Below, in pieces: positions 1-64,000 of a stretch of 64,000 nt of DNA. Origin of the DNA: Paramecium tetraurelia (taxonomy: Eukaryota). Each line of letters begins with the position of its first letter. The first letter of the stretch is position 1. The position numbers and the translations under genes were made by a program. The DNA lies in NCBI GenBank assembly GCA_000165425.1, contig CT868030.1:310001-374000 (forward strand), given 5' to 3'. Under the pieces are notes generated by a model. The model saw only the letters and a list, made by a program, of their open reading frames with translations, was not told the DNA's origin and made no database searches.

Positions 1-282
1 ACTATAATTTTTACTCTAAATTCAATCGGTCATTACTAGACATTGAGTTTATCTGTGCCTCCAAAATTTAAAGGTGAAATATATATTCTTACCTGCTAGC
101 TAATATTAAAATTATAGAATTCATTATATATTTTAATAATATTTCTGAATAATAATTACAAACAAGCACTCCAAAACTATTTATTAGAATGCTTATATTA
201 GATTCACAAACTATTGATTATATATACCAAATATAAATTTAACTTTTAATTAACATTTAATATTTTGTTAACATAATAACTA

Positions 283-752
283 ATGGTAATTTGAATGTCT
301 ATATAATTAGCAAAGTGAATTCCCTGAGAGAGCCCAGCCCTTAGCTAATGAAGAAGTAGAACCTTAAATTCTAGAACTTGCATAATAAGCAGCTGCCTTA
401 AAATAAGTAATATTCTTCACAATTAATAGTTAAAAAAAGGAGCCAATGAAACCACCAAAACATTAAATAGAGGTATTGCAGAATTAGTCATTATTGCTGC
501 TGATACAACTCCATTAGAGATTGTTCTTCATTTACCATTATTATGCGAAGATAAGGTATTCAAAATTTTGACCCATAATAGAATGTCCCTTATGTTTTTG
601 TCAAGAGCAAGGTAGATTTGGGTAGAATGTGTGGTACTAGTAGAAATGTTGTTGCATGCTCAATTATCAAGGATAAAAACTCAAGAATTAATTAAAATAT
701 CACATACCTTAAGGATTTGTGCGAAAGACTCCAAATCAATCAGGAGGCATGA
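283..752 (+). CDS. SNU13: Snu13/NHP2L1 (15.5K) L7Ae-family RNA-binding protein, 3 tiny introns
   Basis: Code-6 translation [83 protein letters not shown] introns of 23-26 nt, the first directly after the ATG. Confidence 0.95.
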
Positions 753-1620
753 TCATTATAAAATATGTACATTAAAAATCAATATAAATACTTTGTAGAT
801 TGCAACAGAAATATCATTTTATTCTTTAACTATTGTTTAATTCTACTGCATTATTTTATACTTATGTTAATAACTTGGTTTAGAGTTCCTCTATCATGAT
901 TTCAAGTCAAAAGTTTATTTATGTTTAAAACGTTAAGTTTTTGGTTTTTGTAATGGACATCTCCAAAAAATACTCCACTGTTTGGACTGAATAATTAATA
1001 TACCAACCTAATTCAGTTCCTGCTAAAACCATGACAATTATTATTCTGAAATATATGTAAATTTGATATTATTGTTTAAGATCTATATTTATTTCAATTA
1101 ATTCTATTATAGTAATTTGAAAACCACCCTTGTTAAGTTAAATTAAATAATCTAATTCAAGTAAAATATTTTTATTAAAATTCTTGAATTATTTTCTAGA
1201 ATAAATTATCTGTGGGTCAATTTATAAGTTATAGTTAAGACTATTCTTTTTATTTAATTAAATCTTCTGTCTTAACTTGGAAGTTCGACTTTTACTGTTT
1301 TATTTACATTTTGTATTTTTCATTACAGTAGCAATGTAATGCATTTTTGAATATTACTCACAGAATACAAATTTATTTTATGTTGTTCAGATTTCATTTT
1401 TCCTTAAACGCCTTTTTATATCTATAATTGTCATCTAAAAGAACTTTTTTTCCTTTTTTTCTCAGGTTATTTAATGCATTTCTGGTCGATAGCCTTAAAA
1501 ACGATGAGTAGATAAACATCCAACATTTAGAGAATGATTATAATAAAGTTTTAATTTATAATCTAGGATTGAACCTTAAATTCAATTATTTGCTTAGAAT
1601 TGAAGTATTCAATAAAAAAA

Positions 1621-1701
1621 TGTTGACGGCGAGGTTTCAACTCGCGCCCTTATCGGACTGGATCCTTAATCCAGCGCTTTAGACCACTCAGCCAATTCAA
1701 C
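1621..1701 (-). tRNA. tRNA-Leu(AAG), atypical or possible pseudogene
   Basis: Reverse complement GTTGAATTGGCTGAGTGGTCTAAAGCGCTGGATTAAGGATCCAGTCCGATAAGGGCGCGAGTTGAAACCTCGCCGTCAACA. It has a D-loop GG, anticodon stem CTGGA/TCCAG around AAG, a long variable arm, T-stem GCGAG/CTCGC, and is followed by a T7 Pol III terminator. Confidence 0.88.
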
Positions 1702-1773
1702 TTGTAATTTTAGGTTGATTGTGAATATAATTTAACCGTCAAAACTCAATAATTTATTTATTAATTGAATATA

Positions 1774-2808
1774 ATGTTAACATAAAGTGTTCAGGGTTAA
1801 TTTTAAGGCCCAAGATTAAGTGCAGGAGTTGGTTAAAATTTGCAAATGGGATATGGGGTAATTCAACCCAATTTTGGACTTTAATCATAAAATTCCTAAT
1901 AAACTTTTATGCCTTTAAGTACTCCATTGCCATACCCTGGTGTTGGGTAATTAAAAGGATCGATGCCTTTATAATATTCAATGCCAATTTAGGGGGTGAA
2001 TTAGGGCTAATTACCTCAGCACTTGATCAATTATTAATAACAGCCATTAATTGTTTAAAATTTAATTTAACCTCAACCATAAATCTAATATCAATAGTAG
2101 CTTGTTCAAGCTCCTCCTTTACAAATCACATAGGCAGCTTAAATAGAAAGAAAGGTGAATTATATTCCTTAGAAAAAATAAATAGTGAAAATGGAAGAGT
2201 AAGAAATAGAAGAAATAGTTCCAGTAGAGAGAACAATTATAGAATATATTCCTGTCTAAACAATTATAGGTATGAAAAATTTATGTGAATTTTAGAGAAA
2301 GTACCAATTCCAGTAGAAATCCCATATGAAATAATGATTCCAAAGCCATATTAATAAGAAATTAAATACCCTAATCCATAAAATTAATTTTTAACAGATG
2401 ACATGGGAAATCCACTAAATAATCCTGATGAATTTTCTAAAAATAAGTTGCCTCCAACAACAATTACGAGTTATTAATAAAAGATATCAGATGAAAATGA
2501 TGACGATGAAGATGATAATACTGATGATGATGATGATGAGCTGAATCGAAAAATATACCAGAATTATTGAGGAAATTAAATAAAGGAGGAGAAGAAGAAG
2601 ACATAGACAAGGATTAAGTTCTGATGATGAAGATGACTTCAATTTTAGTAAATTTTAATAGAAATTTGGATCATAATAAGGAAATTAAGGAGGTTATTAT
2701 GATAGTAGATAAGGTTATGGAGGTTATGGATAGTCGCAGACTATGAAGAGTAGGGGATATCATGGCAGAGATAAAAGTGCGAGAGATTATTTAAATTAAA
2801 GAAGATGA
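1774..2808 (+). CDS. Q/P-rich cortical protein with epiplasmin/alveolin-like VPV motifs and acidic/GY-rich tail; apparent +1 frameshift at ~2551
   Basis: KVNYIPQKKQIVKMEEQEIEEIVPVERTIIEYIPVQTIIEKVPIPVEIPY; one intron at ~2270-2295; D-rich tract. Confidence 0.55.
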
Positions 2809-2843
2809 AAATTATTTATCACTTTAATATTATTATATATTTA

Positions 2844-3815
2844 ATGGAGTTTGATTTTCTATCACTCAAAGCAAGGGAAATGAACAAAAAAAGGTTGAGT
2901 CTATTGTATTCATTGAAAAATCAGAATATTGAATAGAATGATCTAATTGATGATAACATCTAATTCATTAAAAAACTTACAAGTGATCATCCATTAAAAG
3001 AAATTATAAAAGAATGTTAGAATAATGTAAGAGAGGGCTTCTTAACTCCATTAACGAATGTATTATTAAACATAATTTCAGAGGTCCTCCATGTCTATTG
3101 AATTTACAGCCAATATGTTTGTTGAAGAAATATTGGACAGTGTAAAATTAAAGCATATAAAAATATTATAATTGGAGGGACTAATAAATAATTTAATGCA
3201 AAACATCGAAATGATTCAATAATTTGAAATTAAATAGGACAGCTAAAAGGACAAAGAACTTTACCAAATCCTAATGATTAATTCTCCTAACGATGAAACT
3301 TACTAATTGTATTTGAATGATTAAAAATTATACCAAAATTAACTCCATACCTAACCTTTTGATTTCAAAGATATGCTAAATTTTATATTATTTGCAAATA
3401 ATTAAGTACTCGAAACTATTTCATTTGATATGATCTATGTATTATAATAAAGTTAATCCTTAGTAAATAGGCAATAATTGTTATAATTTTAAATAAAACG
3501 AATATAATCAGACTATCCAAATAAAATTTCTAGAGGATTCTAATGTTCCAATTATATACGATTTCTAGTAATATAAAATTTATTTATAGGATTTAAATAT
3601 TCTTTTCTATGAAAAGTGAATTGAAAAAAAAAATGATCAAATCTTTGAAAGAAGAGGTTTAAGAAATAGATTCTAAAATTTTAGATATGATAGAGATTAT
3701 AAATAGAATGTTGGAACCATTTTCTAATAATGGATTCAAATATTTAAGATATTAGGGTATGATAGATAATGATACCATTGGCAAAAACAGAAATCACTGT
3801 TGTAATATTTTCTGA
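2844..3815 (+). CDS. hypothetical protein with C-terminal CaaX-like motif (..HCCNIF*)
   Basis: Code-6 ORF starting MEFDFLSLKAREMNKKRL with tiny introns, ending KNRNHCCNIF-TGA. Confidence 0.65.
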
Positions 3816-4372
3816 TTATATAGCATCAATGTCTTATTAATCAATATTTTATTACAATTATTTTATATGTTTTTTTATTCATAAATGTATGAATTAGAAT
3901 CAATTTAATTATGTATTTTATTAGAATTATTGTATCTATAAATATATTTTCATCGTACAATACATTCTTAGCTAAAAATACATTGTGCAAAATGTAAAAA
4001 TTCTTCACCTGGCAAAGTAAGGAATTTGAAGAAATTAGAAAAGAATACAATAATCATTTTATGTGAATATTAGGTATTATATTATTGAAAACTTTAGATT
4101 AAAATTGTTTTTAATCATAACAACTAAACATATTTAAGAAACTTTTGGAGCTTTAATAGCTAATTCTAATGAAAGGCGTGAGTTGTGACAATATATCTAT
4201 AAAATAAAGCAAAGTCAGATAAAAATGATCCAATGATGAAAATTAGCATTAGACAAATGTAGGAGTAAAATTTGGGTAAAAGAAATTAATGGTTATTTTA
4301 CTTTTATTTTGTAGCAATCCAAATAGGATTTAATTTGTATTTGAAACTTTCTATTTTATATTATTTTATTAA

Positions 4373-5512
4373 ATGAATTATCAACAAGAAAAAAGAAATT
4401 CAGTAATAAGATAAGATAATGTGAGAGCCTCTTTAACTTAACTAATGTAATCCCCTCAAAAATAGGAGATTATCTAAAGTAATGAACGACATACTGGCTG
4501 CATTGAGAGGATGAGAGTACTTACTCAAGAATTGTAAAGAATGACAGAAGCATTAAGATAAAAAAATGAAGATGTGATATATTTGTAAAAAGAAATCTAA
4601 TATGCTAAATAAAATTAGGTATTAGCTTGAATTATTATTTAGTAAAATAATCAAGGCAACGAAGACTTAATCTAAAAATTGCAATTAGAAAGGTAGAAGT
4701 TAGATTAATTCAAATAAATGAAGGATTAACAATTAGGCGAACTAGAGGTAGAACTAAATACGGTGCACAAAGAATTGAAGGATGAAAGATTATAAAAGCT
4801 TGATTATGTTAATCGTTATTAAAAATAATGCGATGAAGTAGTGAGATTGTAAAAGGAACTGGAAAAAGCAAATTAATATGCTGTGAATCCATAAGAAATT
4901 GATTAACTGCATGGACATATTGATGATTTACAACATGAAAATGAGGAATTAAGATCAAAGATGAACAGCCTCTCAAACAAAGTTTAGTAACAACAACAAC
5001 AAATTGCAATTCTGGAAGATTAACTCACTCAATAATCATTTCAGCCCTCAAAATAACCCCCTTCAGGACCTACCTCATATTAGCTGCCCTAAATGTAATA
5101 TTAATAGCAGATTCTACCTCAAACCTCAAACTATTAAAAAACAACTACATATACTGTTGAAAGTAAAGGAACTAACAAACCAACAGAAGTAAGGAAGCAA
5201 GTAGTTTCCACAGTCAACGGAAAAACAGATGTTTATGAATACTCTTCTGCATAAGACCCTCTAAATCCTAGAGAGTCAATAAGTTCTAAATTGGATTAGA
5301 TTAATTAGAAAGTTAACCAGACTTATGAAGTGAGAAATTCATAATTGTAAAATAACACATCGAGTTCTTAATTGCAAAGAGGATCTAAATTTTTGCCTGA
5401 AGCATACCAAAAAGATTTCAATGATCTCAAAAGTAAAATTGAAACTAAGCCTGTAACAGAATATAAAACCACAACCGTTACCAAAACCAACAATAAATAT
5501 TAAAAATATTGA
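4373..5512 (+). CDS. hypothetical coiled-coil protein
   Basis: MNYQQEKRNSVIRQDNVRASL..CIERMRVLTQELQRMTEALRQKNE; tiny intron at ~4619; E/Q/K-rich heptads. Confidence 0.7.
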
Positions 5513-5551
5513 AGAATATTAAATATTCAGTATATTATTTTTATCAAATCA

Positions 5552-6866
5552 TCATTTTATATAAGGTGATTAAACTTTACTAAAGGTTCTACTTGAAAGA
5601 AATCTATACGAAATACTTCTTGATAATTTTGCCTTTGGAGTGAAAAATCCATTAGCTAATTAGAAAAGTTTTGGATATTCATATGATGAGCTTTTTGATG
5701 CTTTTCTTGGTGACGAGTATAATTTCGTGTTATTTGTTATAGAAAGAGCTTTTTTAGTTGGCGTGATCAAATGGTATTAACTCTGATAATGATTTTGAGA
5801 AGAATAAGATTGAGTTGTATCTATTCTATAAATATTAATAGTTTAATGCTATTAAACCACCTATAATTATGGTCGTTATTGGATAGTGGGTGACTTGAAA
5901 ATTTTTACTTTAAATAATTAAGAAATATTTGGTCTTTTTACATCGTCATATTGTAATAAACTAACTACTATGTTCATCAAAGATTAAGAATAATAATGAT
6001 AGGCAGATCCCAAGATATTTAAAATTTGCTTATAATGAACAACTTCCTTATAAAAGTCTGTCTGCTTCGTTACATCTTAAATTATTTTTCCAAATAATTA
6101 TTACCTTTACCACTCATTATTGATACTAAAAGTATTCCAAGTGAATATGAATCCTATTTGAAAGGGTTTATTTTTAACTAAGTTAAATGATTTTAATAAT
6201 CCTTCATCTATTAAGGACTCAATGATTTGTTCGAATTATAATTTCCTAAAGTTTAGGCATAACTCGATAATAAATTTGGAACAGCTCCATGGTACTATGT
6301 TTAAATTATTTCATACCAAAACTTTCACATTATAGGCTTTATCAAAAAAGAGGCTGTCAAAGTTAATATTGGAATGAAATTTATTCTTACTATCTAGATA
6401 AGCAAACACAGTAGAAATTTAAGTTATTAACTTGTTGAAATATTTTAATTACTTTCCAGATAAAAGACTCTTTAACAAATTGTCCATTGAATTAGTGATC
6501 TTTAAGGACCATTTATAAATTGGTTGGTAGAAATTCATAATAAATTCGAAAATCCTTTATTGCTCCTTAAAATTTCTGCTCTTTAATAGTACAACCATAA
6601 TATTATAATAAATTTTCATGTTACATTGACTTCCTTTTTGTATGTTAATTATTTATGAAATTTTCATCAACATCTACTAAAGAAATCTGATTTTATATGA
6701 AATCAAATACTTTTGAAAATATCAATTCATGTTGATTTTGTTTATTTTTCCATAATTGAATCTATCCCAAATAGTTATGTTTCTTAATGCCTAGATATTT
6801 TAGTTAGTCTCGTAATAGATTTGATGTGACAGAGTTTTCAATTTCTAAAATAATGGTATTTCCCAT
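5552..6866 (-). CDS. hypothetical protein (N-terminal MGN, possible myristoylation)
   Basis: Long code-6 frame MGNTIILEIENSVTSNLLRDQLKYLG.. with tiny introns, ending ..VQSPYIK-TGA. Confidence 0.65.
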
Positions 6867-8492
6867 TTTGAAATTTAATTATTTAATTTAAACTGAAAAC
6901 AAATTATTAAACATATGATTTTTAAATAATTTGTTTTAGATAAAATCTTCAATCTACTTTCTATTTAATCTTCTTTTTTATACGATTTGCAGTTTTTTCG
7001 TTGACTTTTCAGTTAACCAAAATTTAGCGATCTCAAGAGTTAAAATAGTAATCTAATATAAATAAGGATGTTTAAATAATAATCATTTATCTTCTATCAT
7101 TTCTAATTCACTTTTCTTTGAACTAAACATAACGTATTTAAATAAGAGCTTATTGTAAATGTCTCTAAAAGAATATTGTCAAATAAAAGAATCAAACTAA
7201 ACGTTATAGTATGTATGTTTCGAGTGTTTTTTGAATAATTAACCAAACATATTTATTTTTTAAATGAATTTTCGCTTTTGACAAATCGACTCTCTATTTC
7301 AAAAACATTTGAATACTATCTATTATTTTGAATATAAATGGAGGGTTAATCATTGCATAGTTAGTTTTGTATGATTTCCATTCTGTATAATTATTAATTA
7401 TTCAGTCTTCAGTCCTCAATGAAGTCACACTCCAAACAAATCAAATGAGAAGTGATGAAGAAAATTTGTGTGTTTAGCTATTATATCAAAATAATAATTA
7501 CCTTTCTGCATGAGTGCTTTGTGAACTTTGTATGAATTTCACTCTTGGAATAGTAAAGTTTATTTTAGACATATATGCAACTCAAGAAAATTTATGTAAA
7601 TATATACTATTTATTATTGAATAGATGATATTTTTGATTACTATTAGATTCATCATCAGATCATCCTTTTATTTTTATTACCTTAACCTGGCATTTGGAC
7701 ATTAGTTGTCTTAATGAAAACCTAATGAAATTCCGTATAATTCGACCGAGAGCAACATTTATTAAATAAATTCAATAAAAATTAATCCCTTCTAATCCGT
7801 AATCAATTCGAGAGAGATTCTTTAAAATTCATGTAATTATAAGGCTTTCTGAGGCAGATATTAGCATTTGCCTCTTAGATAGTAATTAATAATTGAATTT
7901 ATTAAGCTCATTATGTAATTGAAAAAAGAAATCGGAATGAAACAGATTCTACTAAAAGTAAGAAAGCAATTTTCAAATTACAACAATTTACACTTAAATT
8001 ATGACAAATGCTGTATGGATTTTTTTTTATAAAATAGATACTGATTATATTTTTGTTGTTTAATTAGCATTAAAAAAATGACTGATTTATACAATTATCT
8101 TTAGTATCTAAGAATTATGCTTAAAATTTGAATGCTATATTAAAATAATTATTTAATAAATTAATTTACGATAATTATGATAAACATAATATGCAAATAA
8201 GATTTTGATAACCAAAGCCTCATCTTTTGTTTATAATGATTTCGTTTATCGAATGTGAATTTATTTAAAATATAAACAAAATAATTCACTAAAAATCACC
8301 CTACCCTTAAAATTCAGTTTTTTTACAATCTACTAAAAAATATCAATATTAATAATAGAGAAGTAGATAACTTAAAAGCTAATATAAGAAGTTTATTTTA
8401 TTTTAGTCTTCATTATGGAAAATTCGAACAAAAAAAAATGAGTAAATTAAGATTTTTTAAGTACAATAATTGAATTAATAATTTATTCATCT

Positions 8493-11240
8493 TCAAAACT
8501 CTCTATAGTTACCATAATTAAACAATACTCTTGTAAAAATGATATCAGCTGTCATACCTTCATCAGAATTGCTTTCAATAATTTTTTTTGCATCAATCGA
8601 TTCTTTATTTTTCAAAATCAAGAAACAATTTTTACAATAATCAACATAACCCTAAATAATGTAATTAAATTACATCCTTTCTGTAATTTCCTGGTCGTGC
8701 ATTTACCGCTATATATCGAGGTCCTTCATAATTGATAGAACATCCGTTACACTCGAATGAGTGCTTTTGGGAGGGTTTTTGCCCTTCGAAAAGTTTTCTA
8801 TTTTTTCCAATTTTGTGTAAATCTATATCATGTAAGACAGATTTATCTTGAAGAGGACCATTTATAAATATTAATGTATCTTGATATTTATACATATCCA
8901 TCCCTTATTTTTCCACATCAGTAAATTCAGCACATTCTTGACAAACATGTTCATTCTTAAAATAACAGTAATATTATTGATGAACTTTTGAAATATCTTT
9001 CTAACAAACTGCACATTTATCTCCTGGATATGGGATAGAAATTGTTTATTAGATTTATTTTTTTATAATCCAACAATCCTCTGGAATGATTGAAAAGATT
9101 CTATCTAATAATTTATTAAAATCTTCCTCCTGCTTATCTCTAATAAAGTAATTTAAATAGATGTTGTCAAAGAAAATATCGTTTCCAATTTTCTAGACTT
9201 CGAAATCAAGTTTAAGCTGAATAACTTTTTGTTTATCAATTGATAATAGATATTCTTTAAAATCATCCTTTAATAATATTTGCTTAATCTAATTCACGCT
9301 TTGTTCTTTGATTGGTATTTTAACCGGTTTCCAATTTTTATCGTTTTCGTTTTCGTTTACTAATTATTAAATTGACCTTTCTAAATTCATTGGGCTGTTT
9401 ATGTATTTAATAAACCCAGATTTATCAATGACTATGAAATATGGAACCTCCTTAACGGCATATAAAGATGTGTCAGTTAGAAGAGCCCTTTTCTTATAGA
9501 GTATTAATAGACGCCCTTGGAGGTCTTAGTATTATTCTAAAAATTCTACAAATTCTTTTTCATCCCCTATATTAAGTGCTACAAATTTAACAATTTTACT
9601 CCAAGACTAACTATTTTTTTCAATCAGTTTATCAATATTTCTAAGTTAAGCTATGCTATCCTAATTGCATTTCCAATAAATTATTATCAATACTTATCCT
9701 TTAGAATGAAAAATGTTTTCTATTTCTTAAGAATTAAATTTCTTGTAATTTAGAATAGGTGCAAATCTCCTCCCTGGACCGAGAGTTACTTGAGAACGTA
9801 ACTCTTCAACTATTTCATTAATCTCTTCTCCTAAATCAAATCGCTTACTATAAAAATCTATGTTTGGTTTTGATTCCTCTAATCCGTCATAAAATTTTTC
9901 AAGATTGAGTTAACTAGATACAGCTTTCAAGATTTCAGTATCGTTTATCAAAATTTTTTAGAGATTAGAATCCCAGTTTATAGATTTTCTCATAGTAGGT
10001 TTGTATGTAATTTTTACACCTTATCTAGCAAAGGCCATTTGAATAATATTTTGAATAAATTTGCTTTAACACACAACTTCAGATTTCAGTACAATTCGTA
10101 AATGTTCAGGTATTTAATTCCAAACCAATTCCATAAAATAATCTACAGTTTCCATCTCTTTTTCAGTTATTTTATATTTTAATTAAAGTTGAGATATCTC
10201 TGAAATCATATAACTCCCATCAGCTTGTTATATTCTGCATCTCCTTAATTTAATCTAGAATTTAAATTGAAATGTGAATTTTTATAGAGCCCCATGTATA
10301 ATTTAGAGATATTATTTAAGCACTTTTACTTCCTCTTTTATCATGTTATTCACATTCTATGATTATTGAATTTTGCCTTCCCCATTTTATTTCTAATCCT
10401 CTAATTTGAGATTTGCTTATAAAGATGATTCTCCTAAAATTGAACCATCTACATCTTCTTTTGACATTTCTATTGTAATTAATTTGTCTAAATCTGCTTC
10501 AAAGTGATAACCTAAATGAACTATTTGACCATTTTTGCCAATTATGATAGCAATTGGAAGCCCCTCTATATTTAGCATATCTAGAAATTAATGATTTCCG
10601 TTTTTATTCTTTATTAATTTGTAATGATTCATACATTCCCATTTCTTTTTAGTAACTAGTTAAATAATCTCCTCTGAAGAAGCTTTCAATGAAATTGCCA
10701 CAAGTTTTACCTTATCATGCCATTCGTTTCTCTTCTGATACTATACAATCAATTCATCGATAGGACCACTATTTTCTAAAACAATGTTATCCTATTATAA
10801 CTAAATACTATTACCCAAATATTTATTATATATATATACTCATTTTGTATTTCTAATTATTCTTATCCTGGCATTATAATCATATTGTCATTTTACCTTA
10901 TGACTAGTTCGATACCTGAAACTTTCTTAATGTTATCCCCAATTTCATATTTTGGTTGAATTTATTCTAACAACTCTAAAATCTATTCATACTCAATAGG
11001 GTCTAATTCTTTTTTTGAATATTTCACTTTTTCGATAATTTATTGATACAAATCGGAGTCTGATGCTTTTAATTTATTTTTGCTTGTGTATGTTTTTAGA
11101 ACTTAGATACTAATAAATATAAAAAATTATTTACTTATCTTTTTGTTATTTTGCAATATATTTTGTTTCCTCTTTAATATTCAAATAAGTAGGAAGTAAT
11201 GCAATAAAATGTTTCCCTGAATTGGATTTTTTTAATTCAT
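8493..11240 (-). CDS. tandem thioredoxin-like (TlpA/nucleoredoxin-type) domains plus C-terminal Cys/His zinc fingers (ZZ/C1-like); start uncertain
   Basis: Two repeats of the type W..KVKLVAISL..GLPIAIIIGKNGQIVHLG and WSKIVKFVALNIG..EVPYFIVIDKSGFIKY; C-terminal CAVC..YYC..HVCQEC and HSFECNGC..GPRY..VDYCKNC. Confidence 0.7.
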
Positions 11241-11429
11241 TAATTAATTAATAATAACATTCAATAAATAAACAAATTTCAATTTCAAATTTTAGATATA
11301 TTAAAGTTTATGTAGCTTTAAGATAAATACTTTTGTGGAGGAATTGTTAAAGATAAAAAGAAAATATTTTGCCAATATACCTCTATATTATCAAATAATT
11401 CTACTTCAATAATTGCATTCGGTGAATCG

Positions 11430-12102
11430 AATGATCATATTATTTATTTTATATTTATAGGATGAAATCGTAATAGGAAGAAATTTTGAGAAGTAGGCAT
11501 ATTTTAAGATTTTTTTATAATTGTTAAATTTGATGATAATATGTAACATAGTAGTGCTAATTTATATAATAAAAATACTATTTGGTACTCATAGAAGTAT
11601 TCTAATTATGTTGATTGGAATGATAACAATGAGCTTCATAAACTACTTAGTCTTTGTTTATCCTTAAAAAACTTTTACACTAATAAATCTTGAATAGTAA
11701 TCTGAAAAGAAATCAAATTATATATTTGTTGAAGAAATTTTTAATGTCTACTATAATTGGATTGGAAAAATTTCAAAAATTTTTATGTTGGATATTATTT
11801 AAACAGATAGTCTCCCAAATTTGAAGTTATCTTCATATGACAATTTTCTTTAACTTAAATTTTAAGTTCACTTTCTTCATTTATACTAGATGGTCGTAAC
11901 GGTTCTTAACTTTGAAGGATTCCTTGCCAATAAACTTATTACTATACCTATCTCTGATCTCATCACTCATAATATAGTATAATTATTATCAAATTGTTTG
12001 GAGAATATCATTTAATAAATGGACTTATATTTAATTTGTTCAAAATAATTCAATATGGTATACTAAAACGTTCACATAAATAAACAAAGTAGTTATCATT
12101 GA
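11430..12102 (+). pseudogene. possible decayed coding remnant, weakly reminiscent of an adaptor-complex mu subunit
   Basis: Frame-broken fragments MIILFILYLQDEIVIGRNF, KKSNYIFVEEIFNVYYNWIGKI and GFLANKLITIPI; no intact reading frame could be built. Confidence 0.25.
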
Positions 12103-12334
12103 ATAACAGTATTTAGATAAATTCTGCTTAAAATAGACAACTTAATTGAATTTTTATCGAAAGAGTGCAACTATACGCTGCTAAAATGAATGTTAATCTA
12201 CTTTTATTTGAATTTATTTGATAATTCTAAAAATGAACATGCCAAGTAAAATTATTTTCCATTCAAAAATAGACTAATTTAAGTAAACAGTTTAATAATA
12301 TAAATGATAATTCATATAAAAATTTAAAGAAAAT

Positions 12335-13184
12335 TCAAGGTCCTAGCATTATACAACAAAACCAATATGCCAAACCTTTACTTCTGTCAAATGGTTCATA
12401 TAAAAAGGATTCTGAATCTAAAAAAAGCTTTAAGGAGGGTAAAAGGCAGTGAGTTGCTCCCCAAAAACATAAATTGACAATAATTAATAAAATTGAAGAA
12501 TCGTACATTGCTCCTTCCTTAAAATAAATTTTGAATTACCACTTAATATATTTTTCTATTTTGTTTGTATTCATGAACAGCAGTTTGGCATTCTTCGTTT
12601 GTAATTGTAATGATGGCTTAAATCGCCATCAATAATAAACCAACCCAAGAAAGAAGCCTAGTCAATACGGCAAAATTTCTAACATAAATACCTAAACAAG
12701 CCCAGCATATATCTTAAGAATAAATAAATAAAACTACTTAGATTTCCAAATTTTTCGCTAGGCATTTTCCCAAAACAATAAATGCCAAGCATTGCTAAGA
12801 AAATTAAACCTATCACACCACAATAAAGTAAAATAATTATGAATGGTAGTGTAACCTTGCTTATTTTAATTAGATTACTAATGCATTTGCCATGGAAGTA
12901 TCACTGACATTGGAATCAGACGCAGTAGTATTATCAGTTGTAGTAGTATTATCGGTAGTAGTAGTGTTATCAGTAGTAGTAGTGTTATCTGTAGTAGTTT
13001 ATTATGCTACTAAAAAATTTATTTAATCTAGTGATTAATCAGGATCATAAAAAAGTATCCGTGCATTTGTATATTCGATCGGTGGGCAAATGTCATATGT
13101 ATAAGTGGTGTAAAACAATAAATCATAAATGATTAGAGCTATAAAGACAACGACGATAAGACAATAGTATGATATTAATCCCAT
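12335..13184 (-). CDS. small multi-pass (about 4 TM) membrane protein with Thr-rich extracellular repeat
   Basis: MGLISYYCLIVVVFIALIIYDLLFY; (DNTTTT)n; FTLLCVIGLIFLAMLGIYCF; LLSWVGLLLMAIQAII; ILLIIVNLCFWGATHCLLP; ends YWFCCIMLGP-TGA. Confidence 0.75.
12925..12999 (-). repeat. 18-bp coding tandem repeat, about 4 copies, encoding DNTTTT
   Basis: gtagtagtagtgttatc-type units visible at 12925-12999. Confidence 0.85.
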
Positions 13185-13205
13185 TTGAAATAAAATTAAT
13201 ATAAT

Positions 13206-15987
13206 TCAAAACAAATTCTTAAGCATTTATTTATCATATACCTTTGTTTTACTTATATTTGCTATTTTCTCAAAATTTGCCTCTTGGGTTAAAAAATTTT
13301 AAGGTGTAACTTATGATTAGATGAAGCTGATAGCTTGATTTCGATCTTACTAAGGTTATTAGATGCTGTATTTTCTATCACGAGATAATCCTTTATAATC
13401 TATGGTGGATCTTCCTGCTAAAGAAGTTATTCTCCTTCTATTTTTGGTAGACAATGATTCTTAGACTTATGGTGTTTTCTATTGTGGTGACTGCATTTAT
13501 CGTTTTGAATATGGATTTTTTAGAACTATCACTATAGGTTTGCTTGATTAAGTGGTAAATTAGTTTTAAAAAATGGAATTTCTAAATAATTTAATAAAAT
13601 ACTTGTTAGAAACTCTTACATGATACACTTACATTTTACCTAAAATTTGTTAAAGAGAAATGTCAGTTTATTGAAATGAATTCTAATATCCTTCCTATAG
13701 CGGAACATCTTGATGCTGAATTGTTTCTTAATTGTTTCGAAATCCAGGGATCTCAAAATTAGGTTTTCTAATTGATCTAACTTATTCTGCGATTTTTTCC
13801 AACACTTTCTCATCTAACATCAGATTTTAATAATGTTAAATATCAGTCTAAGATGCTTTATCAAATTTGTTTAGCTTTTTCTTTGCCTGTAAAACTAATT
13901 TTTGTTTTTTTTTTTATTCATTAAATGAAAGGAGTTCTTATTCCTGAAGAACATCCTCCTCTGGATTGGAATCACTTCCTGAATCATCTTCACCTATCTA
14001 CAGTTTGCTTAAATCACAATATTTAATAAGATTATCTAATTCATCATTTAATTATTGATTTAAGGACCTTGGCAATTTACTAGATTTTACCATTGAAGAT
14101 TCGAATAATTTAAATATTGATAATCCAACATCTTCACCTAATTATTTATAATAACTTTCAGTAAAATCCTGAGGACCCGATTTACGAAATGCATGAAAAG
14201 AGATTTCCAAAGTGTAAGTGAAACCATTTTTGACTTCTTGTAATAATGCTACTCTTGCAGTCTTTTTTTTGCTTTCATGAATACTAAAAGAGCAATCTCG
14301 CAAATTCATCATTTTTGAGAGGTTACTACTTATCAAAGGTAACAATTTTTATTCATCACAAAGGCTGTTAGCATAGTAAAAACTATTTAATCTAAACAAA
14401 TTTATAGGTAGATTACTTTTTAGAATGCCCATGAAAATCAATAATTAAGCTTAAATCTGCTTGTTGATTAATTTATCTGATCAATTCTCTTACATACCAT
14501 ATAGAATCATGCAATTCTTTATGAGGACTAATCCATATTCTATTGAGATCAGTCCCATAAAGGTTGCATCTATAATTTCCAAAAACAACACCATCAGGAT
14601 TTATCATAGGAATTATATAAAAAGTAAAATTATTCCTCAAGATTTCTGATTCCATGCAATTGCTGATCAAAAATTCTATTACTCCTTCAATAGTAAATGA
14701 ACTAGGGGTTTCTCCTGGGTGTTGTCTAGCCAAAAAGATAATTGCCTTCTTACCATTTCCTATAATAATTAAGGGACATGATAATTTTGATATCGTCTTA
14801 CAAAGCTCTTTTACAACTGCAAACTAAAATATTTATTATTATTTACCTTGTTTGTTCTAATAGATTCTATAAAGTTATTCAATTAGGAATGAGTATAAGG
14901 ATAGCATTAAGCGAAATAAACTTTATCGTTTGAGTGTTCAAATTTATAACTAAATGAAAGAGTGTAATAAGTATTAAGAGAGCTATTTTCTCTCTTAAAT
15001 TTATTCCTAAAGTAAATTATATTGTATCCAGCTTTCACCCATCCAGTTCCTTTTGATCGATTGTTTTTTGTAGAAAAAACTACAGGTCTTTACCCCATAT
15101 TGAATAATGAATCGCATTTTATCTACAAGGCTTGATAAAAATTTATATGTTACAAAGTTTATGATATTAAAAGTAACCACACTGTTTTTCACAGTGTTTT
15201 AAACTGAAAAATAAAACCATTAGGTGTTTCCTTTAGTATTTGTGTCATTTTACATCATCAAATCGTATTCATTTAAACTAACTCTGTATGACGTAAATAA
15301 GTTCCCACTTTCAAAATTTGAATCAAATTTGAGACCATTATATTTCTTACTATCTTATTCAAGATATAATTATTTTTATTCTTTTTATTTCATTGTAGAG
15401 GGATACAGGTTGTTATTTAATATAGATGTAAATTCCGATAATCTTATTTCTCTATTTAAAGCAAGTAGTTTTTTGCAATCAAAGAAGCAAGATGCAGCAA
15501 ATCGATGATTATTTAGGGGAATCATAGACCACGGATAATTGTCAAAGCGCTGATAAATCAAATTTACTTTATTATGGCTAAAGTAATCCCACATGTTAAA
15601 TGCTGAATCATTTTCATCATAAACATCTTTCTTCTTTATCTATCCACTTATTCATTTACATTTATACATCTTTTATTTATTGTCAGGATCAGCAGCTTAA
15701 ACTAAAGGATTTGGAGCTGGAAGTAAACCATAAAATTGCATAAGAATATTAATAATAATCTATTTATATTATAAGGCCAACTAGATAGCTATTGGGAGTG
15801 AAAAAACATATGTATGGAGGTCCTCATTTTAAAACCATCTGGTTTTACCAAATTTTTGCATCAATTAGTAAAATAAGTAAAACTTAAAATACTTGTGTAA
15901 TCGAATTAATTGAGATACGGTCAGATTGATTTAAGATATTCTACATATGAATGAGGTATAAATAATCTTTTCATTTTTAACCTCCAT
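13206..15987 (-). CDS. cytosolic carboxypeptidase (CCP/AGBL/Nna1, M14D), likely tubulin deglutamylase; start approximate
   Basis: FDSNFESGNL, GNTQWFYF, CYPYSY, ARQHPGETPSS, PMINPDGVVFGNYRC..DLNR, DFHGHSKK, YTLEISF. Confidence 0.93.
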
Positions 15988-16120
15988 ATTTAACATCTAA
16001 GAGAACTATACAAAATTAATCAAGAATATTTTGTCAAATAGATAGCAAACATTTAATATAAATAAGAGCTTCAATAATTTTGTCGATATTTTGATATTAC
16101 AATAATAGATATAAGTACAT

Positions 16121-17544
16121 TCAATAATTTCTATTTTATGGTTAATCTCTTTTAACACACCCCAAAGCTACCAAAATTTTATGCATAAATGATTCGCTTT
16201 CGATTGATTAGGAAGTCTATGATCTAATTTATTTTCTTTGCAATTCAGAGCTTCTACTAAATCTCTAAAAATTCATTTCAATTGATGTATCATTCTAGGT
16301 TTCGTTAGTCGTTACATGATTCCTAATTACTGAGGATTGGGAAGATGCAGTTGATTTATTGATGAATTAAGGTTGTGAATGGATTGAATAGGCATTATAT
16401 GTTTTATTTCGACCATGTTTCATTTAATTTGAATGATTCTATGAATAAAGTTTAAACCATTTATGATTTAAGATTAATGATAAGCTGAGCCTATCTTGCT
16501 AGTTATATGTTATTAGACTCTTTATTAAATCTTTAGCTTCTTTTGTTAATGAACCATCTATTTAATAATGAACTTTGACTATATTCTAACACTTCTCAAT
16601 ATCATTCTTACCATCAAAGGGAGCATGTCCATGTAATAATTCATATAACAAAACACCTAAACACCAAATGTCAAGAGTGTAATCATGAGGCTTATCTTCT
16701 ATCATTTCTGGAGCCATATAATCTATTGTTCCGCAAAAAGTATTTCTTTTAACTGATCCTAGATTTTCAGCTGACCAACCAAAATCGCATATTTTAACAT
16801 TATCTTAGATGTCCAACAAAATATTTTCAGGCTTTATAATAATGAAAATTATAATACTTTTAAATCTCTATGAATTATGTCTTATTGATGTAAGTATTAT
16901 ATTCCTTAACAGGTTTGCTTGAAAAATTTCATAGCTTCATCTTCGCTAAGTCTTCCTCTCCTTCTCAAGTATTAAAACAAAGAACCATGTTCAGCATATT
17001 CTAATATCAAATAAACACGATCTTTATCCTCAAAATAATGATAAAGTTAAGTGATATTGGGGTGATACAATTTGCGTTGAATTCTTATCTCTCTCTTTAA
17101 ATTTTCTATAGAGCAATACTCAAATATATCTTTCTTGTTAATCTTTTAGTTTTTATTGAAATATGTACAATCTTCATTGCGTACAATTATTGATTAGTTT
17201 TGTCTTTTACTAATTTAACTGCTCCAAAACTTCCCTTTCCTAGTTATGGATAATCATAAATTAACTCAAATTCTTCTGATGTTCTCTTCATTTGTCTTAA
17301 AGTTGAAACCTTATCACTATTAGATATCTCTTGAGAATTTATCATTTTCTCTGGTATGCATTATTATTTATGTCCCGAAGTCCTAAACATTTTATTTTTA
17401 TTGATACCAGTCTATATCTCTGCATCGCTGAGAACAATAATAAGTCGTTTTACAAAATGGACAATAAATCCTGTTCTTAGGGATAGGAACCATCTGACCA
17501 ATACTTAAGTTATATTGGCAATATCGTGAACTGCAAACGTTCAT
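16121..17544 (-). CDS. Aurora-like Ser/Thr kinase with N-terminal MYND-type zinc finger
   Basis: LGKGSFGAV, LKREIRIQRKLYHPNI, HRDLKPENILL, DFGWSA, TFCGTIDYMAPEM; N-terminal CSSRYC..CPFCKTTYYCSQRCRDIDWTSGHKNNC. Confidence 0.92.
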
Positions 17545-17710
17545 TTATTTTTAATATATATATAATCAATGATAATATTTCATTTTTATAATGTTAATTT
17601 AAGACTCATAAGTTAAAAGCCTTAGAACCTATTCAATTTGTTGAAGAAAATATGATTTCGTTAGAAATATATAAAATAATTCATCAGTCATTTATTTATA
17701 TATTTAATTA

Positions 17711-20491
17711 TCAATAGTTTTATGAAATTTATAAAATTTTACTCACCTCGCCTAAATCGAATGGTAAACTGATATATTGATCTATTCCATGTTTATAAAA
17801 TTCAATTTTTGAGTGGTATTCGACTAATCCTGTAGTACCTATAATATGGGCTTTTTAATTAATTTTCTCTTTAATTTATTTACTCAACCACAATCCTCCT
17901 TTTTTTGGCAAATCAACATTTATAAAAAATATAACAAAGCTAGAATTTCCACATTTGCACTACTTTTTAGTTTCTATCATCTTTATTACTTCATCTGTGC
18001 TAAAAGCCCTAGATGATAGTATTTTAAACTTTGCTAAAATCATTTCTAAAATCTAGATATTTTAGAATTCATAATCTGCTATTAGTACTCTAGAACAACA
18101 CTTTCCTGTAGTAGAAAATTTTATAATTTCTCCTTACATTTTTACAGGTCTTGAAACAGGTATTTGTATTTATGAAGGTAAATCAACACCAAAATCAATT
18201 TATAAGTTCGAAGAAGTTGCTTATTTCAATTCACTTTATTATTATTAACTTATGAATGTTTATTCTCTTCCATCAATATTTAATGTATTCCCATAAGGTC
18301 CACTATTATTATTGAAACTATTATTTATAGTGGCATCAGGAAAATAAGGCAATTAATATTTGGATTAAGAAGGGGTCGTTTAATAATTTAATCTTTAAAG
18401 ATGCTTAGTCTCTTCATCTTAATGAAAAATGTATGATGTTTAATCTGGTTTATGTTTTGATATTTGAGAATAGTAATTACTATGATATTCTGAATATTTT
18501 TAACTAAATTACTTAGAAATTCTTGATTACGAAAAGTGAAGAGAATGATCCATTGATATTTTATTCGATTCTTCTCTAAATAAGGTATAAGTCTTATCAT
18601 TCTATTTTAAGGTATCTTACATGGCTAAGATTTAGCTAAGAGATGTTTCTTGATAGTGAGTCCCTCCTATCAATTTGATTGCTTTCATTTCTTCATTATT
18701 TAAATTAAATGATTAAATTATAAAGGTTATTACTGTCCCTTGTGGTTCTACCAATGAGATATCTATTCCTTTCCTTGCAGTTCCAGATAAATATTGAGCT
18801 AATATATGACAAATATTGAATTCTGAAAAAGAAAGTGTTGGCTTTTTTAGATTTAGTTTGATCAAACGCATTTCCTTCTCATCTATGTTAATAGGAGTGT
18901 AAATAACAACTTAATAATTTTTGGAAGCAAAAGTTTTCCAAGAAATGGTAATATTTTCATCTTTAGTTTGTATGATAAAATATCTGAGGAGGGGTAACAT
19001 CAGTTGTTTTAACTAAATATCTAATAAATTTACAATACTCTTTCTGCGTCCGATTCGATGGTTTCGATACATTCTTAATCTATTTTAATCTCAATTCCCT
19101 TTGCTCTGGCTGAATCCTACACCATGATAATCAGATCTTCACAAATGGTACTTATTTCTAGGGTAGATACTTTTAATAAAAATCTCTTCTAATTATGTAA
19201 ATTGTAATCCCTCATATTTGCCAATTATAAATAAACAATAACACTTGCCACTCTTATTGGATAAAGATATTTCTCCAATACTAAATCATTTACTATAGTA
19301 TCTGATTCTGCCAACACAGATATAGTCATAATTGAGTTAAGACTAGGTGTGATGTAGGAACTAAACAAATTAAAGGCTTGATAAGAAGTTTAATACTATA
19401 TCTCTCTTTACTCAGTTTAAACAAAAGCGAAGATTTTTTTATTTTTTTATACCAAAAATATTTTGATAATCCTATCTTGCATCCATTATGCATCCACTTT
19501 ATTTATTATAAATAGGTTGTTCTTATATAATTCATAGTCCCCTAAGAGTTTAAAAATTAAATCTTTTATTAAAAATTTTGATTGATTGATAGTACCACTG
19601 CTTGCCACAATATCTTAAAAATCTCTGTTACCTTAGATTATACCAAGATTTAAGATTGCAGAAACACTTTCGTTATCGACGGAGTTACTTAATGAGTTTT
19701 TGGAAATATCAGCAACATTAAAAGTTTGAATGATTACATTTTCTTATTCATCCAAGACTATGAACTATTATCCCTTAATCCAAGCACTTAAAATATTTTG
19801 AAATAAATTATTACTACTCTTCAAATAGTATTGTATCCATAGATCTTGACAATTCTTTTAAAGGAGAAAATCCACCATATACAATACTTTTCGAATTTGA
19901 TCCATTGAAATCACAAGATTTTTAAAGTTCCAATTCTTTCTATGGAAGTGCTGAAATACAAATGCCAAAATCTTTGTTAAATGTAACCTTAGGATTCTCA
20001 GGTGAATTTTAAATTGTTTTTGTAGATCTAAAAGTGTAAATAATTGAAATGCAAGTAAAAGCAATTGCAATGTTCTTTAAATTGTCTTAAAAGTTTTAAA
20101 CGAAAAATACATTTCCAATTAAAAATAATTATGGAAGTTTAGATAACAATTTGTTTTGTGATTAATCCTAATAGTGAGAATAGATAAATAGAAGGTTTAA
20201 AAAGACTAAAAATATCTCTTCTTAACAAAAATAACTTAGTGTTATTTGTACAGATATTCGAAAGCCACCTAAAATTGTAAGGATAATGGTAGTCTTCTTT
20301 GTGCTTTTTAAATAAAACAAAACTCTGGTAGTTATTATCATAGTTGCCAAATCTATAATTTTGATAGTTAATGATTCCCATTTATGAAATGCTATTATTA
20401 TTTTGAATCTTGGTTTACCTTGATGTTGTAAAAGCATAACACAGATTTCATAATAAATCAATAATATTAATGAGAAGATTTCTTCAGTCAT
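17711..20491 (-). CDS. membrane hybrid histidine-kinase-like protein (TM-HisKA-HATPase-receiver), catalytically degenerate
   Basis: Hydrophobic N-terminus; FSSYITPSLNSI (H-box-like); IESDAER-LKQLML; C-terminal receiver RVLIADYE..IFFINVDLPKKGG..IIGTTG..GIDQYISLPF. Confidence 0.78.
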
Positions 20492-20577
20492 AAAATAAAC
20501 TGCTCTGAAATATTATTTGATTTTATTTGTTATATATATATTTATATACTTAGAAGTATTAACTTTAAATATAATTT

Positions 20578-22317
<1,740 letters not shown>

Positions 22318-22455
22318 TTGAGTGTTTACAATTATATAATTTAAATGGAATTGGAAGGACAAGTTTTGAATTCATTAATAACATCTCATTTTAGTATGGT
22401 CATTATTGACGATTACTTTATTTTATTTCGCATTAAATTTATTATCTAATAATTT

Positions 22456-23355
22456 ATGAAAAAAACATTTACTTTTGCTGATTTAAGTACTTCTATTTAA
22501 TCAGGAAACAGTAATCGTTAAATTTAACAAACAGGTTCTAGCACTTAAATAAGGTCTGTTAGTCTTCGAAAAGCCATTTCCAGAATCAAATAGGAAAATA
22601 GAGTTGCAATTATGGGAATCAGTTCAATAAGCAATGCATAAGTATTAATATCATTTTATGCCCAGGTTCCTAAAAACTAGTCATACTTTCAAATCAAGTT
22701 AGAATAAAAGCATAATCGAATTTCCAATCCCTCTCAAGAGCCCCATACTAATATAAATTAAATTGATCATAAGAAAGAAACCATAAGAAGAATCAATTAA
22801 CTCCAACAATACTGTAAAAGTCAAACTGCACTTGAAATAGCTGCTTAGAAATACTCATTAAAGAAGACATTTAAAGGAGCTTCTGATTTATCAACTGTTC
22901 CTACTTTGATTGATAAATTAAACAGAGATATTATAAATAAGAAATCTAATGTCATACAGGATGTGATGAAGGAGGAACTAAAAAGAAGAATACCAAAAAA
23001 GTAAAAGGAAATCAATTATGAACTGGATTCTATGTTCAAAAATTATAAATCATTCTCTTAACTATGTTTGAATCAAAATACTAGCATCCAAAAAGACAAG
23101 ATCTATAATGGATATTTGAAAGTATATAATTCTGGAAAGAATGATAGAATATTTTTAAATTAAATTGAGGAAAGAAAGAAAAGTCTTAGTGATGAGTCAG
23201 AAGAGTATCGAGCATTTCTTGGAGAAATTGACGAAGCAACTATCCAAAGGGATGTATATAATAATAATATTCGAAATCCTTTTCTGGATGATAAAGTAAC
23301 TGTTATGTAAATGAAGAAGGATGGATTTTTGAAAAGAAGAATAACATAATCCTGA
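22456..23355 (+). CDS. hypothetical basic low-complexity protein
   Basis: Code-6 ORF MKKTFTFADLSTSIQSG..KRRITQS-TGA. Confidence 0.65.
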
Positions 23356-23484
23356 TTATATTGATTATAATGATAATATTTATAATATTTGCTATTTATT
23401 TTATAAATAAACGTCAATTATATCAATAAGTATCTTTCAGTTGTTCTAATGATTAATTTTATCATTCATGAAAGTACTTTTAAT

Positions 23485-24560
23485 ATGTCATCAACCAATA
23501 CTACTGGAGCAGAAACGAACGTTACAAGGGTCCTAAAATATTTAAACAATAGTAACAGACTTCAATAGTTAAGGGAAATATATTAAAGATATTCTATACT
23601 AATAGAATGTATTAAATGATACTATGCAATATCCAGATATGGCCAATATCAAGTATCGGTTGCAAATATTCTTCCAATTAATAATGAACTAGCCTATAAT
23701 TAATTAATGGAAGATCAATTTCATGTAAGTATTGGAGCATCAGACATTTCAATAAAACCAAAACTGATAAACACAAAAGGAGATGGATGACTTTTATTCT
23801 CCTCCCATTGATTATTTGATCCGGTTTATGAAAATTGGCTACTTTAATCATTTCCATTAATGCCATTCCCATTCCTTCTTAGTTAAGTGAATGCAAACAA
23901 ATGGATGACCATAAACATATATATTCCAAATAGAAGTAGACTAATACTAACAATTTGGCTTAAACTAATATATGTTCCAATTACATTATATCTAATAAAT
24001 ACAAATTCAGTGATAAAGGGTTCACAATGTTTCTTTTGTGCCTTTTCCATCCTTTGAGAATCAGGTGAATTGAAGGATAAGGCTCTTGTAGATACCCCTT
24101 CAGTAACGAAAATGGCCCTTCATTTTTGAGATGTCTTCAATCATTCCTTATTTATCTCTATGACATCTTTGAAATCTTATTTTGACTTAAATATACCGTA
24201 TGATGAATCCATAAGAACTTTGCCATATGGGGATCAAAGATCTTTCAAATACCTAATTGTTTGTATATAATATAATTCTATTACTCTTTCTTCATCTCAA
24301 TCCTGACATATTCAAGGTAAAATAAAATTTAGAAGATAAACCATTGTTCTAATAAAAGGAGGAATGGATGCTCTTCTTTGTGGTCTTCAAATTTTGAAAT
24401 CATAAAGATAAATCACAACAGCAGAACTTATTATAAAATATGTTTATATATATTCATATTTACTGAAGATTTTAAAAATTTAATTACTTGTTGGATAAAA
24501 AAGGCTGATATTAATTGTTAATGACATCTTACTCTAATATTTTTTAATGTAAATAAGGCG
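23485..24560 (+). pseudogene. probable degraded coding sequence
   Basis: Protein-like fragments (MSSTNTTGAETNVTRVLKYL, LFDPVYENWLLQSFPLMPF, GGMDALLCGLQIL) broken by repeated TGAs and frame changes that tiny introns do not fix. Confidence 0.35.
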
Positions 24561-24616
24561 AGGTTAATTATTATTATTAGGTTTCCATCATATTTAATTA
24601 TTACTAAATATCATAA

Positions 24617-26279
24617 TCACTATACCTATTTTTTAAATTAATTTTAAGTATTTGCTTATTTTTACTAATTTTAAGTCTCTGGTTCTTCATTTAAAAACCC
24701 AGGTTAATTAATCCTAAGGAACTGTTGTTTCATTTATAAATTTCTCTATTGTTTCCGAAAATTATTGCCTGAATGAACAGTATTTTTATTAGCGTTATTA
24801 ACATCCACTTTTAGATTTCTACTTACTTCTTGAATAATTGATTTTATAATTACTTGCTCCTGTCCAATAGTCCTACATTAAAGCTGCAAATTCTATAAAT
24901 CGAGTATATTCTCCAGAATCGGACAATGGATATATTTTAACGAAATCTCCTAGATTGTTATCTTCATACTCATCCCTAAATTTTTAGAATTTTTAAATTA
25001 ATGCTTATCTTTCTCCAGGAGTAATCTTCTATTATTTCTTAGTTAAAACTCTTTATTTTAATTATTCTTTTCTTGATATAATGATTTATTCTTTTGCTTT
25101 TAGATTTACATTCATCAATATTAAGGTGTCCCTAATGAGATTCTTTTTTATTAGTAAATCCAAAGGTGTGTCAGTAGTAAAACTTGGAGTGTGATTAACT
25201 TCCAATAAATAAGGCTAGAACTTTTGATTTACAAAAATATCAAAACCTAATATTTCAAAGCACATGTTATTAGCATAATTATCTGGTTGGCAGGATTTAT
25301 AGTGATGATTTAAGATAGGTTGAACTGAACAAAAGGTTTTAATAATTAATTTATATATGTCTTACCATAACTTTTAAATGTTATATCCTTCCTCTTCTAA
25401 TTTACCAAAAACTGACTTAATTGATCTTTTATGTCCAACATCCATTTTAGATGCATCATTGTTAAATATAAAATTTGGATTTCCTTTATTTATAGCATAA
25501 TTAGTCAAGTGCATACAAACATCATCAATATTATTAAATGAAGGTGCCACATATGGTTCAGTAGCAAATCTCACCAAACCATCTTGATACACATAAATTC
25601 TCATAGGGTCTGTCCCAGCTAATAGTACATATACTCTTAAATCAAACTTTAATCCTTCTATTAAGAAAGGTTTATCCAAGTATCGTTAAGCTACATAATG
25701 ATCATTTGGATCAATGTCATCAATGTCTTTAGTTAGAAAAATCCCTCTGCCTTGACAACTCGCTTCTGGTTTAATGATAAAGGTTTTGGCTTTTCCTTTT
25801 ACAAACTAATTTCTGAACTCTCCATAATCTGTTGGCAGTAACCATGTTTTTGGAAAAAATTTATACTCATAAGGAAATTGTTTCTTCATTTTCATGAGAT
25901 TCTTTCCCAAATGATTTTTTCTAGAAAGCGAGAACATGCCTGGAAAATGATTTATTTTTTGATGAGCTATAGAAATATAATTATAATTTAAACGTTGCAT
26001 TTTTCCCAAAGTTTCCGATTACACAGAAGCATCTGTCCAAAAGATGTCCCATTAATTTTCATCAATCTCATATTATAATTTCCATTTAAATATTTTTTCG
26101 CCAACCAATTTTACAACATTATATCTAGTATCTCTCAATAAATTTTTAGAATTACCTTAAACGTTCATAATCAAGGTTGGTTTTTTTTTAGACTAATCAT
26201 CACTGTCTTCATCATAGTTTCCTTTGAAATATCCTTAAAAGTTTTGGTCATATTCTTTATATTTTTTTGACGAAAGCAT
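24617..26279 (-). CDS. tubulin-tyrosine ligase-like polyglutamylase (TTLL6/7/13 clade)
   Basis: QKINHFPGM..LSRKNHL, FFPKTWLLP, IIKPEASCQGRGIFL, KFDLRVYVL, GLVRFATEPY, CMHLTNYAINK, CFEILGFDI..PYLLEVNHTPSF. Confidence 0.95.
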
Positions 26280-26304
26280 TAATTATAATTTAAGATTTAA
26301 ATAA

Positions 26305-27633
26305 TCATTTTAAACGATTGATTGCTTCTGATATGGTCTCATCAGTCTTGCAAAATGCCCATCTTACTAAATTTTAGCCTGTCTCTTTATTTTCATAGTA
26401 AGGAGAACAAGGAATACAGACTACTCCAAATTCATTTATTAAATAATGTGCAAATGCAAAATCTCTAGTGACCTTCACATCGTTCTAAGTAAAATATTTA
26501 TTAGGTATTTCAACATTGGATATATCAGTTACAATGAAATATCCACCTGAAGGAACCCAATAATTGAGATTCAATCTACTTTCTACTAATCCTTTTAACA
26601 ATTTTGTAGCTTACTATTCATATAAATGTCGAATAGAATCAAAATAAATACCATCCGCAGTTTAATCTAAACATCTTGCTGTGGCAGTTTGATTCACAGG
26701 ATTCAAACAAAAGATATGATAGGTTTATGCTGCCTTCATTCCTTTAATGATATTTTCATTTCCTATAGCAAATCCCACTCTTAGTCCAGTAGCTGAAAAC
26801 ATCTTGCCAGCACTCATTACACAAATAGATTTGTCTTTTAATTTTGGGTGAGTGATACACCTAGGATATATGAAAGGTTAGTTGTTTCCAAATGTTATAT
26901 GATGATATGCAGCATCTTCACATACAATGATATTCGGGTGTTTCTCTAAGATTTCTGCTAATTTATCATATTCATCTTTGTTAAAATATTCAATTATAAA
27001 TGTAAATATATACTTTCCAATGGGATTCATCGGTGAGTTTAAAATGATCAACTTCGTTTTTTAATTAATTGATTATTCCAATTATACAAAATCTAATTCC
27101 CACTTATCCTCATCAGAATAAATGAATTGGCCATTCTAATATCTTTTTCTTCATCACTTCTTTAGTATTAAAAACTTTTGGCTTTATTGGAACACCAATA
27201 TGTTTTCCCCCTGAGAATTCAATCAAAAGGTCGATACAAATCTATTGTTTTTTTTAAAGAAATACCAAAGGCTGGATCAAATACAATTTACTTCGTCGTT
27301 TGGATTTAGAATACCTTACATCAAACAACAGAGTACTGATTAGGCACCTGAACTCACAACTATCTCCTTGTCTATGTTAATCTTTAATCCCATTCTTTGT
27401 TCTAAGAAGTATGCGGCAGAATTAAGCAATTTAGGATGGCCAGCAGTCTAAGTATATTACAACTATTCAGTCAAGGCTTCCTGAGAAAGAGCTTCTCTCA
27501 AAAATTAAGGTGGAGGGAAATTGGGAAATCCTTGACCTAAGTTGATACATCCTTTCTGATTAGCCAATATTGTAAACCTGGCGTACATCTGAGGTTCAAG
27601 ATAATTAAGCATTCTATTAGAAACATAGTTCAT
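26305..27633 (-). CDS. class I/II PLP aminotransferase (kynurenine aminotransferase / glutamine transaminase K-like); two apparent single-base frameshifts
   Basis: INLGQGFPNFPPP, QYTQTAGHPKL, ILNSPMNPIGK, EDAAYHHI, SAGKMFSATGLRVGF, PSGGYF, ARFAFCK. Confidence 0.9.
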
Positions 27634-27669
27634 AAAATTGTGTAAAATAATTTATGATAACATATAATA

Positions 27670-29473
27670 TCATCCAACCAAATTAATTACTCTTGTTAAT
27701 AATGGTTTATAATTTTCAACTTTGTGCGAAACGAATAATGACTGTTTTGTCTTAGCAAATCTACATTAAAGCTTAAATGATATCTGTTTCAGATAGACTA
27801 TCAATATTAGATGTTGCTTCATCTAGAATGAGAATTCTTGGATTCTTTAAAATTGCTCTTGCTAATACAATTCTTTATTTCTATCCTCCTGATAAGGAAG
27901 TGGTTCCATCAGATTTTAATTTAGTCTAATATTTGTTTTGCATATTCTCAATGAAGTCATGTGCTCTTGCTAATTTAGCTGCCAAAATAACCCTTTCCAT
28001 GCTCTGATCATACCCATGATTGCCATAAATGATATTCTCATAGACAGTAGCATTAAATATGATTCCATCTTATTGAACATAAGAAACGTGTTATTGTATC
28101 CACTTAAAATCTTTCTTTGATAGAGATTCTCCATCAATTAATATTTCACCTGATGATGGAGTTAACAATTTCGTCAATAAATTCAAGGCAGTAGTTTTGC
28201 CTGATCCACTTGGTCCTTATAATAGTACAATCTCACCTGAGTTGATTTTCAAATTGAATGTTAATGTAGAGTTTTCATGATTTGGATAAGAATACTGAAC
28301 ATTTTTAAATGAAATACTTGGTGGTGGAATTGTCGAATGTTCATATAATTCTTACCATTCTTTAGTATTTTCAGCACTTTAAGGTGGATTAAGCAATCTA
28401 GCCTTTAAAATATCATCTAATCTGATATATTCTCTATAATTCTTTGTTAGATCTGGTTGATTATACAATTCAGATTCATGAAGATTTGGATGTATATCAA
28501 GTATAGTTTTATAAATAGCAGCAGTCTTAACCAATTCATTATATATAGCTATCATTGCTCTAGTTCCTGATGCCATATAAACTGCTTAGATAAAATATTT
28601 GGCTAACTCTGGATCTAAATGTCCAGTGGCAACTAGATAGCAGCCTTAGAATAAGATCAAAATCAGTGCATACAAGCCTCCTCCTTCCATCAATCCCATA
28701 TTTAATGCTTACATTTTAGAAAATTAGGTTGCTTATTCATACCATCTAAATAATTATGCAGAATATCTTTAATTTTCTTTCTATTCCATGTCAGACAATT
28801 TGATTAATCTATGCGCTTGTAGCATTTCTTGTGATACCTCACTTAGAGACCCTAATTCTTATGTTTCCTTGACTTTAAATTATGACATATATTTTCCTAA
28901 TAAAACTGCTGATCCACCCATTACAGCTGCAGCAGCACTTGCAGATGCCAACAAAGGAAATGCATAATATGATAAATAGGCTGCTCCTCCTATTGTTGTA
29001 ATGAATCCTCTAATCATTACAAAGATGTCTTATGATAATCCAGTTGACACCAGACTTACATCATTTGATAATTTATGAACTAATTATTGTGAGTGTAACT
29101 ATTGAGTTTCTCTAGTACTCATTAATTTCTAAAACATGGAATATCTCATTCGCATTCCTACTCTATTGCTTATTTATGTATTTAAGAATCTACGAGCCCC
29201 GCCTAAAAACATCCCAAGCAGACATACACCTCCCCATTTTATATGATAATATAAATTGGTCTATTTACTTTTTTCTTTGTTTTCTTGATCATACTTTAAT
29301 TCTTGCAATTTTGCTATATCAGTTGTCACTTAAGGCAAATAGAGAAGTAATGCACTATTCAAGCCGACTACACTCATTCCTATTATACAAAATCTTTTCT
29401 CAGGAACCATTAATTTTAGAAGATTCATGATGTCCTTCCCAAAGAATTATTTCGACTTTTTGCCTTCTTACAT
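27670..29473 (-). CDS. ABC transporter subfamily B half-transporter (TMD-NBD)
   Basis: TM domain followed by FSYP, Walker [10 protein letters not shown]-loop YVQQD, signature LSGGQKQRIVLARA, Walker [13 protein letters not shown]. Confidence 0.93.
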
Positions 29474-29544
29474 CACAAATTAAATTTATATATATATATT
29501 TATCAGATTCGAGTTTCTAAGACTCTCTAAACTTTTAACACTTC

Positions 29545-32500
29545 TCAGTATAAAAAAGATGACATTATTAAATTACGATGATCTGATCTCTAAATTTAGG
29601 ACATTATAACATGTGTATCCTCACTATTGAAATTAATTGTCTATCGGAGACTCCTTGGGTTATTCTATCTATGAATCTTTAAATATTGCTTAATCAAAAG
29701 AAATCGTTTTGTTACATTTCGACGGGTTTCTGCCTTAGAAATTAGACACTTTCTAATAAAAGGGAAACAATAAATGATTTTGGGCAATTTTAATAAAATA
29801 ATCTTCCTCAATCTATCAAAATATTCATCATTTTTCCGGATGAAGGTTTAGATGATATGGTAGAAGATGTAAATCATCAAGAATAACAGGATTATAATCA
29901 TTATTAGTTCTGCAATAAATTAAACCTCCATTAACCCTTCAACTTTAGTTTCATAAGATAAACTACTGAAACACACAAATATTGAGCATAAAAACAATCC
30001 CACTTATTCTATTTTATTGATATTTGATTTCTCATACGGTTTTTTTAGGGATATTGCAACAAAGTATATAAATAAGATTAAAATGACCATCAAGTTCTTG
30101 AATATCATTCTCAAATCATTCACATATGCATATATTACGATTACTATTTATCTCATTTCTAAGTTGACTAATTCCCAATAGTACAATTATTCCTTGTAAT
30201 CATTACAAAGAAATCCATAAATTCCGATCGTAGGATCAATTTTATGAATAGTCCTATGTGTTTTCCTTATCAAAATTAAAGTGCTGAATGGAATAGTGAA
30301 AAAAAGAGTTAACATTATAGGTAGAATAAAGTAAAAAATCCATGAATAATGCTGATCTGTTTCAAATATATATGCCATATTAGCTTCTATCCACTCTATA
30401 TTTACAACTCTTCTGGAGGATGTCAGAGATGATAACCTAAATGATCACAAATATTAATACTCTTCCATAATGTTTGGCATCGAATAAAATAATAGGAAGA
30501 GAAATGATGTTAGAGTGTATTTGTAACTTCTATTTCTATCTATAAATAATTTTGAACACATTGAATATAAGAGTCCAAGCAATAATATTTATCCAATAGG
30601 TATCAAAATTGCCCAAATTACTTTTAAGTAAATGATAGATATCTAAAATTAATCAGCTACAAAATGGACTAAAAACAATAAAGATTTCGAAGATTTTCCA
30701 ATAGGCCAAATAATTTAAGAAAAGTAAGATTCAAAACTTAGGGGAGGAAGTAAAGGATATAATATTTACATTTAATGTACAAGTAATCTTATCAATGTGG
30801 AGAATTGATCTTAAATTATAAAACTAAGAGTATACCTATTTGGCATCGAAATAACAACTTGAAGTGTTTTGTCTTTAATTTTAGACTTCTATAGAGTAAA
30901 TTCATCTCATATTTACATCCTGAGATTTTGTATGTAACCCCAAAGGTTCTAATCTAATAATATCATTATATTACAATATCATTAAGATCAAAGTAATTAT
31001 GATGATTATTGGCTTCAATTCCCTTCTTTCACATTCTCCAAGAAGTGATTTTAAATATGTGGAATCTCCCCTAATATTATATAGATCACATTCTTTGCAA
31101 ATTGCTCCAATCGAACCTGTTTTACATGACTCGTAATTTACTTTCCAACCTCCAATACACTATTCAATGCTTTCGCATTCTTCTATATAATGGGAATAAT
31201 AGGAATATCTCCAAAAACCTGGCAATAGTTCAATTGACTAAGATGTTACAGCTTTAATTTTCTTGGGATCTAATCTTTAACATTCGATTGAATCCTTTTC
31301 CACTGAATAATAACCTTTATCAAAATCACATTTTAAACATTATTGATTACTATAATATTCACCAATTTCACATTTTAATGTCCTTACATTAAAAATGAAT
31401 AAATGATTTTCTTTCATGCCTTCACAATATGATTTTACTAATAAATAAATCTCCTGAGTAGAATAAGGATCTAAATTAAACATCATATTATCTAAATTAT
31501 AAGATTGTGTTTCAGTATTAAAGGATGAAATTGTTACATTCTCTAATTGAGAGCTTATCAAAATCTCCTATAATTAATAATCTTTTTCTTAATCAACGTA
31601 CAATTATTCAAAATAGCATTTATTATTTTAGTTATCGATTAATTTTTCTCCAAGTTAAGTATAAATTTCTATTCTTAATGAGATATTGTTTTTTACATAT
31701 TACATTTAAGACTTGTCAAAAATTTAGAAATCTTTTAGCATTTATCCACTTGCAACTTTAATATAGGTATCATTAATCCGTTATTTCTTATAATTTACTA
31801 AATACTCTGGACTATCAACTACTAAATATCCCATCTCTTATCTCTTAGTCTTTAGAACAACTCCATAAATTGACAATTTCAAAAAATCTGCTTCTTCCTT
31901 TATGTTGTTTAATCCATCTACAGCCTTATTTTCATACAACATCAAATTAATTATTGTATTCTTTTACAATTTATTTTATTCAATAAACATTGCTCCACCA
32001 ATTTTTGCACTATTATTTATTATACTGATATCTTTTGCAATTATTGAAGAATTGGACAAATAAATTGCACCAGCAATATTTGATACAACATTATTTTTCA
32101 AAACAATTTAATTTAAATTGATTGAACTATTTTAAAATTACAGTATTCCATTTGATTATGCTAAATTACTCACAAACTTAGATTTATAAAATTTGATTGA
32201 TTTACTTTTGACTATAAAACAACTATTATATCCACAATTATTATCTACAAAGTTAATGTTAGAAAATAAGATATTTTAATGATTTGAATCACTTAAGAAC
32301 ATTGTTAATCCATTCTAACAAAATGGGCATTTAATATTGATAAGTTTAAGATTCCTAAATCTTAAATACTAAGACTATTAAGTTTAATTTAATTTGAAGA
32401 AGTAACCCAATTACTTTTAAGATTCAATGTTAAGAAGAATAAAATCTTCAATAAAGATGTTTTTCATTAAACTAGTTTCAACACTAACTATATGAGAAAG

Positions 32501-35500
32501 TTCATTTATTATCATAATAGATGTTAAGAAAAATTACTTTAATCTTAAATCGCCATTTCTTAGTCTACAAATGGGTTAATTTAAATAACCAGTATAATGA
32601 AAATGAAATATTATCACAGGACTAGGATTATTGAATAAATTACCTAAAACTTGATGTAATTATGCCATCTAAATTACTTGAATTCTAATAATTGGTATAT
32701 TTGGCCAACTTATTTTTAACTTATTCATCAGTATTGTTGAAAGTAATATATTAAAGAAAGATTTTATTATTATTACTATTGGAAGAAAAGTCAAATTTAC
32801 CAAATGCATTTTCTTAAGAGTATAAGTTTATAAATTATAGACTCTTCATAAAGATATAATTGTTTAAAGAAGATGGTATCAAATGTAAAAAGGCACACTT
32901 CTATTATGTAAAAATATTCTTGGCTTAAAAATCAGTGACATTTAACTATATTGTAGATTATTAAGCATCAATAGTTAATACTCCCCCTAATTAGGCTAAA
33001 TAATCCTAATGAGATGCTAGAATTGTATTATCGAAAATGCAATTTTTGAGTATTACTTTACCTTCTTATTTTAATTAAATGTAAATAAATCCATAGAAAA
33101 TACTATTCACATCAAAAAAATTAGAATTAGTAAAATTAATAAATTCTGCTTAAAAAATAGCAAAGCCACACAATGACTTGATTAAATCTTATAACTCAAC
33201 ATTAATATTTTTAACATTCAAATTTTACGCTAATATTGAATTAGCTTCAAAAAGAATTATAGTTTCTGAAGAATTATAAACAATAATATCTTGAAACATT
33301 AAGTTATCTAAAATTATCGACGATTTTGGTGATTTTATTTATATTAAAGAAGATTAAAATAAATCTTGGTTTGGCTATTAATACCAAAAGTAATTAGACT
33401 AAAAGATGCAACTTCTTAATTCAATCATAGACTCAGAATCGATTTAAATGTGAATTACTGAGTGAATAGACTTTATTAAATTTAAACTTTAATAATTTTG
33501 AATTAATAAATTTGAGATACTTACATACTTTTTTCCTGACTCATCAGATCTAATTTAAATTAAAGGATCAACAATTTAAATCATATCTACAATTTTCACT
33601 GATAGTAATTCTAATCTGTCAAAGTTTGAAATATAAATTAGTTAATTCTAATAAATTTTATTTAAATTCATTGTAGATTAATAACTTCCTTATAATTATT
33701 CCTTATTTTCAACTAATAAATCATCTACAACAATATTAGCACAGTCCTCTAAACCTAAGAACTGAAATATCACATCATTTTAGATTACGAGATGATTTGC
33801 ATATAAGTTGCACTTTGAATATAAAAGAAAAAATTATCACTTATTTTTCCTTTAGAATATATTTAATCAATCTTCTCAAATTTAGAATACTTAATAATTA
33901 CGTCTATATTAATATTTTGAGTTAAAGATATTAGTTATAGAATATTGGTTCCATTTAATTGTAAATTTTAGCATTATAATTGATTAACTAAAAAAAAAGT
34001 TTAGGTTGATTCAAATTAGTGATAAAAGATCCTGCTCTTAATTGCAATTGTATCTACTATTTGAACAGTCTCTAAGTTTACAGAAGAAAAAGTAGATATT
34101 ATTGTTGAATTATTTAAGAATGTATTCAATAATTTTACACTACGAATTAAAACCATATCTTAAGATTTTGATATAAAGAAAATTGAACTATTATCCAAAA
34201 AACTATCTTCAATTAAAAATTCTTCAATCACATATTGTTAATTACGATTTTATAATAATTAATTTATGAATAGACTATTTCTAAAAGTGCAATTCTAGAT
34301 CTTAACAGATTTAATCAATATTTTATTAAATTTATCAGATGCAAAATAAAAAAACTAACTATCTTAGAAGGTACAATTTTTAAATTACAAATCGTTCATT
34401 TAAATCGAGGCATTTTTAACGAAATTATTTATTGTTATGATGGTTGATTCATATAAATATACATTTTTCACTGATAGCACACTAATTTAAAAATCAGATG
34501 AGAAATTAATAGTTAAGAAATTTTTAGCTATTTCATTTCGTATTGTTAGATTCTAAACAATCACATCAACACCATAAACAGTTGTCACTGCAATATGAGA
34601 ACCCTTAAGCTTATAAAGACTATTGAATATGTGAAAGTTAGTTATGTTGAAGAGTTCAACAAATCCCTATCCTGTCATATCAGCCTCAACAATAATTGTG
34701 GCTGTGTAATTTTTTAAGGCATAATAATCATTTAAAAGATTTTCTTAATGTGGAATCATGTTTTCTATAATATAATAATAGTTTGATATGCTTTTTTATA
34801 AAATAAAGTTACCATCGAATATGGAACTAGATTTTTGTTGGCTGTTACTTATAAATTTTTATTTCAATTTTGTTTCGTTGTTATATGGCTATATTAATCC
34901 ACTTCTTTGATCAATATAAGTTAAATTATTATTAAAGTTTAATAGACATTTATGAGTTTATTTAATGCTTGTTGAATTAAGTAGAAAGTATGGATTATAT
35001 TTCTAATATTATTTAAATACTTACATGAACCAAATCGCTGTCAAGTGGCAGGCAAAATCTACATGGATAAGGGCATTGATAACATCTACCAGAAATTTAC
35101 GAATAAAAGTCAATATATTCATCTGAAGTAGTAGTACACTTAAGGCATTATTATTCTCCATCAATTTATTCACATATATCACAATTCGAACAAGGGGATA
35201 TGCATTTATTGGATTAAATATCTAAAACTAGATTATTTGAGCATTAGGTGATTAAGACTTGGTCATAGTTTCTAAATAATTGGCTCAAACCATAAAAATC
35301 TTAAGTTAATTATTATAAGTATCCTATAGTTTCTAATTTATACCTTTAGAGCATTTTATTATTTAACTCACATTCTTAAACATTCTCAAATTTCTCATTA
35401 CAAGAAATGCATAACCCATTTAGATTGTTGTTATAATATCCAACCTTACATTATAAGCACACCATTAAATCAAATAAGTTATAAATACATTATTCACAAT

Positions 35501-37778
35501 TAGGAATCTTGTCTTAGCAATTAGTTATTTATTGAAATTTGTTCTCCAATAATTCAAATTGTGTAGCATAACAAATAGTATCTCCATCGCTGTCTATATA
35601 ATATAAACAATTATTGTCAATTTTATTTTTAATGCATAAATTCGTTTTGAATGAGAAAGAATATCCTTGTTAACATAGTGCGCATCCAATTACATAATCA
35701 TCATTAACCTAACCTTCGTTTTATGCATCATTAAGGATTGAATTTTCTTTAATATTGTATTAATTATATTAAAAACAATATTTGCAATGTAAAATTGAGC
35801 ATTATTAACATTATCCCTTAGAATTTATAAAATATTAAGTTTAACTGGAACACACATAACAAAGTTCTTCATTACAATATTTACAATTATTTTAGCAAGC
35901 CGTATTTTTAATCTTAAGTACTCTTATCTAAAAGCATTCACCATTCTCAAACATGTAATTATCTATGCATTTTATATAGGTTTATTAATTCAAATGTTTA
36001 TAATTAGATAAATAGCAATCTTAATCTTGAAATTAATTACATAGCAAGCATCCTTTGCATGGAATCAATTATTCATTTTCAAATAAAAATTATATATTTG
36101 TTATTTCAGGATCATTACGTTTTTTAAGAAAATTATTAGAAGATTCAAACAAATAATATGTATTTTTGCAATTAGTACTTTTTAGAACCCAGTCAATGGG
36201 TCTCATTAAACATTCTGCGCAGATGACCTAATTGTGTTAACTTGCTGAAGGACTAATTTAAATATTAAAATACCACTAAAAACACATTTAATCAAAACTA
36301 AATTCTCCAAATTTACAGAATTCCTAATCTTATTCTTCTTATTCGTCTATTAGACTCACAGTAACTTGATTTTAAGTAACAAATTAGCAAGTAAAATCTG
36401 ATTTTTCTGAATACCAAACCTTGCATCTACAAGTTTATTCAACTTCATTGTAAATTCTATTTTTTTACTCTGGACAACTTAAACATTAATTTTAAGATGG
36501 CCCTATGCAAGTTTAGCATGAATAATGACATTAGATATTTTCATTATTACAATCATAAAACAAAATCAATCCAAAAGATCTACCTAAAGTACTAAAATCC
36601 TCTCTTGATCCACCAAAAAATAAACGATAATATATATTTGAAAATTAATTCACATTTGTATACCTCTTTTCTATTTTCTTGTCTTACTTTTTATTAATTA
36701 AATGAAAATTTAAAGTATCTGGATCATATTCAACTTGAATAAAATGCCATGTACTTAATAGAGAATGATTTTAAACAAAAATAAGGTCTTCTTTTTAAAA
36801 TGGATCATTATTATTTGTAAATTATACTATGATTGGTAACACATAAGAATAATATTAGATTCTAATCATCCATTATTTTTATTCTGAATAATACATATAA
36901 GATAAAATAAAAGAATTAGATCCTGTAGCTTAAAAATCAGTAGTAAATCGGTTAGCAACTATTCGTAAAACATGTATTTTATGATCAACTTCAGGATCAA
37001 AGTCATTTTAAATCTTAGCCCAAAATGTTACTTTATAATATTTTTAATTCTAATTTTCTATCATATAAATTTGGTGCTAGTTAAATTCTTTCATGTCTAA
37101 TTATCCTAATAGCAAAACTGTATTATCTGAACATTTGATCTCAGAGAATATATCCCAAGCGTCTTCCCTATCTCTTTCATAAACACTAACAGCTGCTAAT
37201 AATTGACCTGGGAATGTTTTTAAATTTAGCATATACTTTGTAATTGGATGCACAACCTATAATTGATAATGACAAAGTACTTAATAAGAACCTCCTATAA
37301 CGAAATTGATATTTGAGTACTTAAATTCTTAAAATGAATATGATTTTAATGATTTTTTATGGTCTCCCCACCTCATCTCTAAATTTAATAATTTTGAGTT
37401 AACATCGTAATTGATATATTGTTAATACCACAAACCTTCATACTCTTCTAAATTAAAAATAAACTCATTCGATAACCATTAGTTTTCTTAGTAATAATAC
37501 AGATGGTGAATTATTTTTTCTCTTGAATTTGATAATTCGACATAATGAAGATAGAATAAACCTCCTTCCAATAATTTTGCGCTCGACAAAAAGTAGTAAA
37601 TATCAGTATTCATCGATTCATACATGTAGTATTTTGCTCCTAATGGGCATAATTTTGAAACAACCCCATAACTATAAAATGGGTTGTCCCATTCGCTATC
37701 AACTGAGTATCGAGTCTAATCATTGATATAGCTAAAGCTAGAGATGCAGATTTATAATAAATGGAAAATAAATAACAT
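29545..37778 (-). CDS. giant (~2700 aa) ciliate surface protein: signal peptide, Cys-rich furin-like repeats, Asn-rich beta-helix-like region, C-terminal multi-TM domain
   Basis: MLFIFHLLQICISS; CHYSC..C.GPS..QCLSC; repeated CxxC; GGAMFI/AGAIYL motifs; GFWR..CIGGW..GSIGAICKECD; several TM segments with YGFLCNDYK..YYWELV. Confidence 0.85.
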
Positions 37779-37940
37779 AATTAAATAAAATCATATTATT
37801 GAAAACAAATCATATAATTATAATTATATTTACAAAGTATTATTTAATTAAATCATATCTTATTTTATCAGAATTACTCATATTTTATAGATTTATAAAT
37901 CCAAGGAGATTTAAAAATTTAAATAAATATTTCTCAACTC

Positions 37941-39716
37941 ATGAATAATTAGTAACCATAATCACTGTTTTCTAATTCATCTAAATAGACATAAAACCAA
38001 GGACTTTTCTAATAATAATAGTAATCTTTCAACGCAAATTTCGGAATTGCCTAGTAACCCACAGGAAATATTTTCCCGAGTCCTGTAATTCCTCATAGTA
38101 ATTCCAATTTATTTGGAGCACAAATCAACAATGCTTACCAAATTTAATAACCACTATTCCAACAATATTCAGTGATACAACCTACATAGTTTATTAATAT
38201 TAATTTTGATGATGATGAAAAGATAGAGCCTAAAAAAGAAGATGCCAAATAAAATACAAATAAATATGATTTAAATGAAAAACTTTACTTTGAGGTTAGA
38301 TCCTTATACAAAATGGGAAAATTGCTTAACAGTAGGACATAATATTTACCTGGAATCGTAAGTATAAAAGCTTTAGATTAAGCTGTCACGTAGAATCAAA
38401 AAAATTAGCGAGTTGGGGTAGATTTGGTAATTATTATTAAATATTGTTTTAGATATGCTTAATTGACATTAGTGGAAGTATGATAGGAGTTAAAATTGAA
38501 ATGGTTAAGGCATCCTTAATTGTTCTTCTCTAATTTCTTGGAGATAATGATAGACTATAATTAATAACTTTCGATAATGATGCACATAGATTAACTCCCT
38601 TAAAAACTGTAACCAACCAAAATAAAAGTTATTTTACTTAAATCATCAAATAAATTAAAGCAAATGGAGGTAATCGTATTTCAGAAGCTACTAAAATGGC
38701 ATTTTACTAATTAAAAAGTAGAAAATATATAAATAATGTGACATCGGTTTTCTTACTTTCTGATGGTGTTGATTATACTTATCCAGAGGTAAAGAATCAA
38801 ATATAGACAGTGAATGAAGTGTTTACTTTGCATACATTTGGTTTTGGAGAGGATCATGATGCTTAGATGATGACTTAGTTATGTAATTTAAAGAGTGGAA
38901 GTTTTTATTTTGTATAGGATGTAACATTATTGGATGAATTCTTTGCAGATGCTTTGGGAGGACTAATCTCTGTCGTAGGTGAATAATTAGAAATAACACT
39001 TTCATCTTCAGCACCTCCTCCTTATTAAGATATTCAAATATCTAAAACTTATGGAAATATGTGGTAAAAGAAAGGAAATCAATATTATATTACTCAACCT
39101 TAAATTGCATCTGGATCAAGAAAAGATTACGTTTTTGAATTGGCTCTTCCAAAATTTGAAGGGAAAATCGAAGATAATCATAGAAATGTGAAAGTTATAG
39201 AGGCAGTATTAAAAATAAAAGATCCAATTAATGGAGCAATTATAACTAAATAAACTAGTCTTACATTAACATTCTTTAATTAAGATGAATAAATTAATTA
39301 AAATGAATCAGATATTGATGTTTATGCATAATATTATAGAGTAAAAGGAACAGAAGTAATTGATGATGCAAGAAAAGCTTGTGAATAAAATAAGAATGAA
39401 GATGCTTAAAAGTTGATTGATAATATGTTGATACAAATTTAAAAGAATCAAAATGTTGCTGCTTAATGTACTGGAATTATTTAAGATTTATAATAAGCAA
39501 AATAAGCATCTTCAAGAAATACCTATAATTTATTTGGCCAAAAATAAATGTGTCAAATGGTCAGTAATAACTATCAATAGGGAGGAGTCAACTCTTTATT
39601 CTCTGCCACAGGAGCATAATATATAATAAGTTCTACCAGCTGCATACTCTAATGCTTGCTAATAATAAATGATGTTTCAAGTATAAGCATCCAAACCTAG
39701 TAACAAGTAACATTGA
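37941..39716 (+). CDS. vWA-domain protein, copy A (+1 insertion at ~39621 may extend the reading frame to 39877)
   Basis: Q-rich N-terminus; VDL/ICLIDISGSM..LLSDG..LHTFGFGEDHDA..GSFYFV..FADALGGL; intron 38427-38452. Confidence 0.9.
38805..39699 (+). repeat. shared vWA 3' module, copy in gene A
   Basis: Matches 44456-45349 directly and 41334-42227 inverted; an identical off-frame 63-aa ORF appears three times in the ORF track. Confidence 0.95.
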
Positions 39717-41269
39717 TTCATTATATTATGAATTTATTATTAATTACCTCTATCTTTCCTTTTACAAATTATATTATTTACACCTTTATCGCTTATTTCT
39801 TCCACAAGAGTTATTACAGATATTTAATATAATATTTCAAAATAGTTAATGCCTTTATTTCGATTTTAAGATTATGAGATCCATCATATCTTATATAGAC
39901 ATACAATTAATATTTTTAAATCCTATACAAATGGAGACTATTTTTACTTTAGTTACATATAGTAATTCCAAAGTATTGGTTTTAGAATAAGAAATCATAT
40001 ATCTATTTCGTATTTTTTTTGATTTTGAATGATTTTATATAAAAAAGATACTACTCTTTGATTTATTATTTAAAGATTATCCTAAATAATAATTTTGTAT
40101 CATAAGAAACTAAATCATCAGAAAATTAATTACTTTTATATTCATCTTGAGATTTAAGCTCTAAAAATAAATTTTCTATGTAAATTTTCCAACAAGGTCA
40201 GTGTGAGAGTGGAGAGCCTTATGTGACCCCATTTGTAAAGTGATAGTAAATTGGTAATATTAATTTATGTTGAAGAGAACGGAAGATAACCATATTCTTT
40301 GGATAATTCTAATGTCAAATAGGTTACATTTTTTTTGGTAATCTTAATCCCAACAATTAAAAGAGTAGACTGAATATTGAATTAGGTTTGAACTGCATTT
40401 TAATAAGGACATTAGATTAAACTCTATTTAAGGAATGATTCTAGCTCTACAGCAAATATGATTGATTTCAATAGTCCTAAATATTATTCAAAGTTTGAAT
40501 ATTTTTTAGTTTATCTAAGATAAATGCCGCTGCTTTGTTTTACGATATTCTTTTTGAATTTCAAGAATTTCTATTTGGTTTAAAGGTGATAACAGGATTA
40601 AGTCGTTCTCCCTTAGAGATTAAGCCGAAATATTTTAACTAGTTGTTCATGGAGGCATTCCAAATTGTAAATCATTTTAATCACCAAAATAGAAAGGAGA
40701 AAATTCCATTCTCTTTTTTTATCCTTAAAATTCAATTACATTATTTTACATTTTCTTTATTAAATATAATTATAGCATGAAATGAATATGTTTGAAATCT
40801 AAATCTATATTAAATTCTATCTTTACTGTAATGATATATTTGTAAATAATACGAGCTGCAATAACTTCACATTTGTTCTGAATACCTATTTTGCAAACAT
40901 ATTTTGAAGGAATATATTTTTAATACTAGAAGTGGCTTCTATTGCAACATAGAACCCTTATAATATCATTTCATAATAAACGTATCTTAAAGACTTTATA
41001 TCATTTAAAACAGAACCTATATTTTAAATTCTGATTTGCGCCTTAAATCAGAATTTGTGTTCAAAGATTCGGTATAAATTTCTTTGGTTTTGGTGATTTT
41101 GTAATGTAATAAAGAAAATTTTTGTTTTCTTTAACAATATTGATATATATATCATAATATCTAATTTCTATCCCTTCAATTTTTGGTAAGTATTTTTTAA
41201 ATTTTCTAAATTATAAAAATTTCGTAAATGAAATTAAGATTTTATATGAAAATTAACATATTCAAAGCA

Positions 41270-42236
41270 TAGAAATATATGAAATGGTTGTATATTATAA
41301 AATGATGATAAATGAATCAAGAGGGTTTGTAGTTAGGTTTGGATGCTTATACTTGAAACATCATTTATTATTAGCAAGCATTAGAGTATGCAGCTGGTTG
41401 AACTTATTATAATTATGCTCCTGTGGCAGAGAATAAAGAGTTGACTCCTCCCTATTGATAGTTATTACTGACCATTTGACACATTTATTTTTGGCCAAAT
41501 AAATTATAGGTATTTCTTGAAGATGCTTATTTTGCTTATTATAAATCTTAAATAATTCCAGTACATTAAGCAGCAACATTTTGATTCTTTTAAATTTGTA
41601 TCAACATATTATCAATCAACTTTTAAGCATCTTCATTCTTATTTTATTCACAAGCTTTTCTTGCATCATCAATTACTTCTGTTCCTTTTACTCTATAATA
41701 TTATGCATAAACATCAATATCTGATTCATTTTAATTAATTTATTCATCTTAATTAAAGAATGTTAATGTAAGACTAGTTTATTTAGTTATAATTGCTCCA
41801 TTAATTGGATCTTTTATTTTTAATACTGCCTCTATAACTTTCACATTTCTATGATTATCTTCGATTTTCCCTTCAAATTTTGGAAGAGCCAATTCAAAAA
41901 CGTAATCTTTTCTTGATCCAGATGCAATTTAAGGTTGAGTAATATAATATTGATTTCCTTTCTTTTACCACATATTTCCATAAGTTTTAGATATTTGAAT
42001 ATCTTAATAAGGAGGAGGTGCTGAAGATGAAAGTGTTATTTCTAATTATTCACCTACGACAGAGATTAGTCCTCCCAAAGCATCTGCAAAGAATTCATCC
42101 AATAATGTTACATCCTATACAAAATAAAAACTTCCACTCTTTAAATTACATAACTAAGTCATCATCTAAGCATCATGATCCTCTCCAAAACCAAATGTAT
42201 GCAAAGTAAACACTTCATTCACTGTCTTTATTTGCT
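41270..42236 (-). repeat. left arm of a ~967-bp inverted repeat (partner 44447-45413)
   Basis: No differences seen in the segments compared by eye; identical 63-aa and 72-aa ORFs in the track; includes ~47 nt of 3' UTR. Confidence 0.93.
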
Positions 42237-43140
42237 TCTTTACCTCTGGATAAGTAACATCAACACCATCAGAAAGTAAGAAAACCGATGTCACATTATT
42301 TATATATTTTCTACCTTTTAATTAGTAAAATGTCATTTTAGTAGCTTCTGAAATACGATTACCTCCATCTGCTTAAATTTATTTGATGATTTAAGTAAAA
42401 TAACTTTTATTTTGGTTGGTTACAGTTTTTAAAGGAGTTAATCTATGTGCATCATTATCGAAAGTTATTAATTATAGTCTATCATTATCTCCAAGAAATT
42501 AGAGAAGAACAATTAAGGATGCCTTAACCATTTCAATTTTAACTCCTATCATACTTCCACTAATGTCAATTAAGCATATCTAAAACAATATTTCATAATA
42601 ATTACTAAATCTACTCCGACTCGTTGACTTTCTTATTTTTAAAAGATATTTTAATCCTATGCTTTTAGACTTACAATTCCAGGTAAGTATTATGGTCTAG
42701 TTTATGGTAATTTTCCCTTCTTGTATAAGGCTTTAACTTCGAATGAAAGTTATTCATTTAAATTATATTTATTAGGAGTATATTTTTTAGGTTGAATCAT
42801 ATCATCATCATTATAAGTGATCTTTTAAATTGCATTACCACTTTATTTAACATATTAATCAGGTTAGTAAACTTTGTATTGTCTTAATTATACTTGCTAA
42901 ATAGGACCATTATTTTTAAATAGCAATTAATTACTAGAAGGATTCATCACATATTGTACACTTGCTATCGGTGGTTATTATGCAATCTTGTATTACTAAA
43001 AACAATTTAAATGTTGTTGTTAATGTAATTAAGAAGGATTCTTATACATTTAACTTTAAGGTCTTGTTTTGACTTAAATCTAAAAATTGTAGTGCAAATA
43101 TTACCTTGCTCGGATATTATTAACTATTGATACTAATCAT
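41317..43140 (-). CDS. vWA-domain protein, copy B
   Basis: MISINSQQYPSK..; core nearly identical to copy A; introns at ~43080-43104 and 42580-42605. Confidence 0.9.
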
Positions 43141-43590
43141 GACTGAGATTTTATTTAATATTTAAACGCAAAAATTATTCGCTTATAAATTGCTTTTCTG
43201 TGAATTTCTGATGAATCTAATAATTGGACTTCTATAAATGTATCTCAGCATTTTTGAAGTTCTTCATTATTATTTTTCTAACTTTCATTAAAATGATCAA
43301 TCATTTGTTTTTTTATGAATTTAATTTATAAAAAAGGATTTTCTTTTTTATAAATAAGAACTTAAATTAATGAACTCTTTGACTTTTTCAAATTGAATCA
43401 ATGAATTCAATTTATTCAATATTTATTACTGCTCAATCGAGTCCTTTAATTTTAATATTTTATATTTTAGGGAATTCTATTAGTATTATTAATGATATTA
43501 AAATCATCAGATTTAATCAAATTTATATGATTAAAGCCTTAGGAAAATAAATTTTTTTAAATTATTTAAATATTTTATTTCCTTTTAAAC

Positions 43591-45366
43591 ATGAATCAAT
43601 AACAGGTACCTTAATCCCTCTTTGGCAATTAATCAAACTAACAATACTAATAATAATCAATTTACAATTAACAACAATAATAGAATTTTCAACAATTTTC
43701 CCAAATACCCTTCTAAGCTTTACCAAATTTCCCATTATAATCAAACCCTCCTCATTCTCATAACAATATATTTGGAAGACAACCTCAATAATATCCATAA
43801 CAAATGTTTTAAGCTCAACCCTATTAACCCAGTCTTTTTGGAATGAATACTGTAAAAAATTAAGATATTCATACTAATTTTAATGATGATGAAAAGATAG
43901 AGCCTAAAAAAGAAGAGGCAAAATAAAATGCAAATAAGTATAATTTAAATGAAAAACTTTCATTCGAAGTCAAAGCTTTATACAAAATGGGAAAATTGCT
44001 TAACAGTAGAACTTAATACTTACCTGGAATCGTAAGTATAAAAGCTTAAGATTAAGCTGTCATTTAGAATCAAGAAAATTAACGAGTCGGGGTAGATTTG
44101 ATATGTTTAATTGATAAAAGTGGAAGTATGAATGGGTAAAAGATAGAAATGGTTAAGCAAACATTAGCATTATTGCTTGATTTTCTAAATGAAAATGATC
44201 GATATTAACTTATCACTTTTGAGTCTTAAGCTTAAAGATTAACACCATTAAAAAGGGTAACAGATGGAAATAAATAATACTTTAAATAAGTTATATAACA
44301 AATAAATTCTGGTGGTGGAACAACTATTGGAACAGCTACAGAAATAGCTTTTAAATAATTATAAGAAAGAAAATATAGAAACAATGTCACGTCTATATTC
44401 CTACTTTCAGATGGCCAAGATGGTCAAGCAAATTAAAGGATTTAGGAGCAAATAAAGACAGTGAATGAAGTGTTTACTTTGCATACATTTGGTTTTGGAG
44501 AGGATCATGATGCTTAGATGATGACTTAGTTATGTAATTTAAAGAGTGGAAGTTTTTATTTTGTATAGGATGTAACATTATTGGATGAATTCTTTGCAGA
44601 TGCTTTGGGAGGACTAATCTCTGTCGTAGGTGAATAATTAGAAATAACACTTTCATCTTCAGCACCTCCTCCTTATTAAGATATTCAAATATCTAAAACT
44701 TATGGAAATATGTGGTAAAAGAAAGGAAATCAATATTATATTACTCAACCTTAAATTGCATCTGGATCAAGAAAAGATTACGTTTTTGAATTGGCTCTTC
44801 CAAAATTTGAAGGGAAAATCGAAGATAATCATAGAAATGTGAAAGTTATAGAGGCAGTATTAAAAATAAAAGATCCAATTAATGGAGCAATTATAACTAA
44901 ATAAACTAGTCTTACATTAACATTCTTTAATTAAGATGAATAAATTAATTAAAATGAATCAGATATTGATGTTTATGCATAATATTATAGAGTAAAAGGA
45001 ACAGAAGTAATTGATGATGCAAGAAAAGCTTGTGAATAAAATAAGAATGAAGATGCTTAAAAGTTGATTGATAATATGTTGATACAAATTTAAAAGAATC
45101 AAAATGTTGCTGCTTAATGTACTGGAATTATTTAAGATTTATAATAAGCAAAATAAGCATCTTCAAGAAATACCTATAATTTATTTGGCCAAAAATAAAT
45201 GTGTCAAATGGTCAGTAATAACTATCAATAGGGAGGAGTCAACTCTTTATTCTCTGCCACAGGAGCATAATTATAATAAGTTCAACCAGCTGCATACTCT
45301 AATGCTTGCTAATAATAAATGATGTTTCAAGTATAAGCATCCAAACCTAACTACAAACCCTCTTGA
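43591..45366 (+). CDS. vWA-domain protein, copy C (intronless, divergent MIDAS core)
   Basis: MNQQQVPQSLFGN..VDLICLIDKSGSM..SGGGTTIG..LLSDGQD, followed by the same C-terminal half as A and B. Confidence 0.92.
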
Positions 45367-45413
45367 TTCATTTATCATCATTTTATAATATACAACCATT
45401 TCATATATTTCTA
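44447..45413 (+). repeat. right arm of a ~967-bp inverted repeat (partner 41270-42236)
   Basis: Reverse complement of 41270-42236. Confidence 0.93.
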
Positions 45414-45671
45414 AAAAATCAATATGAAAATATTATTCTAATATATGTCTTGAATTTACAAAGTTTTAAGCATCCTTTTAGTACTAATTTAAAATAAAAA
45501 AATTGTTTTAAGTAATATTTAATTTATAAAAATCGAAATTAGCATAACTCACGTAATTTTTAACCTTTGACGATCTTTCCCATCTGAAGTTTAAGTTTTT
45601 ATTAACTAAGAATGATTGTATTTACTTTATTTAAAATATTTTATTATTCCCTTATTGTTAATTAATAAATC

Positions 45672-48600
45672 ATGTATTCATTTAATGAATTATATACTGG
45701 TTTTACCATACTAATACTAATATTGTAAACTAGTTAATAGCTTTATGAAATAGATTAGAATGCATAATAGATATCCTTAAACAGTATATGGTATCCAGTT
45801 GATTCATATATTGGAACACTTTTTAAATATTGTCCTTTGAGTGTTATTTCTCATATAGGACCTGTTCAACGAAGCTAAACTAACTCCTATCTATTATATT
45901 TAGGATATGAAAGACTCACAGAGATGTTACTTTTCCTTCATTACGTAAAATTTCTTCCAGAAGAGAGGAAAATAATACATATTGTTAAATTTAACATTAA
46001 AAATGAAATTATGGAAGAAGAGTTTGAATTCGATTCCAATGATTATGAAGGTAAATGGTATATGCAGTATATGTATTATAATACAAATTAGAGAAAAATT
46101 ATATTGGGTTTTATGTCAAAAGAATGGTAAATGGAAAAAAGCCTTATTTCTTAGAGCTTTTTCGACAAAGAGTTTAAGTTGATCATAGGAGGGAGTTTAA
46201 ATGTAAAATTTTTTATTATGTAAAGAGCGTTAAAAACAGTTTTTAGGAGGAATATTTATTGAGCAGTTTTCCAGGAAAAATGAAATTAATATTTTTAGAA
46301 TAGAATGAGAAAAGGGAATTTTATATTTCCAATCTGAAAGACTGCGAATTCAATTTTTAAGCATTAATTAACGAATATTATGATTATAAGACCCAATTAC
46401 TATAATTACAGGTTGATTAAGAATATGACACACAATATTTGATATAGGTTTGGGTTCAAATTGATGATGTTTTGAGTGAATTTTAAACAATTTAAGTGAT
46501 TAGATTGAACCTCAAATATCAATTAGATGAAGAGAACCATATAGATTTGACGAGTTTTTAAATTACTTATATAAGTGAGAATTCCAAATGGTATTATTGT
46601 CTTTAATTTTATTCCTATATTTATCCATTCATTTTTTCAAAAACTTAAATTTAGGATTTTACAAAGAACTATCAATATGAAATTGGTAGCGAATTTCTTA
46701 CCTCATGGCATTTAATATAAGTTAGCTACAAAAATAAATAAATCAATTACGGAATGAGAAACTATCTATTAAATAAATAGTTGCTGAAACAATTTGAAAA
46801 TGTAAATTAGTTTTCTTGCTCTAAATTTACAATTGTTTTAGGATAAAATAGTGGTGAAAATTTACTGAGTGGCCAAATTTAAAATTTAAAATATTCAACC
46901 TGTCCTTCTAGTGATAACAGTATTTAGTTTGACCATTGCCATTACTCTTGTCAAACTTGTTTTGGGCCAAACAGCAATCATTGTTGGTCATGTGATGTAA
47001 GAAAAAATAGAATATTTAATCCAAAAGTTAATACATGCAAATGCAAATTATGGTATTTAGACTTAGATGAAGTTTAATGTCATGGATAATCTGAGTTTAA
47101 TTTAATAGAAACTAAAATTTATTTACCTGAAGATACAAGGTACGATGAAATTTAACCTATAGTTTAATGTGCTTATGGGTACTTTCGATATTTAGATTCA
47201 TGCATTTAGTGGTATAATTTAATGATTAATAAGTCCATCTGCATCATAGAAGGGAGCCATATAATGTCTAGATTGTATTCTATATCCAGATACATGGGTT
47301 TAAAATGGCATGTGCTATCAATAATATTAATAATTTGATATGGATGAATAAAATACTTATAGACATATTGCCGATGCTGCTTCACCATAATCAAATTTTT
47401 ATTTACTAATTGATGAAGAGTTATTTACTTGTGAAGATTGTGTATTTTGTTCAAAAGAAGAATATTTGGAAGAATAAGAAATGGGAATTAGCTATTGCAT
47501 TTTATATCCTTTAAAACATATGAATTAAGATACTTACATAATGTGTATATATGGAAATTTAGACTATGAAACTTTTAAATGCTAACCGCAAGAAGTGATA
47601 GAAAGACAAAATTATGGATCCTACAAAGGTACATGTAATGAGTTTTGTGGTTACTGTAGTTTAAGAATGTGTTATTACTGCAAGGATACTACTCTTTACT
47701 TTAGTGACTGGTAAGGAATATGTAGAGTTTGTAATATTGAACACTGTAAATATTGTTTTTCATACAACTAATATGACTTGAATTAAGTATCTGCAAGAAA
47801 AGTTCCTTATTTTAAACTCCCATCTAATTTGGAAGAAGATTACATAATAGGGTGTTCGCTTTGTTATTCAGGGTATATATTTGATTTTACTATCAATGAA
47901 TGCGTAAAAAAGAGTTTGGAATTTCCATGCTTAAATGCTTTCATCAATCAAGATAATGAATTAATTTGCACTAGTTCATCATTAACAGCTCGAATAACTG
48001 AAGAACCATTAGAAACAATTGGATGCTAAACATATTTCTAGTTCTGTGTGAAATGTGTTTCTGATAATTATAAGATGGTACAATGTACAAAATGTGAGGA
48101 TGGATACTATCTCAATTTTAAAAATGGAATTTGCAAGCCTTGCTCTGAGATAATTGAACATTCAATCAAATGTAAAATGCTCACTTCTTCTTAAGATTCT
48201 TGGAAATATGACGTTATGAGTTTCTATAATAAATTTTTGCCTGATAAAATTCCGATATTGCTTTCAGGATAATATTTTATTGTCTATTACCTTATAGATG
48301 AATGTGAAGAGGGCTATATATATTTTTATGATGAATGTAAAATTGCCAATGATAAAAACTGTTTAAATTGGCATAATGATATAAATGGAGTAATTTGTAA
48401 GACATGTAAATCTTAATCAAAATTTTATCAATCATCCTCTTTCTTCAATGAAAAATGTCAAATGTGCCCATATCCATGTATTATATGCTAAGAAAGAACA
48501 TTAGAAGAGATAAACCTCATCAATCCTTATTTTATTGTTGATGAACAGACTAAAAGCTAAACATATTATTGTATCAAAAATTATGGAAATCAGGAAACAT

Positions 48601-51600
48601 ACATACATCAGAAATTAGGAATGATTTAACCATAAACCTAAAATGGAGCCAGATACGTTAATAAAATAACAAAGATCTTAAATTAAAATGAATTCTCCTC
48701 CTCTCAAGAACTTAAAGAGTTGGAGATGTAATATTTAATTCAAAGAAATATTTACACATACTAAGCTCAATATTCATTTTTACCTGATGAGTAAATTATT
48801 AATCTTAGAAATTATATTTTTTCTTTATAAAATTAAGATCTTTATTATGATGGATAAAATGAAAATTATCATGAAAAAATTATTCAAATTTTTAATTAAT
48901 CCAAAGTAACCATTGATAACCTTTACTTTTTTAATGAAAAAAATATTCTGAATATCACTTCAAAATATGGAGTCGAAGTGTTTATTAACAATATAACTCT
49001 TCCATCTATTACTAATTATAGAACTTTAATTGAAATAACTAATAGTACTAATTTAAGTATGTCTTATATTTAAATTAATGAATAAATCAATTATTAATCA
49101 TCATTGATTTCTATCAACAATTTTTATTAATAGGTTTTCTAAAATACGAACCTATTATTTTATGAGATCACTTTATTGAATTGCATATTTATAAATAGTG
49201 TGTTTATACTTATCAATAATCATCAAAGTTATGTTGATAAATTTGTGATCAATAATTTAAGAATCATTAATTGCACTTTTGAAAATTCTTCCCTTTTTAC
49301 CTTCACCTAATAGTCTAATTTTAATAAGATAATAATCAAGAACATAAGTATAAGCAATTCTAAATTTATCAATTCAGAATTTGCTAAAATACCACTAGGC
49401 AATTAAATATAAATGTATTAACTAGAATTAATCAATTCTACAATTACTTAAGGAATTTTAATATAATCTACTTAATCTACAATATTTTAAGAGCTATTCT
49501 TCGAAAATGTGAATTTATCAAACAGCACTCTTCTACTTCTTAAGGGATATCTGAGTGAAACCAATTTTGATCATTTATTTTAAAAAATACAAATAAAGAA
49601 AATTTCATTCCAGGGGCAAAGTCCATTTAAAATTATATATAGAAGTGATTATAAAGGTTAAATAAAAATGTAAGATATAATGTTAGAATAAGGTTCTATC
49701 ATTCAAGATGATAGATTATATGATTTTAATGCATCAAATTGTTTTTTTGATTTTCAGAGTCAATCCATATCAATCACAAACTTTACAGGATTAAATATTC
49801 TTAATATTTAAATATTTTGTTTGAATAACTTCGACTAAATTATTATCAAGGATTGTATAATCAAATAAAAAGAGTAAGGTTTATTTAATTATGATGCAAA
49901 TAAATAAGTAAATAATAAGGGATTTTTGTTTATTAAGGATTTTATTGAAATCTATTTATCAAACATATAGATAAGCAACTTATACGTGGTTGATTCATCC
50001 TTAATTTATATATAATCCAAATAAGATGTTACTTTTAACTAAAGTGTTGTAGTACATGATTTTAACGTCACCAACAATGTGCTTGTTAAAAGTTAATTAT
50101 TTACCGTGCCATCTCTTTTGTATATATAATCAGAATATTATTGCAATGTTGAATTATCTAAGATCAACTACGAGCATAACCTAATTAAGTATTAGATTGA
50201 GGATTCATAAATTATAGCTCCTTCTTTACTTTATATTTTCGTAAAATAAAGCAAAATATCTTTGAACTCTGGACAATTTAAACAAAATAAAATTATAAAT
50301 TCAAGAAATTCTCACATTTATCTGAACTCAGAAACTATCACATTGCAATCGTTAATTGTTTCTGATATCAATATAGATTATTAGAATTAAGACTTGAATT
50401 TCTCTAATATTTAAATCTATTCATAAGGAGGATTGGGATAATTGATTGGAAAAAATATTGTAATTTTTGATGTGAAATTTTAAAATATGATGGCTCATCA
50501 AGGTGGCTGTTTATTAATGGTCTTACTTGAAAAAAGCAGAGTTTTAATAGAGAATGTTGTTATTTAAAATGCCATCAGTTGGAACAACATGAGCATAAAT
50601 TCTTTTGGTGGAAGCTTTTATATTGACGCAACAAATTCAGAATTGGACTTGCTTATAAGAAATATCTCAGTGACATTATCAATTAGCAAAGATTCAGGGG
50701 GATTCATATATTTACTTCCTTCATAAATATCCAATAAATTGAAAATTCTTAATTCAAACTTTATTAATACATTTTCTTAAGAATAAAGCTTGGTTTCTTT
50801 TGTATGTGATTTCTTTCTTAGTAATAATACATTTGAATTTAAAAATAACACCATAAATATTGAAGAAAGCTTTTACAATGATTTTCTAGGAATGAACTTT
50901 TAGAGTCCTTAATCAAGTTAGAGTAGTCTGATTGCTGTATCTAATAGGTAACCTTAATTAATTATTTAAAAGCAAGATTAATATTGATTCTGTGTCAATT
51001 ACAGGTTCGTACTCAGTTTCTATATTTAGTTTATCCTTTATCCATTATCTTCGTTTAACTAATGTAAAAATAATTCAGGCTAAATCTTTTGGGGCTGCCT
51101 TTATATCGATTAGCAATGAATAAAAATACTAATTAGCTTATAAGACTTAAAACTAATTGTTTTTAAGTGAAATAGACATAAATAATTGTTAAAATGTCAA
51201 TTAATAAACAAAAGGTTCATTTTTGGATATTCTTCTGAATGCCTAAATAACATCAAAAATATAGTTCCATAATCTCTAAATTATTCAGAATAATTGTTCT
51301 AATTGTTAAAATGGTTTAATCAATCTACAATTTACAGAATATACAAAATCAATAAACTTTAATTAACTATTATTCTTTAAAAATGATTGTGGTTTTTAAT
51401 CTTGTCTGTCTGCAACTCCTATAGGAACTTATCAAACAACTTCAATAAAAGTAGATCATGGCCTATTCATCTAAAATAAAGGTTTAATGAATGGAACACT
51501 TAATTTATAGGCATCAAATCTAGATTTACGGAACTTAAAATTTATTCAAAATACAGCATCTAAAGGTGGAGGATATTATTCCCAATATTATCAGGAACTT

Positions 51601-54073
51601 TAAACAAAAAATCTTTATTTCATTGCAAATAAGGCAAATATTGGGGGTGCCATTTTCTTAAAAAGCACAAAATTGTAAACTTCTTGCTTTTCCTAAATTT
51701 ACTTGATTGACAACAAAGGCAAGGTTGCTATAGATAATCTTTAAGAATTGCCCCTCTAGATTATGTTATCGATTTTCCAAACAGATATTGAAAATATATA
51801 TGTAGGAGGCAAATATCTACCCAATCTTAAAAAATTCCTAAATGAAAATTTCATTTATTTGCCAAGCGGTTAAAAAATAGGATAATATCAAATATATTCT
51901 TAGGAGTAGTAAAATTATCAAAATTATAATATTCAATTAAGATTTTATTTTGTGAATAATCTAGAGGAAAAAATATTACTATTTGAAAATGAAACCTCAA
52001 GTTGCACAGTTAATTAACAATAATTTATTGGAGAATAATAGCAAAATGGAAAATATAATGATTACGTAGTTGAGTATGATAAAGAAGATCAATCATTCAA
52101 TTTTGAAAACTTAACCATCATATTTGATCCATATTCCAAGAAGGATAGTTATTTAAATTTACAAATGACTTGCATAAACTAATTAAAGGAAGTGATCAAA
52201 TTTTAATTAAATGTTAAGACATTTCCATGCTAAGTAGGAGAATACTATTATGAATCTTAATGTCTATTATGCGAGGCTAAGAGAGGGTATTATTCCCTTG
52301 AGCCAAAAGCATCTTATTGTTTAAAAATAGATCCAAAGATGATTTAAAAAAATACAATAAATCAAATAGAATTATATCCAAGATATTGGAGACCGTCTTC
52401 TAAAAGTTCACTTATTTCTGTTTGCAATAGAAAGCCTGAAAATTGTTTAGGAGGTTGGGAAACAGGAGATGATTCATGTTAGTTAGGATCTATAGGAGGA
52501 TTGTGTGAAGAATGTGATATATATAATATAAGAGGATTTGGATAATATTACCAAAACAGCAATTTTAAATGCCAGTATTGTTAGAATTTTATTGGGAAAG
52601 CTGCCATTTCAATTGTAATAACAATTTTGTAATTTTTATAATTAAATCTATAGGACATTACTATCAACATATTTAACTGTTAATAGTGCCTAGTTACTCT
52701 TTATGAATTTTAAACGACTGAAATATACTACAGTTCATTATAAAATCATATTTAGACAAGGATAAGGTATAATGTATTACTATATTTTAGATTAATCAGC
52801 TGCCTTAATTAAAATGATTGTAAACTATTTTTAAATTTTGATTGGAATAAAATCATTCCAAATTTAGATGTATTCAAATATTATTGATTTCTTGAATCCT
52901 TTTAGCAATCCAGTTGGTAGTTCTCTATATTCATATGATTGTTTTTATAGCTAGCAATCTAATGTTCCAGTTATCTACATAAATCTAATGATTAATCTAT
53001 TAATACCAATATTTTATTACTTGCTTTTTATCACCATCTATTTGATTGTAATATTATTCAAAAAAGCCAAATTATCAATAACAATATATTTCACTGCAAT
53101 ACTCTATTTGCTATTTTATACCTAACCTTAAATAATAAATGAATTAGGTAGTTTAGCGGCTAAAAGACAAATTTCGGGAATTACTTATATAAATAAAAAT
53201 GTTTAATATTTATACTCAACCTCAACGCATAATAATTGGATGACATTTTGTATAATTCCATTGTTGGTTTTTGAAGGAGGTATTCTTCCTCTTATTATTC
53301 TACTTAAATTAATCAAAATTAGAAAGCATTTCAATTCAGATAGATTTCGTAAAATATGGGGATATATTTTTAATGACTATTAGGAGTCATGTTATTATTG
53401 GGAAATACTTAGAATATTTTAAAGATTAATAATTATATTGACCTTGAATTTTAACGAAGAATAAATCATTACCAAAGGATGCATAATGTTTATAATCTTA
53501 TTATTTTATTTTACAGCTGTTTTTATACAAAAACCGTATAATGTTAAATCTTTAAATGGATTTGAATTAGATAGCATCTGTTTATGCGAAATTATAATAG
53601 TAATTAGTTGTTTAAAATACTAAACATAGATTAACTAGATAACAAGTATAGACTTTTTATTGGAGATAATCTTTATCATATTTTTTATGTTTTTACTTCT
53701 AAAAGTAAGTATAAAACTAACTATAATTTACTATTATAAATATATTGAGAGATTTGATAATATCAAACGATTTTTATAGTATTAATTCCCTGGATTAACT
53801 CAAAAAAAATCAATAATCTCAAAATTCTTAAATAGTAAGAAGAATCAGAGAAATTAGATATAGCAGAGATTTTTATCAGCATTTTCCAATTTAAAACAAC
53901 TTAAAACCCACTCAAGTAAACTTTCCTAATCTAATCATTAAATTAAAATGAGCAACATTCAAAATGAACACACACTTTAACTTTCTTGTTAATTTACTAA
54001 TAATAATGAAAAAAATGAGAATGCATTTGTCAAGGCAGATGACTTTTCTTAATGCCAAGATATAGTTTTATGA
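45672..54073 (+). CDS. giant (~2750 aa) ciliate surface protein, paralog of 29545-37778
   Basis: Collinear motifs: FLHYV..KIIH..YEGKWY, LIIGGS..FPG, CHYSCQTCFGPNSNHCWSC, GGAIFL, YWRP..CLGGW..GSIGGLCEECD, C-terminal TM block with WGYIFNDY..YYWEIL. Confidence 0.88.
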
Positions 54074-54133
54074 TAATTAAAACAATGTTATAATTTTAGT
54101 TTGATTTATTCTAAGTTCTAATAAATATTATAT

Positions 54134-55073
54134 TCAATCATTTATTTCTGTTTTAATTCTTCTTTGATGTTGAATGGTTTTAAAAATAGTTGGTTTCAAT
54201 TTAACATTAAATTTTTAAAGAATTTATTTTTATTCCTCATTTGGAATCAACTTAATAATAATACTTTTTATTAAATTGATTGATTTAATTTAATCTGATT
54301 TTCTCATATTTATTGAATCCTATTCTGATATCGATGCTTCAAAAAACTACAATACAGCTTCCATCATGTACTTTAGATGATTCAGAGTGTCGAACAATTT
54401 GGTTTTTGTTTAGAGATACTACTACATACTGACTTTTGATTGCATAATTTCAGCGAATTGAGATTGATCTGCTTTTGTTTCTAAAATGAATGTCATTTTT
54501 TCATAGTTTTAGAGCAACTTATCGTATTTCTAAAAGTTGCATTAATATATAGAATCCAATGTTACTAGCACACTTTTTTTAATATTCTATTCTAATGTTT
54601 CTATTTATTCCAAAAATTGATCTTGAATAAGTTAATGATTATTTTATGTAATTATATCTTATTATTATAAAATTTGAGCAATTTTAGAATTGCAATCCTG
54701 GATCTAAGATTGTAATTTAATATTATTTTGCTATTATATTTCGATATCCATCTTATTAGCTTTGCCAAGACATTGATAATCAAGTTGACTCATAAGTAAT
54801 TTAACTTATTTTAGTTATTTATCAAATTTATCTGATGCCAATTTTTATTGATTAATCTCATCTTAGATTGGCTTTAGAATCAAATTGATATCTGAATGAC
54901 TAACAGTATTTTCAATTTGTTCTGCCAAAACAGCAATATCTAGTTAATCCTACTATTCGTGGAGCTCTAATTGGATATTGAGTTCACTTACATTAAATGA
55001 GTATTTCTTAAATTTGTTCATCTACAATGCTGTATTTGATCAACTGAAGGATAACATTTTTAATATTTTGCAT
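54134..55073 (-). CDS. hypothetical coiled-coil protein
   Basis: MQNIKNVILQLIKYSIVDEQIQEILIQ; 25-nt intron; ends RRIKTEIND-TGA. Confidence 0.7.
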
Positions 55074-55083
55074 TAATTAATTT

Positions 55084-55967
55084 ATGGATCAAAATTTAGA
55101 TTAGCAGGATAGAGATTGAGCTGATTTAAAAGGCATTTTGTAGGTTGAAATAATTGATAAATTTAAAGAGATTGAACCTAAAGTTAACTCTCGTTAATAT
55201 GAGTTTATTAAATATTGTTTAGGCTAGAATGTCAATAATGAATAGAATTACGAAGCTAAACAGATCATAAAACTCCTTGCTTTAAATCTCTTATTTATTG
55301 ATCATTCCAAGAAAAGCATAACAAGAATTTAACATGAAGTAAATAAGTAAAATGGTAATACAATAAAGGAAACTTAAATGCTTTATCCTTACAGAATAGT
55401 ATAGGATAAACAATCTATTTGAAGCAAAGCACAAAGAGAACTATCGAAAATATATGACTGATAGATTGAAGGAATAGAATTTGAAATTCTTAACTTATTT
55501 TGCATAAACAAAGGATAATATATGAAATAAGGGTGTATAAGTTTTAGAATTTAATTATGTGAAAAAAATTGTATAGAGTAGCTGATTGTTAAGTTTATAT
55601 TTATCATCCTAGCACAATTTTTTTTGGTTTGAAGAATCCTTCATAGAATGTTTCGAATTTAAGATATTTAATAATTGATCAGGCAGATCAATTGTTAGAG
55701 AAGAATGAATAAAATTAATAAAAGATTGAGGCAATGCGATTGATTTCATTCATTTTAGGCTAGATGAATAATTCAAGTTATAAAATAATGTTTGTTCGCG
55801 CCATTTTGAATTTTGGAGATATTGAAACTCTCTTTAAGGAACGGATTCAGAACAATATTGATAACAATAAGAAAGTAGATTCAAGATTCATGCGTAAAGA
55901 AGAAGGTATGAGTAGAAGGAATTCTGTTCATATTTAGGAAAAACTATTGATTTTAAATAAAGCGTGA
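55084..55967 (+). pseudogene. gene-like sequence with in-frame TGA codons (55117, 55523)
   Basis: MDQNLDQQDRD*ADLKGILQVEIIDKFKEIEP..; later ..KDNI*NKG and NLRYLIIDQADQLLE. Confidence 0.45.
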
Positions 55968-55986
55968 TAAATATATTATAATTAAA

Positions 55987-57283
55987 ATGTCAAACTTATC
56001 CCATAGCAGCTAGTCATCAAGAAGTTCTTCTTAAAAGAGAAACACTAAAAGACCTTAAAGAGAGAAGAGGAAGAAAAACAATTCAGAAGACTACGATAGT
56101 CCAATAGACGATGATGACTTATCATAATATGATGGTAATAGATATTAGCATTTCAGGCATGAGAGTGAAGAATAAATAGCAACCCATCTTGGGACCCAAG
56201 GGATTCAACAAACGAGAAGCCAAACTCAGAAAACCCATCTCTACTTAGACTCCTGCTACTGCAACATTTTTATATAAGCCTGGCGCTGAACTACCGAATC
56301 TATCAAACTACATTAATTCAATAATCGATATTAAGATAGCCTGTGAATATGTTAATAAAAATAATCCTGCACTTATATTACGTCAAATATGGGGTTCCAA
56401 TGGAGCTTATGCTAGTCATAGCGATGCAGTTTGTATTGGAATCCATGCTGGATTATTAGCTTTAGGAGACTTGAAATTAACAAGTGCTTTTTATTAGGGA
56501 GTGAGTTTATCTTGTAAAGTTATTAAAGGGAAGAAATCATTAAATGGATAAATGAAAGTGCCTTTGTTGTCTAGATCCTTGAAGACTCCTTGTGCTCATT
56601 GTTTGAAGCCAGAAAAGGTCACTTGGTTACCTCAATTGGGTTCACCTGAATAATTAATAAGTTGGGCTAAGAAAATGTCTTTGCCTTAAAATAGAAGATT
56701 AACTAAGAGAAGTCATTCAACTGTATATTTGCATGAACCTCCTCAGATTTCATATCCTGAAAATCTATTAGTTAATAATTTGCCTCCATTAAATGAAGGT
56801 TGGATTGTGTGGGATATGTGCAATGAGCCAAGCTAAAAATACAATTTACTTACTTTCATGGATAGATAAACAGCCCAAGGACTGCCCAGCAGAACTTCGT
56901 ATAAATTAAAAACCCATTGTTTATATATTGAAACACATAACAAAAAGTATTTTAATTCTCTTATGAAGATATGAAATATCTATGGATTCTTTCAAAATTG
57001 CTGAAGAAGTATTTCTAGACTCTCATGTATTCACAATACAAGAAGTTTTGTATCCTCAACAATCAGACATTGAGATGCTCTAAAAATTTGGAGTACATAT
57101 GTTCTATTGATATTTTAGGTTCCTCTGCCAAAAGAATAGAAGAAGGTGATTTTTGAGAAATTGAAATGGGATATGTTTGAATGGGGTAATGACAATGTGA
57201 TCATCAATGGGTCTTTCGAAATACAAGGTTTAAAAAGCTTTAAGTTTGTGCCTATAACGAAGCATTAACATTACGATAAATGA
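55987..57283 (+). CDS. RXT3-domain / HDC1-like histone deacetylase complex subunit
   Basis: YKPG..LPNL..NSIIDIKIACEYV..N..LRQIWGS..YASHSDAVCIGIHAG; CNEPSQKY..TSYKLK..LYIETH; PLP..LKWDMFEWG. Confidence 0.78.
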
Positions 57284-57326
57284 AAATAATCAACATTAAC
57301 AATTTAATATAATATGGGTTTAATTT

Positions 57327-57614
57327 TCACTGAGACAATTCAGCATGTATTTATTTAAATTATTCCACTAATTATTTAACCTCGCTGATAGACCCATAAG
57401 GCAAAATATCTGCCCTTAATTGATTATTTTCTTCTGTCAGTTTATCTATAGTTATCTGCATCTATTATATTTGCTATTGCAATTATTCTTCCTTATTCAA
57501 CAATTCTATAATCATAAGAGTTTTGTTTTCATTTTTATTAGTCAATTCAACCAATCTTTCCTGATATTATTTTAAGATGTTCAAGAAGTGCTATTATTAT
57601 TTAATTTAATTCAT
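57327..57614 (-). CDS. small coiled-coil hypothetical protein (95 aa)
   Basis: Uninterrupted code-6 ORF MNQIKQQQHFLNILKQYQERL..HAELSQ-TGA. Confidence 0.6.
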
Positions 57615-57723
57615 TTAATATTTCAATCCATCACAGATGGTTTAATATTAAAATATCATAATCATTTAAGTATTTTAGAATGCATGAGTGTGAACAACCA
57701 AATTATAAATATTTAATTTTAAA

Positions 57724-59763
57724 ATGAATGTTAATTTAATATGTCCTCAACACAAATAACATGTAACCTAAGCTTGTCTTGATTTAGAATGCTAAGCATT
57801 CCCATTTATGTGTTAAATTTGTTTGAGTGATTAGTCAACCATCTCACAACACACCAAACATAATCAATTCCTAATCCCATATCCACAATACATAACCTAG
57901 ATGAGTAAGAACATTCAAAGCAACATCAATGAAGCCCATTAATTCAATGATCTCTTTAAACAAGAATCTTAGGTCTTATAACAACTGCTATCATCTGATG
58001 AACATCTCAGTAATATTGAGGCATAGATATCTTCATTAAAGCATCAGATTGATTCTGATATCAAATTAACATTGAACTCACTTAGCAAAGTGTTTGACAT
58101 ACAAAAAGCAGAATTATTTAATAAACTAGACTCTTATCTTTAAATCTACAAAAGTAACTTATTCATCCTCAAAGAACAAATAGAACCCATTCATTTTCTA
58201 TTGACTAAGTGTAAATATTATACTAATGAGAATAACCTGAAAGTAACTTATGTTCAATATCTAGTAAAAATTACACACTAAGCCAGATTTAGGATCGCAA
58301 GTCAAGATTTCTATCAAATAACTCTAATAAAAATAGCCATCAATGTTGAAATTAAACTTTGAGATATTCAAAAAATCATAAGAGATGAAACCAAACACCT
58401 CTAGTTTAAATCAATTATTAAATGAAACCCAAAATTCAATCACCGAGTATTTTAATAAGAATCTATCCATTCCAACATCAACACTCTTGGAAATCCCTCC
58501 ATCATATAACAATTAAACTCTTACACCTATCAAAAGTAAGTCCTTAGAATTGTGCTATTCCGACAGGCCAGTCCCAATTGATGATAACAAAGCTACAATC
58601 AAATCTATTGACTCTAAAATACCCATTTCAAACCTACAACCTACTTTGGAAATTCCAAAGTTTAATGCATAAGTACTGGATTAGAGAATCATATAAGAAT
58701 AGAACTAAACAAAAGTAATGAATTTGATAAATCAATTCCTAGAATCATCTAAGCGCTAAATTCAGGATTAAGAAAAAGTTGAGTATAGAATTCCTGGTTT
58801 AAACTATGGCCCTAGTTAATTATTCTCATGTAGCTCTGGGATTAGTAGATGGAACTGTGAAATTGTTAGATATGAATACGAGTAAAGTGAGTTTTTATCC
58901 AAACACTTACATTCAACACTCAAAACCCATCAATTAAATAGTTGTACTTAAGTAAGATAAAGGAATTAGATTGGCATCATTGAGCGATGAAAATTTTGCA
59001 ATAGTTTGGACATTAGGTGAAAATTATGTACCTTATCCTGAAAGAAAATTGGTTGGATTTAAATAAAAGCTAAATCATATCATGGATTTAGCTGACTAGT
59101 CTCATTTACTCTGCTAAAGTGATACAAATTTATAGATTATAAATTATCATGATAATAGAATACTTTGTGACTTTGACTTTAAAGGTCAATTAGTAGAGTT
59201 TCTATATTTAAGTAAATTTGAGAGATTCGCTACGATTTCTTAAGGAAATATTGTGTCAATATATAGTTTGAAATTGAGTGGGAATCAACAAAATGCTACT
59301 TAATTGGTAAATTGTTAATTAGAATCAATTCAACCTGCTATTCCTATTTCTAACATTAGCACTTGTATTGGAGTTGATTTTCAAAGTGAAGTAATTATTT
59401 GTTATGGATGCTGGGATGGATAAGTAAGATTGTACAATGTGTTTAAGAACAGTTTGCTTGGAGAGTATTAGGTATTTAAGGTCATAGATATTATAGTTAT
59501 TTAATAGTAGGATCAAGGAAATGATTATTTTAAAACAAGAGAATTAATTTGTTTTGGTAGTTATTGCTGAAAATTCAAAATAAATAAAAGGGATTTTGAT
59601 TTAAAAAAATAAGGTACTACAATTGGACAAGTATGGAGAACTGCTTGATTGTGCGAGTAAGTATGGAAGGAATGTGGTGTAATAAACAGTAGTAAAAAGC
59701 AAAAACGGAATATACTTACTAAGTGAAACATAGAAAGATATTGGTTTATATGAATTATGCTGA
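57724..59763 (+). CDS. B-box-like zinc finger + coiled coil + WD40-repeat protein
   Basis: CPQHKQHVTQACLDLEC..FMCQIC..H..H; ALGLVDGTVKLLD; HSKPINQI..LASLSDENFAIVW; GCWDGQVRLYN. Confidence 0.75.
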
Positions 59764-59787
59764 AAATAATAATTATATAAAATAATA

Positions 59788-61546
59788 ATGCAAACCTAAC
59801 ACTTAGAAGAGATAGGAGTGAAAGATCCAGTCAAGATAGGAGAGGGTTCATTCGGGTAAGTGTATAAAGGGAACTTCAATGGGTAGGAAGTAGCAGTTAA
59901 AGTAAGGATTGTATAGTGATAGCACCAGATAATTCAAAATTCCTTCCTTTCTGAGATATCGATCCTGGAAAAAATAGATCATCCCAACATCATAAGACTA
60001 CTAAAGGTAAAATAGTGCTGAAATTAGGAATACAAATTCGGGAACATGTCTTACTTGGTTATGGAGTATTGTTCAGGTGGAACACTCAAGGATTACATTT
60101 AGAAGAAGCTTACAGAAGACGAAATAATCGGGATTATGAGATCCTTGTTATCAGCAGTGGAGTATTTGCATGGCCAAGGGATCATTCATCGAGACATCAA
60201 ACCTGGTATCTAAATATGGTAATTAATTAATAGATAACATTTTAATCAAAAATAAAAATGACTTATCTTCCATTAAATTAGCTGATTTCGGGCTAAGCTT
60301 CTAATATGACGCCGAGATCCAGTATTATTAGACAGTCTCTCATCAATGTGGTACCTTCATTTTCATGGCACCTGAACAGATCCTCAATATGTCATATAAC
60401 AAAACTGTCGATACTTGGTCTTGCGGAATTGTTCTTTACATGCTCTTACAAAAGAAACACCCATATTATCCTAAATTTTCTACAAAGAATTAATTTATAT
60501 AGAGTTTTCCCAACATTTAATACGATGAACCCAATAATGCGTCATCATTAACTAGGGATTTCCTGAGACGTCTATTGTGCTATGATCCTCATCGTCGCTA
60601 TACAGCCTTGCAAGCTCTTTCACATCCATGGATCACAAGACGCCATCAGGATAGCATCCCTATGGGTTTGAGAGAATTCGGCATTTGTAAACAATTACAG
60701 GAGAAGATGATCCAGTATATCAAAATGATCATGTTCTTCCAATATCTAAGAAGGAGTGGCGAATTGACTGAACATCGTAATCGATCAGAAAGTCATCCGG
60801 AAAGTCAAACCTTCTCTGAAACGTCTATTCATAAATAGATACAACATAAGAGCAAACTATTAAGACCTTTAGTCTTGAAGAGCCAAACAAAATTTGAATA
60901 GAAGCATGAAGAAATCAAAGGGAAGATTAGATTCTCTTAATTAACAGCATTGCTTACCCAATAAAAAAGTGAAGAGTAGTTCTAGTACCAGTAATAGATA
61001 CAATAATAGATTATCAATAAAATATCTTCATAACCAGCATTGGATTCTCCTAAAAAGAAATATCATGAAAAACACAAGTTTAGTGTTGATTGTGGAAATG
61101 ATCATCAGATGATTTAATTGGTATCATCGGTCTCTCCTATGAAAGGTGACTCTGAACATAGCAAAATAGAATCACCCAAAAAGTCATTTAGAAAATCTTA
61201 GTCTTTTTAAAGATTGATACTGCCTCAACTATCAGAATCTACACAAAGTTCTATAAGTCCGGATAAACTCGTAAAGAAGGAATCAAAAACCCTTGTAATG
61301 AGGAAATCCTAGTCTACTTTGCAGATTTGCTTAAGAAAGATTCAACAAGCCAATGAAATATGCGAATAAAAGACAACCATCAGATAAAGGATGGAAACCT
61401 ATGATTAAAAGAATTATAGCCATCGAATAATGCAAAAAGCCAACTCTTTAAATTCCTCTACGATATCTCCAAAAAATAAACTTATCCAACAAATCATCTA
61501 ATAGCAATAACAGCTCATTCTTCCATAATATAGAAAAAGATTATGA
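59788..61546 (+). CDS. CAMK-group Ser/Thr protein kinase with long low-complexity tail
   Basis: IGEGSFGQV, VAVK, DHPNIIRL, LVMEYCSGG, HRDIKPDNIL, ADFGLS, CGTFIFMAPE, DTWSCG. Confidence 0.92.
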
Positions 61547-61567
61547 TAAAAATTGATTATAATTATT

Positions 61568-63872
61568 ATGAATATAAATTCGATATTATTTCTTCTGCTC
61601 ATTAGTCATGCTATCGCCAAAATGTACACTGATGAATAACTTTATAATTGCTAAATCCCTCTTTAAAAATAGAAATATGAAGATGAAAAACTTAAATTAC
61701 AACCAATAGATTGTTGGATTTTCATTTTACTATGTATAAAATAAATGCATAATCAAAGCTCCCTTAACATTTTTTGGATCCTCAAGGATAATATACCAAT
61801 TCCTAAAGAACACTAAACTGTTTGGAATACCTGGAGATAGTGTTTTCGTTATTACTATAACCAATGGCATTGAAAGTGCTGTTTAGTTTTCAACAGCCAT
61901 CTATGTGCTTGTAACTGATGAAGCTCCGATGCATAATGCATTTTGCGAGGTAAATGCAAATGTAAAATAGATTACAGGACTTGCAACTTCAATTGTTTTT
62001 ATGATTTCAAATCTTAACATATTTGTTTATGCTGCCTATCCTTTAGCCTTAATTTACAATGCACTGGAATCAACAGCCAGAATCTTGAGAATTTTCAACT
62101 ATTCTCTTCTTGCCTTAATTCTCTTGATTGTTATATTAGGGGAAAAAATAGTGTCCACTACTTTAAATGGGTATCATAAATTTAATTTAGAATATGTGCA
62201 ATATCGGCTACTGATAGTATAACTTGGGATCTCATAATCTCACTCAGCTATTTATTTGTTTTCCTTTTGTTTGCAACCATGTCCGTTCTATACGCTATAA
62301 CCTTTAAAAAATTGATTCCCAAGTTCTCAACAATGCGACAAGCCAGAGGCTAATATCTCAGATATTACTAAATGTTCATAGGGTTTAGTATAACTATGAA
62401 ATTACTTCTTGGAATCTTTAGTGGAATTAATTTATTGAATTGTTACATATTTCTTTCAGCTTAGTTATAAGTTTTTGGAACCTTACAAAACTTCACCCAA
62501 GCATTGTGCATACTTGGTTAAACTATCATAATTTTTAAAGATCCATCATTTAATTTGCTACCCAGTCATTCTTAAACATCAGATAACAACACAGTCAATG
62601 ATAATTAAGAAATCTCTTTATAACGTAACTTTGATTTATTAATGTAGAATTCAATGTTCTAGAATAATTGCATAAAGAAATGAAAAAAACTTAAGTAACT
62701 TCAATGTTGGCTGGAGTTCAAATACTTAGAAGACAGAAATAAGAAGATGTAATCTAATACAGAGATCTGGTTATTACTGAAGATCAAGATGGGAGTGGCA
62801 GCAATTCCAGTCAAGGAGACTTAAGTGAACTTATGGAAGCCATGTCATAACCCTTTACAATTGAAGAAATTGAAGAATGTTTAGTCACCAACTTAAATAA
62901 TTAAGTATTAAAAGAGAAATTGAATATTGATCAAGAAATTGAAGTGTTCTCTATGCGATGCATACTTTATGCACCCAAGATATTCAACTATTTCATTACT
63001 ATAGATAATATAGATATTGATGATTGCTTTGATTTAATCAAGAACTCTTCTAAAATAGATCAATTTACTGGACCAGATGGAGGCAAAAGTGGTGAATTCT
63101 TCTTCTTCTCTTATAATAATCAACTGATCATCAAAACTATGAGATAAAGTGAAGTGAACACCTATAAAAAGAGACTCTACAATTTCGCTACATATCAAGT
63201 TAACAACCCTTTGTCTCTACTCAATAAAATTTATGGAATGTATACTTTTGAACGAGAAGAATAATCTAATTCAAGAGTACATTTTCTGATCATGAAAAAT
63301 ATTTCATTAGGCATTCCAAGAAGCTAAATTTTGAGAACATACGATATGAAAGGATCTGAATATGATAGAGAAGTACTAATTAAGAAACCTTCAAGTGATC
63401 TCTCATAGATGACATTAAAGGATATCGATTTCTTTAAGATTGAACAATAATTATGGATTGATGAATCAATTTACAAAAGTTTTGTTTAATTTTATTATTA
63501 GAACTAAATCAATATCTAATTAGCGACTCTATATTTTTAGAAAAGTAAAAATTGATTGATTACTCCCTTCTTGTTATGATTATCGATTGGAATTAGAAAG
63601 AAGAGGATTTGCAAAAGCATTTAGATGGCCAAAAAATGAATATTATCCCATCTATCAAAGAAAAAGGAGTACTATTTATCGTTAATTAGATATATTATCA
63701 TATTGCCATTATTGATTACTTGTAACAATGGAATGTCAATAAATCTTTAGAGAGAAAAACAAAAAAGATTATTAAAATGAATATCCAACTTGATACTTCA
63801 GCACAAGAACCGGATATTTATGGAAAACGATTCTAAGAAAAATTAATTAATAGGATAGTTCCTTTGAAATGA
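61568..63872 (+). CDS. GPCR-like 7TM domain fused to phosphatidylinositol phosphate kinase (GPCR-PIPK)
   Basis: Signal peptide and about 7 hydrophobic helices, with Cys at the top of TM3 (FCE) and in ECL2 (GICAI); PIPK motifs YAPKIF, GGKSGEFFFFS..IIKT, YDMKGS, TLKDIDF, IDYSLL, IIDYLQQW, YGKRF. Confidence 0.9.
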
Positions 63873-64000
63873 TATTTTCTAGAAAGATTTATTATATATA
63901 TATAATTCTTTATTGAAAGACTCATAAATTCAATAAGCTTTTTAACAAAGCAAGTTCGAATGAAAAGAAGCATGAATATTTGTTTTAAATTCAAACATGC

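Follow-up and report, generated by a model that had tools for sequence, protein, structure and literature searches.

The red and green opsin genes of primates and the RHD/RHCE pair are adjacent paralogues whose mosaic sequences have stayed partly distinct despite gene conversion. Conversion between paralogues has also been documented in Paramecium, where it reaches flanking non-coding DNA; the published studies concern WGD paralogues on different scaffolds (McGrath et al. 2014, PMC4199370; Gout et al. 2023, PMC10195154). For WGD paralogues of Paramecium tetraurelia the median longest stretch of identity is given as ~108 bp (PMC4199370), tandem duplicates are reported to be rare, with 351 in this species (PMC4199370; PMC10195154), and the Paramecium germline is reported to recombine exceptionally often (PMC13085455). 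Here we describe three adjacent vWA genes, A, B and C, which in our judgement (probability roughly 0.85) form an old, conserved three-paralogue cluster under concerted evolution by recurrent interlocus (non-allelic) gene conversion. A literature search combining Paramecium tetraurelia with 'von Willebrand' returned, among the matches listed, no title about this family.

The window analysed, 64,000 nucleotides in length, comes from a macronuclear scaffold of P. tetraurelia and was read with the ciliate code (code 6 ORFs). A tblastn search found A, B and C to be the only vWA copies within it (Table 1). Translation of spliced gene A meets its first stop at residue 637, in agreement with the annotated protein. 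Gene C aligns without exactly the 26-nt intron that is present in A and B, a point that the original prediction had not made; the intron call rests on this precise absence, on the reading frame and on the annotated proteins. The spliced joint of this intron was absent from the contig listings of all four sequencing runs, and the intron is retained in one gene B contig of RNA run X20. No convincing ORF was found in the spacer between A and B, and an Rfam search of 37000-46500 gave no matches. Unique DNA contigs of 1625 nt from runs X1 and X2, which belong to different studies, begin at 39670 and show no differences from the assembly.

Table 1. Features of the vWA gene cluster, in positions of the window.
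Feature	Position	Strand	Remarks
Gene A, ancestral-frame span	37941-39716	+	would-be TGA at 39714-39716
Gene A, as assembled and annotated	37941-39877	+	636 aa, P0005; ORFs under code 6
Gene A, exon 1	37941-38426	+	
Gene A, intron	38427-38452	+	26 nt, GTA..TAG
Gene A, exon 2	38453-39877	+	
Gene A, linker	38192-38426	+	nearest relative C 43866-44100, 89.3% nt identity, dS 0.34
Gene A, intron and MIDAS-bearing vWA core	38427-38804	+	close to B 42605-42228, 10 differences in 378
Triple-identical tract, A copy	38805-39620	+	816 bp
Extra base of A relative to B and C	39621	+	+1 frameshift; from alignment
Spacer A-B	39717-41316		1.6 kb, unique sequence, genes tail-to-tail
Gene B	41317-43140	-	590 aa; spliced translation identical to annotated P0004
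Gene B, exon 1	43140-43105	-	
Gene B, first intron	43104-43080	-	25 nt
Gene B, exon 2	43079-42606	-	
Gene B, second intron	42605-42580	-	26 nt
Gene B, exon 3	42579-41317	-	
Triple-identical tract, B copy	42227-41412	-	816 bp
B=C tract, B copy	41270-42236	-	967 bp; spans triple tract, stop codon and 47 nt of 3' UTR
Gene C	43591-45366	+	591 aa, intronless single ORF; equals P0121, recorded for the same 658,971-bp contig
C-type vWA core	44101-44446	+	DKSGSM...GGGTT...LLSDGQD; 64-67% identical to A/B type
Triple-identical tract, C copy	44456-45271	+	816 bp
B=C tract, C copy	44447-45413	+	967 bp; ends 47 nt beyond TGA

Aligned segment by segment, the three genes change partners along their length. 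In the linker A differs from C at 25 of 234 positions, against 71 of 235 from B (69.8% identity), and B differs from C at 59 of 234 (74.8%); this is the C-like front end that the original prediction had assigned to A. A turns from C-like to B-like inside the intron, between 38426 and 38452, and 25 of the 26 intron nt are shared with B. From the intron to ~38800 A had been described as matching B and not C, and this was borne out, the C-type core being 66.8% and 64.4% identical to the A/B type in its two halves. The near-identical 3' half of ~890 bp attributed to all three genes includes 816 bp without any difference among the three copies, synonymous sites included, next to segments with dS of 0.34-1.2. 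Near-identity of A continues to 39699 (~895 bp in all, in line with the length claimed), with the extra base 39621 and a T/A difference at 39634 as the exceptions, and from 39700 onward A departs from the B/C sequence. B and C share the stop codon and the adjoining 3' UTR, again as had been claimed. The stretch flagged in the original prediction ends at 45413, which is the exact end of the B=C tract.

The mosaic is confirmed to exceed chance. Among the 76 variable sites of the linker (2 of them three-way) 51 are of AC type, and among the 122 of the core (2 of them three-way) 114 are of AB type; 28 BC-type sites lie after these two blocks. Together the 222 informative sites form 42 runs. Across 10,000 shuffles the mean was 134.6 runs and the minimum 109, so that none came down to the observed number. 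Segment trees and AU tests, for which type labels and clades were picked post hoc from the alignments, gave discordant results: for the vWA core, clades of tetraurelia A+B+C (p-AU 9.5e-71) and A+C (4.7e-07) were rejected and A+B was kept (0.50), and for the linker A+B was weakly rejected (0.029) and A+C kept (0.46). In the tree of the 3' module the tetraurelia copies cluster together, with B and C identical; identical rows were left free in the AU tests of orthology clades for this module, which made some of those tests uninformative. Different segments therefore back incompatible relationships and no single tree fits the data sets jointly, as had been anticipated for any single duplication history.

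Comparison with sister species, suggested in the original prediction, was carried out at the protein level on 18 proteins from 5 species. Orthologous clusters occur in four other aurelia species, and in them the heads and the two core types track orthology and the 3' module groups by species. In the typed genes (tetraurelia, octaurelia, pentaurelia and primaurelia) a given head type is always paired with the same core type (12 of 12). N-terminal heads are 65-78% identical between tetraurelia and octaurelia orthologues and 24-46% between paralogues. The order is reversed in the converted tracts, where paralogues within a species exceed orthologues between species, in several species independently: tetraurelia A and C are 87% identical in the linker (tetraurelia-octaurelia orthologues 77% and 81%), tetraurelia A and B are 94% identical in the core (orthologues 90% and 85%), and the 3' modules of paralogues reach 98-100% in tetraurelia (B=C 100%), 100% for octaurelia B and C and 99% for pentaurelia A and C, compared with 84-92% from one species to another. 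In P. octaurelia, 297 residues are the same in B and C and include octaurelia-specific substitutions that are missing from octaurelia A; in primaurelia, a C-type patch in B prolongs the tract further 5'. At 24 core sites where octaurelia A and B differ, tetraurelia A equals B at 20 (11 A-like, 6 B-like, 3 other). Between species, C-type cores agree at 82-95%, and in each species they are 60-68% identical to the A/B type; no conversion of the C-type core was seen in any species compared. Cluster membership is not the same in all species: in P. octaurelia the A-type gene sits on another contig than the other two.

The gene C product matches PF00092 (vWA) with E = 4.3e-22 over residues 169-335, and PDB sequence matches cover residues 164-347. 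The MIDAS of vWA domains consists of D-x-S-x-S, a Thr and an Asp, which in C are read as D-K-S-G-S, GGGT and LLSDG. All 52 aligned homologues keep its D, S, S and D, and 46 of the 52 keep the Thr, which Asn replaces in A, B and most A/B-type orthologues (GGNRIS). Apart from a Nucleoporin_FG match below threshold in the N-terminus, Pfam returned only vWA-type models for C, and for the isolated 3' module just a sub-threshold vWA tail (E 0.12). Structural matching recovered the whole ArnB-like architecture of β-sandwich, vWA and helical C-terminal domain, and the fold is accordingly predicted to be ArnB/WAV3-like; A, B and C are predicted to encode cytosolic proteins of this kind. Resemblance to WAV3-like proteins is limited to the vWA and the part after it, and the boundary of the shared module falls within the vWA fold, not around it. 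In Pfam searches the proteins differ from the plant and fungal WAV3 E3 ligases in having no RING domain (looked for N-terminal to the vWA in the gene C product) and from the Sec23/24 core in having no zinc finger or gelsolin domain; a Q-rich low-complexity N-terminus sets them apart from ArnB (Sulfolobus), WAV3 and Sec23/24 alike.

A repeat of 0.8-1 kb at ~100% identity is difficult to assemble, and a collapsed or chimeric assembly could in principle have produced the identical modules or the mosaic junctions; one consensus may also have been imposed on the copies, masking a few true differences. The extra base of A at 39621 fits such an origin in that it is absent in 4 of 4 runs, where the sole contig is the collapsed B/C path with minor variants dropped. 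Against an artefact, DNA contigs from both studies match the junction of A exon 1 with the intron and the unique 3' flank of A with no differences, and a contig from X1 does so at the junction of core and shared module; contigs of this Logan type blend A and B letters within the A/B-shared stretch and break or merge at repeats, so the 5' and 3' parts are unphased across the 816-bp repeat. Word depth rises from unique to A/B-shared to triple-shared stretches as ~1 : 1.9 : 3.6, a weak hint in the same direction, and gene C is covered end to end by an RNA-run contig of 1504 nt that passes from the C linker through 348 nt of C-type core and the shared module into the B/C tail. Independent assemblies of four other species show like clusters with species-specific homogenised modules. 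We consider an assembly error extremely unlikely. Equally little probability attaches to an origin without conversion, be it extreme purifying selection on the 3' module or recent whole-gene duplication with later replacement of the 5' parts. No part of the family is better conserved than the 3' module, at 76-92% amino acid identity between species compared with 60-95% for the core, but selection on the protein is unable to erase every synonymous difference over 816 bp, nor can it keep 47 nt of 3' UTR or the 26-nt intron alike beside codons with dS of 0.3-1.2. The genes are old, each type having orthologues in other species, and a replacement of 5' parts would itself be non-allelic recombination.

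The original prediction went on to propose a candidate diversification locus in which cassettes are shuffled around the MIDAS core. Its recurrent conversion or recombination and its homogenised C-terminus hold up; the shuffling and the diversification do not, since the pairing of heads and cores is fixed, and what is seen overall is homogenisation. Three heads and two core types on one identical module, with breakpoints that vary among genes and species, resemble the variable front ends and constant module of antigenic-variation or diversity-generating cassettes, and the A-B core differences are largely non-synonymous (7 versus 1). Measured against the neutral share, however, this excess gives p = 1.0, and against the A-C ratio 0.26; neither value is significant. 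The two core types differ with a dN/dS of 0.27 (dS ~1.2), which shows purifying selection on the cores, linkers give 0.19-0.26, and C-type cores are well conserved across species. With only three copies, no silent donor array within the window, no hypervariability, the same combinations across four species and a boundary that cuts the vWA fold, an adaptive shuffling of N-terminal and MIDAS cassettes for new binding specificities is highly unlikely. Somewhat less doubtful, though still improbable, is concerted evolution bounded by selection, in which three heads and two MIDAS types (Thr in C, Asn in A and B) would be maintained and the β-sandwich/helical module, homogenised independently and repeatedly in at least three aurelia species, would be kept matched. 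The paralogues might then co-assemble or share one partner, as in ArnB-ArnA or Sec23-Sec24; if so, gene conversion would be a means of co-evolving a shared interface, and selection, not sequence divergence alone, would hold the sharp boundary within the vWA fold in place.

Under recurrent interlocus conversion, the reading we favour, each gene keeps its own Q-rich N-terminal head and one of two MIDAS-bearing core types, and tracts of differing age and extent would have been copied between the genes. An older A-C tract may account for the linker (dS 0.34) and a recent A-B tract for intron and core together (dS ~0.01), while very recent tracts would have made the 3' 0.8-1 kb identical in all three, the B-C tract entering the 3' UTR by 47 nt. 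Conversion would halt at the C-type core, where identity drops to ~65%, which would explain why in several species the shared module begins abruptly and at a similar place. We infer that conversion took place in the germline, with A/B and B/C as inverted and A/C as direct repeats, and likewise the number and direction of the events. GC3 is 15.5% in the shared module and 15.3-17.1% in unconverted cores; without GC enrichment the converted tract bears no signature of GC-biased conversion. Such enrichment is a frequent correlate of gene conversion and no requirement for it.

No new mechanism is revealed; interlocus conversion is already documented genome-wide in Paramecium. The cluster resembles the described P. 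aurelia cases in organism group, in patchy tracts, in paralogues closer within a species than their counterparts across species and in identity that runs into non-coding flanks (PMC4199370; PMC10195154). Its tracts of 816-967 bp lie far above the 108-bp median reported for WGD paralogues (PMC4199370), which counts against the conversion reading. Unlike WGD pairs, A, B and C are three adjacent genes in inverted and direct orientation with a stable unconverted core; like the opsins and RHD/RHCE they exchange tracts between neighbours, with some segments type-specific and the remainder homogenised, and the boundary here may reflect selection or simple sequence divergence. The locus would be a clean, well-bounded case of concerted evolution in a rare Paramecium tandem cluster, with nested tracts of differing ages and one core resistant to conversion since before the aurelia species split, and it could serve for measuring tract lengths, identity thresholds and rates of conversion. 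It also shows that ciliates possess RING-less ArnB/WAV3-like vWA proteins.

As assembled, the +1 base at 39621 exchanges the last ~30 residues of A for an unrelated tail of 76 residues. The TGA occupies one common alignment column in A, B and C, and in A it is out of frame solely because of this base. Read without the shift, A ends in ...ASKPSNKQH, which resembles the ...SSKSSNKQH of the P. octaurelia A-type protein.

Long open frames were found in the AT-rich window (about 25-30% GC) only when it was read with the ciliate code, in which TAA and TAG encode Gln. The three vWA genes A, B and C (see table) have introns of 25-26 nt with GTA..TAG ends, and each of their proteins has a counterpart among the annotated Paramecium tetraurelia macronuclear proteins of one 658,971-bp contig. 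The B and C translations are exactly those of proteins P0004 and P0121, respectively, and A as assembled corresponds to P0005, which has an equal length of 636 residues. A and B face each other tail to tail across a 1.6-kb gap, B and C head to head across 450 bp, and a tblastn search with C as query found no further copies in the 64 kb.

Features of the vWA cluster (window positions, or residues in C numbering where stated)
Feature	Position	Strand	Description
Gene A	exon 1 37941-38426; 26-nt intron 38427-38452; exon 2 from 38453	+	spliced translation
Gene B	43140-43105; 25-nt intron 43104-43080; 43079-42606; 26-nt intron 42605-42580; 42579-41317	-	spliced translation
Gene C	43591-45366	+	intronless, one open frame
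Zone 1, linker	A 38192-38426		identity A-C 89.3%, A-B 69.8%, B-C 74.8%
Zone 2, intron and first 352 nt of exon 2	A 38427-38804		A-B differences 10/378
Zone 3, shared module	A 38805-39620		816 bp, complete identity across all three
Zone 4, 3' end	A from 39621; C 44447-45413		B = C continues, 967 bp in total, past TGA plus 47 nt
MIDAS Thr region	A about 38670; B about 42360; C about 44320		A ...ANGGNRIS...; B ...ADGGNRIS...; C ...SGGGTTIG...
Identical residues, P. tetraurelia B/C	C287-591 (residues)
Identical residues, P. octaurelia B/C	C295-591 (residues)
Identical residues, P. pentaurelia A/C	C293-591 (residues)		three runs

The zones were defined from a three-way MAFFT alignment of A, B and C together with counts of differences. 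Only 2 of the 10 A-B differences in zone 2 lie before 38655; here C is 66.8% / 64.4% identical in the two halves of the zone and lacks exactly the 26-nt intron. In zone 4, A has an extra base at 39621 and a T for A at 39634, and divergence is complete from 39700. The 222 informative sites fall into 42 runs; 10,000 shuffles gave 134.6 runs on average and never fewer than 109. The alignment and site counts thus bear out the original prediction that the three genes are segmental mosaics, including its end coordinate of 45413. What it had not mentioned is that the intron common to A and B is precisely missing from C (at 44100/44101) where A turns from C-like to B-like, this switch being located within the intron itself. 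Either the intron was lost in C, or A received it from B along with a converted tract. The further 25-nt intron of B is absent from A and C.

Logan contigs of four runs, which cannot phase across the 816-bp repeat, were compared with A (37900-39950). The exon 1-to-intron junction (38306-38456) and the unique 3' flank (from 39670) showed 0 differences in contigs of X1 and X2, two DNA runs from different studies, and the core-to-shared-module junction (38744-38834) showed 0 differences in an X1 contig. Mean word depth in X1 and X2, respectively, was about 15 and 26 in the unique parts, 28 and 52 in the A/B-shared stretch, and 58 and 93 in the triple-shared stretch, steps that fit two and three copies but give only a weak hint, as depth is not copy number. 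In the RNA run X20, which has zero depth in intergenic bins, a single 1504-nt contig joins the C linker, 348 nt of the C-type core, the shared module and the B/C tail; C is therefore transcribed as a single intronless unit. X20 also covers the head of A, its Q-rich N-terminal part (0 differences), and B. One B contig in this run retains the 26-nt intron, and no spliced joint of that intron was listed among the contigs of the four runs.

The TGA occupies the same alignment column in all three genes, a second point absent from the original prediction, and is out of frame in A only because of the extra base. The resulting shift, about 30 codons ahead of the shared TGA, means that the annotated protein (636 aa) ends in 76 residues of unrelated sequence. 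Without the shift, the frame of A is intact (with X at the break) and its product ends in ...ASKPSNKQH before the stop, like the P. octaurelia A-type end ...SSKSSNKQH; the assembled extra base is therefore a very recent lesion or else an error in the reference. At 39621 the Logan contigs, in which minor variants are not displayable, contain only the collapsed B/C path, and the extra base was seen in 0 of 4 runs.

Among the 120 of 408 protein matches listed, such genes occur two to four per contig in P. octaurelia, P. pentaurelia, P. primaurelia and P. sonneborni. We aligned 18 proteins, comprising the three of P. tetraurelia, the 12 nearest from other species (P0001-3, P0006-14) and three more distant paralogues as outgroup (P0015-17); A-, B- and C-type labels follow the N-terminal heads and were assigned after the alignment was viewed. 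The heads track orthology, with identities of 65-78% for P. tetraurelia-P. octaurelia orthologues and of 24-46% for paralogues. In the linker, P. tetraurelia A and C are 87% identical, more than either is to its P. octaurelia orthologue (77% for A, 81% for C). In the MIDAS-bearing core, P. tetraurelia A and B are 94% identical, above the orthologues (90% and 85%), and P. pentaurelia A and B1 reach 97%. Between species, C-type cores share 82-95% identity, but in every species they reach only 60-68% against the A/B-type cores. The 3' module clusters by species (P. tetraurelia 98-100%, P. octaurelia B = C 100%, P. pentaurelia A-C 99%), and the identical runs begin at similar places in all three. 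A C-type patch (LLSDGQDGNAVQRISEQ) in primaurelia B shifts the boundary further 5', and pentaurelia B1 is itself mosaic within the module. At 24 core sites P. octaurelia A and B differ; P. tetraurelia A equals B at 20 of these (11 A-like, 6 B-like, 3 other), at 2 each matches its own orthologue, and the remaining 2 are mixed. These sites read as a patchwork, as would be expected of several tracts in both directions. The P. octaurelia A-type gene (P0007) lies on a 413-kb contig, B and C (P0001/P0008) lie on a 703-kb contig, and the A 3' module is not homogenised with those of B and C (89% vs 100%). This separation fits proximity-dependent conversion and could equally be an assembly difference.

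In agreement with the view that no single duplication tree explains the locus, trees and AU tests on the 18 proteins gave different P. tetraurelia groupings for core, linker and 3' module; the AU test groups were chosen after the trees had been inspected. In the core tree the C-types form a clade (92/92) and the A/B-type versus rest split has support of 100/99; grouping P. tetraurelia A+B+C (p = 9.5e-71) or A+C (4.7e-07) was rejected, and A+B was not (0.50). For the linker, A+B was weakly rejected (0.029) and A+C was not rejected (0.46). The 3' module tree places P. tetraurelia A, B and C together (73/64), with B = C.

Concerted evolution via recurrent interlocus gene conversion in an old three-gene cluster is the best-supported explanation. 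At a minimum, the P. tetraurelia lineage would have undergone an older linker exchange between A and C, a recent exchange between A and B that begins at the intron and covers the core, slightly older or patchier in its second half, and at least two very recent events equalising the 3' module in all three genes, the B-C one entering the 3' UTR. With A/B and B/C in inverted orientation, tracts could be copied without gene deletion; this, like the germline setting of the events and their direction, is inferred. Selection possibly shapes the sharp, recurrent 5' boundary, but it is not needed: conversion requires high identity, and the C-type core, at only about 65%, would suffice to explain it. 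GC3 is 15.5% in the shared module, not above the 15-17% of the cores, and thus shows no sign of GC-biased conversion.

The proposal of conversion with homogenisation of the C-terminus is supported, but that of cassette shuffling for diversification is not. Nei-Gojobori counts under code 6 gave dN/dS of 0.27 in the core for A or B vs C (dN 0.33, dS 1.2), and 0.19, 0.23 and 0.26 in the linker for A-C, B-C and A-B (dS 0.34, 0.61 and 0.79). Of the core A-B differences, 1 is synonymous and 7 are non-synonymous, an excess that is not significant (p = 1.0 vs the neutral share, 0.26 vs the A-C ratio); neither dN/dS nor these counts indicate diversifying selection. The locus is a new example of a known process, gene conversion between Paramecium paralogues, which reaches non-coding flanks according to PMC4199370 and PMC10195154. 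As PMC4199370 describes tandem duplicates in P. tetraurelia as rare (351) and mostly old, and gives a median of 108 bp for identical stretches, the locus is an unusually clear, long-tract case.

Pfam returned vWA models only (PF00092 at C residues 169-335, E = 4.3e-22), and PDB sequence matches put the domain at residues 164-347 of C; the edge of the shared module, at residue 287, thus falls within the vWA fold. Residues 96-591 of C (window 43876-45363) were modelled with AlphaFold2, using 51 homologues hand-picked among the 120 matches listed, with a pLDDT of 91.5 and a pTM of 0.91. In the predicted structure, linker strands and post-vWA strands form one β-sandwich, followed by a helical domain. 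The top Foldseek match was archaeal ArnB (8s05_A, E = 1.4e-24, TMt 0.76), which the model matches over its whole length (β-sandwich, vWA, helical domain), followed by the ArnB relatives 5a8j and 4fx5 and then by Sec23/24 and ITIH1. The model also resembles the Sec23/24 core, and PMC12852372 describes this architecture and likens it to the Sec23/24 core and WAV3 E3 ligases. WAV3-like plant proteins were also among the sequence matches listed. The family, which is related to these plant proteins, occurs widely among ciliates and other protists. Lacking a RING domain, the Paramecium proteins are not WAV3 ligases. The MIDAS of C is complete (DxSxS, Thr, Asp), and the Thr position is Asn in A, B and most A/B-type orthologues (Thr 46, Asn 5 and Asp 1 across 52 homologues); metal or ligand binding may therefore not be the same in the two core types. 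By analogy, the proteins would be a cytosolic, metal-dependent protein-binding scaffold with a Q-rich head varying by paralogue.

The A-B spacer (39717-41316, 1.6 kb) is long by Paramecium standards, and neither a convincing ORF nor an Rfam match was found in it. In run X17, guessed to be RNA, a 1689-nt contig spans it from the A tail into the B tail, its depth resembling that of the A head, and the spacer may hold an unannotated transcript. The cluster is flanked in inverted orientation by genes at 34914-37778 (-) and about 45774-48488 (+), for which no Pfam family was found; they are Cys-rich (955 aa) and mutual distant paralogues, with about 29-34% amino-acid identity. An old inverted duplication of a two-gene unit may be the origin of the whole locus, with sequence exchange now limited to the vWA genes.
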